Positions 1-61,021 of a DNA stretch of 61,021 nt are shown here, one piece after another. Position 1 is the first letter of the stretch; each line of letters starts with the position of its first letter. Origin of the DNA: an uncultured delta proteobacterium (GTDB taxonomy: Bacteria > Desulfobacterota > WTBG01 > CAIYCZ01); contig CAWDOY010000037.1 in assembly GCA_963803975.1 (NCBI GenBank), forward strand, positions 1 to 61,021, read 5' to 3'. A program made the position numbers and the translations under genes. The notes beneath the pieces are model-generated. The model saw nothing but the letters and a program-made list of their open reading frames with translations. It was not told the origin of the DNA and searched no databases.

Positions 1-5
1 CTGCA

Positions 6-981
6 GTGCTTATTCTGTTCGGCACGTTTCTGCTGTCGCGCTATCTGGTAAAACCGGTGGATAAAATCATCAAACTGGCCGATACTATTGGTCGGGGAGA
101 ACTTAATGCCTCTCTGTATCTCGCCGAGAGAAATGAACTCGGCAAGCTTTCAGCCGCTCTCAGCAGAATGGCTGAAAGTCTGCAGGAGGAAAAGCGCAAG
201 GTTCAGGAGCATATACACGCGCTTGAAGACACAAACCGGGAACTGCAGCGGGCGCAGCAGGAGATCATCCAATCGGAAAAGCTCGCCTCTGTCGGCCGGC
301 TGGCCGCGGGGATAGCGCACGAAATCGGAAATCCCATCGGGATTATTCTGGGCTACCTGCATCTGCTGCATAAACCAGCAGGTATCCGAGGAGGAAAAAG
401 CCGATTACCTGAAAAGAATGAACGCCGAGACTGAACGCATTAATTCGATTATACGGGAACTCCTTGATTATGCCCAGCCCTCTGCCCTGCAGAATGAGGA
501 ACTGGATGCAAACCGCATCATCGAAGAAACCTGTGCGCTGGTATCCTATCAGAAGGGATTCGAGCGTAACACCGTCACCTTAAATCTTGACCGCAGCATA
601 CCCGGCCTCTATGCGGATGAAAAGCAGCTGCGGCAGATTATACTCAATCTCACGCTTAACGCGCTGGATGCCATGCCCGATGGAGGCGTTATCACCTATA
701 CGACCGCGTATAACCCGGAAACCGCGCATATCCTTTTTTCAATTACAGACACCGGCATGGGCATTCCCGCGGATCTGCAGCAGAAGATTTTTGATCCTTT
801 TTTTACTACCAAGGAGCCGGGCAAAGGAACCGGCCTCGGTCTGTCCAACGTGCAGCGTATGGTCGCCGCGATGGGCGGCAAAATAAGTGTTGCAAGTGTC
901 TCCGGGCAGGGAACCACCTTTACCATCCTGTTTCCGCTCACCCTGCCGGCGAACCACTATCACACGCGTGATGACTGCTGA
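6..981 (+). CDS. Sensor histidine kinase (HAMP-HisKA-HATPase), 5' end outside window, one frameshift near 375-420
   Basis: ORF 6..434 has HAMP and H-box [23 protein letters not shown] 418..981 has N/G1/F/G2 boxes ([31 protein letters not shown]). Confidence 0.9.
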
Positions 982-1032
982 ACCGGCACAGCGCACGCGC
1001 CCTTCACAACAACCCGGTGGCGAGGAATCGTA

Positions 1033-2409
1033 ATGCAGCGCAGGACCCTGCTGGTTATTGACGACGAAGAGAACATGCGCCATGTGCTTGCGTCAATGCT
1101 GCGCAAAGAAGGCTACGATGTATCGCTGGCAGCAGACGGTGTTGACGGCCTGCAGCGAATCGCTGAGCAGCGCTTTGATTTCATCCTCTGTGATATTAAA
1201 ATGCCCCGCATGGACGGCCTTGAATTTCTTAAAAATCTTCAGGGCACCCGTAACCCGGCCATCATTATCACCATGTCCGCCTACGGTACCCTGGATCTCG
1301 CCATTGAAACTATGCAGCTGGGCGCCTATGATTATATTTCCAAACCGTTCAAGCCCGCAGAAATTATTTTAACACTGAAAAAAGCCGAAGAGCGGGAACG
1401 GCTGCAAAGGGAAAATGTGCTGCTGCGAGAAGAAGTGCAGCGCAAATACAACTTCCAGAACCTGATCGGTAAAAGCGCGCACATGATGCATGTGTGCGAG
1501 ATGATTAAGAAAATTGCGCAGCATAAGAGCCCGGTGCTCATAACAGGGGAAAGCGGAACCGGTAAGGAGCTGGTTGCCAAGGCTATCCATTACAACGGAA
1601 CACGCAGCCCCCGGCCATTTCTGGCCGTCAACTGCGGCGCCATACCGGAGAATCTTCTTGAAAGCGAGCTGTTTGGCCACAAGAAAGGCGCGTTCACCGG
1701 GGCGATATACGACCGTCGCGGGATATTTGAAGAAGCTGACGGGGGGACCATCCTGCTTGATGAAATCGGAGAACTCCCGCACCCCCTGCAGGTCAAGCTG
1801 CTGCGGGTTCTCCAGGAGAAGGAAATCAGGCGGGTCGGTGAAGACTGCTGCGTTTCGATTGACGTGAGGATTATTGCGGCCACCGCAAAAGATCTCGCGC
1901 AGGAAGCGCAAAATGGATCGTTCCGGGAGGACCTCTTTTACCGCTTAAATGTCCTGCCTGTCCACATCCCCCCGCTGCGTGAACGCAAGGAGGATATCCC
2001 GCTGCTGGTCGACTATTTCCTGCAGAAGTATAACCGGCAGGGGGTCGTATCCGTCCAGGGCTTAACACCGCTCGCGTTAAAACTGCTGATGAACTACCAC
2101 TGGCCGGGCAATGTCCGGGAAATGGAGAACATTATCGAACGTACCATGGTCATGATTGATACCACGACCATAGACGTGCACGACCTGCCGGATTATATCC
2201 GGAATGTTTCAAACGAGGACTGCGCCACTGACAGCAGTATTGATGAATACTCCATAAAAAAGATGGAGCGGCGTCTGGAAGAAAAACTGATACGCAAGGC
2301 GCTGCAAAAGACCCACGGCAATAAAACCCGGGCAATAAAGCTGCTGGAAATCAGCTACCCTGCCCTGCTCAGCAAAATTGAAGAATACGGGATTGATCAC
2401 GAAAATTAA
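1033..2409 (+). CDS. Sigma-54-dependent response regulator (NtrC/AtoC/PilR family)
   Basis: REC domain, Walker A GESGTGKE, GAFTGA loop, C-terminal Fis HTH; intact ORF. Confidence 0.95.
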   Translation: MQRRTLLVIDDEENMRHVLASMLRKEGYDVSLAADGVDGLQRIAEQRFDFILCDIKMPRMDGLEFLKNLQGTRNPAIIITMSAYGTLDLAIETMQLGAYDYISKPFKPAEIILTLKKAEERERLQRENVLLREEVQRKYNFQNLIGKSAHMMHVCEMIKKIAQHKSPVLITGESGTGKELVAKAIHYNGTRSPRPFLAVNCGAIPENLLESELFGHKKGAFTGAIYDRRGIFEEADGGTILLDEIGELPHPLQVKLLRVLQEKEIRRVGEDCCVSIDVRIIAATAKDLAQEAQNGSFREDLFYRLNVLPVHIPPLRERKEDIPLLVDYFLQKYNRQGVVSVQGLTPLALKLLMNYHWPGNVREMENIIERTMVMIDTTTIDVHDLPDYIRNVSNEDCATDSSIDEYSIKKMERRLEEKLIRKALQKTHGNKTRAIKLLEISYPALLSKIEEYGIDHEN

Positions 2410-3481
2410 CCGCGCAAAAAGCAACAACGGCTTCCATGGACAAATTACCCCATACAAGAGAACAATACTGATCGTTGATGATGAGGTGCTGAATCTGCAG
2501 CTTCTCAGCGAACTGCTGACCGGTGAGGGCTATGCTGTTGTCTGTATCAGCAACAGTGAGGAGGCCGTCGCAACGGTCACGGCAGGTCAAGCCTGACGTT
2601 ATTCTCCTTGACGTGATGATGCCGAAGATTAACGGCTATCAGGTATGCACATTAATCCGCGCAGACACTGACCATCCCCTACATCCCGATCATTTTCCTG
2701 ACGGCAACGGAGATCAACCATCAGAATATAATTTGCGGGCTCGATATCGGGGGCGACGACTATCTTGCCAAGCCGTTTCACCATTTTGAGCTGCTTTCCC
2801 GGATCAGAGCCAACATCCGCATCAAGGACCTTTACGACGAGTTAACGGATGCTAAAACAGAACTTTCCCGCTATGTGTCGCGCGCCACATCCCTGCTGGT
2901 TGAAAAAGCGGTTACCGGCGAGATCATAACGCCGGTTGAACGAGTTGAAGTGACCACGCTGTTTTCCGACATGCGGGGGTTTACCGCCATTGCCGAACAG
3001 ATGGATTGCGCGGAAGTGTTTGAGAAGCTTAATTACTCGCTGTCCACCCAGATTAAAGTTATCGAGGAGCATCACGGCATCATAGATAAACTGAGCGGGG
3101 ATGAGATAATGACGGTATTTCATGGAGAGCGGCGGGCGGAAAATGCCGTAGCCTGCGCTCAGGCCATTATCGAGTGCTCTGGCGGGCAGAAATTCGCATC
3201 AGGGCAATGACTGGATCGGAGTCGGCATCGGCATTCATTCAGGACGCGCGTATATGGGAAGCCTCGGCTCGGAAACGCGCAAACACCATACTGTTGTGGG
3301 CAATACGGTCAACGTTGCAGCCCGGCTCTGCGGCTGCGCGAAGAAGTTCCAGATTCTCTTCAGTGCTGAAACCGAGAAGCTGATCAGGGGAAAAGGTTTT
3401 AACTACCAATCGGTGGGAAATCTTACCTTAAAGGGGCTCCGGGCACCGATTGAAGCATTCGAGCTGTGTTTGAAAAAGTAA
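2378..3481 (+). CDS. Response regulator receiver fused to class III adenylate/guanylate cyclase (about 3 frameshifts)
   Basis: Fragments ILIVDDE, PDVILLDVMMP, TLFSDMRGFT, DKLSGDEIM, TVVGNTVNVAARL, LKG across ORFs 2378..2596, 2523..2789, 2875..3210, 3254..3481. Confidence 0.85.
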
Positions 3482-3612
3482 TAATGGGCTATATGAGGTG
3501 AGGGATAAAGCATGCTGATTTTTAAAATGACTACAGGCCGGGGAAACAATATTTCTTTTAATTTTTCAATTTAGTGCCGATAGATAATCAACCCTCTTTT
3601 ACAACCCCCTGA

Positions 3613-3652
3613 AGAAAGGCTCGGAGCAGTGGCTGGCATCCGGGCCTTTTCT
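3613..3652. terminator. Putative bidirectional intrinsic terminator
   Basis: AAAGGCTCGGA...TCCGGGCCTTTT hairpin between the convergent cyclase and queF genes. Confidence 0.6.
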
Positions 3653-3692
3653 CATTTATAACCACATTATCAGAAGAAGAGTTACAATGTGA

Positions 3693-4126
3693 TCATGTTC
3701 TTCGCGAAGAGCGTGTAGTCGCCTGCTTTCTGCGCTTCGCACCGCTATACCGGACGCTTACCCTGGTGGTAATGCCCCCGCGCGGCTGCCACTGGCTCAC
3801 GACCGTCCATCCAGCGGGGAGAGCACGCCGAGACTAAATCATCAAGCATCCGGTTGGTGAGCGCTTCATAAAATATGCCCTGATTGCGGTACTGCTGCAG
3901 GTAGAACTTGAGGCTTTTAAGTTCCACGCAGAGTTTGCTTGGCGCATAGGTAATGGACATTCCGCCAAAATCAGGCTGCCCGGTCTTGGGACACACGGAG
4001 GTAAACTCCGGGCACTGAATCTCAATTTCGTATTCCCGCTTCTGGATCAGGGTTGGGAAATACTTCCAGGATCGGAACTGATGCAGGCAGTATCTGCGGT
4101 TTCTATGTTTCCCGCCTTTTACTCAT
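3693..4126 (-). CDS. queF: NADPH-dependent 7-cyano-7-deazaguanine reductase QueF (frameshifted; start approximate)
   Basis: PEFTSVCPKTGQPDFG, VELKSLKFYL, and PRGGITT in another frame. Confidence 0.9.
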
Positions 4127-4177
4127 AGGTGTATCTTTCATCGGAATTCTGTCTGCCGTGATCTGTCTTGTGTCCTC

Positions 4178-4786
4178 TTACCCCGTCACCGAAACAATCT
4201 CATAGTGCCTTTTCTTAACAGCCGCGGCAATGGGATCAATATCGCACTTTTCAAGCCGATAGAAATAGACCCTTTTTCCGCTTTTATCAGCATGCGTTGT
4301 TGTGCCGACGCTGATAATATTCCCGCCGTTTTCTTTTATAATGCGCGAGACCTCTTCAAATGCTTCAGCCTTGTCCCCCAGCACTACGTCAATACGCGAG
4401 CTTGATTCCAGGACGCCCATGATCTCAATAAAAGCGGCAAGAATATCCTTTGAAGTAATGACGCCCACCAGCTTTCCATGTTCCAGAACCGGCAGCCCGC
4501 CTATTTTACGGTCAAAGATGAGCCGTGCTGCATCTTCAAGGCTTTCTTCCGGACCTATGGTAACGGGGTCCTTGATCATGACGTCCCTGACCTTGATTTC
4601 TTCAGACATGGGCAGAAGCCGGACTTCACGCAGGTCAAATTCAGAAACAAAACCAACAAACTTATGCCCATCTATCACCGGCAGATGACGTATCGAGTTT
4701 TTCTTCATTAAATTAAGCGCATCAATGACCGTTTTTTCCGGCTGTATGGTGATCAGCTTGTGCACCATCCTTCGTCTGACTTTCAT
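4178..4786 (-). CDS. CBS-pair + ACT domain protein (AcuB family)
   Basis: IRHLPV, KIGGLPV, LVGVIT CBS motifs; C-terminal ACT-like GGNIISV. Confidence 0.85.
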   Translation of the reverse strand: MKVRRRMVHKLITIQPEKTVIDALNLMKKNSIRHLPVIDGHKFVGFVSEFDLREVRLLPMSEEIKVRDVMIKDPVTIGPEESLEDAARLIFDRKIGGLPVLEHGKLVGVITSKDILAAFIEIMGVLESSSRIDVVLGDKAEAFEEVSRIIKENGGNIISVGTTTHADKSGKRVYFYRLEKCDIDPIAAAVKKRHYEIVSVTG

Positions 4787-4800
4787 AGTTCACCTCATGT

Positions 4801-4832
4801 CAAAGGGTTCAAGGATACAAGGCTGCAGGATC
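4801..4832. repeat. Octamer-periodic intergenic repeat (reverse-complement relative of 40293-40331)
   Basis: AAGGGTTC AAGGATAC AAGGCTGC AGG vs CCTTGAAC CCTTGAAT at 40301. Confidence 0.55.
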
Positions 4833-4882
4833 ATAAACACCTTGTATATTCTTTTTAAACCGGTGTCAACACCTTCCCTGAA

Positions 4883-5417
4883 CTATTCCTCAGGAACAGC
4901 CGGTCGGTAGCGCCTGGTAGTCTGCACCACCGGTACCGGAGTAGGCGCAATAATTTCAACGGGCATGGTGACTGAATCAACCATTCTGATATCGAGCACA
5001 TCAGGTGAAGCGAGATTAACCGGGAGGACATCCGGTTGCACAATGTTTACCGCGAGCGTCTCAGGCTTTTCAATGCTTACCGGCAGAGTTTGCAGATTTT
5101 TCGATTGCAACCGGCAGCGTCACCGAATCTTCCACCTTGACGTTTAGGGTTCGGGCCTTTGCAATATTTACCCTCAGGGGCAGCGCCAGCTCAGGAGGCT
5201 GACCATTGATCAATGCAATATTAACATCCTGAATCTGTTTCAGCGGTTCCTTTGCTTCCTGCTGTTTTGTATCCTGCCTTTGCTGTTTTGATTCTGCCTC
5301 TGCCGGCAGGATGGTAAAAAACGGCTTAAAGAGGATTCCCAGCAAACAGAGAGCAATAATAGTTAATAGAGCCCGGGTATACAGATCAACCTGCAATAGA
5401 ATAACTTTTTTCTGCAT
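4883..5417 (-). CDS. Membrane-anchored hypothetical protein with 10-aa repeats (one frameshift near 5095)
   Basis: ORFs 5070..5417 and 4883..5110; N-terminal TM; repeats such as SVTLPVAIEK, PETLAVNIVQ, PDVLPVNLAS; GGAGG RBS. Confidence 0.7.
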
Positions 5418-5446
5418 AGTACCTCCCCCATCAATAGTAATGTTGA

Positions 5447-6028
5447 TTAAAGAAAAACTCTCTTTCTTGTAGCATGCGCCTCTATAATAGTACGGGCCTG
5501 CGCAATGCGCGTTAGCCTCATATTCTTTTCTGCCATCGTATCATACCGCGCTTCTCTTTCTTCGCTCATCTCCCGCTGTGCAATCACATTGCGTTCTTTG
5601 ATGATACGCAGGTCCTCAGGTGGTATAGCGCTTCAAAAACGCTGCGGGACAAGCCCAAACCCTTCAGCAATATCCCGGGACAGCCGCCAGTGTTATGCTG
5701 TAATATACCTTTTGCAGCGTTCCGGTGCGGCTTTAATATTTCTGTAAAGCTTTCCTATCGCCCTGTCGATAGTGAGCTATGTAAATCAAAGCGGAAGGAA
5801 TAAAACACCATGGCAACATATAATCTCGAAGACCCGGGCTTCTCGTTAGTACCTTTTTTTCAGAACCGCAGAGATGCGATGGGATTTCTCCTCAGGGTAA
5901 ATGCCAATAACAATATTATCTTAAATGTTATCATTCAGAAAGAAGATTATGCGAGCCCGGATTTGCTCATGGACATGATCTCTGTTGCTGTTGACTCTCT
6001 TGTCCAGAACAGAGCCGTTTGTCTGCAA
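5447..6028 (-). CDS. Possible multiply frameshifted hypothetical protein
   Basis: GGAGG RBS + TTG at 6028; coding-like pieces ending PEDLRIIKERNVIAQREMSEE...RKRVFL*; same strand as both neighbours. Confidence 0.3.
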
Positions 6029-6061
6029 ATGACCTCCTCTCGTGCACATTCACGCCCCTCA

Positions 6062-6559
6062 CTATAGCTCACACAGGATCACCTCGTCAGTCCCCTTTCT
6101 CTCAGAAATCAAATCTTTTTCAGCAGGATAGCCCAGCGCTATAAGAGCCATGAATTCCACATTCCGGGGTGCTTTTACTAGTTCCTGCACTTTGGCGCCA
6201 TTTTTTAATATTTCTCCGAGCCAGACAGCCCCCAGACCCAGAGCATGTATCTGCAGCAGCATATTCTGGATGCAGGCACCGATGGCCTGAATATCCTTGG
6301 TGCGATCATAGCTGAGGTCAATGTCAAGGAATACCGCAATGCAGACCGGGGCATCGCGTATAATCCTCCCGTATTTTGTAAGCCCGGCTAGCAAATCTTT
6401 AATTTTCTGGCTTTTAATAATAGCAAATTTCCACGGCTGGTTATTGAGGCCTGACGGAGCCCAGGTACCAGCTTCGATAATGTCTCGCAGCACAGGGCTT
6501 GGGACGTCCTGCTTTTCAAAACAGCGAATACTTCTGCGGCTTTTTATACTATCAAGCAT
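6062..6559 (-). CDS. Nitroreductase family protein
   Basis: SRRSIR, APSGLNNQPWKF, QNMLL...LGLGAVW, LGYPA. Confidence 0.92.
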   Translation of the reverse strand: MLDSIKSRRSIRCFEKQDVPSPVLRDIIEAGTWAPSGLNNQPWKFAIIKSQKIKDLLAGLTKYGRIIRDAPVCIAVFLDIDLSYDRTKDIQAIGACIQNMLLQIHALGLGAVWLGEILKNGAKVQELVKAPRNVEFMALIALGYPAEKDLISERKGTDEVILCEL

Positions 6560-6577
6560 GAGTATAACATTTTTCCC

Positions 6578-8167
6578 TTATTTTTTTAAAAGAACCATTC
6601 CCGGACGCTCATCGGTAATCTGACCATCTTGCACAACCCATCTGCCATTCACCATTACCCGGTATATTCCTTCCGGAAACTGGTGAGGATTTGCATAGGT
6701 GGCCCTGTCTCTCAGCTCTTCTGTTTTCAAAATAACCAGGTCTGCCTTATATCCTTGCTTGATCAGCCCCCGGTCCTGCAAGCCAAGTTTTGCCGCTGGC
6801 TGCCCGGTCATTTTCCTTACCGCCTGTTCCAGTTTCAAGACCGTATCATCAAGAGCATATCTTCTCAACACCCGCGGAAATGCTCCGAAGCTCCGCGGGT
6901 GCGGCTTTCCCTCACCAAGCACGCCTTCAGTGTCCCAGGCAGCACTGTCACTGCCAACCATGACATAGTCCTTGTTGATAGATCGTGCGTAAATTTTCTT
7001 CACTCATAGTAAAAAAGATTGCGTCGACCCGCACCTTTTCATCAAGGAGAAGGTTAAAAAACATTTCTTGTATGTTCTGCTTCCGCAGACCGGCAGCCTC
7101 CGCCACTGTTTTTCCTTCCAGCTCCTTGTTGTGCTCATTGAACACTCTGGATATGAGCACGCGATCAAATATTTCTTCTGGCTTTCGGCTGTTGGTGATA
7201 GATGCGAATATCTTTTCCTGCAGCTCTTTATTGCGCAGGCGCTCAAGCTCTGCTTCTATGCCGCCCTCGCATGCCCATGCGGGGAGCAGCGCATCAAGGT
7301 CAGTGGCTGCCGCAGTATAGGGATACCGGTCAGCAGATATATCGAGCCCCTCGTTAATAGCCCCCTCTATGGCGTTCAAATATAGCAGGAAGCTTGCTCC
7401 AGTTTTTCTCCCCCATCGTCTTCAGATGGGAAATCTGCACGGAAATGCCCGCCTCCCGGCCGATCTTAAGTGCCTCTGCCACTGCCTCTACAACGCTGTC
7501 TTCCTCGCTTCGAATATGGGATGCATATATTCCGCCGTATTGTGCGGCAATGCGCGCCAGCACTATCAGCTCTTCATCCGCAGCATATGCACCGGGTGGA
7601 TAAAACAGCCCGCTGGACAGCCCCCAGGCGCCGCGCCTCCATCCCCTCCCGCAGAAGACTCGACATGCTGATCCATCTCTTTGCTGAGAAGGTCTGCGGT
7701 TCTCATATCCGATAACTGAACCCCTGAGGTTGCCATGCCCAATGAGAGGCACAATATTACAAAAAAGCGGCTGCCGCTGCAGTAGCTCTACATATTCCTG
7801 CAAGAGTTGACCACGTCAAGAGAAAGGCCAATCCCGGTTAAACTTTTTTGGCGCTGTTCTTTAGCCCTGCCCAGAAGTGGTGCGCCTGACAGCCCGCAGT
7901 TGCCGCAGACCTCGGTGGTCACCCCCTGCAGTATCTTGCTTCTGCCCGGTGGTTCAACCAGAAGGTTAAAATCCGAGTGGGAGTGAATATCAATAAAGCC
8001 GGGGCATACTACAAAATTCTGTGCTTCAATAAACTTCCTGCGCAGCAGTTCGCTCAATCTCGCCCAGGGCAGCAATCACGCCACTTGCTGATCCCGATAT
8101 CCTGAATGATACCGGGTGATCCCGAACCATCAAACACTAAGCCGCACTTAACGATACTATCAAACAT
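6578..8167 (-). CDS. N-acyl-D-amino-acid deacylase (amidohydrolase), several frameshifts
   Basis: Start MFDSIVKCGLVFDGSG at 8167; PGFIDIHSHSD, QGVTTEVCGNCG, SHIRSE, ISHLK, YPYTA, GSD, HPRSFGAFPR. Confidence 0.9.
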
Positions 8168-8351
8168 GGGCAACCTTCATTATATGTATATCTAAGAATT
8201 TCCTATTATAAGTTTAGACAAACCACAAGTAAATTATGCGCCTCATTATTTAGTTGAAAAAATAGTATCTCCACGGTAATCAATAGCAGAACAAATACGT
8301 GGCAGTTAGCACGTTGCACTTAAACGCTGAGCCGAGCCGTTCTCTGTCATT

Positions 8352-10357
8352 ATGGTAATAAGAAGACATCTTGCGATATCCCTGCTTTTTTCAGCCCTGT
8401 GCGGCTTTGTGTGCGGATGCATCAAACCCTCCTGGCCGCCACCATCGACCCTGAAGATAAATCAGGTTGAAACCGGCGCCCTGCGGGGAAAAACAATTGT
8501 TATTGATCCGGGGCACGGGGGACCTGAGCATGGGGCTCTGGGGCCGCAAGGATTGCAGGAAGCAGAAGTTAATCTGGGGGTGGCTCTTTATTTATGGGGG
8601 CTGCTGAAATACTCCGGAGCGAATGCTCTTCTTACCCGCAGTGCTGATACCAGTGTTGACACCAGTGCCGTGTTTTCGCTTGAGAAAGACCTGGATGCCC
8701 GTTCAGCCCTGGGTAACCGGAACAATGCTGACCTTTTTATCAGTATCCACCATAATGCCGATATAAAACGCCGGAATAGAAATGATATTCAGATCTACTA
8801 TAAAATGTCTGATACCGGCCCATCACGCGACATTGCAAAAAACATCCTTCAGGGACTAAGGAAGAAACTGAATGTCTCAGAGGGCAACATCTATACCGGG
8901 CAACTATCGCGTTCTTGAGGACTTCCACGGCTGCGGCAATCCTGGGGGAATCCTCATTTATTTCCAACAAACGTAATGAAGATAAGTTATCCTATCAACG
9001 CACCCTGCAGCTTGAGGCAGAGGGCTATTTTGACGGCATACTCTCCTACTATCAAAAGGGGGTTCCGGTGATAGCTGACCTGTATCCAGACAATATAACC
9101 CTCACCTGCACCCGGCCTGAAATAAAAGCCCGGATTATTTCCGGGGCCGGCAAGAATCCGGTTGATTCTGCGTCCATAGCATTAAAACTTGATGGCAAGC
9201 GCTACAGCTCTTTTTCCTTCAACCATGACAGCACCATTGCCTTTATACCTCCGGAACCCCTTGAAAACGGGCAGCATACCGTTTGCATCACTGTAAAAAA
9301 CAGGGCTGGGAATAATTCTCCGGAAACGTGTGCTTCATTCACGCTATCAGCCCCTCCCTCCTCCATTGAAATAAAACCCGTTTTCCCGGTCATTCCGCCG
9401 GACGGTGTTTCATCTACTGCAATAGATGTTTCAGTACGTGATTATCTGAAGCGGCCGGTCATTGATGGTACCCCGGTGACGCTGACAACAACCGGCGGCA
9501 GGCTTTCAGAGTCAGCCATGCTCACCAGGGGCGGACATGCGCGGGCCATTCTGACCTCGGGTACAGAGACCCGTGCGGTTATACTCAGTGCCACGGCAGG
9601 CACCATACGTACAAAAACCAGTATAAAATTTGCTATCCCGGAGGAGGCGCTTTTTCTGGCAACCATCAGGGGCTCTGCTGGTAATCCGCTCGCAGGGGTT
9701 GAACTCATCTCAAACGGGAAACAGATTGCTGTTTCTGATGAACGAGGGCTGGCTTTTGCCGGCACTATGTATTCCGGATCAGCCATCTACACCATTGCGA
9801 AAAAAGGATTTCTCCCCGTTACGCTTAAGACAGTTCTGAGCAAAGGCACGATGACAAGAGAAAATATCATTCTTAATCAAATAGATGGCGGGATATTGCT
9901 CAATAAAAAGATTATCATTGACCAGGCAGGTTTTACCAAAGAGTCCCTGCCCATCATAACTGAACTGAAAAAAAAGATCGAATATGCCGGCGGTACTGTT
10001 TTCTTAACCTGGGAAAATGAGCCCGCTCCATCACTCAAAGAAAGAATAGTAATCGCATCCAGGATCAAGGCTGACCTTTTTATGAGCATTGAAATTACAC
10101 GAAGAGAGCTTTCGTCCGGATATTATCATAAAAGTACTGTGGGAAAGCTATTCTCAGAGAATATGTGTCAGGAGTTTGAGAACAACAGAGAGGGGAAATG
10201 GAAGAAATGCACGCCCTTAATTTCAGAGCATTTTCTGGTCATACAAACTGCCATGCCTGCTGTTTGTATAAGGCTGCCGCAGAACGCTCTTCAAAAATCT
10301 TCTGCTGCAGTATCAAATATTTATCAAGCTCTTCTTAATACATTAAATAACAGGTAA
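8352..10357 (+). CDS. Lipoprotein N-acetylmuramoyl-L-alanine amidase with Ig-like domains and a degenerate second amidase domain (frameshift near 8900)
   Basis: Lipobox-like FVCGC; IVIDPGHGG, E..VNL, ADLFISIHHNA; continues in ORF 8915..10357 (AILGESSFISN). Confidence 0.88.
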
Positions 10358-10379
10358 CAGGCAGCTGTATCAGAGCAAA

Positions 10380-10910
10380 TCATACCTTCAGGTCAAGAGC
10401 AAACGGACAACGAATACTTGCCATTTTCTCTTTACCGTCAGTTTCGTCCAGATACCATGCACCAACCTTTAAAAAGTATCCATTGACGCTTCCTGAAACA
10501 GTGCCATCCTTATTATATTTCCACTGCTGTTTCTTGGCAGCCTCATTAATACTGATAATGGTATAAATATTTCCCGCGCTCATGTGTTCCAGATCGCCTG
10601 CACTCGGCTTGGTATCATACCTGAGATCACCCCAGGAAGGATGGGAATGAAAATCGCCAATCAACTCCATATGAGAAAAATTTGAAAGTGCCTTTTGCAT
10701 CCTTTTTTGTACTTTGTAACTGGGATAGACTTCTATGTTACTCCTGGTTGCGGTCTGATACGGGATGGCATGCTGCAGCAAGAAGCCTCCGGTCTCTTTT
10801 TTAATCCCCACCAGCAGTCCCATACACTCCCGGTGAAATGTTTCTACGGTGGCTAATATCATTCCTAAAAATGCATTCTCTGCTATATAGATTTCCATTT
10901 CTGATTCCAA
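10380..10910 (-). CDS. JAB/MPN+ (JAMM) metalloprotease domain protein
   Basis: RECMGLLVG and IGDFHSHP...PSAGD; probable ATG at 10898. Confidence 0.85.
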   Translation of the reverse strand: MESEMEIYIAENAFLGMILATVETFHRECMGLLVGIKKETGGFLLQHAIPYQTATRSNIEVYPSYKVQKRMQKALSNFSHMELIGDFHSHPSWGDLRYDTKPSAGDLEHMSAGNIYTIISINEAAKKQQWKYNKDGTVSGSVNGYFLKVGAWYLDETDGKEKMASIRCPFALDLKV

Positions 10911-11225
10911 GCAACAGAACTGATCTTAACAAGCTAAATTAATTTCAGTGAATGGTTTTCGATTGACTTACTATTCAGGTTTTTATATTCATATTTCCAT
11001 GTAACGTGCTGACGAAGAATATGGTAATGCGCAGTTTGCTATTCGCAGACCTGTTTCTCCAGCATCCTTATACTCAAATTTAACCAGTTTCAACGAAAAA
11101 ATCAACACCTCTTTTATTTATTATTTTGTTATAAATTATAATTATATTATTTAATTTAATTTAATATATTATTATAATATGTAATTATATACAATTTAAA
11201 TTTAATAATATTTTTATTTTAATTA

Positions 11226-11967
11226 ATGATAATACTTATAACAAATGATGACGGTATAAATTCTCCGGGACTCAGGTCTTTAGAGAAAGCTTTACAAGAC
11301 ATAGGACAGGTCTGGGTTGTTGCTCCAGACAGAGAGCGGAACGCTATCGGTCGTGCTCTCACGCTGCATCGTCCTCTCAGAGTGGAAAAGATATCTGCCC
11401 GCCGTTTTGCAGTCAATGGCACGCCGAGCGATTGCGTCAACCTTGCCATCAATGGACTGCTGCCTGCAAAACCCTCACTTGCTTGTCTCAGGAATAAACA
11501 AAGGGGCTAACCTTGGGGACGATGTCTCATACTCAGGCACAATTTCTGCGGCTTTTGAAGCAACGTTACTGGGAGTGCCTGCATTTGCCATATCCCTGGC
11601 AGCGCGAAGCAACTTTAAATTTCAGCCCGCAGCCCTGTTTGCGAAAAAACTGGCTCAACGGGTATTACGCTATGGCCTTCCCTCTGATACATTCCTTAAT
11701 GTTAATGTGCCGGATACCAAAGGCAGGGAAATCAGAACCTGTAGAATTACCCGACAGGGTAAAAGTATTTATGATAATTCGGTCATAGAAAAAGTAGATC
11801 CCCGGGGTGGTAAATATTACTGGATTGGCGGAAATGAAATAAAATTTCAACAGGTTGATGAATCAGATTTTCAGGCAATATCTCATTGTGTCATTTCCAT
11901 AACACCACTGAAGACTGATCACACCAATTATGCTTTTATCGATACACTTAAAAAATGGAAAATATGA
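11226..11967 (+). CDS. surE: 5'/3'-nucleotidase SurE (frameshift near 11480)
   Basis: ILITNDDG, VVAP, NGTPSDCV, SGINKGANLG, YSGT, DPRG..YYW. Confidence 0.95.
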
Positions 11968-11986
11968 CCAGCACTGGTGAGTTTCT

Positions 11987-12445
11987 ATGATCCAGATTGG
12001 GGTTATTGGCGCAGGAGAATGCTCGGCTGCAGGTTCAGCACATGCCTATGAAGTTGGCTCGTTGATCGCGCAGCATAAAGCTGTGCTCATTTGTGGCGGA
12101 CTGGGAGGTATCATGGAAAGTGCTGCCAGGGGTGCCAAGGATGCCGGAGGCCTGACCGTGGGAATTTTGCCTGGTTTTGAATCCGATGAAGCAAATCACT
12201 ATATTGATATACCGATAGTAACCGGTCTTAGCCATGCGCGCAACATTCTGGTCGTACGCTCCTCAACGGTTTTGATAGCTATTGAGGGAGGGTATGGAAC
12301 TCTTTCAGAGATAGCCATAGCACTGAAACTGGGGAAACCGGTGGTGGGACTTAACACCTGGAAGGTTGATCCCCGTGTCATCCAGGTAAAAACAGCCCGC
12401 GAAGCTGTTGAAAAGGCTCTATCACTCATTCAAAATAAAGTTTAA
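11987..12445 (+). CDS. TIGR00725 / LOG-like Rossmann-fold protein
   Basis: IGVIG, CGGLGGIME, TVGILP, ARN, GGYGTLSEIAIA. Confidence 0.85.
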   Translation: MIQIGVIGAGECSAAGSAHAYEVGSLIAQHKAVLICGGLGGIMESAARGAKDAGGLTVGILPGFESDEANHYIDIPIVTGLSHARNILVVRSSTVLIAIEGGYGTLSEIAIALKLGKPVVGLNTWKVDPRVIQVKTAREAVEKALSLIQNKV

Positions 12446-13163
12446 TTGAACATGCAATTTGTTGTGCTACGGTTAAAACTTTCATTCATTATCCTTTTCC
12501 TTTTGAGCTTTCTGGCTTGTGTTTCCAGAGTCACTCCCCCTGCCCCTCTCCCGCCGCCTACGAATAAGTCTGAGGGACTTTACCATATCATTGGGAAAAA
12601 CGAGACCCTGTGGCGGATATGCAAAACCTATAAAGTAAGCATCCAGGAGGTAGCAGAGCTGAATAATATTAAAAATCCTGCCCGTGATAAAAGTCGGTGA
12701 TAAGATTTTTATTCCCGGAGCCAGGCAGCAGCTCACAGTAAAAGCATCACAGCAGGATGGTGAAGGAACAACTCCGGGGATTGTCATGAAAAAGGGGATT
12801 TTTATCTGGCCGGTGAAAGGGCCGGTTATTACTCAGTTCGGGATTGACAATGGATTTAAAAATGACGGGATTGATATTGCCGTCGCTCCCGGCACCTCAG
12901 TGGTGGCTGCTTATGACGGTCAGGTGGTTTTTTCTTCGGATCTCAAGGGCTATGGAAAGACTATAATCATTCAGCACCGGGATAAATACGCAACCGTGTA
13001 TGCCAACAATAAGACCAATCTGGCAAAAAAAGGTGCTGCGGTGAAGACGCGGCAGGTGATTGCAACTACGGGCGGCTCTGGGGAAGGCACCAGAGCACCG
13101 CATCTTCACTTCCAGATACGCGAGAAAAATCAGGCGCGAAATCCCCTGTTTTATCTGCCCTGA
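12446..13163 (+). CDS. nlpD: LysM + M23 peptidase lipoprotein (NlpD-like), frameshift near 12685
   Basis: Lipobox FLAC; LysM HIIGKNETLWRI; WPVKG, GIDI, PHLHFQIR; downstream of surE as usual. Confidence 0.85.
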
Positions 13164-13167
13164 TTTC

Positions 13168-13207
13168 CAGTGCAGCTCCCCGCCAAAGCGGAGCTTTCAC
13201 TGATTTT
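13168..13207 (+). terminator. Putative intrinsic terminator
   Basis: CAGTG-AGCTCC...GGAGCT-CACTG hairpin followed by ATTTT just after the nlpD stop. Confidence 0.55.
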
Positions 13208-13281
13208 ACTTTCAATATGTGGATACCTGCTCTTTTGACCCCGCTTATTCTGAAAGCGTTCAAGACGCGGCATGCGCCCGG

Positions 13282-13630
13282 TCAATCCTGCGGGTTACAT
13301 GTTTGCATTTTTTCTTTTTTTGCGGCCAGAAGCAGTTCCACATCCGCCGCTACAAACAACACCTCTCCCCCGATAGTATGCCGTAACCAGAGCGCCGTCG
13401 ATAAATGAATGCTGTCTGCACCGCGTAATGCATATTTTTCTATTATACCGTCTATCAATGCAATGATCTCTTTATGTATCTCAATAATGGTAAAGGATTG
13501 CCAAACTGCCTTGAATTGTCTTTTAATCCGTTCAAAATCAGTTATTTTAATATCTCCGGCCTTATGTCGGCGCAATGATAGAAATTGCCTGCGCCTGCGG
13601 CTTGCAATGACATGCTTACATAGCTTTCTG
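13282..13630 (-). pseudogene. 5'-truncated PIN-domain (VapC-like) toxin remnant
   Basis: LRGADSIHLSTAL and FVAADVELLLAAKKE present; N-terminal D-T-S-A motif and antitoxin absent; ORF-track start lies inside a dispersed repeat. Confidence 0.7.
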
Positions 13631-13631
13631 A

Positions 13632-13661
13632 AATCCTGATAATCAGCGCTCATCTGCGTCC
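13632..13661. repeat. 30-bp dispersed repeat, copy 1
   Basis: AATCCTGATAATCAGCGCTCATCTGCGTCC; matches 47757-47786 and the reverse complement of 55332-55361. Confidence 0.8.
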
Positions 13662-13685
13662 TAACATATTATTCCGGTGTTGTTT

Positions 13686-14603
13686 TTACGTCTGATAAAA
13701 CTTTATCCCCCGGTGGATCACCTCTTTTATCCGCTGCTCCTTCAGGAGTATTTCTATATGTGTTGCAGCGACGGATTCATGTAACCCCAGGGATGAGCTG
13801 ATATCACTCATTGCACAGGGGCGCCGCTTGATGAGCTGTATAATTGCTCCCTTGATGTCATCTACGACAGCATTATGACGGTCGCTGCGAAATTCTTCGA
13901 TTATTTCCGCTTTTTCACCAAAAAGGACTTTTGCGAGTTCAAGTGTCTCCATGAGGGCCGGTTCTATGTTACGCTCTGCTGCGGGACGGAAAACAGAGTT
14001 TATCTGTATTTTATCCGGGCTGATGTCCTGGATGGCGGCAGCAATTTTTTTCAGTTCATCCATTGAATCATTTATTCCTTTTACAATCATCACTTCAAGC
14101 CAGAGCTGCCCGCGAAATTCCTTCCTCAATAATTTCAAGCCTTCTACCATCTGCTCTACCGTCAAATCCGGGTGAGGACGGTTAAGCCGGGCAAACACGT
14201 CAGGGCTTACCGCGTCAAGGGAAGGCACAATGACGTTGGCCTCAATGACATCGCGCCGTACTTCGGGCAGATGGAACAGCGTACCGTTGGTTAATACTGC
14301 CACCGGAGTTGACGTCATGTCTTTGATGCGGCCTATCATCTCTCCCAGCGCAGAATTGAGCGTTGGCTCGCCGGAACCGGAAAAAGTTATAAAATCAATC
14401 TTTTCCTCCTTAGCAAGGATACTTCTCAAATCATCAAGAATTGCCTGAGGCGCGATCCATTGCTTGCGCTCCAGGGTTTTCACGGAGGTCCTGCCAACCT
14501 GGCAATAGACACAGTTGAGCGTGCACACTTTAAAAGGTACCGCATCAATACCGAGCGAATAGCCAAGTCTGCGGGATGGCACCGGGCCGAAAATATGACT
14601 CAT
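13686..14603 (-). CDS. Radical SAM protein (COG0731, TYW1-related Fe-S oxidoreductase) with C-terminal HTH-like region
   Basis: MSHIFGPVPSRRLGYSLG, CTLNCVYC, FSGSGEPTL; AGGAGG RBS before ATG 14603. Confidence 0.88.
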   Translation of the reverse strand: MSHIFGPVPSRRLGYSLGIDAVPFKVCTLNCVYCQVGRTSVKTLERKQWIAPQAILDDLRSILAKEEKIDFITFSGSGEPTLNSALGEMIGRIKDMTSTPVAVLTNGTLFHLPEVRRDVIEANVIVPSLDAVSPDVFARLNRPHPDLTVEQMVEGLKLLRKEFRGQLWLEVMIVKGINDSMDELKKIAAAIQDISPDKIQINSVFRPAAERNIEPALMETLELAKVLFGEKAEIIEEFRSDRHNAVVDDIKGAIIQLIKRRPCAMSDISSSLGLHESVAATHIEILLKEQRIKEVIHRGIKFYQT

Positions 14604-14627
14604 GGGTAGCCTCCTGTGCAAGAAAGA

Positions 14628-14723
14628 TGTCAGAAGACAGAATACAGAGGGCAGACAGCGGATGATGAGATTACCTGCTTGTTTCATCTTTTCTATTTTC
14701 TGTCTCTGTTGTCTGTTTTTTCT
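14628..14723. repeat. Heptamer-periodic inverted repeat
   Basis: CAGAAGA CAGAATA CAGAGGG CAGA ... TCTATTT TCTGTCT CTGTTGT CTGTTTT. Confidence 0.6.
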
Positions 14724-15280
14724 CTTCTTGCTTCTGCGTTTTACTTCTCTCATAAATCTCTCTTTTATGTCAACTGGTGTATGTGGAATAATAGGGACCT
14801 CTTCAGTTTTAGTATCTGTTTCCGCTATGACGATCAAGCTCTGTTTTAGAAAATAATTGCATTGTCCTGCGCAATGCAGCAATGGTTTTAACTCTCCTGA
14901 CTGTCAGATTACCAGCACCTTGCGCAATTTTCATTAAATCTGTCTTACCGGCAGTAGCAGGTGGGCTGGTTGCCGGTACTGCCGTACACTTTATTATCCG
15001 CAATGATGAGACAGTAATTGGCAGGTGCATAGCGGGCAATCGTGGCAAGGCTGCCCAGATTCATTAAAACTGAACCATCGCCATCTATCACATAGACTCT
15101 TCTTTTCTGACTGCACGCAAGCCCCAGCCCGATTGAACTGGCAAGCCCCATGGAACCGAGCATGTAAAAATTCCGCGAGCTGTCCTGCAGCATGTACAGC
15201 TCGCGGCTGGGAATGCCGACATTAACCACGATAAGTCCGTCACAGCGGGCAATCTCCCGAATAACCTCACTTCGTCTCAT
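14700..15280 (-). CDS. comE: Sulfopyruvate decarboxylase beta subunit (2 frameshifts; 3' end uncertain)
   Basis: [33 protein letters not shown] motif GDGSVLMN...DN..YGSTGNQ, later TDLMKIA and IKERFM. Confidence 0.85.
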
Positions 15281-15776
15281 CCCAGAGTCCTCGTGACAAA
15301 AATGCAGCATTGATTTGAGATTTTTTATAAGTTTCTTTTATACAGCGGGCAAGCCTGGGGAAGTCGCGTGAAGAGCGAATATATATATAATTGATATCCA
15401 GTGTTTCAAGCAGGCGCGGCGCAGCCTCTCCCATGGGGATTTGTGCTGATATTTTTTCTCCCGGACTTCCCCGGTGGCTCATAAGGAGGAATAGCGGCAG
15501 CTTATACAGGCGGGTGAGAGACATGAGCGCGTTGATGGTATTTCCCAGACCGGAATTTTGCATGAGCAGAAGCGGCTTTTTACCGGCAAGCGCTGCCCCT
15601 GCAGCAATTCCCACACCCTCTTCTTCCCGGCAGACCGGGATGTGCTGCACCGGGTGCTGCTCAATTTCCCTGAGCAGCCCTGCAAGCATGTTACAGGGCA
15701 GGCTCAGAATCGGCGCTATGCCTTCTTTGAGCAGCAGTTTGACAATAGCGCTATCTGCCGGATGAGGCTGCCGCAT
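15267..15776 (-). CDS. comD: Sulfopyruvate decarboxylase alpha subunit
   Basis: [42 protein letters not shown]; overlaps comB stop and comE start. Confidence 0.88.
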
Positions 15777-16414
15777 TCCTGATCGTTTTCCCGTCATAAT
15801 AAGGAATTATATCATATATATTAACCCGGGCAATAAAATCAACATCGTCGTGGAATCCTATGGTGTGGAGATGCCGGGCGGCGGATGATTCCTGAATAAA
15901 ATGGGTGATCAGCTGCTCATCAAAGGGAGCATGCAGGAGACGCGCATGCAGCGCTATGGCAACGGCAAGATCTTCGGCAACACCGTGTTCTCCGCCAACG
16001 GCAATAATAGCGACATCTTTCCCCATGACCTGCGCGGCCACTGCCCTGAGATTGAGGCTTGAGCAGATCCATGCCCGGGGAAGTTTGAGAAGGAGCGGAA
16101 CCATGTTGCTTGTTTTAAACGCCATACGTTTAAACGGCTTCTGTTTCATCCGCTGCAGAAGTTCAACCGGGGAGTTCCCCAGGTCATAACCGGAAAGTTT
16201 TACTCCGCCGGCCTCACCGGCAATGACCATGCCCTGGTCTCTGAAAGTAAAACGCTTCCTCATCACGTGCCACGGGGGTTATTTCCTCAACGCCGCATGA
16301 CAGGGCAGTCACAATAGTGCTTGAAGCTCTAAGGTTATCAATGACAACCGGAGTTTCTGCCGGCAAAAGCTTATCAGCAGCTTCTCTGCCGATGCTTATT
16401 CTACAGCTTCCCAA
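15751..16414 (-). CDS. comB: 2-phosphosulfolactate phosphatase (frameshift near 16250)
   Basis: VVIDNLRASSTIVTAL, AGE.GG....YDLGNSP, TSN, ED; overlaps comA stop. Confidence 0.88.
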
Positions 16415-17174
16415 ACGTGTCTCCCCGAATGCCCCGCCTGAGCGTCTCCAGCGGGATCACATCATCAGGCCTGATATTGCCCAGATTTACATCAGGTCCG
16501 AAATGGAGAACGAGATAGGTCTGCTGACTTTTCTCAGGAGCTTCAAACATAATCTTTTCGCTGCCTATCTCCCGCACCAGCGACTGTGCAATATCTTCCT
16601 TAACGCCCCCGGTATCATCATAAATGCCCAGGCTTTTCCCGGCCTCGCGCGCTTCAATTATCACGCGTGATGCTCCGGCACTGAGGTCACTTCGTGCTTC
16701 TGCAATGCGCTCCTGAAGCGACAGTTTGTTGTCCTCGAGCGGTTCTTTTTTGCCTACTTCAGAAATCACGGTGAACCCCTTTTCCCGGGCGCACCTGATT
16801 GCCTCTGCTTTCTGTTCAGCGCTCAAGGAAATAACCCCGTTTGAGATCTCAATCAGATTAAAACCAATGTCACGGGCATAATTATAAAATGCTTCGGTTT
16901 TACTCTGCTGGTAGGCAATTTCGAAAAATGTCCCGCCGTTGCATACGGCAATATCATGTTTTTTGTAAAGGCTCACTTTATTGCGAATGAACTTCTCTGA
17001 AAACAACCGGGGCGTGCCCCAGCCCAGTTTTATGATGTCTATATACGGTGCTGCCTCCATAAGGTCTTCGGCCTGATGCAGTCCCAGCCCTTTATCAAGC
17101 ACCATGGTAAGCCCCTTGGCTCGCGGTTTCTCAGAACGCGCCAGAAGGTCTATTATCTCAAAAGCCTTTTTCAC
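16401..17174 (-). CDS. comA: Phosphosulfolactate synthase
   Basis: GLTMVLDKG, IKLGWGT, GGT.FE, IEISNG, SEVGKK, IEARE, FEAP, VNLGNI, LETLRRGIRGDTFG; intact, GTG start with GAGG RBS. Confidence 0.95.
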   Translation of the reverse strand: MKKAFEIIDLLARSEKPRAKGLTMVLDKGLGLHQAEDLMEAAPYIDIIKLGWGTPRLFSEKFIRNKVSLYKKHDIAVCNGGTFFEIAYQQSKTEAFYNYARDIGFNLIEISNGVISLSAEQKAEAIRCAREKGFTVISEVGKKEPLEDNKLSLQERIAEARSDLSAGASRVIIEAREAGKSLGIYDDTGGVKEDIAQSLVREIGSEKIMFEAPEKSQQTYLVLHFGPDVNLGNIRPDDVIPLETLRRGIRGDTFGKL

Positions 17175-17209
17175 GTTTTATCCTCGTTACTCTTCGGGAT
17201 ACAGTCTCC

Positions 17210-17288
17210 GTGAAATGTGGAAAGTGTAAAGTGAAAGGTAGTTGATGGTGATCTTTTCACTGTGCCCTTTTCACCTTTCACCTTTTAC
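17210..17288. repeat. Heptamer-periodic inverted repeat
   Basis: GTGAAAT GTGGAAA GTGTAAA GTGAAAG ... TTTTCAC ... TTTTCAC CTTTCAC CTTTTAC between queH and comA. Confidence 0.7.
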
Positions 17289-17830
17289 TAAACAGGCACC
17301 CGCAGTATTTCTGCCGATACAGTCCATACTGTCTGCTCAATTCACAGCTTTTGCGGTATCCGTTGTCCTGTTTGAAATCTTCGGCAAGAAAATGAATATT
17401 ATATTTTTTCGCCGCTTCGCTGCCCGATACGGTTGACAGCCTGCGTGTCCTTATGCGGGCTGATGCTCAGGGTTGTGCTAAATGCTTTAAAACCATGCTC
17501 TACCGCAACCAGGGCTGTTTTTTGCAGGCGCATGGCAAAGCAGACTTCGCAGCGCTTCCCCCCCTCTGGTTGCTCCTCTAAGCCGGCTACCAGCTCCAGC
17601 CATTCCTGGTTGTCATAACGGCCGCTGATAAGTTCAATATCCCTGATGCGGCAGAACGTTTCCAGTGCTGTGAGGCGATTCAGGTATTCTTCTTCCGGCT
17701 GGATATTGGGATTATAAAAAAATGCCGTTACCCGGTAATCCCGCGAGAGCAGTTCGATAACCTGTGTTGCGCAGGGACCGCAGCAGGCGTGAAGAAGCAG
17801 CTTCTCCGTGTTAATCTCGGCTGAGCACAT
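17278..17830 (-). CDS. queH: Epoxyqueuosine reductase QueH (DUF208), frameshift near 17405
   Basis: LLLHACCGPC, FYNPNIQP, EGGKRCEVC, STTLSISPHK; C-terminus LYRQKYCGCLFS in another frame. Confidence 0.92.
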
Positions 17831-17879
17831 TATTAAATGAGTTACCTAAACCCTCTCCCCTCTTCCTCCGGGGCAGTGG

Positions 17880-18811
17880 CTATATGAACATCATGCGGCC
17901 GGCCAGATTCCGGTATTTAAAAATCTTCATGCCCGCCAGCATCGGCTCCAGGTGCATCTGAAAAGCCTGTGAGATCTCTGCATGAGCGGCAAAACCGCAC
18001 AGCGCACAATTAACCGCACCGCGGTTTTTCACGTAGCAGCCCGTATTGATTTGTCCATCAGGCTCAACGTTCGCAATCATCCAGTCCTCACATCGCCAGC
18101 TGTTATTCCGCAACGCCTCAAGACATGTCCCTGAATTTAAAATAGGATACCCTTGCCGTTTCAGCTGCAGCAACTGGGATAATACGTTATTTTTCTGCTC
18201 CGATGAAAGGCACAGGGCTGTGTCGCCATCATACGGATAATGGAACTGTATGGTAAAGCCCTTTACCCTGGAGGAGAAATATTTTACCAGGTCGCAATAT
18301 TCTGATGATTGATGGTGTTAATGGTTATATTTGCCAGCACGTTCGGATGCGGAGACTGTTCTATATGCTGCACAATACGTTCGAATGCTGCGACCCCGTA
18401 TCTGCGCATGAGCATCCTTGAGGCCATCAATACTTACCCAGAGGACATCGGTTGGGATGTCAAGAGGGAATGTCCCATTGGTGACCAGGCCGACACTGAA
18501 AAAATATTTTTTTGCCTCCCTCACCACATCGTAGATGGTTTGGCATGATCTTTCCAGAGAAATGGTTCGCCACCCTCAAGAATAAGAATGCGCACGCCCT
18601 TATCCTGCAGGGTTTTAAAAATAGGTGACGATTGTTTCAAAGGGTAATCGGCGTGGGTTCTGGCTTTCGACCAGAATGGGCAGTGCCGGCAGCGGAAATT
18701 GCACTCGTGGGTAATTTTAAAACCTGCGAGAATTGGCCTCCGCCTGCCAAAAACCCTGCACTGAACATAGTAATCAAAAAAATATGCAGGCCAGAAATTT
18801 TTTAAAATCAC
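17880..18811 (-). CDS. Radical SAM protein with Cys-rich C-terminal domain (several frameshifts)
   Basis: CNFRCRHC, EGGEP, VTNG, VSIDG; C-terminal RCEDW...GCY...NCALCG. Confidence 0.82.
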
Positions 18812-18820
18812 CTATAAGAC

Positions 18821-18907
18821 CTATCTCCGCTTACCCCTGCCTATTCTTTTAACCTTCTTCTTTCGTTTTTTTCTTCTGCTTGACTGCTGTCTGCTGATCT
18901 TTCCCAT
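18821..18907 (-). CDS. 28-aa highly basic small protein (below ORF-track threshold)
   Basis: AGGAGG-aagc-ATG; MGKISRQQSSRRKKRKKKVKRIGRGKRR*; stop lies 9 nt before the radical SAM start. Confidence 0.6.
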   Translation of the reverse strand: MGKISRQQSSRRKKRKKKVKRIGRGKRR

Positions 18908-19142
18908 GCTTCCTCCTGTAATTGTTTAACCGCAGAGAACCCGGCGAACTTATCTGCTTTCAAGGAGACGTTGCATCTGCTGTTTATTAAGTGTAGTAAC
19001 GTATCGCATTTTCTGATTGTTTTCAACTTTTTTCTTCTGCACTGTTTTCTTCGCAATCTGTTTTCATAGTCAGCATTAATCTCAGGTGTGTTATATAATG
19101 ATAAATCTATGTTTATGTACATAATCTGTTAAAGAGACCGCC

Positions 19143-20060
19143 ATGAACGCACGATTTCTCGAAATTGAGATAACCGGAAACTGCCTGTATCAATGCAGAC
19201 ACTGCTATGGTGATTTCCCCGTAGAAGGGCGAACTCTCTCTGGCAGACGGTCCGGAACGTCATTGAAGAGGCCAAAGCGGCTGTTTGACTGCCTGATATT
19301 TTCTGGCGGCGAACCGTTTCTTCATCCCGACCTCCCTGCTATGGTTCAGGAAGCTGCAAAAGATTTTCTGGTCTTTATCACAACATCCGGTTATCCGGTC
19401 TCTGATGAAGCACTGCAGGCGATTAAGCACAAATCAATTCTGGTATTTGGCCTTGATGGCATTGGCGAAACCCACGACAGCTACCGCGGTTATCCGGGAG
19501 CCTATAAGAATCTTCTGCAGACGCTGGATAGAACGCGCGACATGCCAAAAGAAATAATTGTTACCTTGTGGAAGGGAGTGCTGCCGCAGATTGATGCAAT
19601 TATAGAATTGAGTGCCCGCTATAATGCCATCGTGCACTTCAACGGGTTGATTCCTGTTGGCAGGGCGAAGCAATCTCCTGATATCCTGCCTGATGTGCAT
19701 GAACTGCGAGAAGGTGCAAAGAAAGCTGCATCAGCTCAAAATGCGGGAGGGTTCAATCGTTACTGATTTGCATGAGGTGACTGAAAAAGATAAACAGGAG
19801 GGAATTGATCTTTTCTGTCGCGGCAGGTTTAACATCACCCCGCGGGGAGATGTGCGACCCTGTGAATTTCATACTGCGGTGCTGGGTAATATTTATACAT
19901 GAGTCTTTAAAAGATATAATTCTTCGTTCCCAGCAGTGTTTTTTAATGCGACAGAGAGAACAGGGATTCAAGGACCATATACCGGCTCGACTTTAGCAAA
20001 TCCCTTTGATTATCATACATCCATCTGCCATACGGCTTCCGCTGCGGCCAGTGAGGGCGC
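19143..20060 (+). CDS. Radical SAM protein with Twitch/SPASM-like domain (frameshifted; 3' end approximate)
   Basis: CLYQCRHC, FSGGEPFLHPD, GLDG...HD..RG; C...FNITPRGDVRPCEF. Confidence 0.82.
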
Positions 20061-20098
20061 ATCCCTCGTTCTGAAAATCGCTGTGCCTCTATCTGCCA

Positions 20099-20811
20099 TC
20101 ATGTATTTGAAGCTTGCAGCCGGCCCTGCAGCACCCAGTTTCCCAGCGATGCAATCTGTTCATTTAACGCCCGAATGCGTCCGCCCATGATACGCAGCAG
20201 CCGGTTATTCATCTTTAGTGCAATCTTCGGATTTTCTTCAAGTAATGCGTCATACTCTTCCTCGCCGATTTCTAATACCTTTGGATGACTCTATGCTGAT
20301 GACCGAAGCGCACGGCGGGAGGTTATCAAAAAAGGACATCTCACCATAGGCTTCGCCGTCGCTCATCGTGGTAATAATTTTATTCTCTATGCCAGAGATT
20401 GCTTTTACAATTTTGAATTGACCTGAATATATTATACTCAGAGTTCTTTTGTCCAGGCTCCCCTCCGCCAGGACAGTTTCCCCTTCCGCGTATTCTTTCA
20501 AGTGACATTGGGACAGATATTTTCTCTATTTCCTCATCGCTGAATTCACTGAAAAATTCCAGCCCCTTCACATCGCCGACGCGCACCGTATGATTTGCCG
20601 CTGTTTTTTTTCTCTGCACTTCCTTTTCCCTGACAATCCCGTTAATCAGGGGGCAGAAATTAAACACACCGGTTATAAATGCATAGAGTCCGACAATAAT
20701 GGCGACCACCCTGCTGAGAGTTTCAAGATTCCCTATCGTAGTTCCGAGAACAATCAGCACAAATCCCCCCATAATACGCATGCCTCTGTCCATTGAATAT
20801 CTGCCCTGCAT
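20099..20811 (-). CDS. DUF2892 (YgaP-like TM) + cyclic-nucleotide-binding domain protein, copy 1 (frameshifted)
   Basis: DRGMR...TGVFNFCPL; GEAYGEMSFFD..P..ASV; C-terminus RIRALNEQIASLGNWVLQ. Confidence 0.8.
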
Positions 20812-20853
20812 AGGAAAGCCCCCGTTGATAAATAGCAGCAAACGTAACCCGGT

Positions 20854-20888
20854 AAAAAAAGGGTGGGCTCTGCGGAGCCCACCCTTTT
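20854..20888 (-). terminator. Intrinsic terminator
   Basis: Perfect AAAAGGGTGGGCTC-TGCG-GAGCCCACCCTTTT hairpin with A7 run (U-tract on minus strand). Confidence 0.85.
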
Positions 20889-20901
20889 AGCCGGCTGTTG
20901 T

Positions 20902-22062
20902 TTATTTCATCTTAATCGTAATCTCGCTGCTCTTTGCTCCCTTGGCAATGTGGGAGGTATACGTTGCCGTTGCAATCTTTTCCGCTTTTGCTGCTTTCAT
21001 CACATTGTTCACAAAATCCTGATCCATTTTAGCCAGCACCTGATTGTATCCTGCGGGTGCCTGCAGCATCGCTCCCACTTCCACGAAAGGATCAGCAGCA
21101 GCAGCAAGGGTGATACTGTCCTTGCCGGTGGCTGTTACGCTGTAGGCGCAATACTTCTGCTTGTGGCAATAGCTTATAATGTCCGCTATATCTTTCAGGG
21201 TCTTTGCCTTTCCGATTTCAAGGGCGAGTTTTGCGTCTTTGACCCACATTGACGGAAATGTATTCCACAGTTCCAGATAGATATCCTGTGCTTTGCCTTT
21301 TACATAGGTGTTGAGCTGAAGCCAGGCAAGAAAATCAACGGCAAAAAATCCCAGGAATGATCCGGGGCCCTGTTCTTCCACCGTTCTCTTCTGTTTTTTC
21401 AGTACATACAGCACCGGCTCCTGATTGCCGATCTCAAGGTCGACAAAGCGGTTGTCAACTTCGGGGAGGGGCCGGTCAGGATCAGCCTCACGCGTCCGCA
21501 ATACGATCTGGCAGGCGCACGCAGCGCCGTCGCGGCATCTGCCCGAGGGCAATTCCACCAGGATGTCCTCCTTCAGCCCGGCCTTTTTTGCATCTTCAAT
21601 CAGCGCCCACAGATAGACATAGGTGAGATAGACTTCCTGGCGGTAATAGTCATGACGCTTATACGTATTATCAGCAGGGCCGTATGCGGGGTTTGCGCAC
21701 CACAGCACGTGTCCTACATGCTCATTCTTCGTGCTTCTGCGGGTAACATAGAGCGCAGGAACGCCGATAAAGCAATCCTCCACTATTCTCCCGAGCGTGG
21801 GCAGATCCTTGACTTCCTTGAGGCCGAATTTCTGCATAGCTCCCTGAAACGACATGTGCGCCAGCGCCGCCCAGACATTACCGTAGTACTTTAAACCATC
21901 CTCTTCTCCCAGGGCCGGTTTGAATGTCCGCCAAATATAATAAACATGGCCGAACAGGGACCGCAGGGCTGCAACAGTTACATCCTTGTTACTCATTTTC
22001 AGAGCTTTTGCGTGCTTCTCCATAAAGGGAAGAAACGGTGATACTGCTTTCTTACTTGCCAT
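20902..22062 (-). CDS. Hypothetical protein with two related halves (DUF6125 / ATC-hydrolase-like), Cys-containing
   Basis: Intact 386-aa ORF from ATG 22062 with AAGGAG RBS and own terminator; family assignment tentative. Confidence 0.75.
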   Translation of the reverse strand: MASKKAVSPFLPFMEKHAKALKMSNKDVTVAALRSLFGHVYYIWRTFKPALGEEDGLKYYGNVWAALAHMSFQGAMQKFGLKEVKDLPTLGRIVEDCFIGVPALYVTRRSTKNEHVGHVLWCANPAYGPADNTYKRHDYYRQEVYLTYVYLWALIEDAKKAGLKEDILVELPSGRCRDGAACACQIVLRTREADPDRPLPEVDNRFVDLEIGNQEPVLYVLKKQKRTVEEQGPGSFLGFFAVDFLAWLQLNTYVKGKAQDIYLELWNTFPSMWVKDAKLALEIGKAKTLKDIADIISYCHKQKYCAYSVTATGKDSITLAAAADPFVEVGAMLQAPAGYNQVLAKMDQDFVNNVMKAAKAEKIATATYTSHIAKGAKSSEITIKMK

Positions 22063-22431
22063 AAAACGTTCTCCTTTCGATAGTCGGTATTGATGGGAAC
22101 CCTTTGTTTTATTATTGTCCAAAATACCAGCGTGCCTGTTCTGATACAGTTCTCCCGATCAGGGCAACAAGGCGATCTTGGACGAGCAACTGAAACCCGG
22201 TATGCTGATTGCCTTCTTTGTGCTATATAATAGAATGTGTTTACAAGAAAGTACAACTATTTGTCAATAAAAATGACTTGCATTTTAATTAATAAGAATA
22301 AATATTTTTCATTTTTACCCGCTCTGATGGTATGGTTCGAACAATAAGAAAGTTTTTGCAACAGAGCAGTCATCCGCGACACGTGCGCTGGAAGCTGGAA
22401 AAACGCTACTATTCACAGAATACATCGAACG

Positions 22432-22830
22432 ATGGAAAAAGTATCGATTGTCGACTTCAGCCTTCACGTTGACGACCGGGGCTGGGTAGCCTGGCCGTTT
22501 GCGGACATGGTCCCTGAACAGATCCAGCTGCGCAAGCTTCATCTGCCCTGCTTGAAGCCCGGCGCGGTCCGGGGCAATCACTATCATCTGAGCACTATTG
22601 AGTTTGCCTATATTCTCACGGGCCCGTGCCGGGCGCTTTTTGAGGATAATGAGACAGGTGAGCGGCAGGAATTACTGATACCGGGTGATGCGCCGGTATT
22701 ATTCAAAATTTCAGCGAATGTGACGCATGCTTTTAAAAATGAGAGCAGCCATAATATCCTTCTCCTGTGCTATGAGCAGCGGGCAGGCAGCACGCTCGAT
22801 GAGGGCACGTGCAGGAAAATCATCCTCTGA
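22432..22830 (+). CDS. Cupin-domain protein (WxcM/CapF C-terminal-like)
   Basis: DDRG, PGAVRGNHYH...E, HAFKN. Confidence 0.8.
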   Translation: MEKVSIVDFSLHVDDRGWVAWPFADMVPEQIQLRKLHLPCLKPGAVRGNHYHLSTIEFAYILTGPCRALFEDNETGERQELLIPGDAPVLFKISANVTHAFKNESSHNILLLCYEQRAGSTLDEGTCRKIIL

Positions 22831-22903
22831 AAATGCCCCGCAGCGCGCACCCTGCTTTTAACCGCTTGACAAGGCAGCACATAGTATCTTATGTAATAGA
22901 CAT

Positions 22904-23002
22904 AATCTCCGAGTCATTGCACCTACGGGCCAGTCCTATGGGCAATGACCGACAGGGTTATACTGGAAACGGTTAAACCTCCCCGGTGCTGGAAAGGAGA
23001 TA
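22904..23002 (+). ncRNA. Moco riboswitch (MOCO RNA motif, RF01055-like), P3-lacking variant
   Basis: ATCTCC...GGAGAT P1; GTCATTGC/GCAATGAC P2; AGGGTT..GGAAAC..AACCTCCC..GGAAAGG core; upstream of moaA; TTGACA at 22866. Confidence 0.9.
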
Positions 23003-23064
23003 ACGGGAAAGTGCCCCCTTAATCCTTTTCATAAAACGGATTCAGGGTTTTTTATTGCACGCAA

Positions 23065-24054
23065 ATGATACAGCTTATAGACTCCTTCAATCGTCCTATT
23101 AATTATCTGCGGATGTCGATTACCGATCGGTGCAATCTGCGCTGCATTTACTGCATGCCCAAGGAGGGCCTGTCTCTTATCGGGCACGATGACATCCTGC
23201 GCTACGAAGAACTCCTGCGTATTGCCGGCATAGTGGTCAAAAAGGGGGTAACAAAAATCCGCATCACCGGCGGCGAACCGCTGGTTCGAAAGGGCGTCGC
23301 GCAATTTGTTTCCGCGCTATCCGGAATTGCCGGTATTCAGGACCTCTCCATGACCACCAACGGCCTCATGCTCTCCGAGGCGGCGCTGCCCCTGCGCAGC
23401 GCCGGGCTCAAACGCCTCAATATAAGTCTTGATTCACTGAACCCTGAAAAATACCGTAAAATAACCCGGGGGGGGGATATCAGCCAGCTGATAGCAGGTA
23501 TCAAACGCGCGCAGGAAGCGGGCTTTTCCCCGATTAAAATAAACGTCGTGGTTATTCGCGGCATCAATGACGACGAAATTACCGCTTTCGCAAAACTCTC
23601 ACTGGAGAAAAACCTGCACATACGTTTTATTGAATATATGCCGGTCGGCATGGAAAACGGCTGGGAACAGAAGCAATTCGTGGCAACCGAGGAAATACAG
23701 CAGCGGGTCAAAACCATCGGCCCCCTCATCGAACTCCCGTCAGACAACGGCTCCGGGCCCGCGCACATGTATACGATAGCGGGGGCTCAGGGAAAACTCG
23801 GTTTCATCAGCGCCCTGAGCGACCATTTCTGTGCAACCTGTAACCGCCTGCGGCTGACCCCTGACGGGAAGCTGCGTACCTGCCTGTTTTCTGATGCAGA
23901 AGTCGACCTGAAGGTGCCGATGCGGGATGGCTGCAGCGATGAAGTCCTTGCAGATATCATAAATACGGCCATACTCTCTAAACCCCGGAAGCACCACGCT
24001 GCCGAGCCGGTATTTAAAAAATGCATCCGCGGCATGTCGGCCATCGGAGGTTAA
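23065..24054 (+). CDS. moaA: GTP 3',8-cyclase MoaA
   Basis: YLRMSITDRCNLRCIYCMP, TGGEPL, FCATCNRLR...CL, C-terminal MSAIGG. Confidence 0.97.
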   Translation: MIQLIDSFNRPINYLRMSITDRCNLRCIYCMPKEGLSLIGHDDILRYEELLRIAGIVVKKGVTKIRITGGEPLVRKGVAQFVSALSGIAGIQDLSMTTNGLMLSEAALPLRSAGLKRLNISLDSLNPEKYRKITRGGDISQLIAGIKRAQEAGFSPIKINVVVIRGINDDEITAFAKLSLEKNLHIRFIEYMPVGMENGWEQKQFVATEEIQQRVKTIGPLIELPSDNGSGPAHMYTIAGAQGKLGFISALSDHFCATCNRLRLTPDGKLRTCLFSDAEVDLKVPMRDGCSDEVLADIINTAILSKPRKHHAAEPVFKKCIRGMSAIGG

Positions 24055-24108
24055 ACAGGATTTGCGGAATCTCTAAAAAGCGCTCTCCCCTATTTTTTCA
24101 GTGCAATC

Positions 24109-24727
24109 ATGTCGCTTGCATATTTATTACAGGACAAAACAGTAATAACGGTTTCCGGCTCACATTCCGGGATCGGCAAAACCCTGCTGGCAGAATCCAT
24201 CCTGCAGGTGGTAAGGGATTTTGCCGCGATTAAAATAACCATTGAAGATTTTTTTACCGCCGTTTTCTTTGATGAAGCTTCAATCATGGTTCCCGGCAAG
24301 GACACCTTTCGCCTTAAAACCAGCGGCGCTTCGCGGGTTGTCTGGGTCAGGACCCCTGAACAGCATCTTGTCGAAACGGTTGAACAGGCGGTATCCATCA
24401 TAGGAAGTGTCAGCGGGCTTCTTATCGAAGGCAACAGCATCACAACCTATCTTGAGCCGGATCTCTGCCTTTTTTGTGTATGGGGGCGAAGTACAAACCA
24501 TGAAGCCCAGCAGGCTGTATGCGCTGCGGAGGGCACAGGTGATAATCAATAATATCCGCGATGAGGCCGCCGATTGCCGGGCAAACGAAAAAACACTCCG
24601 AGAGATAAATGCCCGGGCAACCGTGCTGTCGGCTAACTCTCGCGGCTGCCGATACCCTCCAGCCGCTTCTGAAAGCATTGTAAAACAACACCTCGGAGCA
24701 ACGCTGCTGCGTGCATCAGATGCCTGA
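24109..24727 (+). CDS. MobB-like P-loop NTPase (frameshifted)
   Basis: SGSHSGIGKT, AAIK, PGKDT, SGA..V.W, LIEGNS. Confidence 0.65.
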
Positions 24728-25777
24728 TAATAAAGATAAAATCCTTGCCATCGATATCGGGCAGGGAACACAGGATATACTCCTTTACGATCCGCAGAAG
24801 AATATCGAAAACTGCATCTCCCTCATCCTTCCGTCGCCCACTGCGCTCTACGGAAAAATAATAGAAACCGCGACCAGTGATCTCTATGTTAACGGGAGCA
24901 CTATCGGCGGAGGTCTGCTGTCAGGCGCGATAAAACAGCATCTCAAAAAAGGCTATGCGGTCTACATGGAACCTGAGGCGGCAGCATCGATCAGGGATGA
25001 TCTTGACCTGGTGCGCATGCTGGGCATACAGATTGGCAGTCCGCCCGAACCGTTCAACGGAAAGAAGCTGCAGCTCGCGGAAGTTAACCTGCCGCTCTGC
25101 AATACTTTCTTGCCCATTTCTCTGAAGCAATGGATGTGGCGGCCATCGTGGCCGTTGCCGTGCAGGATCATGGCACCTCTCCTGAGGGAAGCTCTGACCG
25201 AATGTTCCGCTTTGAGATGCTGTCAAAACAATTGATGGCGCACAATGAACCTGAGCGCTGCGCCTACTGGGCAGATGAGGTGCCGCCGGTTTTCACCCGC
25301 ATGCGATCATTGGTCAAGACTGTTAAAAAAGATTTTTCGGGTACCGTTCTGGTTATGGACACCGCATTATGTGCGGTTCTGGGCTGCATGGAAGACCGCC
25401 CTGAGCCATACCTTATCGTCAATGCGGGCAATGATCACACCCTCTGCGCAATAGTGCGTAACAAGAAAATTGATGCGCTGCTGGAGCACCATACCGCCAT
25501 GCTCAGCATGGAAAAATTACGGCAACTGATCATTCGGTTTGCAAAGGGCGAGGTCACTCATCAGGAGATATTCGATGACTGGGGGCATGGCGTCCTGTAT
25601 ATACATAAGGGCATTATATCATCCATTGAACATATTATTGTTACCGGACCCCATAGGGAAAAAATGCGCCTCACCGGGCTGCCCGTAACCTTTGCAGCTC
25701 CGGGAGGCAACATGATGCTAACCGGTCCGATCGGTCTGGTCAAAGCATGTCATTTTAAAACTATCGTAGGCACATAA
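24720..25777 (+). CDS. DUF1786 family protein (frameshift near 25100)
   Basis: LAIDIGQGTQD, LPSPT, VAVQDHG, VMDT, VNAGNDHT, EHHT, GHG, TGP, PGGNMMLTG. Confidence 0.85.
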
Positions 25778-25787
25778 CGGTGCTTTC

Positions 25788-26114
25788 CTATGATACTTTT
25801 TTATCCAGCATCTTTACCAGGTTCGCTTTTGACTGAGCGCCAACTGCTTGCTCAGCAATTGCCCCGCCATGGAAAAGGATTACGGTAGGAATGCCCCGAA
25901 TCCCGAATTTTTCCGCGACTGCAGGGTTCTGGTCAACGTTAAGTTTTGCTATTTTAGCCCGCCCTTTGTATTCTGTTGCAAGTTCCTCAATTGTTGGCGC
26001 AAACATCTTGCAGGGACCGCACCACTCTGCCCAGAAATCAACCAGCACCGGCAGTTCAGACTTTAAAACCTCTGCTTCAAAATTTGCTTCAGTCAGAATA
26101 ATCTCATCGCTCAT
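25788..26114 (-). CDS. trxA: Thioredoxin
   Basis: VDFWAEWCGPCK, GIPT. Confidence 0.97.
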   Translation of the reverse strand: MSDEIILTEANFEAEVLKSELPVLVDFWAEWCGPCKMFAPTIEELATEYKGRAKIAKLNVDQNPAVAEKFGIRGIPTVILFHGGAIAEQAVGAQSKANLVKMLDKKVS

Positions 26115-26342
26115 GCTTTTCTCCCTTCATAAAACATAGATTGTTTTCCTCCACAGGATTACTGCTGCATTGCATGAAAAATATAACATAAAAATAGACA
26201 AATGTATAATGCAAGCTAAACCATTTTTTTCGTTGATGCATAACTTGTCATGCAATATTATTAGCCTTGACATAGCGCATGCAACACGATAATAAATCAT
26301 ACCTTATTATCACTACTAAACCTGTAAAGGAGGATTTTAATA

Positions 26343-27521
26343 ATGAAGAAGGCTGTTATTGTTAGTGCGGTAAGGACTCCGGTAGGAAAATTCAACGGTG
26401 CCCTGAAAGATATGCCAGCATCTGATCTTGGGGCTCTGGTAATGAAAGAAGCTGTTAAACGGTCCGGTATCAGCCCTGATCAAATTGATGAGGTAATTTT
26501 CGGTCATGTGTTAACCACAGCCCAGGGACAAAATCCTGCCAGGCAGGCAGCCATGAAAGCAGGTATACCGAAAGAGGTACCTGCATTTACCATCAATAAA
26601 GTATGTGCTTCAGGGCTCAAAGCAGTGGCACTGGCGGCACAGAGTATTAAAGCAGAAGATAATGAAATAGTTATAGCCGGCGGGCAGGAAAATATGAGCT
26701 TAACACCGTATGCATTGCCGGGCGCTCGCTGGGGGTATCGGATGAATAACGGATCTCTGGTTGACTGTATGGTCTATGACGGTGTCTGGGAAAAGTTTAA
26801 TGACTATCATATGGGAATAACAGCAGAAAATATAGCTGAAAAATTTAATATCTCACGTGAAGAGCAGGACCGGTTCTCTGCAGAAAGCGAAAACAAAGCA
26901 GAAAGGGCCATTAAGTTAGGCCTGTTTAAAGATGAAATAGTTCCCGTAGAAATTCCGCAAAAAAAGGGTGCTCCAATAGTTTTTGATACTGATGAATACC
27001 CGACATTGGGATCAACACCTGAAACAATGGCAAAGCTGCGACCTGCATTTAAAAAAGAGGGGACTGTTACTGCTGGTAACGCTTCAGGTATAAATGACGG
27101 GGCTGCTGCGCTGGTGGTAATGTCTGAAGAAAAGGCAAAGGCACTGGGTAAAACCCCGATAGCAACCATCGTGTCTTATGCATCAGGGGGCGTTGATCCT
27201 GCTTTCATGGGTATGGGGCCTATTCCTGCCGTAAAGAATGTTCTCAAAAAAGCAGGACTAAAAATAGAAGACATTGATTACTGGGAATTAAATGAAGCAT
27301 TTGCCTCCCAGGCCATCTGTTGTATCAAAGAATTAGGAATTGATCCGGCACGGGTTAATCATAATGGCGGCGCAATTTCTATAGGGCATCCTATCGGTGC
27401 AAGTGGCGCCAGAATTCTGGTAACCCTTCTGCATCAAATGAAACGGATAAATGCCCGGCGGGGCCTTGCAACGCTTTGTATCGGTGGCGGCATGGGTCAT
27501 GCCTTCATCGTAGAGCGGTAA
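26343..27521 (+). CDS. Acetyl-CoA C-acetyltransferase (thiolase II)
   Basis: [37 protein letters not shown]. Confidence 0.96.
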
Positions 27522-27574
27522 CCAAAACAACAGATTTAATAGAGGATTGAGGTATTTTCATGTAGTAATGCTCT

Positions 27575-27609
27575 GGGCAGCGATTATCAGGTCGCTGCCC
27601 ATTTTATTT
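27575..27609 (+). terminator. Intrinsic terminator
   Basis: GGGCAGCGA...TCGCTGCCC followed by ATTTTATTT. Confidence 0.75.
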
Positions 27610-27826
27610 GGAGGCAAAGATAGCTATAAATTTTCTAAAATTAGTACATAAATGTACGCAAATTATACTTACATGTAGATTTTGAAAAGCATAAATTAAC
27701 ATTTTTATACCTAAATATTTTATTTAATTTATCTTTTTTTGTTCTTTTAGTATGCTGCCTCCGTTGAATAAGAGCAAAATTATTAATGGCATAATTTTTG
27801 TTAATAGCAGGGAGTGAATAAGAGTT

Positions 27827-28114
27827 ATGGGTAAGAAGATCATAAGCCTGATATTTATTTTAATTCTGGTGGCGCTTTTAGCTATGACCGTTTTCGGCCA
27901 AAGGGGTTTGCTCCATATGACCCGATTAAAAGAGGAACTTAGGCGATTTGAAGAAAACAATCAGCGACTCCAGGAAGAAAACCTTGCTTTAAAAAAGCAG
28001 ATTGAACAATTGAAAAATAATCGCCGCCATTTGGAAGATTTAGCCCGAGACGAGTTGGGTTTTGCCAGAGAAAATGAATTAATTTATGAGCTTAAAAAAA
28101 AGCATAAACAATGA
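27827..28114 (+). CDS. ftsB: Septum formation initiator FtsB/DivIC
   Basis: TM + FGQRG, coiled coil, LEDLARDELG....E. Confidence 0.85.
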   Translation: MGKKIISLIFILILVALLAMTVFGQRGLLHMTRLKEELRRFEENNQRLQEENLALKKQIEQLKNNRRHLEDLARDELGFARENELIYELKKKHKQ

Positions 28115-28283
28115 TTACTTATTCCTCTTGATGCCAAAAAACAGTTTAATTTAATTAATAGTTTGTTTGTTTAATAATTATTAGGAACTTAATTAATTGC
28201 TTGACAAATATTGGACGAGAAGGTATTTTTTTTGCAATTAATTCCAAATATTTACACACGTAAACAGCGGGATAATTACCAAC

Positions 28284-29336
28284 ATGTTCATGTATAGATC
28301 GCAAAATGTTATAGGCCTTGATATAGGCACAAGCTCCGTAAAATTAGTTGAATTTGAAAGAGTAAAAAATAGTTGCAGGCTTAAAAATATTGGTATAGCC
28401 AAACTGCCCCGCGATACTATTGTAAACGGAACAATTATTCATGCCGAGTTATTAGAACAGACTATTAACGCCCTGTTTTCTGAATATAAAATAAAAAATA
28501 AAAATGTTGCCATATCCATTTCCGGGCATCCCGTTATTATTAAAAAGATAACCGCAGATCTTATGGCTGAGGATGAACTGGAAAACACTCTTCCCTTTGA
28601 AGCAGAGCAGTATATACCCTTCTCTCTGGATGAAGTGAATCTTGATTTTCAGATACTGGGACCGTGTGAAGATAAAGAGAACAAGATGAATGTTATGTTG
28701 GTGGCTGCAAAAAAGGCAATGATTAATGACTATGTCAGCGTTCTCCAGAATGCCGGGTTAAAAGCGGTTATTGTAGATATTGATGTTTTTGCTCTGGAAA
28801 ATATGTTTACTGCCAACTATAGCCCGGAAGAAAATACAACGGTTGCACTCGTAGATATGGGAGCCAGCGTCACAAATATTAACATCATTAAAAATGGCGT
28901 TTCTCAGTTTACCCGTGACATTTTCATGGGAGGCAATCATATAACAGAAGAAATCCAGAAGCAGCTTTCCATAAATTATGAAGATGCAGAAGCTCTTAAA
29001 TGTGGCGAACAAATTGCCGGTATCAATCAGGACCTTTTGCAAGATATTATTGAACGTGCCTCTTCAACCATTACCAGCGAGATACAGAGATCTCTTGATT
29101 TCTATATCTCTTCTACCTATGGCGAAATCAGCCAGGTTTATTTAAGTGGCGGTGGTTCCAAAACCAGAGGGTTCAAAGAGATTTTCGCAAAACGAGTTAA
29201 TGCTCCCCTTGAGTACACCAATCCATTTCACGCTATTACCTATGATGAAACTATGTTCGATGCTGAATACATAAAGGATATTTCCCCATTTTCAGCTATC
29301 GGCGTTGGACTCGCTCTGAGGAGTATTGGTGACTGA
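28284..29336 (+). CDS. pilM: Type IV pilus assembly protein PilM
   Basis: GLDIGTSSVK, EAEQYIPF, DMGA, EIQRSLDFY, LSGGGS, GLALR. Confidence 0.96.
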   Translation: MFMYRSQNVIGLDIGTSSVKLVEFERVKNSCRLKNIGIAKLPRDTIVNGTIIHAELLEQTINALFSEYKIKNKNVAISISGHPVIIKKITADLMAEDELENTLPFEAEQYIPFSLDEVNLDFQILGPCEDKENKMNVMLVAAKKAMINDYVSVLQNAGLKAVIVDIDVFALENMFTANYSPEENTTVALVDMGASVTNINIIKNGVSQFTRDIFMGGNHITEEIQKQLSINYEDAEALKCGEQIAGINQDLLQDIIERASSTITSEIQRSLDFYISSTYGEISQVYLSGGGSKTRGFKEIFAKRVNAPLEYTNPFHAITYDETMFDAEYIKDISPFSAIGVGLALRSIGD

Positions 29337-29893
29337 TGATTAAAATTAACCTGTTACCGTATCGAGCAGAAAGAAAAAAACAGCAAATAATAGATCATAT
29401 TATCGTAACCTGTCTTTCATTTGCTCCGGTAATTATTGGCATCATTATATCTTTTTCGATCATAAGTTTTAAAATAAGCAGCACTACTGATGAAATCACA
29501 AAAACAGTTGAGGATATAAAAAGGCAGCAGGCAACGGTTGAAAAAATAAAATCATTTAAAAATACAAAAGATGCCCTTCTGAAAAAGCTGGATATCATAA
29601 AAACCCTGCAAAAAAACAAAAGCGGGCCCGTCCACATTATGGACCAGCTGTCCGTTAACCTTCCCGATAAAATCTGGCTGACGGCATTGAAGCAATCAGG
29701 TATGGAACTAAAAATCGAGGGGACCGCGCTTGATAATCAAACCATCTCAAAATATATGACTAATTTAGAGAAATCCCTTTATTTTAAGAGTGTTGATCTG
29801 GAGAAGATTAATACTGAAGAAAAACAGGGTTCCCGCGGGCGCGGATTAAAAAACTTTGCTCTGAAATGTATCATAACCTACATCGGTAAATAG
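29336..29893 (+). CDS. pilN: Type IV pilus assembly protein PilN
   Basis: MIKINLLPYR, TM, coiled coil, PDKIWLT; ATGA-type coupling to pilM. Confidence 0.94.
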   Translation: MIKINLLPYRAERKKQQIIDHIIVTCLSFAPVIIGIIISFSIISFKISSTTDEITKTVEDIKRQQATVEKIKSFKNTKDALLKKLDIIKTLQKNKSGPVHIMDQLSVNLPDKIWLTALKQSGMELKIEGTALDNQTISKYMTNLEKSLYFKSVDLEKINTEEKQGSRGRGLKNFALKCIITYIGK

Positions 29894-29908
29894 GCGGGAA
29901 TATAGCGT

Positions 29909-30538
29909 ATGGCGCTACAAGTAAATTCCGATACGATTCTTAAGCTTCCACAGAAGCAGAAGGTCGCACTTCTTGTGGCTGTCATTCTCATTATGGTGGG
30001 GCTTTATATTTATTTGAGCGTGATGCCGAGTCTTTCAGTATTACATGACAGACAGGAGGAGCTGGCAAAAAAACAAAAGGAGCTCTTTGAGTTAAAAAAA
30101 ATAGTCGCTGATCTGCCCCGCTTCGAAAAGGAATTGCAACAGCTTGAGGCCCAGTTCAAGGAAGCGCTGACACTCTTACCTAATACCCGCGAAATTCCCA
30201 GTCTGCTTACCAATATCTCCAATCTGGCAAGGGATTGCGGGCTGGAAATTCTGCTGTTCCAGCCAAAACCAGAAGTGATTGAGAACTTTTACGCCCAAAT
30301 ACCGGTCGAAATGAAAATTATCGGTAAATATCATGATCTGGGTGTTTTTTTCGATCGTGTCTCAAAACTCCCGCGCATCGTTAATATTTTAGATATCACG
30401 ATGGATATAAAAGCCGCTCAGAGCAAAAGTGGGTCTAATCCGGGAATTCTGAATGCTTCATTTAAAGCAGTGACTTATAAATTTGTCGAGGTTAAACAAG
30501 ACAGTGATAAAAAACAAAAAGGTAAGAAGAAAACATAG
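29909..30538 (+). CDS. pilO: Type IV pilus assembly protein PilO
   Basis: LP..REIPSLL, FYAQIP, LPRIV, TYKF. Confidence 0.94.
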   Translation: MALQVNSDTILKLPQKQKVALLVAVILIMVGLYIYLSVMPSLSVLHDRQEELAKKQKELFELKKIVADLPRFEKELQQLEAQFKEALTLLPNTREIPSLLTNISNLARDCGLEILLFQPKPEVIENFYAQIPVEMKIIGKYHDLGVFFDRVSKLPRIVNILDITMDIKAAQSKSGSNPGILNASFKAVTYKFVEVKQDSDKKQKGKKKT

Positions 30539-31118
30539 CACTGTTTTTCTTCAAGCTATTATTCTGATGGTTGCCTGCAGTCTTTCCTTGGGCATAGGTT
30601 CTTGCAGCAATACAGCCGAACCCCCCAGGAAGCCTGAACAGATAAAACCAGTTGCTGTGAAAATACCGGAGGAAAAGACACCCCTTGCAGATAAAAAACA
30701 AGCGGTCTCACCACCAGTTGAAGCGCAGAAAACCGCCGCAGAATTTACCTATGACCCTGCCGGAAAACCCGACCCGTTTTTACCGCTCATAGCCGAAATA
30801 CCCGCAACTAAACAACTCTCGCCGGCGGCAGTTCCGGAATCAGATCTCACCCCGCTGCAAAAATATGATTTAAATGAGTTTAAACTTGTTGCGATTATAC
30901 TGCAGGGCAACAGCGAACCTACGGCTATGATAGAAGATAAAGCGGGATACGGGTATATAATTAAAAAAGGCCTGCTGATAGGTAAAAATAACGGCATTAT
31001 AAAAGAGATTAGTGCGATCGGAGTGGTTATTGACGAAAAAACAGTTGACGCTACAGGATCTGAAAAAATGAAAACCACAACATTAAATATTACTCAAACC
31101 ATGTTAGGGGAAAAATAA
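30483..31118 (+). CDS. pilP: Type IV pilus assembly lipoprotein PilP (true start probably near 30504)
   Basis: Lipobox IGSC; YDPAGKPDPF, TPLQKYDL, IG.N.G.I. Confidence 0.9.
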   Translation: MSRLNKTVIKNKKVRRKHSTVFLQAIILMVACSLSLGIGSCSNTAEPPRKPEQIKPVAVKIPEEKTPLADKKQAVSPPVEAQKTAAEFTYDPAGKPDPFLPLIAEIPATKQLSPAAVPESDLTPLQKYDLNEFKLVAIILQGNSEPTAMIEDKAGYGYIIKKGLLIGKNNGIIKEISAIGVVIDEKTVDATGSEKMKTTTLNITQTMLGEK

Positions 31119-33557
31119 TGAAGCACAAAATAAACTTCCTGCTATTACTCATTGAAGCTTTGATAGTAATAGTTATTTTTTCTCCACAATCCGGGTTCTG
31201 CGCTCCTCAAGAGCCATTGCTAAAAACACCACTTGATAAGCCCGGAGTTCAAAACAAGATATCAACTACTCAGGGAACTTCCCCAGTACGAATAGATACG
31301 ATTGAAGTATCGGATACAAAAAATTCCTGCAGAGTTACCATAACAGCAGCAAAAATTCCGACCTATACGGTCTTCAAGCTTTCAAAACCGGACCGGATCA
31401 TTGTGGATATACCTGACCTGATGGTGGATCAGAAATCTTCTCTCCCGTTACAACTTCAAAATAATCTCATCAGCGGGATTAAAGCAAACACCATTGACAA
31501 AAACGGCAAATCGACTGCTCACCTTGAAATTCTGCTTAAACAGGAAGCTTCATATGATACCAGTCAACGGGAAACATCTTTGTTTATAGATATCGCAAAA
31601 CCTCAGCTGGCTGTCGAACAGAAAAGCCCTGCCTCTCAAGAGCCAAAGACACAGAAAAAGCCGATACTGGAACCACAGCCGTACTGCTGCCAGTAACCCG
31701 ACTAAAGAATCAGCATCAGAAAAAGAAATCTCTAAAAAACTCTCAATAAAAAACATTGACATTACTGATACTCCCAACGGGTATCAGGTCACCATTGCCG
31801 CAGATGCTGAAATCAAGAACTATCATCCGTTTACCTTGCAAAAACCAACGCGGCTGGCAATTGATTTTCCCTCAGCAACGTGCTCTGTATCCCGTCCCTT
31901 GCAGAACATAAAAAATTCGCTGATCAGGACGGTACGGATAGGTTCTGCCGATGACAAAGTGCGCTTTGTTATAGATTTTGCAACTTCAGCGCTTCCCCGG
32001 TATCAGATTGCAAAAAAGGGCACTGACCTGATGGTCATGATTGACGCTCCCCGAAAAGCTGCTGTACCGGAGGCAGTCGTTGAGCAGTGCCCCTGTCAAA
32101 ATGACTGCGCTCAGTGCAACTCAAACTGAGCAACAAGATCCCGTTGAAACAGAAAAATGGCGCCTAAAAAAGCGTGCAGCACAAAAGTCGAAAAGTCGGT
32201 GGGCAGCACTGCCCCACAATCCGTGCAGAGAAAAAGACCTGAATCAGAACAGCCTGCAGCACCAGATCCACCTCCGTTTCCGACAGCAGGAGCGCCGGGC
32301 GAAGCCCCGCAATACAGCGGTCAGAAAATTTCCCTTGATTTTAAAGATGCCGATATAAAAAATATTTTACGCCTCATCGCAGACGTAAGCGGGTTTAATG
32401 TAATTACCAGTGATCGGGTTGCAGGCAAAGTCACCCTGAAGCTTGAAAATATTCCATGGGATCAGGCCCTTGATATTATTCTTGAAAGTAATAATCTGGG
32501 TAAAATAGTTGCCAGCAATATTATCCGTATAGATACAAAGGATCAGATATTTAAATCGCAAAAAGACAAAATTGAACAGACATCTCTGGAAGATCTTATC
32601 ATGGAGACTGTTCCGGTGAGTTATGTCAAGTCCAAGGATATTGAGCGCTACATCAAGGATCTGAAAGTCCTCACTGACAAACGGGGCAGTATTAATGCTT
32701 TTGAACATACCAATTCCGTAACCTTAACCGATGTTCCCGATAAAGTTAAAAGGATTAAACAGCTCATTCAAGAACAAGATGTTCCTACGCGCCAGGTATT
32801 GATTGAAGCACGTATTGTTCAATCAAACCCGAGCTATGCCAAAGAACTTGGCGTTGTGTGGGGGAATTTGTACAACACTAAGAAAGACGGAGGACTGGCA
32901 AAAGGCGGAGCTGACATAGCTGTTTCAGGTGCCGCTGGCGAAGGCTCTGTGGTAAATCTCCCTGCCGCGGTTGGCCTGGGTTCCGGAGGCGGCATCAATT
33001 TTGGCTACGTCACCAATTCACTGCAGCTGGATATACAGTTAACTGCCCTGGAAAAAGACGAAAAACTTAAAATTGTTTCCAGCCCGAAAATTTTGGGGAT
33101 TGACAACAAGGAGGCCCGTATCAAACAGGGAGTTGCCCTGCCCTACCTCAAACTGAGCGAACAGGGCGTTACCTCTACTGAGTTCAAGGATGCCGTCTTG
33201 GAATTAAAAGTTACTCCCAAGATCACTCCTGCAAACACTGTTAATCTTCACGTCTTTGTGACGAAAAATCAGAAATCAGCTCAGACCGGCGCCGGCGGTG
33301 AGCCCGGTATTGATATACGTGAAGTTGAGACAGACCTCCTCGTTGAGAACGGAAAAACGGTTGTTATAGGAGGTATCTACGAGACAACAAAGAACAAAAT
33401 CGTAAACAAGGTCCCGTTTTTTGGCAACCTTCCTTTTTTAGGCTATTTTTTCAGAAACACCAGGGTGGAGGACCAGCTGACCGAAATTTTAGTTTTTCTA
33501 ACGGTAAATATTGTGCATCAGCCGCAAATTACCGGTCATGCAAATGGTGAGATGTAA
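31118..33557 (+). CDS. pilQ: Type IV pilus secretin PilQ with AMIN domains (frameshifts near 31680 and 32100)
   Basis: AMIN PDRIIVD and PTRLAIDF; YSGQKISLDFKDAD, PWDQAL, QVLIEARIV, L.VTP.IT, KVP..G.LP. Confidence 0.93.
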
Positions 33558-33595
33558 CGATATAGTTTTAACCATATATATGGAGGTTAATTAAC

Positions 33596-34825
33596 ATGAA
33601 TAAAAAATATTTTATATGCGTAGCACTTGTTTTCAATTTTGTGCTCTGCCTTGGATGTATACGGGGAGGGGTTCTCAGGGAAAATATCTCTCCTTCCTAT
33701 ACTCCCAATGTAAAATACACTGCCTGCGATAATACGGTTAAAATTCCCTGCCTTAAGAAAGTGGCGGTATTTCCGTTTGCTGACTATTCTCATCAGCAGG
33801 ATTTCATGGGGATTGATGCCTGGGGAGGGAATAATAAAATTGTAGAAGAAATAACCGACCATTTCGTAACCCACGGTATTTCTGTTACCGTACAGGAAGA
33901 CGTCAATACTTTGCTTGTAGACTATAATGTCATCCGGCCGATCAACAAGGATAAATATCTGATTTACGGAACGGTAGAGGAGGAGCAGGACGAAAGCATT
34001 AAACAGATCGGAACTCCTGAATATGAGGTTGCCAATTACGAACACGATCCCGTCATGGTGAATGAATTGACACGGATAATAAATCGGCAAACCAAAAAAC
34101 AGCGTGCTGAATCATACTCACCGGTTATACAGGGAGTAACGGTTGGCCTCTCAAAAGACGTTATTACAGAACTTGGCCAGATGCTTGGAGTTGACATGAT
34201 AATCAGGGGCAGAATCATTGAATATGGCTACAAAGATGTCGGTACGCTTAATCCCATGTACCGTGGATTCGTGCCTGTTGCCATAGATGCAGTGAAGGAC
34301 ACCCTGTTTGGAGCAACCAATTCCTATGGCTATGACAATGATCTTGAAGATATTGAGAATATCTTAATTGGAGCAGGTCTCGGCTATGGCATCGGCAGTC
34401 AAATCACCAGCAGCAGCATTTCTCGCGGCACTTCCCAAACAGGCGGGCTTATCACCAGAGAGGTCGGTACTTCGCATCGCAGTACCGATAATGAAGCTAT
34501 GGCCGGGGCCGGCATAGGCGCACTTTCAGGCTGGATGGCAAGCCAGCATCCCAAAAAGGCAAAGCGCTCTGCAGTGGTACAGGTTCGTATTTATGCACAG
34601 GATGCCCGCACTGGTGATGTTTTATGGTCAAACCGTGCCGAGATTGAGTACACGCCGTGCAGTAATTTTGCCTACAGTGACACCCATCCCAAGGTTATGT
34701 TTGACAAAGCAGTGAAACAGGGAATCAAGTCTTTAATGGATAATTTCTTCAACGATGCACAGCGAGCGCTTGCTGCGGGGCCAAAGAAGTGTGTTCGCGA
34801 GGAAAATCTGGCAGGCGCCCATTGA
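33596..34825 (+). CDS. Lipoprotein, CsgG/LpoB-like alpha/beta domain with glycine-zipper insert
   Basis: Lipobox CLGC; KVAVFPF, LG..LGVD.II.G.I, GAGLGYGIG and AGAGIGALSG, DARTGDVLW. Confidence 0.7.
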   Translation: MNKKYFICVALVFNFVLCLGCIRGGVLRENISPSYTPNVKYTACDNTVKIPCLKKVAVFPFADYSHQQDFMGIDAWGGNNKIVEEITDHFVTHGISVTVQEDVNTLLVDYNVIRPINKDKYLIYGTVEEEQDESIKQIGTPEYEVANYEHDPVMVNELTRIINRQTKKQRAESYSPVIQGVTVGLSKDVITELGQMLGVDMIIRGRIIEYGYKDVGTLNPMYRGFVPVAIDAVKDTLFGATNSYGYDNDLEDIENILIGAGLGYGIGSQITSSSISRGTSQTGGLITREVGTSHRSTDNEAMAGAGIGALSGWMASQHPKKAKRSAVVQVRIYAQDARTGDVLWSNRAEIEYTPCSNFAYSDTHPKVMFDKAVKQGIKSLMDNFFNDAQRALAAGPKKCVREENLAGAH

Positions 34826-34857
34826 TGGATATGGCGACATATCCAGGAGGAATAGTT

Positions 34858-37816
34858 ATGCATGATTTTGGGAGACGTTGTCTTCTGCTTGTAGCTCTTA
34901 TAGTATTAATAACTCCGGGTATCGGTAGCGCTCAACTCAGTATCGATGCTCCCTGGCCGAAGTTTCACCATAACAATCGTAATACCGGTAAAACATCCAA
35001 TTTTGGCACCCAGGTTGGAAAGCTGAAATGGAGAGTCTCCACCGCAGGGCCGGTAACATCATCGCCAGCCATCGACAAAAATGGCATTGTCTATGTGGGG
35101 TCTGCTGATAATAATATCTATGCAATTAATGGTGAGACAGGGGTTATTGCATGGAAGTACCAGACCGGTGGCGCTATCAACTTTTCATCGCCCGCTATCG
35201 ACATCAACGGGATTGTTTATATTGGCTCTTATGACGGTTATTTATATGCATTTGATACCCAAACCATTAATCCTGATAATGGCAGCACTTGGGTTCCCAA
35301 ATGGAAGTTTCAAACCAAAGGAGCTATCAAATCATCACCTGCCATTGCTCCTGATGGTACTATAATTTTTGGGTGTGCTGATGGCAATATATATGCGCTG
35401 TATCCCAGATGGTTCTCTCAAATGGAAGACTCCAATAGGCGTAATTGAGCGATCTTCACCTGCAATTGATAGTGACATCGGACAGGTCTATATAGGGACC
35501 ACAGTGCCCGATGTCTTTTACACATTAGACTTACAAACCGGAGCAATCATCTGGGCCTATGACTTTCTGTGCGGCGGGGCATATGCCTCTCCTGCTGTTG
35601 AATCAGACAGCTCTGTTATTTTTACTAATTTTACCACCTATTATTCTGATGAAGCATGTCTCGATGCCTTTAAATTTCAAATATACAATTTCAGTTCAAT
35701 CGGCGGCTTGATAGCGGGAATAACACTAACAACCCCGAACTGGAAACTTGACCTAAATTCTAACGATATCTATACTACACCTGCTGTTCTCGAGGATAAT
35801 ACTTTTTTTGTTGGAGCTGGTGCTTCATTAAACAGAATACTTCCTGACGGCAGAGTGTACTGGTCACAAGTAATTGATGGCCAACGCATTGAATCATCTC
35901 CGGCCATTGATGGTGCTAAATTTGTTTATGTTGGCACCAACGGCGGTACGTTCTACTGTCTCAATGCAGACCGCCCCGAGCCCGGAACTACGACAGTATG
36001 GCAATATCCGCCGGCAGGAGAGCCCCGTCTTGTCTCCTCCATTTTGTCATCACCTGCAATCGGTAATGACGAACGCCATTCAGTATATGTTGGTGCGAGT
36101 GACAATAATGTCTATGCATTCTATGACGGTATCAGAATTAAGGGCAAAGTAAGCCTTGTTGAAGGTTCAGGGGCATTCGATTCAGAAAAAACCGTTAAGT
36201 GCTGTAAAAATGACCCTGAGAAGCGAAATCCTGCAATTAGAAAAAGAGACCTTGACTGATACTAAGGGATATGAGTTTGCAGGACTTGAAAATGGTACGT
36301 ACAACATCACTCCTCAACTGCCGGGTTATATTTTCAGCCCGGAGACCCTCAACGTCACTGTTAAAGATCAGGATGTCAATAACGCCAACTTTGAGGCTTT
36401 TAGAGGCTTTTCACTCTCCGGCACAGTAACTGATAAAAATGGAAAAGCCCTGTCTGGTGTTCTGGTAACGATAGATGGTTTAAAAAGTCAGTCGGCAACA
36501 GCGTTCACAGACAGTACCGGCTTTTACCAGTTTACCGGCCTTGGATTTGATACCTATACGGTTACTCCGTTCTTAGAGGGCTATGGATTTACTCCCCCGT
36601 TCCAGAATGTTACTATAGCTTCTGCTGATGCTGAAAAAAATAAAACCAATATAAATTTTGTCGCTACGCTTGGTTATCAGATTTCAGGACAAATAACCGA
36701 TGTGAACAGGCAGGGCTTACAGGGAGTGACGGTTATCTTAACCGGTGGTCCGCAAAATATTCCGCAGTCAGCAGAAACTGATAAAAACGGGGCTTACTCT
36801 TTTCTTGAGCTTGATAATGGTACCTACACGGTGACCCCATCCTTTAACGATTTTGAATTCAACCCCCCTGCAAAAACAGTAACCATTGCATCAGCAAGTG
36901 CCTTGAATGTTGACTTTACTGCGGCTACCGGCTCTAATATCTCCGGTTATGTCCTTGCAGGAAATACCCCTTTGAAAGGGGTTTCTATTAACCTCATAGA
37001 TAACCGATCCCCCAAGGATATTGCCCAGTCTGCACAGACAGATGACTTTGGGTTCTATGTTTTAATTGGTGTGCCAGATGGTATCTATACCGTAAAACCA
37101 GTGCTTGCTGGATATGGTTTTAGCCCTGAATCACAGATACTGACGGTTATTAATGCTGATATTAAGAATGTTAATTTCAGGGCAGTGCCCGGTCTTTCTC
37201 TCAGCGGGAAAGTCACCAACATACTGAATCTGCCAGTCACCGGCGTAACCCTGGAACTCACCGGGTCAACCAGCACAAGCAGTACTACCACCAATACTGA
37301 CAGTTCAGGGAACTATTCATTCCTTGGCCTTGCAATTGATACGTACACGGTCGCGGTTAATACTCCCGGTTACCAGGCATTCCCCGGCGCGCAGACTTTT
37401 GATATAGTCGCGGAAGGCAAAAATAATGTCAACTTTACTGTTTTTCCAATCTGTCCCACGGTTTATATCAATATTCCTTTTGGAGGAGAAAGCGGAACGC
37501 TGGTTAATATTTTTGGTATTAATTTTGGATTATCTGCCCCTCCTGCGGGCACGTTGTTTACCGTTAATGGTACCACGCTGGAAGGCGGCGTTTATTTTGG
37601 GGCCTTTGGCAGTGATCCTTCCAAATGGGTGAAAGCAGATGTTGAGTACTGGAGCGCGTTTAAAATTCTTGCCCGCGCACCATCAACTTCTGGATTCGCC
37701 CAGGTATGGGTTGTAAATAAAGGTTCCGTTATTCAAAGTCGAATCCTGAACAGGAAGATCAGGGTTGCTTGTATGAAAATCAGCCTCTAACTAACTTCTT
37801 TGTGTACGGGTTTTAA
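34858..37816 (+). CDS. Large secreted protein: PQQ/BamB-type beta-propeller + five carboxypeptidase-regulatory-like repeats + IPT-like domain (frameshifted; end 37790-37816)
   Basis: AGGAGG RBS, signal peptide, WPKFHH, repeated SSPAI...YVGS.D..YA; repeats ISG.V....L.GV...G.Y.VTP. Confidence 0.8.
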
Positions 37817-37844
37817 GAGATCGTCATCCCGATAAATCTTTAAT

Positions 37845-37890
37845 AAAGCACAGGGCATTTGAACTTTTAAAGAACCCTGTGCTTTTTTTT
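37845..37890 (+). terminator. Intrinsic terminator
   Basis: AAAGCACAGGG...CCCTGTGCTTTTTTTT. Confidence 0.75.
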
Positions 37891-37946
37891 ATATACATTC
37901 CGTGATATGGTAGTGCAGTAAATAATCGTTTTGAGGAGAAAGCCGT

Positions 37947-39107
37947 ATGCTGCGTTATCTTACTTCAGGTGAATCACACGGCCCTGGCCTGACTGCTGTT
38001 ATCGATGGCATGCCTGCGGGGCTATCACTCCTTCCTGCTGATATCAACCGGGACCTGGCACGAAGGCAAATCGGATACGGCAGGGGGAAACGTATGGAGA
38101 TAGAACAGGACGAAGCAGAGATAACTTCAGGAGTGCGTTTAGGTAAAACGCTTGGTACACCTATAACCCTTGTCGTCAAAAACCGCGACTGGATAAACTG
38201 GCAGGATAAGATGTCTGTAGAACCGTTTGAAGAGATTGCTGTCAAACCGCTCACCAATCCCCGGCCCGGCCATGCAGACCTTGCCGGTGCCCTTAAATAC
38301 GATCTCAAGGATATTCGGAATGTTTTAGAGCGGGCCAGCGCACGTGAAACCACTTCGCGGGTTGCTGTCGGCAGTGTCTGTAGAAAATTTCTCGCGCAGT
38401 TTAATATAACAGTTTTCAGCTATGTCATAGAGATAGGCGGAATCAGGGCAAAGATTGAGCGGTTATCTCCGCACAATCTTTCTAAAAAGGCGGAACGCTC
38501 AATACTGCGTTGCCCATGCCCTGACGCAGAAAAACAAATGATCAAACTGATTGATAAAGCACGGGCCGGTGGCGACAGCCTCGGTGGTATTTTTGAAATA
38601 ACAGTCGTGGGAACTCCACCAGGACTTGGCAGCTACAGCCAGTGGGACGAACGGCTTGATGGCAGATTATCCCGGGCTTTGATGAGCATTCAGGCAATCA
38701 AAGGAGTTGAAATAGGCATTGGCTTTAATGCAGCACGGCTTCCCGGCTCCCGGGTTCATGATCAGATCTACTATAAGAACCCTACCGGCTTTTATCGAAA
38801 GACTAACCATGCCGGCGGTATTGAGGGAGGGATTTCTAATGGTGAGCCCATTATTTTACGGGCCGCAATGAAACCCATTGCGACTCTCTATTCCCCTCTC
38901 AGCTCGGTCGATATTTTTACAAAAAAAACCGTCAAAGCTACTGTTGAGCGCTCTGATATATGCCGGGTGCCTTCTGCTGCTGTTATCGGAGAAGCCATGG
39001 TCTGCAATGAAATTGCCGCAGCATTCCTTGAGAAGTTCGGCGGGGACAGCATGAAGGAAATAAGCAGAAACTATAAGGGATATCTAAAGCAGTTAAAAGC
39101 ATTTTAA
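37947..39107 (+). CDS. aroC: Chorismate synthase
   Basis: TSGESHG, PRPGHAD, ERASARET, GGIEGG.SNG, MKPI.TL, ERSD. Confidence 0.97.
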   Translation: MLRYLTSGESHGPGLTAVIDGMPAGLSLLPADINRDLARRQIGYGRGKRMEIEQDEAEITSGVRLGKTLGTPITLVVKNRDWINWQDKMSVEPFEEIAVKPLTNPRPGHADLAGALKYDLKDIRNVLERASARETTSRVAVGSVCRKFLAQFNITVFSYVIEIGGIRAKIERLSPHNLSKKAERSILRCPCPDAEKQMIKLIDKARAGGDSLGGIFEITVVGTPPGLGSYSQWDERLDGRLSRALMSIQAIKGVEIGIGFNAARLPGSRVHDQIYYKNPTGFYRKTNHAGGIEGGISNGEPIILRAAMKPIATLYSPLSSVDIFTKKTVKATVERSDICRVPSAAVIGEAMVCNEIAAAFLEKFGGDSMKEISRNYKGYLKQLKAF

Positions 39108-39121
39108 ACCTTCAATTGGCA

Positions 39122-39195
39122 CAAAGGTAAAGAGGTAAAAAGGCCAAAAGATAATAACCTGTTAACCTCTTAGCCTCTTGACCTTTTAACCTTTA
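39122..39195. repeat. Octamer-periodic inverted repeat
   Basis: AAAGGTAA AGAGGTAA AAAGGCCA ... TAACCTGT TAACCTCT TAGCCTCT TGACCTTT TAACCTTT. Confidence 0.75.
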
Positions 39196-39200
39196 TAAAA

Positions 39201-40289
39201 ATGGAATCCGTTCGAGTTAATCTGGGAGAACGAAGCTATCGTATCCTCATAAAGCACGGGCTTATTGCAGAGGCTGGTGAGACAATCTACTCCTGCGCGG
39301 CGGGAAATCATGCCGTCATTATCACTAATGCAACGGTTGCCCCGCTATACCTTTCGTCTGTTAAAAAAAGCCTTGAAGATGCGCTGTTCCATGTTGACAG
39401 TATTGAAATTCCTGATGGTGAAGAGTATAAAACACTTTCCTGGATGGAACAGATTTACGACCGTCTGGTCTGCTGTAATCTCGACAGAACTTCCCCCATT
39501 ATTGCGCTCGGTGGCGGCGTAATCGGAGATATGGCTGGCTTTGCCGCTGCGACGTTTCTTCGTGGTGTCCCGTTAGTACAGATACCTACGACGCTTCTTT
39601 CCCAGGTTGACAGCAGTGTCGGCGGGAAAACCGGGGTGAATCTGCCTCAGGGGAAAAATATGGTGGGAGCGTTCTACCAGCCGCGCCTCGTTCTGATTGA
39701 TCCTGCTGTGCTGAAAACGCTGGACATCCGGGAATTGCGTACCGGCATGGCAGAGGTTATAAAATACAGCGTCATCCAGGACCGGGACTTTTTTTACTTT
39801 CTCCAGAATAATATAGCCAGTGCCTATGCCCTTGATGAGACAATACTTTGCCGCATAATAAAAACGTGCTGCACCATAAAAGCTGCCATTACCGCACAGG
39901 ATGAGCATGAAAGCGGCCTTCGGGCCATTCTGAATTTCGGCCATACCCTCGGCCATGCCATTGAAACGCTCACCGGCTACAGCCGTTTCAGACACGGTGA
40001 GGCAGTAGCCATGGGCATGGCAGCTGCAGCCAGACTTTCTGCTGTCTGGGGTTACTGCACACAGGACGCATGCAATAACCTTATAGCGCTACTGGAAGCA
40101 GCCGGTCTCCCAATACAGCTTCCTTCCATGGAACGGGACAGCTGTCTTGCAGCAATCAAGAAAGACAAAAAGCGCGCCCGCGGCACTATACGCATGGTAT
40201 TAATGAAGAGTATCGGGCAAGTTTTTATAGAGGAGATAGCGATGGAAAAGCTTGCCTCTGCACTTAAAGATCATTTACAGATGCAATAA
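39201..40289 (+). CDS. aroB: 3-dehydroquinate synthase
   Basis: GGGVIGD, PTTLLSQVDSSVGGKTG, LNFGHTLGHAIE, HGEAV. Confidence 0.97.
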   Translation: MESVRVNLGERSYRILIKHGLIAEAGETIYSCAAGNHAVIITNATVAPLYLSSVKKSLEDALFHVDSIEIPDGEEYKTLSWMEQIYDRLVCCNLDRTSPIIALGGGVIGDMAGFAAATFLRGVPLVQIPTTLLSQVDSSVGGKTGVNLPQGKNMVGAFYQPRLVLIDPAVLKTLDIRELRTGMAEVIKYSVIQDRDFFYFLQNNIASAYALDETILCRIIKTCCTIKAAITAQDEHESGLRAILNFGHTLGHAIETLTGYSRFRHGEAVAMGMAAAARLSAVWGYCTQDACNNLIALLEAAGLPIQLPSMERDSCLAAIKKDKKRARGTIRMVLMKSIGQVFIEEIAMEKLASALKDHLQMQ

Positions 40290-40292
40290 AAT

Positions 40293-40331
40293 CACTTGCA
40301 GCCTTGAACCCTTGAATCCACGAACCCTTTA
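40293..40331. repeat. Octamer-periodic repeat
   Basis: CTTGCAG CCTTGAAC CCTTGAAT CCACGAAC CCTT. Confidence 0.6.
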
Positions 40332-40345
40332 CTACGAGGTGTACT

Positions 40346-40792
40346 ATGAAAATACTGGTAATCCATGGACCTAATTTAAATCTCCTGGGCACAAGAGAGC
40401 CGGAGCAGTATGGCTCCCTGACGCTTGAGCAGATAAACAATACCATACTCTCCCGCGCGCAAAAGGAAAATGTGGAGGTTAAAATTTTCCAGGCAAACGC
40501 CGAAGGAGAAATCATCTCTGAAATCCATCGGGCGCTGGGGAATATTGATGGCATCGTTATTAACCCCGCAGCCTATACACACACCAGTGTTGCCGTGAGG
40601 GATGCCTTACTTGCGGTTGCGTTGCCTGCCGTAGAAGTACATCTTTCAAATATTTACAAACGGGAAGAGTTCAGAAAAAATTCCATGATTTCGGATGTGG
40701 TGCTGGGAGTAATCTCGGGGTTCAGAGAGCAAAGCTACATCCTGGGGCTCGAAGCCCTTATTCACTTTCTTAAGAACAACCCTCATCCTTAG
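40346..40792 (+). CDS. aroQ: Type II 3-dehydroquinate dehydratase
   Basis: HGPNLNLLGTREP..YG, NPAAYTHTS, EVHLSNI..RE. Confidence 0.97.
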   Translation: MKILVIHGPNLNLLGTREPEQYGSLTLEQINNTILSRAQKENVEVKIFQANAEGEIISEIHRALGNIDGIVINPAAYTHTSVAVRDALLAVALPAVEVHLSNIYKREEFRKNSMISDVVLGVISGFREQSYILGLEALIHFLKNNPHP

Positions 40793-40944
40793 CAGGTTGT
40801 TGAAAAAGTAGTTTTCTCCCAGGCTGGTCAAAAACATCCAGATGCAAGGCGCGCGAAATCCTGAGGAATGAGAAGTACTTTACCGTACGTCGCAATGACG
40901 AAGGCTGAGCGCAACGAAGCAGATGGGTGTTTTTCAACAGCCTG
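40793..40944. mobile_element. MITE-like non-autonomous element with IS5/IS1182-like ends
   Basis: Left end CAGGTTGTTGAAAAA (second left end CAGGCTGGTCAAAAAC at 40820), right end GTTTTTCAACAGCCTG; flanks TTAG and ATAG; internal dyad symmetry; no ORF. Confidence 0.75.
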
Positions 40945-41137
40945 ATAGTCCCTCACTCGTGGCTTGTCACGTCACTGGTCACCCGTCCTCCGCCCGCCTT
41001 CCGAGCACGCTGGCGAGGGCAGGTAGCACTGAAAAGTGTGGCCAGTCTAAATTCAAACGCATACTTAGCAATCACCAATAAGTTTGTTTTTTAACACTGC
41101 GGAGTGTGGACGAGCCACTTCTCCCGAACTGCGAAGT

Positions 41138-42463
41138 TCATCGCTTCGGACTTTCCTTAAAATTGAGCCGGACCGGAGAGCCGGAAAAACCAAACTTATC
41201 ACGGATTGCCCGTTCCAGGTAACGCATATAGTTGGCTGGTATGTCCTTGGGAGCATTGGTGAATAGTACAAAGGTAGGGGGCTTCACTCCTGCCTGCGTG
41301 CCGTAGTACATTTTTATGCTGCGTCTGCCGCTTCGCGGCATTGGAAAGCGTGCGGTTGCCGCTTTCAGGAAGCGGTTAAATTCCCCGGTGCTCACCGTCT
41401 GTTCATAAACCCGCTCCACATCAGTAATGGCATCCAGCACTTTGCGCACCCGCAGCCCGGTCAGTGCAGACACGCACAGAGCAGGCGCAAAATCAAGGAA
41501 CGGGAGCCGGGCATAGACAGATTCCATATAGCTGTCATAGCTGTTGCTATCCTTTTCAATCAGATCCCATTTATTGACAACAATAATACAGGCCCGGTGC
41601 ATCTCGTAGATTTCTGATGCAAGCTTCTGATCCTGGTCAGTTACTCCCTGGACAGCATCAATAAGCAGAAGGCATATTGATGATCGCCTGATGGTATTGA
41701 GCGCCTCCATGATACAGTATTTTTCAACACGCAGGCTTATCCGGCTTTTACGGCGTATACCTGCGGTATCAATAATCCGCACCGGCTTGTTCTTGTACCT
41801 GAAAACAGTATCAATCGCATCCCGTGTAGTTCCGGGCTGATCACTGACCAGGAGCCGCTCATATCCCAGTATCCTGTTTACAAAGGATGATTTTCCCACG
41901 TTGGGCCGGCCTATAACAGACACGACGGTTTCCCGCTCCTGCTGCTCCTGGACGTTCACGGGCTGAAGGCAGTTAATAACTTCCTCGAGAAGATCAGCTA
42001 TACCAATTTTATTTTTAGCTGAAATGGTATAGAGCGGCTCAACGCCAAGCTGATAAAATTCAGCGGCATTACGCTCAAGCTCGGCACTCTCTACTTTATT
42101 TACCGTATAGAACACCGGTTTTCGGGTCTTCTGCAGTATCCGGGTAATCTCTACATCAGTGGGGTGCAGCCCTTCCCTTCCATCCATAAGAAAAATAATG
42201 GTATCTGCCTCCTCAATCGCCAGCTGGGCCTGTTCCTTGATTAATTTTGCCATAGCCGTGTCTGAGGCACTATCAAAGCCGCCGGTGTCAACCAGAATAA
42301 AGGCATTCCCCTCCCGTTTCACCTCCGCATAATTCCGGTCCCTGGTCACACCGGGCATGTCATCAATCACTGCCTTCCTGCGCCGTGCAATAGCATTAAA
42401 TAAGGTAGACTTGCCCACATTGGGCCGGCCAACAATAGCGATTATGGGTTTTACTGCAGGCAT
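41138..42463 (-). CDS. der: Ribosome biogenesis GTPase Der/EngA
   Basis: Two GRPNVGKS P-loops, DTGG/DTAG, NKVE/NKWD, C-terminal KH-like domain. Confidence 0.97.
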   Translation of the reverse strand: MPAVKPIIAIVGRPNVGKSTLFNAIARRRKAVIDDMPGVTRDRNYAEVKREGNAFILVDTGGFDSASDTAMAKLIKEQAQLAIEEADTIIFLMDGREGLHPTDVEITRILQKTRKPVFYTVNKVESAELERNAAEFYQLGVEPLYTISAKNKIGIADLLEEVINCLQPVNVQEQQERETVVSVIGRPNVGKSSFVNRILGYERLLVSDQPGTTRDAIDTVFRYKNKPVRIIDTAGIRRKSRISLRVEKYCIMEALNTIRRSSICLLLIDAVQGVTDQDQKLASEIYEMHRACIIVVNKWDLIEKDSNSYDSYMESVYARLPFLDFAPALCVSALTGLRVRKVLDAITDVERVYEQTVSTGEFNRFLKAATARFPMPRSGRRSIKMYYGTQAGVKPPTFVLFTNAPKDIPANYMRYLERAIRDKFGFSGSPVRLNFKESPKR

Positions 42464-42744
42464 AATTCGTTTAATGATTTGCGTTTATAATCAGTCACCA
42501 AATGTTTATGTGCAACTGTCAGGCTATTGGTTATGAGAATAACATACAATCGTTTTATTAAGAATATTTTTTTATCTCTAAAAAAGCAAACTATAATATT
42601 TAGGAATAGTCTTTTGATTCAGTATTTGATAAAAGCCACAATACAATGTAATATAACCGCACGGTTTCCACTCAGGGGCTGTTTTGTGTGGGGGATATTA
42701 CAAACACGTTACCTTAAAATGCGATTCACCATAAGGAGACCATT

Positions 42745-43461
42745 ATGAATAACAGCCAGATCATAGAAACACTCAAGAGTGTTCTGCATCTCAAGAAAGA
42801 ACCGGTGGCACTCAAAGCATGGAAAGAAGATCCTTCGTCAGTAGAAAAATACCAGGGCAATGCATTTCCCGGCCTGTGCACCCAGATCGGCGAAGTGCTT
42901 GAAGGCAAAAAAACGTTTTATACCACCCTTGAGCACTGCTTCTGTACCGGCGGCGTTGTTGCGACCGGAGTAGCAGAGCCGGTGCCTGAAGAACAGCGCG
43001 ATGAGATGATACAGGTCCATGCGTCCATAAGCAAAACCTATAAGGATTTTGCGACTGCCGTAGGCTACGAAAATGAGATGGCGAAGCGTATTCCCCGCGT
43101 TGCCGGGTCTAATGCAGCGCTGCAGGTAGGGCTGCTGCGCGATATCCAGCAGCCTGACCTGGTGCTCATTTTCTGCACTCCTGGCGCTGCCGATATCCTG
43201 AACCGTGCCTACTGCTATGTAACGGGAGAGCCGGTGCAGGGATTTGGCGGAAACGGCGGCTGCCCGTTCATCATACAATATCCCTTCGTGACGAAAAAAC
43301 CATCCTTCTCTTACAGCGATGTTGCCTGGAGAAAATATATCGGTCTGGCTGATGAGGAACTTTCAATGGGGTTTCCCTACGCATGTCTTGTGGAGTTTAT
43401 TGATGAGCTTCCCGCGGTTGCGGATGCGTACCGGAAATACGGCGAGCCGGTCGAGGAATAG
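42745..43461 (+). CDS. DUF169 family protein
   Basis: L.LK.EPVALK, spaced cysteines (LCTQ, HCFC), PDLVLIF..P, EELSMGFP; AAGGAG RBS. Confidence 0.75.
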   Translation: MNNSQIIETLKSVLHLKKEPVALKAWKEDPSSVEKYQGNAFPGLCTQIGEVLEGKKTFYTTLEHCFCTGGVVATGVAEPVPEEQRDEMIQVHASISKTYKDFATAVGYENEMAKRIPRVAGSNAALQVGLLRDIQQPDLVLIFCTPGAADILNRAYCYVTGEPVQGFGGNGGCPFIIQYPFVTKKPSFSYSDVAWRKYIGLADEELSMGFPYACLVEFIDELPAVADAYRKYGEPVEE

Positions 43462-43495
43462 CAGGAGGCAACAGGCAGGACAGTCCGCAATCAGG

Positions 43496-43540
43496 AATAA
43501 AAAAGGTTGCTCATCATTTCTAATGAGCAACTTTTTTATT
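43496..43540. terminator. Bidirectional intrinsic terminator
   Basis: AATAAAAAAGGTTGCTCAT...ATGAGCAACTTTTTTATT between convergent genes. Confidence 0.85.
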
Positions 43541-43560
43541 CATTCTGATATATATATCGG

Positions 43561-44276
43561 TCACACATGACTCGGCCGCAACTGGTGTCCTGCTCTGCAG
43601 CACCCAGTTCCCCAAAGAGGTAATCTGGTCATTTAATGCTCTGATGCGCGAGTTTGTTACATGCATCAGATGGGTTAAAATCTTTATACCCAAGTTGAGG
43701 GTTTTCCTGAACTAATACGTTGAACCCCATCTCGTCAAGCTCTAATACCTTAGCATTGTCGGTACTTACTACTGAAACCGATGGCGGGTAATGGTCAAAA
43801 AATGACATCTCGCCATAGGTTTCACCATCAGAAATAGTGGTGATTATTTTCTGGTCGTTGGCTGAGATTGATTTCACAATTTTAAATTGACCTGAAAAAA
43901 TTACAGCCAGAACCTTACTTACCTTACCCTCGGCAATAACGACTGTGTCCCGGGGATATTCTTTGAGCAGTGCGTACGCGAGAATCTTTTCAATTTCCTT
44001 CTCAGTCATGCCACTAAAAAATTCCAGTTCCCGGACATCACGCGCCTTAATCGCGTTTTCTGCGCTCACTTTTTTCCGCTGCCCGCTCTTTTCTTTCATG
44101 ATAAAGTAACCAAGGGGGCAAAAATTTATGGTGCCGGTAATAAATCCATAGAGCCCGACGATAATCACTGCTGTCTTGCCAATGGATTCCACTCCTCCAA
44201 CAAAATAAGTGAGAGCAATGAGCACCATTCCCCCGAGTACTCTCAAACTTCTGTCCATTGATATTGTTGTACTCAC
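43561..44276 (-). CDS. DUF2892 + cNMP-binding domain protein, copy 2 (frameshift near 43685)
   Basis: DRSLR...TGTINFCPL; GETYGEMSFFD; C-terminus RIRALNDQITSLGNWVLQ in another frame. Confidence 0.82.
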
Positions 44277-44571
44277 TGTATGCTTCCTCCTGCGAGCTAA
44301 AACTCAAATTTAATTTTCATAGCACTGCAACAGAATGTAGATTTTTTTCTTATTATATATATTCGTTAATAAAATTAAAATATTTAGTAATTTATTCGAG
44401 CAATAAATTTTATAGTTATCATAGCATTTCTTTATAATATTATATTTATCGATATATATCTATTTATAGAGAATTTTTGCTGCGTTATTGATGCAAAAAG
44501 CGTAGCCCCTCATTATTTATTTACAAAAAAGATGGTGAAACCGGTCTTACCTGTCAAATTATTTTCCTGTG

Positions 44572-46059
44572 CTACAATCCTCCCCAGAGTATCAGACCAA
44601 TTAACAGTGATGCGGCAATCCCCAGGGGAATGGTCCAGCGCAGTATTGCCCCTTCCTGGCCGAGAGCGCCGCACATGGGCGTGGCAATAGCAATCTTGAA
44701 CGGCGATGAGATTGACCCGATGGATGCGCCGACTGCCAATCCTGCGGCAAGCCAGGTGGCCGATACTCCCAGCAGCGCTGCAGCCTGCACCTGGAGCTTG
44801 CCGAAAAGCATGATGGATGCAACGCCATACCCGGTAAGAAATGTCCCCACCCAGCCGAGCAGCGGTATAAAAAGCGGATAGAACGTGCCGGTATAAATCT
44901 GCAGGCCATGAGCAAGTATCCAGGGGATGTTGCATGCCTGCTCCATGCGGGTAAAATTATCTGCATAGCCGGAGTAGGCTATAATCTGACCCATGGCTCC
45001 GAACAGCCCCATGGCAACACACGCCCGCCACCCTTTTGCCAGGCTTATATGCATTACCTCATACAGGGTGACCTTCGGCACTTTAAGCAGCGCTGCAGCA
45101 AGACCAAAGGCAGCAAACAAATATAGATATGCTGAAAACAGCGGCTGCAGGGTGATGGGGTGCACGGGGATGACCTGTACGGTAATGCACAAACGCCGGG
45201 CAGTAAGCTCCCGTAATGGGGGCACAATATTTATCAGGAATAATGCTGTGAGCATGAAAGCAAAGGGCGCCAAATCGCGCAGTATCCACCGGGTCAGGCC
45301 CATCTGCCGCGGCCCGGCCAGAATCAAAACAACAATCACAGACAGCCCTCCCAGCATCCCCGATACCGGCACCCCGGCATAGACCACAGCACCGAGTGCT
45401 GCAACACTCACGCACAGCCCGCAGCCGATCGACAGCAGAAGCTGGCGGGTGACAGGCGCAAAGCGCGGCAGAAATAATGGCACACAGGCGGCCATGGCAG
45501 CAGTGGCCGGTATTGAAAGCCACCCGGCTGCAACTGCCAGCTCATATACCGGCATATCCGTTACCAGTGACAGCACCGTCACAATAATTCCTGCCATCTC
45601 AAGCGTCATAAGTCCGGCATAGCCGACAATAGAGAGTGCTGCAGAGCCTGCCGGTGATACACCGGCAGAGCGCAGCATGGGTGCCACCACCGGCTCGGCA
45701 ATTACGCTTGCCCCTTCCATGAAATTTGCCACGCCAAAGGTTATGAGAAGACTCCGGTGCAGGGCATCGCGCACACCGCCCATGAACCAGGTAACAATGC
45801 GGGAGAGAGAACCGGTTGCCTGCAGAAGAGTGGACAGCATGATGCCGGCAAACACCACCAGCAGAAGCGGCAGCGTGGTTACAATACCGTCAAGGGCTGA
45901 GAGGAGCGCAACCGTTAGAGAGGTCTTAAAAAAGATAACAACATAGAGCAGGGTAAACAAAGAGCCGCAGATAGAGAGGGTGAACGCCGGCATTCTGAAG
46001 AAGACCGCTAGCACGGTCAGCAGCAGAACCGGCGTCCAGCAGAGAAGAAAAGAGAGCAT
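44572..46059 (-). CDS. L-lactate permease (LctP) family transporter
   Basis: Polytopic membrane protein; F.EGA, PLLGW.G.FLTG, S..MLF..LQ, G.ISSP.KI. Confidence 0.8.
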   Translation of the reverse strand: MLSFLLCWTPVLLLTVLAVFFRMPAFTLSICGSLFTLLYVVIFFKTSLTVALLSALDGIVTTLPLLLVVFAGIMLSTLLQATGSLSRIVTWFMGGVRDALHRSLLITFGVANFMEGASVIAEPVVAPMLRSAGVSPAGSAALSIVGYAGLMTLEMAGIIVTVLSLVTDMPVYELAVAAGWLSIPATAAMAACVPLFLPRFAPVTRQLLLSIGCGLCVSVAALGAVVYAGVPVSGMLGGLSVIVVLILAGPRQMGLTRWILRDLAPFAFMLTALFLINIVPPLRELTARRLCITVQVIPVHPITLQPLFSAYLYLFAAFGLAAALLKVPKVTLYEVMHISLAKGWRACVAMGLFGAMGQIIAYSGYADNFTRMEQACNIPWILAHGLQIYTGTFYPLFIPLLGWVGTFLTGYGVASIMLFGKLQVQAAALLGVSATWLAAGLAVGASIGSISSPFKIAIATPMCGALGQEGAILRWTIPLGIAASLLIGLILWGGL

Positions 46060-46061
46060 GC

Positions 46062-47681
46062 TTAGAACCGGACGACACGCACTTCTATTATGCCGTCAAT
46101 CCGGGTCAGGTCATCAAGCAGCTGTTTACTGATCGGGCTGTCAACAGAGACAAAGGCGATTGCTTCTCCGCCTGCCTGTCGGCCCAGCTCAAAGGCTGCA
46201 ATATTTATCTGGTTGTCGCCGAGAATGGTGCCCACTTTGCCGATGATTCCGGGGCGGTCAATGTTTCTGAAATAAATGGAAGTGCCTTCAGGAATAATAT
46301 CCAGATGGAACCGGTCAAAGAGAACGACCCGTCCTGATTTGTCTGAGAACACGGTGCCGGCAATGGTCTTTTCCTCCTGGTCAGTCCGCAGGATAAAAAC
46401 GATCAAGTCATTGAACTTGTCATACTGATCGGTCTTTGATTCTGCAACAAGGATGTTGCGGTCCTTTGCCAGGTAGGGGGCGTTGATGAATGAGACATCT
46501 TTTAACGTGACGTCAAAAAAACCTTTCAGCGCGGCCACGGTAAACGGCTGATAGCTCAGCGGCGCGTCAAAAGTGCGCTCGCAGAAGTCCTCCTCGAAAT
46601 TTTTCCCCACCATGATAATTTTAATCTCTTCGGGTCTTCCCTTGGTGAGCTGGCCGGCAAGTTTGCCCATTCTCTGGATAAGGTCAAAATAGCGCTGCAT
46701 GTGCTCCGGGAGCGGCGTCTTCATGAAGGGGATGTTAACGGCATTGGCATAGCCCCTGCCGTTGAGCGCGTCCACAATCTGCTCGGCAATGAGGATAGCC
46801 ACCCCTTCCTGCCCTTCAAAGGTATTGGCCCCGATATGAGGGGTGACAAATACATTTTCCAGATCAAATAATTTGTGGTTCTTTGGCGGCTCTTCTTCAA
46901 ACACGTCAATGCCCGCGGCAAACACCTTGCCCGATTTAAGTGCCTCGTAGAGGTCATTCTCGCTGACAATGCCGCCGCGAGCGCAGTTGATCACGATGAC
47001 CCCGTCTTTCATGAGCCCGATCTCTTTGGCCGTAATCATGTTCTGCGTTTCAGTGGTGAGCGGGGTGTGAACGGTGAGCACGTCGGTTTCCCGAAGCACG
47101 TCTTCCATCCTGTCGTAAAGCTTCACTCCTATTGCCTCGGCCTTGCTCTTTTTTATGTACGGGTCATAGGCGATAACCTTCATGCCGAAGCTCTTGGCAC
47201 GGACAGCGACATTGCCGCCAATTCTTCCCAGACCGATAATGCCCAGCGTCTTGTTATAGAGCTGAAAGCCCATGAACTTCTTCCGGTCCCATTTGCCGGA
47301 CTTCAGCGATTCATTGGCCAGAGGAATTTTACGCGCCGCAGCAAGCATAATGCCCATGGTGAGTTCGGTTGCAGCAAAGGTGTTGCCGGTGGGCGCGTTC
47401 ATGACAATGATGCCTTTTTTACTGGCAGCCTCAATGTCTACATTGTCGAGACCCACCCCTGCCCGCCCGATAATTTTGAGTTTGCCCGGGTTCTCTATGA
47501 GATCAGCAGTGACTGCTGTGCCGCTGCGGGTGATGATGGCATCGTATTCGCCGATAATTTTTTTCAGCTCATCAATTTTGATCCCGGGCCGCACATCAAC
47601 GTCAATAGAGCCGTCGCGCTTCAGGATGTCGAGGCCCTCCTGAGAAATATTGTCAGTAACCATCACCTTAAACTGTGCCAT
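46062..47681 (-). CDS. serA: D-3-phosphoglycerate dehydrogenase, long (ASB+ACT) form
   Basis: GRAGVGLDNVD, GLGRIG, INCARGG, TPHIGA, ACT motif N.DRPG.IG. Confidence 0.93.
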   Translation of the reverse strand: MAQFKVMVTDNISQEGLDILKRDGSIDVDVRPGIKIDELKKIIGEYDAIITRSGTAVTADLIENPGKLKIIGRAGVGLDNVDIEAASKKGIIVMNAPTGNTFAATELTMGIMLAAARKIPLANESLKSGKWDRKKFMGFQLYNKTLGIIGLGRIGGNVAVRAKSFGMKVIAYDPYIKKSKAEAIGVKLYDRMEDVLRETDVLTVHTPLTTETQNMITAKEIGLMKDGVIVINCARGGIVSENDLYEALKSGKVFAAGIDVFEEEPPKNHKLFDLENVFVTPHIGANTFEGQEGVAILIAEQIVDALNGRGYANAVNIPFMKTPLPEHMQRYFDLIQRMGKLAGQLTKGRPEEIKIIMVGKNFEEDFCERTFDAPLSYQPFTVAALKGFFDVTLKDVSFINAPYLAKDRNILVAESKTDQYDKFNDLIVFILRTDQEEKTIAGTVFSDKSGRVVLFDRFHLDIIPEGTSIYFRNIDRPGIIGKVGTILGDNQINIAAFELGRQAGGEAIAFVSVDSPISKQLLDDLTRIDGIIEVRVVRF

Positions 47682-47756
47682 GAAAATCACCTCTTTTAGC
47701 TATAATCTCTTATCTGTTGCCTTTTGCCGGTACTGTTTTGCAATCTTTGGGAAGTT

Positions 47757-47786
47757 AATCCTGCGAATCTGCGTTTATCTGCGTCC
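47757..47786. repeat. 30-bp dispersed repeat, copy 2
   Basis: AATCCTGCGAATCTGCGTTTATCTGCGTCC. Confidence 0.8.
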
Positions 47787-47789
47787 TGA

Positions 47790-48953
47790 TTAAATTACGC
47801 GGACCATCAGCACGCCCTCTATTTTCATCAGCTTCTCAATCAGGTCATCGTTTATGTTGTTATCAACATCTATGATGTTGTAGGCAAAGTCGCCCCTGCT
47901 CTTGTTGAGCATGTCAGCGATGTTTATCTTTTTCCCGGCAAGCACCGGCGTAATCTGCCCGATCATGTTCGGGACATTTCTGTTGGCGATGATGAGACGC
48001 CGTGCACCGGACTGAGGGAGAATGCACTCCGGGAAATTAACTGAATTCTTAATATTTCCTCTCTCCAGAAAATCCATGAGCTGCTGCACCGCCATGACCG
48101 CGCAGTTCTCTTCTGACTCAGGAGTTGATGCCCCGAGATGCGGTATGGGGATGACATTGTCCATTTTCAACAGCTCTTCATCCGGAAAATCCGTCACATA
48201 AAAGGCCACCACCCCCTGGCTGATTGCTTCCTGCAAATCTTTGTTATTCACCAGCCCGCCGCGCGCGAAGTTTAGGAGGCGCACGCCCTTCTTCATGAGC
48301 GCCAGCTTATCCCTGTTGATCATGCTCTTGGTCTTGTCATTCAGGGGCACATGCAGGGTGATGTAGTCGGATTCCGCAAAAAGGCTGTCAAGGCTCAGTG
48401 CCCGCCTTACCGTGCGGGAGAGGCCCCATGCAGAGTCCACCGTCAGAAACGGGTCATAGCCGATTACTTCCATGCCAAGGGATTCCGCGTCATTTGCCAC
48501 CATTACGCCAATGGCACCAAGGCCCACCACGCCAAGCTTCTTGCCCTTGATCTCCGGGCCGTCAAACTGGGACTTTCCGTCCTCGACCAGCTTGGGCACA
48601 GCGTCACCCTTGCCGATCAGGCCTTTTGCCCAGGTGATGCCCTGGTACACTTTGCGGGATGACATGAACAGCGCCATCAGCACCAGCTCCTTCACCGCAT
48701 TGGCATTGGCACCCGGCGTATTAAAAACAACAATGCCGCGCTCCGAGCACTTGCTTATGGGAATGTTATTCACCCCTGCCCCGGCCCGGGCAATCGCTTT
48801 TAAAGACGGGGGCAGCTCCATCTCAAGCATGTTAAAGCTTCGTACCAGCACGGCGTCGGGACCGACTATTTCCGAGGCATATTCGAAATTATCCGGCGGC
48901 AGCAGGCGCATCCCGTTGGGAGATATCTTGTTAAGTGTCTGGATTTTAAACAT
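47790..48953 (-). CDS. serA: D-3-phosphoglycerate dehydrogenase, short (ACT-only) form
   Basis: ARAGAGVNNIP, NTPGANANAVKEL, GLGAIG, NFARG, PHLGAST, NSVNFP. Confidence 0.92.
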   Translation of the reverse strand: MFKIQTLNKISPNGMRLLPPDNFEYASEIVGPDAVLVRSFNMLEMELPPSLKAIARAGAGVNNIPISKCSERGIVVFNTPGANANAVKELVLMALFMSSRKVYQGITWAKGLIGKGDAVPKLVEDGKSQFDGPEIKGKKLGVVGLGAIGVMVANDAESLGMEVIGYDPFLTVDSAWGLSRTVRRALSLDSLFAESDYITLHVPLNDKTKSMINRDKLALMKKGVRLLNFARGGLVNNKDLQEAISQGVVAFYVTDFPDEELLKMDNVIPIPHLGASTPESEENCAVMAVQQLMDFLERGNIKNSVNFPECILPQSGARRLIIANRNVPNMIGQITPVLAGKKINIADMLNKSRGDFAYNIIDVDNNINDDLIEKLMKIEGVLMVRVI

Positions 48954-48972
48954 TGCAACCCTCCACAAATAT

Positions 48973-49050
48973 AAAGTTATGGAGTTGAAGAGTGACGAGT
49001 TGAGGAGTTATTGAACTTCTAAACTCCGCAACTCCTTCACTCCCGAACTC
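48973..49050. repeat. Octamer-periodic inverted repeat
   Basis: GGAGTTGA AGAGTGAC GAGTTGAG GAGTT ... AACTTCTA AACTCCGC AACTCCTT CACTCCCG AACTC. Confidence 0.75.
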
Positions 49051-49057
49051 ACTACTA

Positions 49058-50140
49058 TTATTTATTTTCCATTTCAAACTTCTTCATGAAGTCAACCAGC
49101 TTCTGCACCCCTTCGACCGGCATGGAGTTGTAGATGCTGGCGCGCATGCCGCCCACTGATCGGTGTCCGGAAAGCTGTACCAGACCCTGTTTTCCTGCCT
49201 CAGCGATGAACTTTTTATCAAGCTCCTCATTGCCGCTGACAAACGGAATGTTCATGAGCGAGCGGAATTCCCGGGGAACCGGCGACTTGAACATGGCAGA
49301 CGCATCGAGAAAATCATACAGAAGATTTGCTTTGGTTTTGTTGATCCCCTCCATCGCCGGGATGCCGCCCAAATCTTTCAGCCACTCAAACACGAGCATT
49401 GCCATATAAATGCTGTAGGTCGGCGGGGTGTTGAACAGTGATTTATCTTTCACGTGGGTCGCGTAGTTCATCATGGTGGGGGTAATGTCCATGGCTTTTC
49501 CGACCAGGTCATCGCGGATGATAACAACCGTGACGCCGGCAGGGCCGATATTTTTCTGCGCGCCGGCAAAGATAACACCGAATTTGCTCACATCCATGAC
49601 CTCGGAGAGTATGTGTGATGACATGTCCGCCACCAGGGGCACGCTGCCGGTATCGGGATAGACCGGATAGCGGGTGCCTTCGATGGTGTTGTTGGAGCAG
49701 ATGTAGAAGAAATCAGCATCAGGGGTGAATGTGCTCTTGTCAAGCCGGGGGATGTAGGAATGTTTTTTATCCTCTGATGATGCCAGGATATTGACCGCGC
49801 CGTAGCGCTTTGATTCCGGGATCGCTTTCTTGGTCCACTCCCCGGTGTGGACAAAATCAGCCTTCTTGCTCTTTGAAAACAGGTTCATCGGTATCATGGA
49901 GAATTGCAGCGATGCGCCGCCCTGCAGAAAGAGCACCTGGTAATTGGCGGGGATGCTCATGAGCTCGCGCAGCAGGGCCTCTGCCTTGTTAATAATGGCT
50001 TCAAATGCCTTGGAGCGGTGGCTCATCTCCATCACCGACATTCCCGCATTCGGGTATTCCACCAGTTCGCTTGCCGCTTTTTTAAGAACCGGCTCCGGCA
50101 GACAGGCCGGGCCTGCAGAAAAGTTATACACTCGTGCCAT
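49058..50140 (-). CDS. serC: Phosphoserine aminotransferase
   Basis: NFSAGP, MEMSHRS, QGGASLQF, GAQKNIGPAG, NTPP, GHRSVGGMRASIYN. Confidence 0.97.
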   Translation of the reverse strand: MARVYNFSAGPACLPEPVLKKAASELVEYPNAGMSVMEMSHRSKAFEAIINKAEALLRELMSIPANYQVLFLQGGASLQFSMIPMNLFSKSKKADFVHTGEWTKKAIPESKRYGAVNILASSEDKKHSYIPRLDKSTFTPDADFFYICSNNTIEGTRYPVYPDTGSVPLVADMSSHILSEVMDVSKFGVIFAGAQKNIGPAGVTVVIIRDDLVGKAMDITPTMMNYATHVKDKSLFNTPPTYSIYMAMLVFEWLKDLGGIPAMEGINKTKANLLYDFLDASAMFKSPVPREFRSLMNIPFVSGNEELDKKFIAEAGKQGLVQLSGHRSVGGMRASIYNSMPVEGVQKLVDFMKKFEMENK

Positions 50141-50259
50141 AGGTACCTCCTTATTAATGTGTTAGATCCTGACTTCTAAACGCTAAACAAATATCAGTTA
50201 AATACTATCCTTTTGAAATTTTGGATTTGTTTAGGATTTCTTATTTGCGTATTTAGTAT

Positions 50260-50904
50260 TTACCCATGGTGCTGTTGTTCCATGGTAAACAGCGCGGATA
50301 AGAACCTGAACTCGCCCGCTATATCAAAATTGCTCACATAGACTTTTTCCTTATAGGTTGCATGCAGCGGAACTGATGAGAAGTTCACGATGCCCCGTAT
50401 CCCGCCTTCAACGAGCCGGTCGATAATATCCCGTGAAGCGTGGCCCGGCACGGTTATAACCGCCATCTCTATGCCCTGCTTCCTGATGATGTCAGCCAGC
50501 TCATAGGCGGGATATACCGGTATATGCGTTACCAGAGTTTCAATTTTATTTATGCTTGAGTCAAAGCCTGCTACGATTTTAAAGTTATTGGAAAAAAGTT
50601 TTTCATTCTGCAGGATGGCAGTGCCGAGTTTCCCCAGACCAACCACACAGGCTTTGCGCTCAACATTCAGACCGAGCTTCTCACCAATATGCTTCTTCAG
50701 CTTTGCAATCTCATAGCCTGAACCAACGGTGCCGATTTCCCCGATGTAGCTGATGTCCTTCCGCACGCTATGAGAGCCTACCCAGATTTTTTCACCTATT
50801 TCATTGGAGGAAACAGAGCTTGCGCCATTTCCTTCCAGTTCCTCCAGCAGGCTGTATATTTTACAAAGTCTGCTAATAGATGGTTTGGGGATACGGTTGG
50901 TCAT
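50260..50904 (-). CDS. rex: Redox-sensing transcriptional repressor Rex
   Basis: IP...RL..Y, VSS.E, VRKD.SY.G..G..G.GY, VG.G.LG, GI.NF. Confidence 0.93.
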   Translation of the reverse strand: MTNRIPKPSISRLCKIYSLLEELEGNGASSVSSNEIGEKIWVGSHSVRKDISYIGEIGTVGSGYEIAKLKKHIGEKLGLNVERKACVVGLGKLGTAILQNEKLFSNNFKIVAGFDSSINKIETLVTHIPVYPAYELADIIRKQGIEMAVITVPGHASRDIIDRLVEGGIRGIVNFSSVPLHATYKEKVYVSNFDIAGEFRFLSALFTMEQQHHG

Positions 50905-50940
50905 AGTTCATAGTAATTAATTTAATTTAAAGTTTTCCTA

Positions 50941-50958
50941 TTGTGAAATAATTCACTA
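50941..50958. promoter_or_regulatory. Rex operator 1, overlapping the rex promoter
   Basis: TTGTGAA-ATAA-TTCACTA (1 mismatch to TTGTGAA-N4-TTCACAA); minus-strand TTGACA at 50963-50968. Confidence 0.85.
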
Positions 50959-51045
50959 TTCTTGTCAAGTATATTTAATTAATACCAGTCACATTTCTGA
51001 AGCCCTGTCAAAATTAAAGGTAATATATATTGCCATTAGCAATAT

Positions 51046-51063
51046 CTGTGATATATTTCACAG
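51046..51063. promoter_or_regulatory. Rex operator 2, overlapping the DUF1015 gene promoter
   Basis: CTGTGAT-ATAT-TTCACAG; TTGCCA at 51030 and TATATT at 51052. Confidence 0.75.
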
Positions 51064-51076
51064 ATAAAATCAATAC

Positions 51077-51142
51077 CAGAGACCACAGAATGTCAGACAT
51101 AAGACAATCATCCGTAATGGCTGTCGTCTGACTTCTGTATTC
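51077..51142. repeat. Heptamer-periodic inverted repeat
   Basis: CAGAATG TCAGACA TAAGAC ... GTCGTCT GACTTCT GTATTCT. Confidence 0.5.
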
Positions 51143-51168
51143 TTTATTCTATTTTTTATGGAGGCATC

Positions 51169-52396
51169 ATGGCTGCAATCAAGGAATTCAGGGGGCTGAG
51201 ACCGAAACAGGATATGGTAACCCGCATAGCTGAACTGCCCTATGACGTGGTCAGTTCAGAGGAGGCACGCGATATTGCCAAAGACAATCAATACAGTTTT
51301 TTCCATGTTTCGAAACCGGAGATAGACCTGCCTGACAATGTTAATCTCTATGCTGACATTGTCTATGCAACCGGCAGAATAAATTTCGACAGCTTTATCA
51401 GCCAGGGCATCCTGAAGCAGGATGAAAGCCCCCGTCTCTATCTCTACACCCAGGTTATGCACGGCAGGCAGCAGCACGGTCTGGTAGCCTGCGTGAGCAT
51501 AGATGATTACCTTAACAGCACGGTTAAAAAGCATGAGCTGACCCGCGAGGACAAGGAGCGGGACAGGACCCGGCACATTGAAACATTGCATGCCCAGACC
51601 GGACCGGTATTTCTATTCTATAAAGAGGACCGCTTCAAGAAAGTGCTGTACGAGGAGGCGCTCAGGATTGATCCGGTATATGAATTTACCGCATCTGACG
51701 GCATCCGGCATATACTGCGGATTATTAAGGATGTAAATCTTATTGAGTCCTTCAAGAAGGCATTTGCCAAAGATATCCTCTACATTGCCGACGGCCACCA
51801 CCGCGCTGCTTCAGCAGCCAAAGTCGGTGTGAACCACAGGAAGGAAAATCCCTCCCATAACGGCACTGAGGAATACAACTGGTTTCTTGCCGTCATCTTC
51901 CCCCATGACCAGCTGCAGATCCTTGCCTATAACAAGGTGGTAAAAGATTTAAACGGGCTTTCAAAAGAAGAGTATCTTAATAAAATAGCACAGCACTTTT
52001 CCGTGCAGCAGGCCGGCGTGAAAGTTCCCGAAGCAATCCACCAGTTCTCCATGTACCTTGGACCGCCAGTGGTATTTGCTCACACCGTCATGTGCTATAC
52101 CAAATGACCCCATAGAGAGCCTTGATGTGCAAATACTGCAGAACAAGCTCCTTGATCCGATACTGGGCATCAAGGACCCCCGCACCGACAAGCGCATCGA
52201 TTTTATCGGCGGCATCAGGGGCACACAGGAGCTGGAGAAGCTGGTGGATGCCGGAGAATATCAGGTTGCCTTCTCCATGCATCCCACCACCATCGAGCAA
52301 CTCATACGCGTTGCTGATGCCGGAAAGATTATGCCCCCCAAATCAACCTGGTTTGAGCCAAAACTGAGAAGCGGGCTGGTGGTGCACCTGCTATAA
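51169..52396 (+). CDS. DUF1015 family protein (frameshift near 52060)
   Basis: LPYDVV, KKHELT, YIADGHHR, MPPKSTWFEPKLRSGL. Confidence 0.92.
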
Positions 52397-52430
52397 AACA
52401 GGCACAGAGGCAGAAGGCACAAAGGTAAAG

Positions 52431-52483
52431 AACGGTGAATGGGTAATAGGTCAAGAGGTGAATGGGTAACGGCTCACCGCAGG
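52431..52483 (+). repeat. REP-like composite repeat; inverted copy at 55507-55558
   Basis: Reverse complement CCTGCGGTGAGCCG-TTACCCATTCACCTCTTGAC-CTATT-ACCCATTCACC aligns with 55507-55558. Confidence 0.75.
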
Positions 52484-52563
52484 CAAGGCACAGAGGGAAC
52501 GGTTCAACTGCGCTCACCGCTGGCAAGGCCAGGAGGTAAAGCGGTCAATTGCAAGCGTACAGC

Positions 52564-52604
52564 AGGGCGGAGGGCTTGAATCGGGCTTCCGCCCTTATCT
52601 TTTA
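52564..52604 (+). terminator. Putative terminator
   Basis: AGGGCGGAGG...CTTCCGCCCT followed by TATCTTTT. Confidence 0.55.
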
Positions 52605-52710
52605 TAAAAGATTCTTTTTAAGAATATTTTATGCGTATGCGTTGACTTCAGTGCTTTCCGTATTATATTTAAATAAAATATTTACTTGACAGACGGAAGG
52701 AGAACAAAAT

Positions 52711-55320
52711 ATGCGCCTTGATAAACTGACCATTAAATCCCAGGAAGCTCTGCAGGAAGCACAACACCTTGCTGAGAAATACCAGCATCAGCAGATAGAG
52801 CCTGAACATCTGCTGGAAGCAGCACTTAAACAGGATGGCGGCATTGCGCAGCCGATGCTTAAAAAGCTCGGCGCTGACCCTGCAATTATATTAAATCGCC
52901 TTGACGCTGCGCTTAAAAAACTGCCCAGGGTCGAAGGCACTGTTGAGACCTACATCTCGCCGCGCACTAAAAAAGTGATTGACGCTGCCTCGAAAGAAGC
53001 GCAGCGCCTGAATGATGAATACGTAAGCATTGAGCATCTGCTTATTGCCATAACCGAAGAGCGGGGCTCAGAAGCGGCTAAAATCCTCTCCTCTCTTGGT
53101 GTCACCCGGGATGCCGTTTTCAGGGTACTGACTGAAATCCGCGGCTCGCAGCGCGTCACCGACCAGAACCCCGAGGAAAAGTATCAGGCCCTGCAGCGCT
53201 ATTCGCGCGACCTGACGGAGCAGGCCCGCAAGGGAAAGCTTGACCCGGTAATCGGCCGCGACACGGAAATCAGGCGGGTCATCCAGGTGCTCTCGCGCAG
53301 GACCAAAAACAACCCGGTATTGATCGGCGAGCCGGGCGTGGGTAAGACCGCCATAGTTGAAGGCCTTGCCCAGAGAATTATAAACGGTGATGTGCCGGAA
53401 GGTTTGAAAAACAAGCGCCTCGTGGCCCTTGACATGGGGTCGCTGCTTGCCGGCGCCAAGTACCGCGGCGAATTTGAAGACCGGCTGAAAGCGGTTCTTA
53501 AGGAAATTGAGGAAGCAAGCGGTGAAATCATTCTGTTCATTGACGAGCTGCACACGGTTGTGGGCGCGGGAGCTGCTGAAGGCGCCATCGACGCTTCCAA
53601 CATGCTCAAGCCCGCCCTCGCCCGGGGAGAGCTTCGCTGCGTGGGGGCCACGACCCTCAACGAGTACCGCAAATATGTTGAGAAAGACGCGGCCCTTGAG
53701 CGCAGGTTTCAGCCGGTGCTGGTCGGCGAGCCCACGGTTGAGGACACCATATCAATACTTCGCGGGCTGAAAGAGCGCTACGAAGTGCATCACGGCGTGC
53801 GCATCATTGACGCTGCGATTGTTGCTGCCGCCACCCTCTCCCACCGCTACATCTCAGACCGGTTTCTCCCTGACAAGGCCATCGATCTGATTGACGAGGC
53901 AGCGTCGGGCCTGCGCATGGAAATTGACAGCCTACCCGGTGAAATTGACGAGGTGCAGAGAAAGCTGATGCAGATGGAAATTGAACGGGAGGCTTTAAAG
54001 AAGGAAAAGGACAAGGCATCACAGGAGCGCATTGAAAAGCTGAACAAGGAGATAGCAGCGCTCAAAGAGCAGTGTGATGAGATGAAACTGCACTGGCTTC
54101 GGGAAAAGGAAACGATTCAGTCCATCCGGAACATAAAAGAAAAGATTGAAGAAGCTAAGAGCGAAGAACAGCGCGCCGAGCGTACCGGTGATCTTGGCAC
54201 GGTTGCACAGATACGCTATGGTACCCATGTCGAGCTGCAGAAGAAGCTTGAGGATGAGAATAATAAACTGGCCGTGCTGCAGAAAGACCGGCAGATGCTT
54301 AAAGAAGAAGTCGATGCTGAAGACATTGCGGAAGTGGTTGCCAAGTGGACCAATATCCCGGTATCGCGCATGATGGAAAGCGAGCTGCAGAAGCTGGTGC
54401 ACATGGAAGAGCGGCTCAAAAAACGCGTGGTCGGGCAGGACGAGGCAATCACGTTTGTTTCCAATGCCGTGCGCCGGGCCCGCTCCGGCATCCAGGACCC
54501 CAACCGGCCTCTGGGCTCGTTCATATTTCTCGGCCCTACCGGTGTAGGGAAAACCGAGCTGGGGCGCGCGCTGGCTGAATTTCTCTTTGATGACGAGCAG
54601 GCCATGGTCAGGCTCGACATGTCCGAATACATGGAAAAGCACACCGTGGCGCGGCTCATTGGCGCCCCTCCGGGCTATGTGGGCTACGAAGAAGGCGGGC
54701 AGCTCACGGAAGCGGTGCGGCGTAAGCCCTACGCAGTGATTTTGTTTGACGAGGTTGAAAAGGCCCACCCCGAGGTGTTTAACGTGCTGCTGCAGGTTCT
54801 TGACGACGGCAGGCTGACCGACGGCCAGGGCAGGACCGTAGATTTTAAAAACACCATCATCATCATGACCTCAAACCTGGGCAGCCAGTTTATGGAGGAG
54901 AAGAACGAGCAAAAGAAGCGCGATCTGGTGATGGACGTGGTGCGCCACACCTTCAAGCCGGAATTTCTCAACCGCGTTGACGAGATTGTGCTCTTCAACA
55001 GCCTGGGTATGGAGCAGATCACGTTTATCGTGGACATTCAGCTTGCCCTGCTGCAGAAGCGCCTTGCCGACCGGAAGCTCTCCTTCTCACTCACTGACCG
55101 TGCTAAAGAGTTCATTGTCCAGCACGGCTATGACCCGGTCTATGGCGCGCGGCCGCTCAAGCGGGCGATCCAGCACTATATCCAGGACCCGCTGGCGCTG
55201 AAAATACTCGAAGGGGAATTCCGGGAAGGCGATACGGTCAGCATCGACCTTGACCGCACCGCGCAAACGCTCTCTTTTGAAACTGCAGGCAAAAAGCGGG
55301 CTGCCCGCAGCGCAGGCTGA
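52711..55320 (+). CDS. clpB: ATP-dependent chaperone ClpB
   Basis: Clp N domains, GEPGVGKT, long middle coiled coil, [17 protein letters not shown]; 869 aa. Confidence 0.97.
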
Positions 55321-55331
55321 GGCCTGGTTTT

Positions 55332-55361
55332 GGACGCAGATTATCGCGGATGTTCAGGATC
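55332..55361. repeat. 30-bp dispersed repeat, copy 3 (reverse orientation)
   Basis: Reverse complement GATCCTGAACATCCGCGATAATCTGCGTCC. Confidence 0.8.
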
Positions 55362-55506
55362 ACATAAATAGAACAGGCAGGGCTTAAATGTTCCTGTCTG
55401 TTTAAAATATCCGCCACAGAACACACAGAATTACACCATTCACTCCCTCGCTCACAAAGAAGTCTGGTGGGAAATATGCACTTGTTACTCAGCACTCAGT
55501 ACTGCA

Positions 55507-55558
55507 CCTGCGGTGAGCCGGTGCCCTATTCACCTCTTGACTGATTCACCCATTCACC
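55507..55558 (-). repeat. REP-like composite repeat; inverted partner of 52431-52483
   Basis: CCTGCGGTGAGCCGGTGCCCTATTCACCTCTTGACTGATTCACCCATTCACC. Confidence 0.75.
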
Positions 55559-55661
55559 AATTAACCGTTTTCACCCTTGTATAATCAGTTCATAAGAAAG
55601 CAAAAATCTGTTAAGGTGTTTACGGCAAAGTTTGACATTACAGAGGTTGTAACTCCGACAC

Positions 55662-56363
55662 ATGATACCCCTTAAAGATACCATTCCCTCACGCACCTTT
55701 CCGTTTGTCAATTACACCATCATACTGCTCAATCTCTTGTTCTTTCTCTATCAAATCTCCCTCGGGCCTCATCTGGAGAAGTTTCTGTATGCCTGGGGCG
55801 TCGTGCCGGCACAATTCTTTGCCCCGTTGTCTATCGGACATCTGCATCTTTCTCAAAGAATCCTGCCCCTGTTTACCTCAATGTTTTTACATGGCGGGTG
55901 GCTCCATTTCCTGGGCAATATGCTCTACCTCTACATTTTCGGGGACAATGTGGAAGACCGGCTCGGCCACGCCCGCTACTTGTTATTCTACCTGCTGTGC
56001 GGCGTGCTGGCGGCTGCCGTGCACCTGCTTACCAATACCGGATCACGCGTCCCTACCATCGGCGCAAGCGGCGCTATTGCCGGCGTGATGGGCGCATACT
56101 TTTTCCTGTTTCCCTATGCCCGCGTGGTGACGCTTATCATCGTTATCTTTTTCGTTGATGTTGTGGAGATCCCGGCGTTTTTCTTTCTCGCCTTCTGGTT
56201 CATCCTGCAGTTTTTGAATGGCACGGTCTCGTTCGGCGCACAGGATGCACTGTCCGGCGGAGTGGCCTGGTGGGCTCATATCGGCGGGTTTATGTCCGGG
56301 ATTGTTCTGCTGTTCGCCTTCGGCGTGCGCAGGACAGCGCGCAGAGCCTGGCTTTACCGTTAA
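55662..56363 (+). CDS. Rhomboid intramembrane serine protease
   Basis: FLHGGWLH..GNM, GASG, AHIGGF. Confidence 0.95.
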   Translation: MIPLKDTIPSRTFPFVNYTIILLNLLFFLYQISLGPHLEKFLYAWGVVPAQFFAPLSIGHLHLSQRILPLFTSMFLHGGWLHFLGNMLYLYIFGDNVEDRLGHARYLLFYLLCGVLAAAVHLLTNTGSRVPTIGASGAIAGVMGAYFFLFPYARVVTLIIVIFFVDVVEIPAFFFLAFWFILQFLNGTVSFGAQDALSGGVAWWAHIGGFMSGIVLLFAFGVRRTARRAWLYR

Positions 56364-57289
56364 TCAACCGTAAAGACAATTGCCGCGTAGCTTACCGAGG
56401 TGTCAAAATCTCCGGTGAGGTCGCCGGAGGTGTAGTAGCTGAGAAGCTTTCCCTGTGCAGCGGGGGGAAGCAGCTTCAGCACCATGCCGATGGGCCTGGT
56501 GCCGCAGATGGTGGCTCCGGTCTCATCCACATAGGAGAGGAAGCCCTTGAAATCCTTTGCCAGGATTTTATCAATGGCGCCGTTGTCAAGTTTTTTCAGG
56601 TTCTCGCGGGGATGGTCTTTGAACGGCTGATAGCCAAAGCGAATGCCGTAGTGGGTGAAATCAGAGCTTGCCACGACGACAGTACTGCTATCAAGGTATG
56701 GCGCGAGGGCCTGCGCCGCGTCTGCATATTCCTTTGAAGAAAGCTCTCCCACCACCAGCGGCACCAGGGTAAATTCACCGAGCGCCACCTGGAGAAACGG
56801 CAGCTGCATTTCCAGAGAATGCTCCTGAAGCTCTGCCTGGCGCGGCCCTTTAAAAAGAGCATTCTTATAGAGAGCATCCGATATTCCCCGGTCAACTTTT
56901 ATCCTGCCGATGGGTGTCTCATAGAAGTCTTCAGCAGAGGTTGCAATGCCCCGGAAGCCTGCGTAATGTGAGGGGCCGAGCACAATAACCCGCGTAATCT
57001 TTTTACCGCGCAGCAGTTTATAGCCGCAGGCTGCTGCCTGCCCGGAGTATTGAATGCCCGCATGCGGCGAGATAAGGGCAAAGACGCGGCCTTTCACCGC
57101 AGGGGGCTGAGCCAGAGAAAAATAGTCCTCAACCTGCTTGACTAATTTCTGTTTATCTCCCGGATACCATGTGCCTGCAATTGGTGATTTTCTCACGTTG
57201 CCCTCCCCGAAGCATGCACCATTATAGCATGCTAAGATAAAAGTACATAGAAAGATGCCCGCAATAACCCTGCCCATTGTCCGTACCAC
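56360..57289 (-). CDS. AmmeMemoRadiSam system protein B (MEMO1 family) with N-terminal signal-like extension
   Basis: R.S.IAGTWYP, PHAG..YSG, GPSH, EHSLE.QLPFLQ, SSDFTHYG, TICG, TSGD, VSYA. Confidence 0.9.
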   Translation of the reverse strand: MVRTMGRVIAGIFLCTFILACYNGACFGEGNVRKSPIAGTWYPGDKQKLVKQVEDYFSLAQPPAVKGRVFALISPHAGIQYSGQAAACGYKLLRGKKITRVIVLGPSHYAGFRGIATSAEDFYETPIGRIKVDRGISDALYKNALFKGPRQAELQEHSLEMQLPFLQVALGEFTLVPLVVGELSSKEYADAAQALAPYLDSSTVVVASSDFTHYGIRFGYQPFKDHPRENLKKLDNGAIDKILAKDFKGFLSYVDETGATICGTRPIGMVLKLLPPAAQGKLLSYYTSGDLTGDFDTSVSYAAIVFTVD

Positions 57290-57361
57290 GTAAGTAATTA
57301 TTGTTATTACTTATTATAGTATATCGCTTGCAGTATCTGCAACAAAACGCCTGCTGCAGGG

Positions 57362-58123
57362 CTATTTATTTCTCTCCCAGCGCTGATATATGCCTGCGTT
57401 CTCACCCGCCAGATTGGTGTCAAAATAGACGATTTCTGAAGGGCTTATTCTGATGAGGTCAAATCGCAGCACCGCCCGTTCCTTGCTCAGCCGGGCTAAA
57501 TGGTATTTATCAATAATAGTGCTATAGCGCGGATCACCTGACGGTATCACTTCAGCGCTCCCCCTGACCTGCACGCTCTTCCACTCCTTTTTCCCGCCGC
57601 CGGCCACGGTCCATCCTGCATAGTGCACTGCGCAGATTTTCGGATTCTGTTTAATCTGATACAGTTTTTCCGTCCCTTTTTCACATACCACGTAGAACAC
57701 TTTTTCATTTTTATCCAAAACCATATCCACGGTGGTAGCGGTCGGTTCATTATTATAAACCGTGGACAGCGCAAACCGCTCTCTTCCCGGTAAAAAGGCT
57801 TCTATCTTTTTCCACACTGCTTCATTCTTTAATTGCGGGTAGTTATTGAGATACTGCTTCGTTGAGCTGGTTATAGCGTCAAAGGTTACTTTGTGGCACT
57901 CTACGCAGACCATTCCGCGGCCATACGGCGGATGCTTTTTTGATAACACCTGGTCTGCTGTAATAGGCCGCCCCTCTTGTATGGTGAAGGCCTCCTCTGC
58001 CTTGCCGGCACTGCTTTTGGCGTCTGCCGGTGCGGCTGCCTGCTCTGCACAGCACAGTGCCGGATAAATAACAAGCAACGAAACTATCGTGTGCGCCAGG
58101 ATCGTGCGCAGTCTTTTCTTCAT
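57362..58123 (-). CDS. Secreted protein with CxxCH motif fused to pyridoxamine-5'-phosphate-oxidase-like split barrel
   Basis: AAGGAG RBS + ATG 58123; signal peptide; MVCVECHK; ALSTVYNNEP, K..QIKQNPKI, SVQVRGSA. Confidence 0.75.
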   Translation of the reverse strand: MKKRLRTILAHTIVSLLVIYPALCCAEQAAAPADAKSSAGKAEEAFTIQEGRPITADQVLSKKHPPYGRGMVCVECHKVTFDAITSSTKQYLNNYPQLKNEAVWKKIEAFLPGRERFALSTVYNNEPTATTVDMVLDKNEKVFYVVCEKGTEKLYQIKQNPKICAVHYAGWTVAGGGKKEWKSVQVRGSAEVIPSGDPRYSTIIDKYHLARLSKERAVLRFDLIRISPSEIVYFDTNLAGENAGIYQRWERNK

Positions 58124-58280
58124 AGAATCTCCTTGCATCATGTCTCCACAGAAAACAAACAATAAAAAAGAGAAGCTGTCTCTCGACATGCCCGCTCCAT
58201 TGCCGGCAACGTGCACGTCGTAAGATAACTTCTCTTCATTAGTATATCACAGCTTCTGCTATAGTCGCTGAATGTTTCAG

Positions 58281-59343
58281 CTAAAAATCTGCCAGCCCGA
58301 ATTCCTGCATGTCATAGCTGAACCCGGAAATAACTTTCCAGTTCTTTCCTCCATCCTTTGATTCAGCCACCGTGCCCATGGCACCAACAACAAAACCGTT
58401 ATTCTCATCACAAAATGCAATCTGGCGCAGCCAGAACTTTGATTTTATAGCGCTTCTGTTCGCACTCCAGGTATTCCCGCCGTCCTCCGAGGTCAGATAG
58501 GTCCCCTTGTTGCCGACCGCCCAGCCCCTCTTTTCCTTCACCAGTATCGAATAAATCGGTTTATCAGCTACCGGAGGGAAGCTTCGTCCAGGTCTGCCCG
58601 CCGTCCGTTGTTTTAATAATCACCCCGTCCATGCCGGTAATCCACCCTTGATTTCTGTCAAGGAAAAATATGCCGTACAGGGCCGGCTTTGGACGGTCCC
58701 ACTCTTTTGCGGTTACGACGGGAATTATGTCCTTGCACTCCTGCGGCGTCCAGGTCGTGCCGCCGTCTGCTGTATGCAGAATGGTGCCGAACTCACCGAC
58801 AACCCACCCTGTTTGCGGGTCAGCGAAAAACACATTGTTATAGAGCGCGTCATTGGGCTCAATCTGCTTGGCCCAGGTTTTTCCTCCATCGCCGGTGTGG
58901 ATAATGGTCCCGTATTCTCCGACCGCCCACCCGTTCTGAGCATCAAGGAAGAAGACGTTGAAGAGGTCCTTCCCAGTATCGCTTGCCTGCTTTTCCCAGG
59001 TCTTGCCGCCGTCGCTTGTGTGTATGACCGTGCCAGCCACGCCCACAGCCCACCCTTCGTTCACACTTACAAACGCCGCATCCCCCAGCAGCACGTCAAC
59101 GCCGCTCTCCTGCCTGTTCCAGGTGCTTCCTCCATCGGAGCTGAAAAATATGGTCCCGTAGTTTCCAAAAATCCAGGTGTGGGTGTTATCGAGACATATC
59201 ACCGAGTGGAGGTTATCAGAGGTGATGAAATGTATCTTCGGCATGGCTATTTTAGAGCGGTCGAATTTTTCACATGCGGACAGGATGAACAGCGCCATCA
59301 CCAAACCAAGAACGAAGGAGCATGATTTAATTTTCAATAGCAT
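58281..59343 (-). CDS. Ycf48/BNR-repeat beta-propeller lipoprotein (frameshift near 58565)
   Basis: Lipobox LSAC; repeated GWAVG..GTI.HT.DGG.TW. Confidence 0.9.
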
Positions 59344-59396
59344 AGTCTGTGCACTTTCTTTGATGGAATAATCCCTGCTGTCACCTTAACAACCTA

Positions 59397-60677
59397 TTAG
59401 TAGGCCTTTTCTTTAAGCGCCGAAGTCTGGTACTGCTTATTCGGTATATTGCCGCCGATAACTTGCTTGGTATATTTGCTCGGGCTGCCGTGGTGCCGGA
59501 TAAAATCAATGGTATGCTCGGCGCTCATATAGGCTGCTTTTTGCCCTTGAACGGTTGGATACTCATTATAAAACATTTCGTAGGTTTTCCACAGTTCCCC
59601 CTGCCGGTTGTACATAATTTTGAAAGTTCATCTGCCAGTTTTCCGGATCAAGGTACCAGATCTGTTTGGAATAAATATAGTCCTTATCTTTACTTACAAC
59701 CTCGACTACCCAGTTATTCACCCGCTCTCTCTGCACCCCGTTCCAGAAGCCCTGGCCCGTGACCCGCTGCAGGCTTTTATGATCCTCGTGGCGCGAAACC
59801 AGCAGGTCAGCCCTGCCTATTGCCTTGTAGGTATTGCGGATGGGAGAGGTGTACCAGCCGTCGTGATCATCATAGACCATGTCCGTGCCGTCAATGGTGT
59901 CGGTCCGCTGGCTGGTCGCATAGCGCCTGATCCTGCGGAACATGGCGGTATAGACCCACAGGTCTTCCTCTCTTGTCTGGTCCTTATAACGGATTTCAAG
60001 CATGGTCGTATCCACAAAATCAACCGGCGCAATATGGCGCTGGAAGTATGAGTGGAAAATACCCCGGTTATTCTCACTCATCGGGAATTTTAGGTATCGG
60101 CGCTACATCAGTGCGGCCCATCCAGAAGGTGTCCCAGCGCAGGTGGCCGGCATGGCGCTCAAGCCTGGTCCTGCAGTCAACCACCTCGCCCTCATTCGTG
60201 CAAGTATGGGTGTCACCACGGGTATTGCTGTCAATATTCCATGCCATCTCCGTCCCGTTCTTCGGTTGGGGAAATGGTATGCCGGCAACATCGCCGAATT
60301 TATCCAGCACGTCCTGGTTAACAATTTTGCTGTCAGGCGCGTATTTTTTTGTCGCTTCAATCATTCCCTTTGGATACGGTATAGGGCCGGTACGGCACCA
60401 CTTCAAACCACAGCGCGTCAACGCCCACGACCTTGGGATTTTTCATTGCCTTGTAAACCGGCTCGGAGAGAAAGTCCTTGACCTGGTCAATAGTCTCGGT
60501 GGTGACTTTTTTCCCTACCCAGGTCTTTTCCCACTCGCGCACTTTTGCCAGCTCCTGGTCGTTATAGCTGGAGGTGGGATAGGTGATTTCTCCCGCTCCG
60601 CAGAGCGCCGGCACGCTTAAAGCAAGTATCGTTAACAGAGTAAAAACGGTTGACACATAACATCTTTTCCTGATCAT
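59397..60677 (-). CDS. DUF1329 family periplasmic protein (about 3 frameshifts)
   Basis: Signal peptide; AGIPFP.PKNG.EMAWN, D.WVY..FRRIRR, IDGTD...DD, YN..GELWK. Confidence 0.85.
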
Positions 60678-60737
60678 AACTGTCCTCCTGTTCTCCTGAT
60701 GATTGAAAAATTAGTATTATCAACACCTGTTAAAATT

Positions 60738-60892
60738 GATGGCCTCGTAAAAAGTAGAAAAACCTCCCTCTCCCTTGACGGGAGAGGGTTGGGGTGAGGG
60801 TGATAAACAAGTAATTACAGAATATTATTGATCCCCCTCCCCTTAATCCCCTCCCGCCAGGGGAGGGGAAATTGACTTTTTACGGCTTCGTC
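60738..60892. mobile_element. MITE with 6-bp target-site duplication carrying REP-like palindromes
   Basis: Imperfect TIRs GATGGCCTCGTAAAAAGT / ACTTTTTTACGGCTTCGTC; AAAATT at 60732-60737 and 60893-60898; internal CCCTCTCCC..GGGAGAGGG and CCCCTCCC..GGGGAGGGG. Confidence 0.8.
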
Positions 60893-61021
60893 AAAATTCA
60901 TAGCCCACTCTGATATATACCCCGTCATTATGCTTTGCCTGGGCTTCGCGGGCATCCCAGATGTTATGCGCCTGGAAAAACATGTAGCCGGCTTCATAGC
61001 GGAAATGCGCGCCGGGTGTAT
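60891..61021 (-). CDS. C-terminus of an outer-membrane beta-barrel, probably DUF1302 family (5' part outside window)
   Basis: ...FRYEAGYMFF...DGVYIRVGYEF* (terminal Phe signature); directly upstream of DUF1329. Confidence 0.7.
   Translation of the reverse strand, partial: TPGAHFRYEAGYMFFQAHNIWDAREAQAKHNDGVYIRVGYEF

What the first reader, a model, noticed from the sequence alone, without database searches (positions are those of the whole stretch)
14700..17174. Methanogen-type comA-comB-comD-comE operon (coenzyme M / sulfoacetaldehyde pathway) in a Gram-negative bacterium, lacking comC
Seen: four overlapping genes (comA stop 16401 / comB start 16414; comB stop 15751 / comD start 15776; comD stop 15267 / comE start 15280) on a clearly bacterial contig (pilMNOPQ, der, clpB). 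Known: in methanogens ComA adds sulfite to PEP, ComB dephosphorylates, ComC oxidises (R)-sulfolactate and ComDE decarboxylate to sulfoacetaldehyde, the CoM precursor. The characterised bacterial CoM route (Xanthobacter xcb genes) uses a ComA homologue but not ComB/ComDE. From memory, the ComA termini (KAFE...LETLRRGIRGDTFGKL) and ComE ([14 protein letters not shown]) resemble the methanogen proteins. Inference: a horizontally acquired archaeal-type pathway making CoM or another C2 sulfonate (isethionate, taurine, sulfonolipid head group). No comC or final thiolation gene (COG1900-type) is recognisable in the window, so unknown or remote enzymes are needed.
Basis: partly seen in the sequence, partly recalled or inferred. 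Interest (0 to 1): 0.85.

Follow-up and report, generated by a model that had tools for sequence, protein, structure and literature searches.

The report
Bacterial coenzyme M operon without comC
An uncultured bacterium carries a real, conserved archaeal-type operon for four of the genes that build the sulfur cofactor coenzyme M; such genes were already reported for what is probably this lineage, but here the oxidation gene is missing, as it is in several methane- and alkane-cycling archaea, so another enzyme must do that step.

Summary
The comA-comB-comD-comE operon is real. Its three frameshifts are assembly errors: short-read contigs from 4 of 4 runs lack the extra bases, a same-genus genome has the genes intact, and dN/dS is 0.08-0.21. 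ComE-type genes occur in 29 of 42 genomes of this Desulfobacterota class, directly behind queH wherever flanks were read. Archaeal-type CoM genes were already reported for class Ca. Anaeropigmentia (probably this class) as a 'complete' pathway of unknown use, and this scan found the cluster before in another genome. New here: ComC-family genes are missing from this genome and from 20 of 24 ComA-positive kin; no COG1900 gene examined is the MMP16/ComF type. The ComA clade also holds ANME-1 and other Halobacteriota archaea; 10 of 10 such genomes searched lack ComC. One archaeal contig keeps comA-B-C-D-E. Best reading (0.5): the operon makes sulfoacetaldehyde for coenzyme M. A borrowed dehydrogenase, probably malate dehydrogenase, oxidises sulfolactate; the homocysteine enzyme L-ASST or free sulfide adds the thiol. 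L-ASST is in 27 of 30 kin and falls in an assembly gap here. No CoM-using enzyme was found; HdrB and nitrogenase-like reductases do not track the operon. A redox-thiol role is inferred only.

The parts
16401..17174 (-). comA, phosphosulfolactate synthase (257 aa, intact, GTG start)
   Evidence: TIGR03849 312 bits over cut-off 280; best PDB match 1qwg phosphosulfolactate synthase E 2e-65; dN/dS 0.08 against the same-genus copy
15751..16414 (-). comB, 2-phosphosulfolactate phosphatase family, divergent clade (about 220 aa); one extra base near 16240-16247 is an assembly error
   Evidence: PF04029 in both frames; the intact relative scores 97 bits, below all NCBIfam cut-offs; extra base absent
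15267..15776 (-). comD, sulfopyruvate decarboxylase alpha subunit (intact; alternative start at 15797)
   Evidence: TIGR03845 176.5 bits over cut-off 148; TIGR03297 only 94.5 of 312.5
14700..15280 (-). comE, sulfopyruvate decarboxylase beta subunit; extra bases near 14959 and 14842 are assembly errors; the 3' end is approximate because in this assembly its last frame runs on into the radical SAM gene
   Evidence: intact same-genus copy scores TIGR03846 213 bits (cut-off 221.5) versus TIGR03297 148
17278..17830 (-). queH (epoxyqueuosine reductase), the fixed upstream neighbour; one extra base near 17410; probably not part of the pathway
   Evidence: PF02677; directly upstream in all 22 kin genomes whose flanks were read; present in 37 of 42 class genomes including those without comA
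13686..14603 (-). radical SAM gene downstream, neighbour only
   Evidence: PF04055; follows comE in 14 of 25 kin loci; not seen beside the archaeal com clusters read
17880..18811 (-). radical SAM gene (weak PTO1314/DUF3463 similarity) upstream of queH, broken by several single-base errors; neighbour only
   Evidence: present in 10 of 25 kin loci

Best explanation
The operon makes sulfoacetaldehyde for coenzyme M by a version of the archaeal PEP route that has no comC. ComA adds sulfite to PEP; ComB removes the phosphate to give (R)-sulfolactate; ComD+ComE decarboxylate sulfopyruvate. These three steps rest on family membership, not on assays. Sulfite probably comes from the AprAB-like reductase encoded beside a sulfite reductase and cysK elsewhere in the genome (inferred). 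Oxidation of sulfolactate is borrowed from a housekeeping L-2-hydroxyacid dehydrogenase, most likely the NAD malate dehydrogenase (inferred). The thiol is added by the homocysteine enzyme L-ASST (COG1900) acting on a second substrate, or by free sulfide (inferred). With no MCR and no matching CoM-using enzyme, CoM most likely serves as a small redox thiol (weakly inferred).
For: Family calls. Purifying selection on all four genes. ComE-type hit in 29 of 42 class genomes: own genome, f1 3/3, f2 16/17, f4 8/11 (33). The ComA clade (97/98*) joins this class with ANME-1, other Halobacteriota and an archaeal contig. In ANME-1 the same comA-comB pair sits between MMP16 (TIGR03287 over cut-off) and comDE, a CoM cluster. 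Five such genomes have no Ldh_2 and no Ldh_1 over cut-off; five more archaeal ComA genomes have no Ldh_2. So missing comC does not rule out CoM. S1 table of PMC12068725 lists Methanoliparum thermophilum (CheckM 92%) with mcr, comA, comB, comDE and COG1900 but no MMP16, comC or cysteate synthase: the gene set of this class. That paper reports that L-ASST or sulfide may replace MMP16. L-ASST-type genes in 27 of 30 kin. Of 24 ComA-positive genomes, 19 have malate dehydrogenase, 4 have Ldh_2 instead, 1 (79% complete) has neither. E. coli-type gshA/gshB not found. The class III aminotransferases found look like ArgD, BioA and HemL by context. CoM protects Methanosarcina from oxidative stress (PMC12713407).
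Against: No MMP16-type gene was found in this genome or among the kin COG1900 genes examined (one scored, 132 of 364 bits). L-ASST is also in families without comA, so its main job is homocysteine. No gene for L-ASST is in this assembly at all; the gap is inferred. No CoM consumer found: no mcrA; HdrB is missing from 10 of 17 f2 genomes; the URO-D-like genes sit in corrinoid/MtgA-type clusters and score 37 of 235 bits on MtaA/CmuA. The malate dehydrogenase/Ldh_2 exclusivity is probably one event (copies 90-96% identical), and that Ldh_2 lacks two histidines seen in the cluster-borne archaeal ComC. The archaea lacking ComC also lack Ldh_1, so malate dehydrogenase cannot be their substitute; their completeness is not given. 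The comC column of the S1 table is 0 for Methanopyrus kandleri, whose MK0392 is named a ComC homologue in PMC5695019, so it is weak evidence. A thioredoxin-type APS reductase is in only 2 of 5 class genomes at strong scores; ATP sulfurylase was not searched. No metabolite or enzyme data.
Confidence: 0.5

Rival explanations
1. Sulfoacetaldehyde is turned into another C2 sulfonate (taurine, isethionate or sulfoacetate) for a cell-envelope glycan or lipid, by enzymes encoded elsewhere.
For: One class member without comA (G021) has cysteate synthase (over cut-off), comD and comE between an ATP-grasp ligase and an acetyltransferase-like gene plus a membrane protein, which looks like envelope tailoring. 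No MMP16 and no CoM consumer was found. ComA occurs in many bacteria fused to AMP-binding or ATP-grasp domains.
Against: No aminotransferase, reductase, ligase or glycosyltransferase recurs beside the operon in 22 kin genomes or in the metagenome loci with com genes. G021's ComD+E branch apart from the operon clade. The genome's class III aminotransferases look like ArgD, BioA and HemL. The nearest archaeal clusters are CoM clusters.
Confidence: 0.25
2. CoM is made, but by a dedicated unknown sulfolactate dehydrogenase shared with ANME-1 and related archaea, and is used as a carrier in an undescribed CoM-dependent reaction.
For: Ten archaeal genomes of the same ComA clade lack Ldh_2, and five tested lack Ldh_1, so an unknown enzyme must exist there. 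The genome encodes GlcD/GlcF-like and LhgD-like dehydrogenases. Retention across three families suggests a steady need.
Against: No shared extra gene lies in the clusters. No full-length FMN_dh member in 5 genomes. The two partner systems tested do not co-occur with comA.
Confidence: 0.15
3. The operon is a sulfite sink or makes sulfolactate as its main product; ComDE has little flux or another 2-oxoacid substrate.
For: dsrA is absent from 4 of 4 ComA-positive genomes tested and present in the one ComA-negative genome. No oxidation gene is linked. The ComE copy scores just under the TIGR03846 cut-off.
Against: comD and comE are under purifying selection and stay attached to comA-comB across the families. 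Their sister in the tree comes from a full comABCDE operon.
Confidence: 0.08
4. Artefact, decayed operon or phosphonate pathway.
For: Three frameshifts in this assembly; the best PDB matches of ComD and ComE are phosphonopyruvate decarboxylase subunits.
Against: Frameshifts are assembly errors. No sulfopyruvate decarboxylase entry appeared among the PDB hits, and the sulfopyruvate models score far higher. Phosphonate-type decarboxylases from the phylum branch outside.
Confidence: 0.02

Closest known systems
CoM biosynthesis genes of Desulfobacterota class Ca. Anaeropigmentia (bioRxiv 10.1101/2021.03.22.436540; passages and sections 13 and 39 read, supplements closed)
   Same: Archaeal-like PEP-dependent com genes across a Desulfobacterota class, no alkene-degradation genes, function unknown. 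Probably the same class: similar genome size and GC, nitrogenase-like reductases, HdrABC-MvhD. Identity of the class was not tested directly.
   Different: The preprint calls the pathway complete. Here ComC-family genes are missing from 20 of 24 ComA-positive genomes and none is in the operon. Its Table S3, which would show what was counted as comC, could not be read.
PEP-dependent CoM pathway of class I methanogens, ComA-ComB-ComC-ComDE-ComF/MMP16 (PMC9457059 introduction, PMC5695019 passages, PMC12068725 passages)
   Same: ComA, ComB and split ComD/ComE families.
   Different: No ComC, no MMP16, no MCR; ComB is a divergent clade below all NCBIfam cut-offs.
CoM clusters of ANME-1 and other Halobacteriota archaea (MMP16-comA-comB-[comC]-fused comDE-ABC transporter)
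   Same: Same ComA clade (57-62% identity) and ComB clade, same comA/comB overlap, comC usually missing.
   Different: Their ComDE is fused and branches apart; ANME-1 clusters carry MMP16 and an ABC transporter; the S1 table lists mcr genes for most such genomes.
Archaeal contig L221: cysH-comA-comB-comC-comD-comE-DMT transporter
   Same: Same order, split comD/comE, ComD+E sister to the bacterial class (SH-aLRT 93, unstarred).
   Different: It keeps an Ldh_2 comC and a sulfite-supply gene; host unnamed (archaeal by its TFE gene).
Xanthobacter xcbA-E CoM route (PMC9457059, first fifth of the text read)
   Same: Starts with a ComA homologue.
   Different: Uses sulfoacrylate and aspartase/fumarase-family enzymes, not ComB or ComDE; tied to alkene metabolism.

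Membership tests
ComA phosphosulfolactate synthase (TIGR03849) | Score over the curated cut-off; full-length match to the solved enzyme | tested here: met
   312 vs 280 bits; residues 19-257 align to 1qwg
ComB 2-phosphosulfolactate phosphatase | PF04029 membership and NCBIfam equivalog cut-off | tested here: inconclusive
   PF04029 over gathering score; the intact relative reaches 80-97 bits against cut-offs of 175-235; the archaeal L221 copy is also below cut-off
Sulfopyruvate decarboxylase ComD | TIGR03845 over cut-off and better than phosphonopyruvate decarboxylase | tested here: met
   176.5 vs 148; TIGR03297 94.5
Sulfopyruvate decarboxylase ComE | TIGR03846 over cut-off | tested here: inconclusive
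   same-genus intact copy 213 vs 221.5; 11 of 42 class genomes pass; groups apart from phosphonate-type decarboxylases
Archaeal PEP-dependent CoM pathway | ComC (Ldh_2 sulfolactate dehydrogenase) | tested here: not met
   0 hits in this genome; over cut-off in 5 of 31 genomes, none beside the operon
Archaeal PEP-dependent CoM pathway | ComF/MMP16 (TIGR03287) | tested here: not met
   no tblastn hit with ANME-1 MMP16 in this genome; one kin COG1900 protein scored 132 of 364 bits; TIGR03287 itself was not searched across the class
Archaeal PEP-dependent CoM pathway | A COG1900 sulfur-insertion enzyme of any type | tested here: inconclusive
   27 of 30 kin have it; absent from this assembly together with larE and mnmA
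Archaeal PEP-dependent CoM pathway | Host with methyl/alkyl-CoM reductase | tested here: not met
   no mcrA
Archaeal PEP-dependent CoM pathway | CoM produced; enzymes active on the named substrates | not testable with these tools
   needs assays and LC-MS
Phosphonopyruvate decarboxylase | TIGR03297 cut-off and phosphonate gene context | tested here: not met
   scores 94.5 and 148 of 312.5; neighbours are comA and comB
Xanthobacter Xcb route | xcbC/xcbD/xcbE beside the ComA homologue | tested here: not met
   no such genes in the operon in any kin locus read; not searched genome-wide

The most novel reading that the evidence does not exclude
Three families of non-sulfate-reducing Desulfobacterota, without MCR or E. 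coli-type glutathione synthesis, make coenzyme M as their main small thiol. They use an archaeal operon that lost comC and MMP16 and is completed by housekeeping enzymes. ANME-1 and related alkane-cycling archaea run the same comC-less route with a sulfolactate dehydrogenase of a family not yet identified.
Probability: 0.3. Interest if true: 0.7.

Novelty: new variant of a known kind. Interest (0 to 1): 0.42.

Why it matters
Coenzyme M is treated as a marker of methanogens, anaerobic alkane oxidisers and alkene degraders. If these sediment bacteria make it, com genes and CoM cannot be read as such markers, and the bacteria could supply CoM to archaea that need it. The missing oxidation step is a defined, cheap test that also bears on ANME-1 and related archaea, whose CoM clusters mostly lack comC. 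The bare presence of the genes in this lineage is probably already published, which limits the surprise.

Tried and rejected
Decayed operon or chimera: rejected. Phosphonate pathway: rejected. Link to nitrogenase-like reductases: rejected; absent from 4 near-complete ComA-positive genomes and present in 2 ComA-negative ones. CoM as substrate of HdrABC: rejected as a general purpose; HdrB is missing from 10 of 17 f2 genomes and present in 7 of 8 f3 genomes. MtaA-type CoM methyltransferase: not supported. queH as a pathway member: not supported; it is in 37 of 42 class genomes, though the families without comA carry a different subtype in another context. Flanking radical SAM genes: not constant. 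FMN-dependent lactate-type dehydrogenase: only partial, weak matches in 5 of 5 genomes. D-2-hydroxyacid dehydrogenases: the strong hit in all 5 genomes is SerA-sized, uninformative. YkgF/YkgG-type lactate dehydrogenase: no hit. The Fe-S/CCG gene upstream of MMP16 in three ANME-1 clusters scores best as HdrB/HdrC-like. The ABC transporter at C1:144-147 kb resembles the ANME-1 cluster transporter, but it sits in an unrelated cluster. Promoter and terminator scans were at chance level. Direction of transfer: the clade is a polytomy; one bacterial origin is not rejected (p-AU 0.33). Trees left out rows under 70-75% coverage (13 of 45 chosen for the ComD+E tree). RNA run X18 has contigs over parts of all four genes, but contigs cannot show transcription. 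The primary paper on MJ0490/MJ1425 was not held; that malate dehydrogenases turn over sulfopyruvate is partly recalled. No structure or complex prediction was run. Literature: 8 searches; none showed a paper on the comC-less form, but subscription journals are not covered.
Full report
Observation. The four genes lie on the minus strand at the stated places. comA passes TIGR03849 and comD passes TIGR03845; comB matches PF04029 and comE matches TIGR03846 in pieces. The window is a whole contig (C37) of a 4.25 Mb, 57-contig genome rated 98% complete. Its other genes are bacterial. Operon GC is 0.50, like the genome.

Frameshifts. A same-genus contig (L001, 91% identity) has intact comB and comE. 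The window differs by one extra base near 16244, 14959 and 14842, and similar single-base insertions break many neighbours. Contigs from 4 of 4 public runs lack these three bases and bridge each gene junction. dN/dS against L001 is 0.08 (comA), 0.21 (part of comB), 0.18 (comD) and 0.14 (part of comE). The operon is intact and under selection.

Distribution. Record titles of the nearest relatives say Thermodesulfobacteriota or delta proteobacterium. ComA was found in 24 of 31 genomes sampled. A ComE-type gene was found in 29 of 42 class genomes: own, f1 3/3, f2 16/17, f4 8/11, f3 1/8, f5 0/1, f6 0/1. The f3 hit (G021) is a different cluster with cysteate synthase. Among 291 phylum genomes outside the class the best ComE score was 177 bits, against 205-232 for the nine other class members in that search; the best outside hits sit in other contexts, several phosphonate-like. 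In 25 loci from 22 genomes the core was queH-comA-comB-comD-comE, as far as each contig reached, with no extra enzyme inside. The metagenome loci of this type agree. dsrA was absent from 4 ComA-positive genomes and present in the one ComA-negative genome tested.

The missing comC. Ldh_2 is not found in this genome and passes the cut-off in 5 of 31 genomes, away from the operon. Of 24 ComA-positive genomes, 19 have a bacterial malate dehydrogenase (one of them just under the cut-off), 4 have Ldh_2 and no malate dehydrogenase, and 1, 79% complete, has neither. This fits a need for one of the two. It is weak: the Ldh_2 copies compared are 90-96% identical, and they lack two histidines present in the cluster-borne archaeal ComC. 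PMC5695019 (passages) says ComC enzymes also reduce oxaloacetate and that MJ1425 was chosen over the second malate dehydrogenase MJ0490 on kinetics. That Ldh_1-type enzymes turn over sulfopyruvate is my recall. GlcD/GlcF-like and LhgD-like proteins are other candidates.

The last step. PF01837 is not found in this assembly but is in 27 of 30 kin. The one kin protein scored is not MMP16 (132 of 364 bits), and the loci read have a NIL-ferredoxin gene next to it, the L-ASST pattern. In the three other f1 genomes it follows larE-mnmA. None of these genes has a hit in this assembly, so a gap is likely. PMC12068725 (passages) shows MMP16 is the main CoM synthase in Methanosarcina and that sulfide or L-ASST may compensate.

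Archaeal relatives. ComA occurs in 17 of 68 genomes of the ANME-1 order and in other Halobacteriota. Most ANME-1 clusters read run MMP16-comA-comB, often followed by fused comDE and an ABC transporter; Ldh_2 is inserted in two genomes. Five genomes without it have no Ldh_2 and no Ldh_1 over cut-off anywhere; five more lack Ldh_2. Their completeness is not given. In the S1 table of PMC12068725 (rows read), most ANME-1 rows have cysteate synthase and the seven rows with comA do not; 5 of 5 Methanoliparia rows have comA and comB; Methanoliparum thermophilum has mcr and COG1900 but no MMP16. The comC column misses M. kandleri, so I lean on my own searches. One metagenome contig, archaeal by its TFE gene, has cysH-comA-comB-comC-comD-comE.

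Trees. ComA from this class, ANME-1, other Halobacteriota and L221 form one clade (97/98*, 41 rows) with an unresolved base. One bacterial origin is not rejected (p-AU 0.33). Joined ComD+E rows place L221 as sister to the class (SH-aLRT 93), with the fused archaeal ComDE and phosphonate-type enzymes apart (13 of 45 chosen rows dropped for coverage). The simplest history is an old gain of an archaeal comABCDE operon followed by loss of comC. The direction is inferred from one bacterial class against three archaeal groups and is not shown.

Use of the product. No mcrA. HdrB and nitrogenase-like reductases do not track comA. The two URO-D-like genes lie in corrinoid, MtgA-like clusters. An AprAB-like reductase, a sulfite reductase-like gene and cysK form a cluster at C53:110865-115234 that could supply sulfite. 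E. coli gshA and gshB have no hit; other thiol pathways were not tested. Class III aminotransferase hits look like ArgD, BioA and HemL. PMC12713407 (passages) supports an antioxidant role for CoM in Methanosarcina. A redox-thiol role here is the simplest guess and is untested.

What is known. bioRxiv 10.1101/2021.03.22.436540 (passages and sections 13 and 39; supplements closed) reports a complete archaeal-like PEP-dependent CoM pathway in all genomes of class Ca. Anaeropigmentia, finds comABCDE orthologies together in 14 bacterial genomes, and leaves the function open. This genome fits that class in size, GC, nitrogenase-like reductases and Hdr-Mvh genes, but I did not test the assignment. 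Eight literature searches showed nothing on the comC-less form; subscription journals are not covered. PMC9457059 (first fifth) and PMC3787637 (passages) gave background only.

Verdict. A real, conserved operon whose presence in this lineage is probably known. The new part is that it lacks comC and, as far as tested, MMP16, that archaea of the same ComA clade also lack comC, and that candidate stand-ins can be named and tested. It works like the first steps of the archaeal CoM pathway but fails membership of the full pathway. Interest 0.42.

Noticed in passing
L119 (G021:C262:880-6100): A class member without comA has ATP-grasp ligase, cysteate synthase (over cut-off), comD, comE, an acetyltransferase-like gene and a membrane protein in one run: a possible sulfonate tailoring locus for a glycan or lipid.
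   Followed up: partly
L221:27-5478: Archaeal contig with a complete cysH-comA-comB-comC-comD-comE operon followed by a DMT-type transporter and no MMP16 in the locus.
   Followed up: partly
L154-L166, L009-L021: In the ANME-1 order 17 of 68 genomes have comA; in the published table comA rows and cysteate-synthase rows exclude each other, suggesting one route replaced the other.
   Followed up: partly
L048-L052: A divergent Ldh_2 protein (NNQG in place of the usual SHG motif), 90-96% identical among copies compared, is found in genomes of two genera that lack malate dehydrogenase.
   Followed up: partly
window 17278-17830; L286-L293: queH beside comA is a different subtype (43-60% to each other's clade members, 33-37% to the rest) from the queH of families without comA, which sits near purF/nadB or lpxC-like genes.
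   Followed up: partly
P0149, P0152, P0174, P0221, P0231, P0232, P0258: ComA domains fused to AMP-binding/carrier-protein modules, ATP sulfurylase or ATP-grasp domains; P0123, P0125-P0128, P0135 are ComA-ComB fusions.
   Followed up: no
L028:4806-7017: In a spirochaete, comA is followed by a lactate racemase (LarA) family gene, a possible sulfolactate racemase.
   Followed up: no
L183 (G000:C1:140700-150600): Cluster with an Fe-S/CCG oxidoreductase, an ABC transporter whose ATPase is about 55% identical to that of ANME-1 CoM clusters, a radical SAM gene, a GNAT and an AIR-synthase-like gene.
   Followed up: no
window 44572-52107: Class V aminotransferase, two D-2-hydroxyacid dehydrogenases (one SerA-type with ACT domain), lactate permease, Rex-like regulator and DUF1015: a serine-biosynthesis-like cluster with two dehydrogenases.
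   Followed up: no
window 20902-22122: Conserved protein of about 390 aa with no Pfam or NCBIfam match, kept upstream of the operon in the f1 loci read.
   Followed up: no
whole window: Frequent single-base insertions split many genes (surE, M23 peptidase, queH, radical SAM genes); apparent pseudogenes in this assembly need short-read checks.
   Followed up: partly
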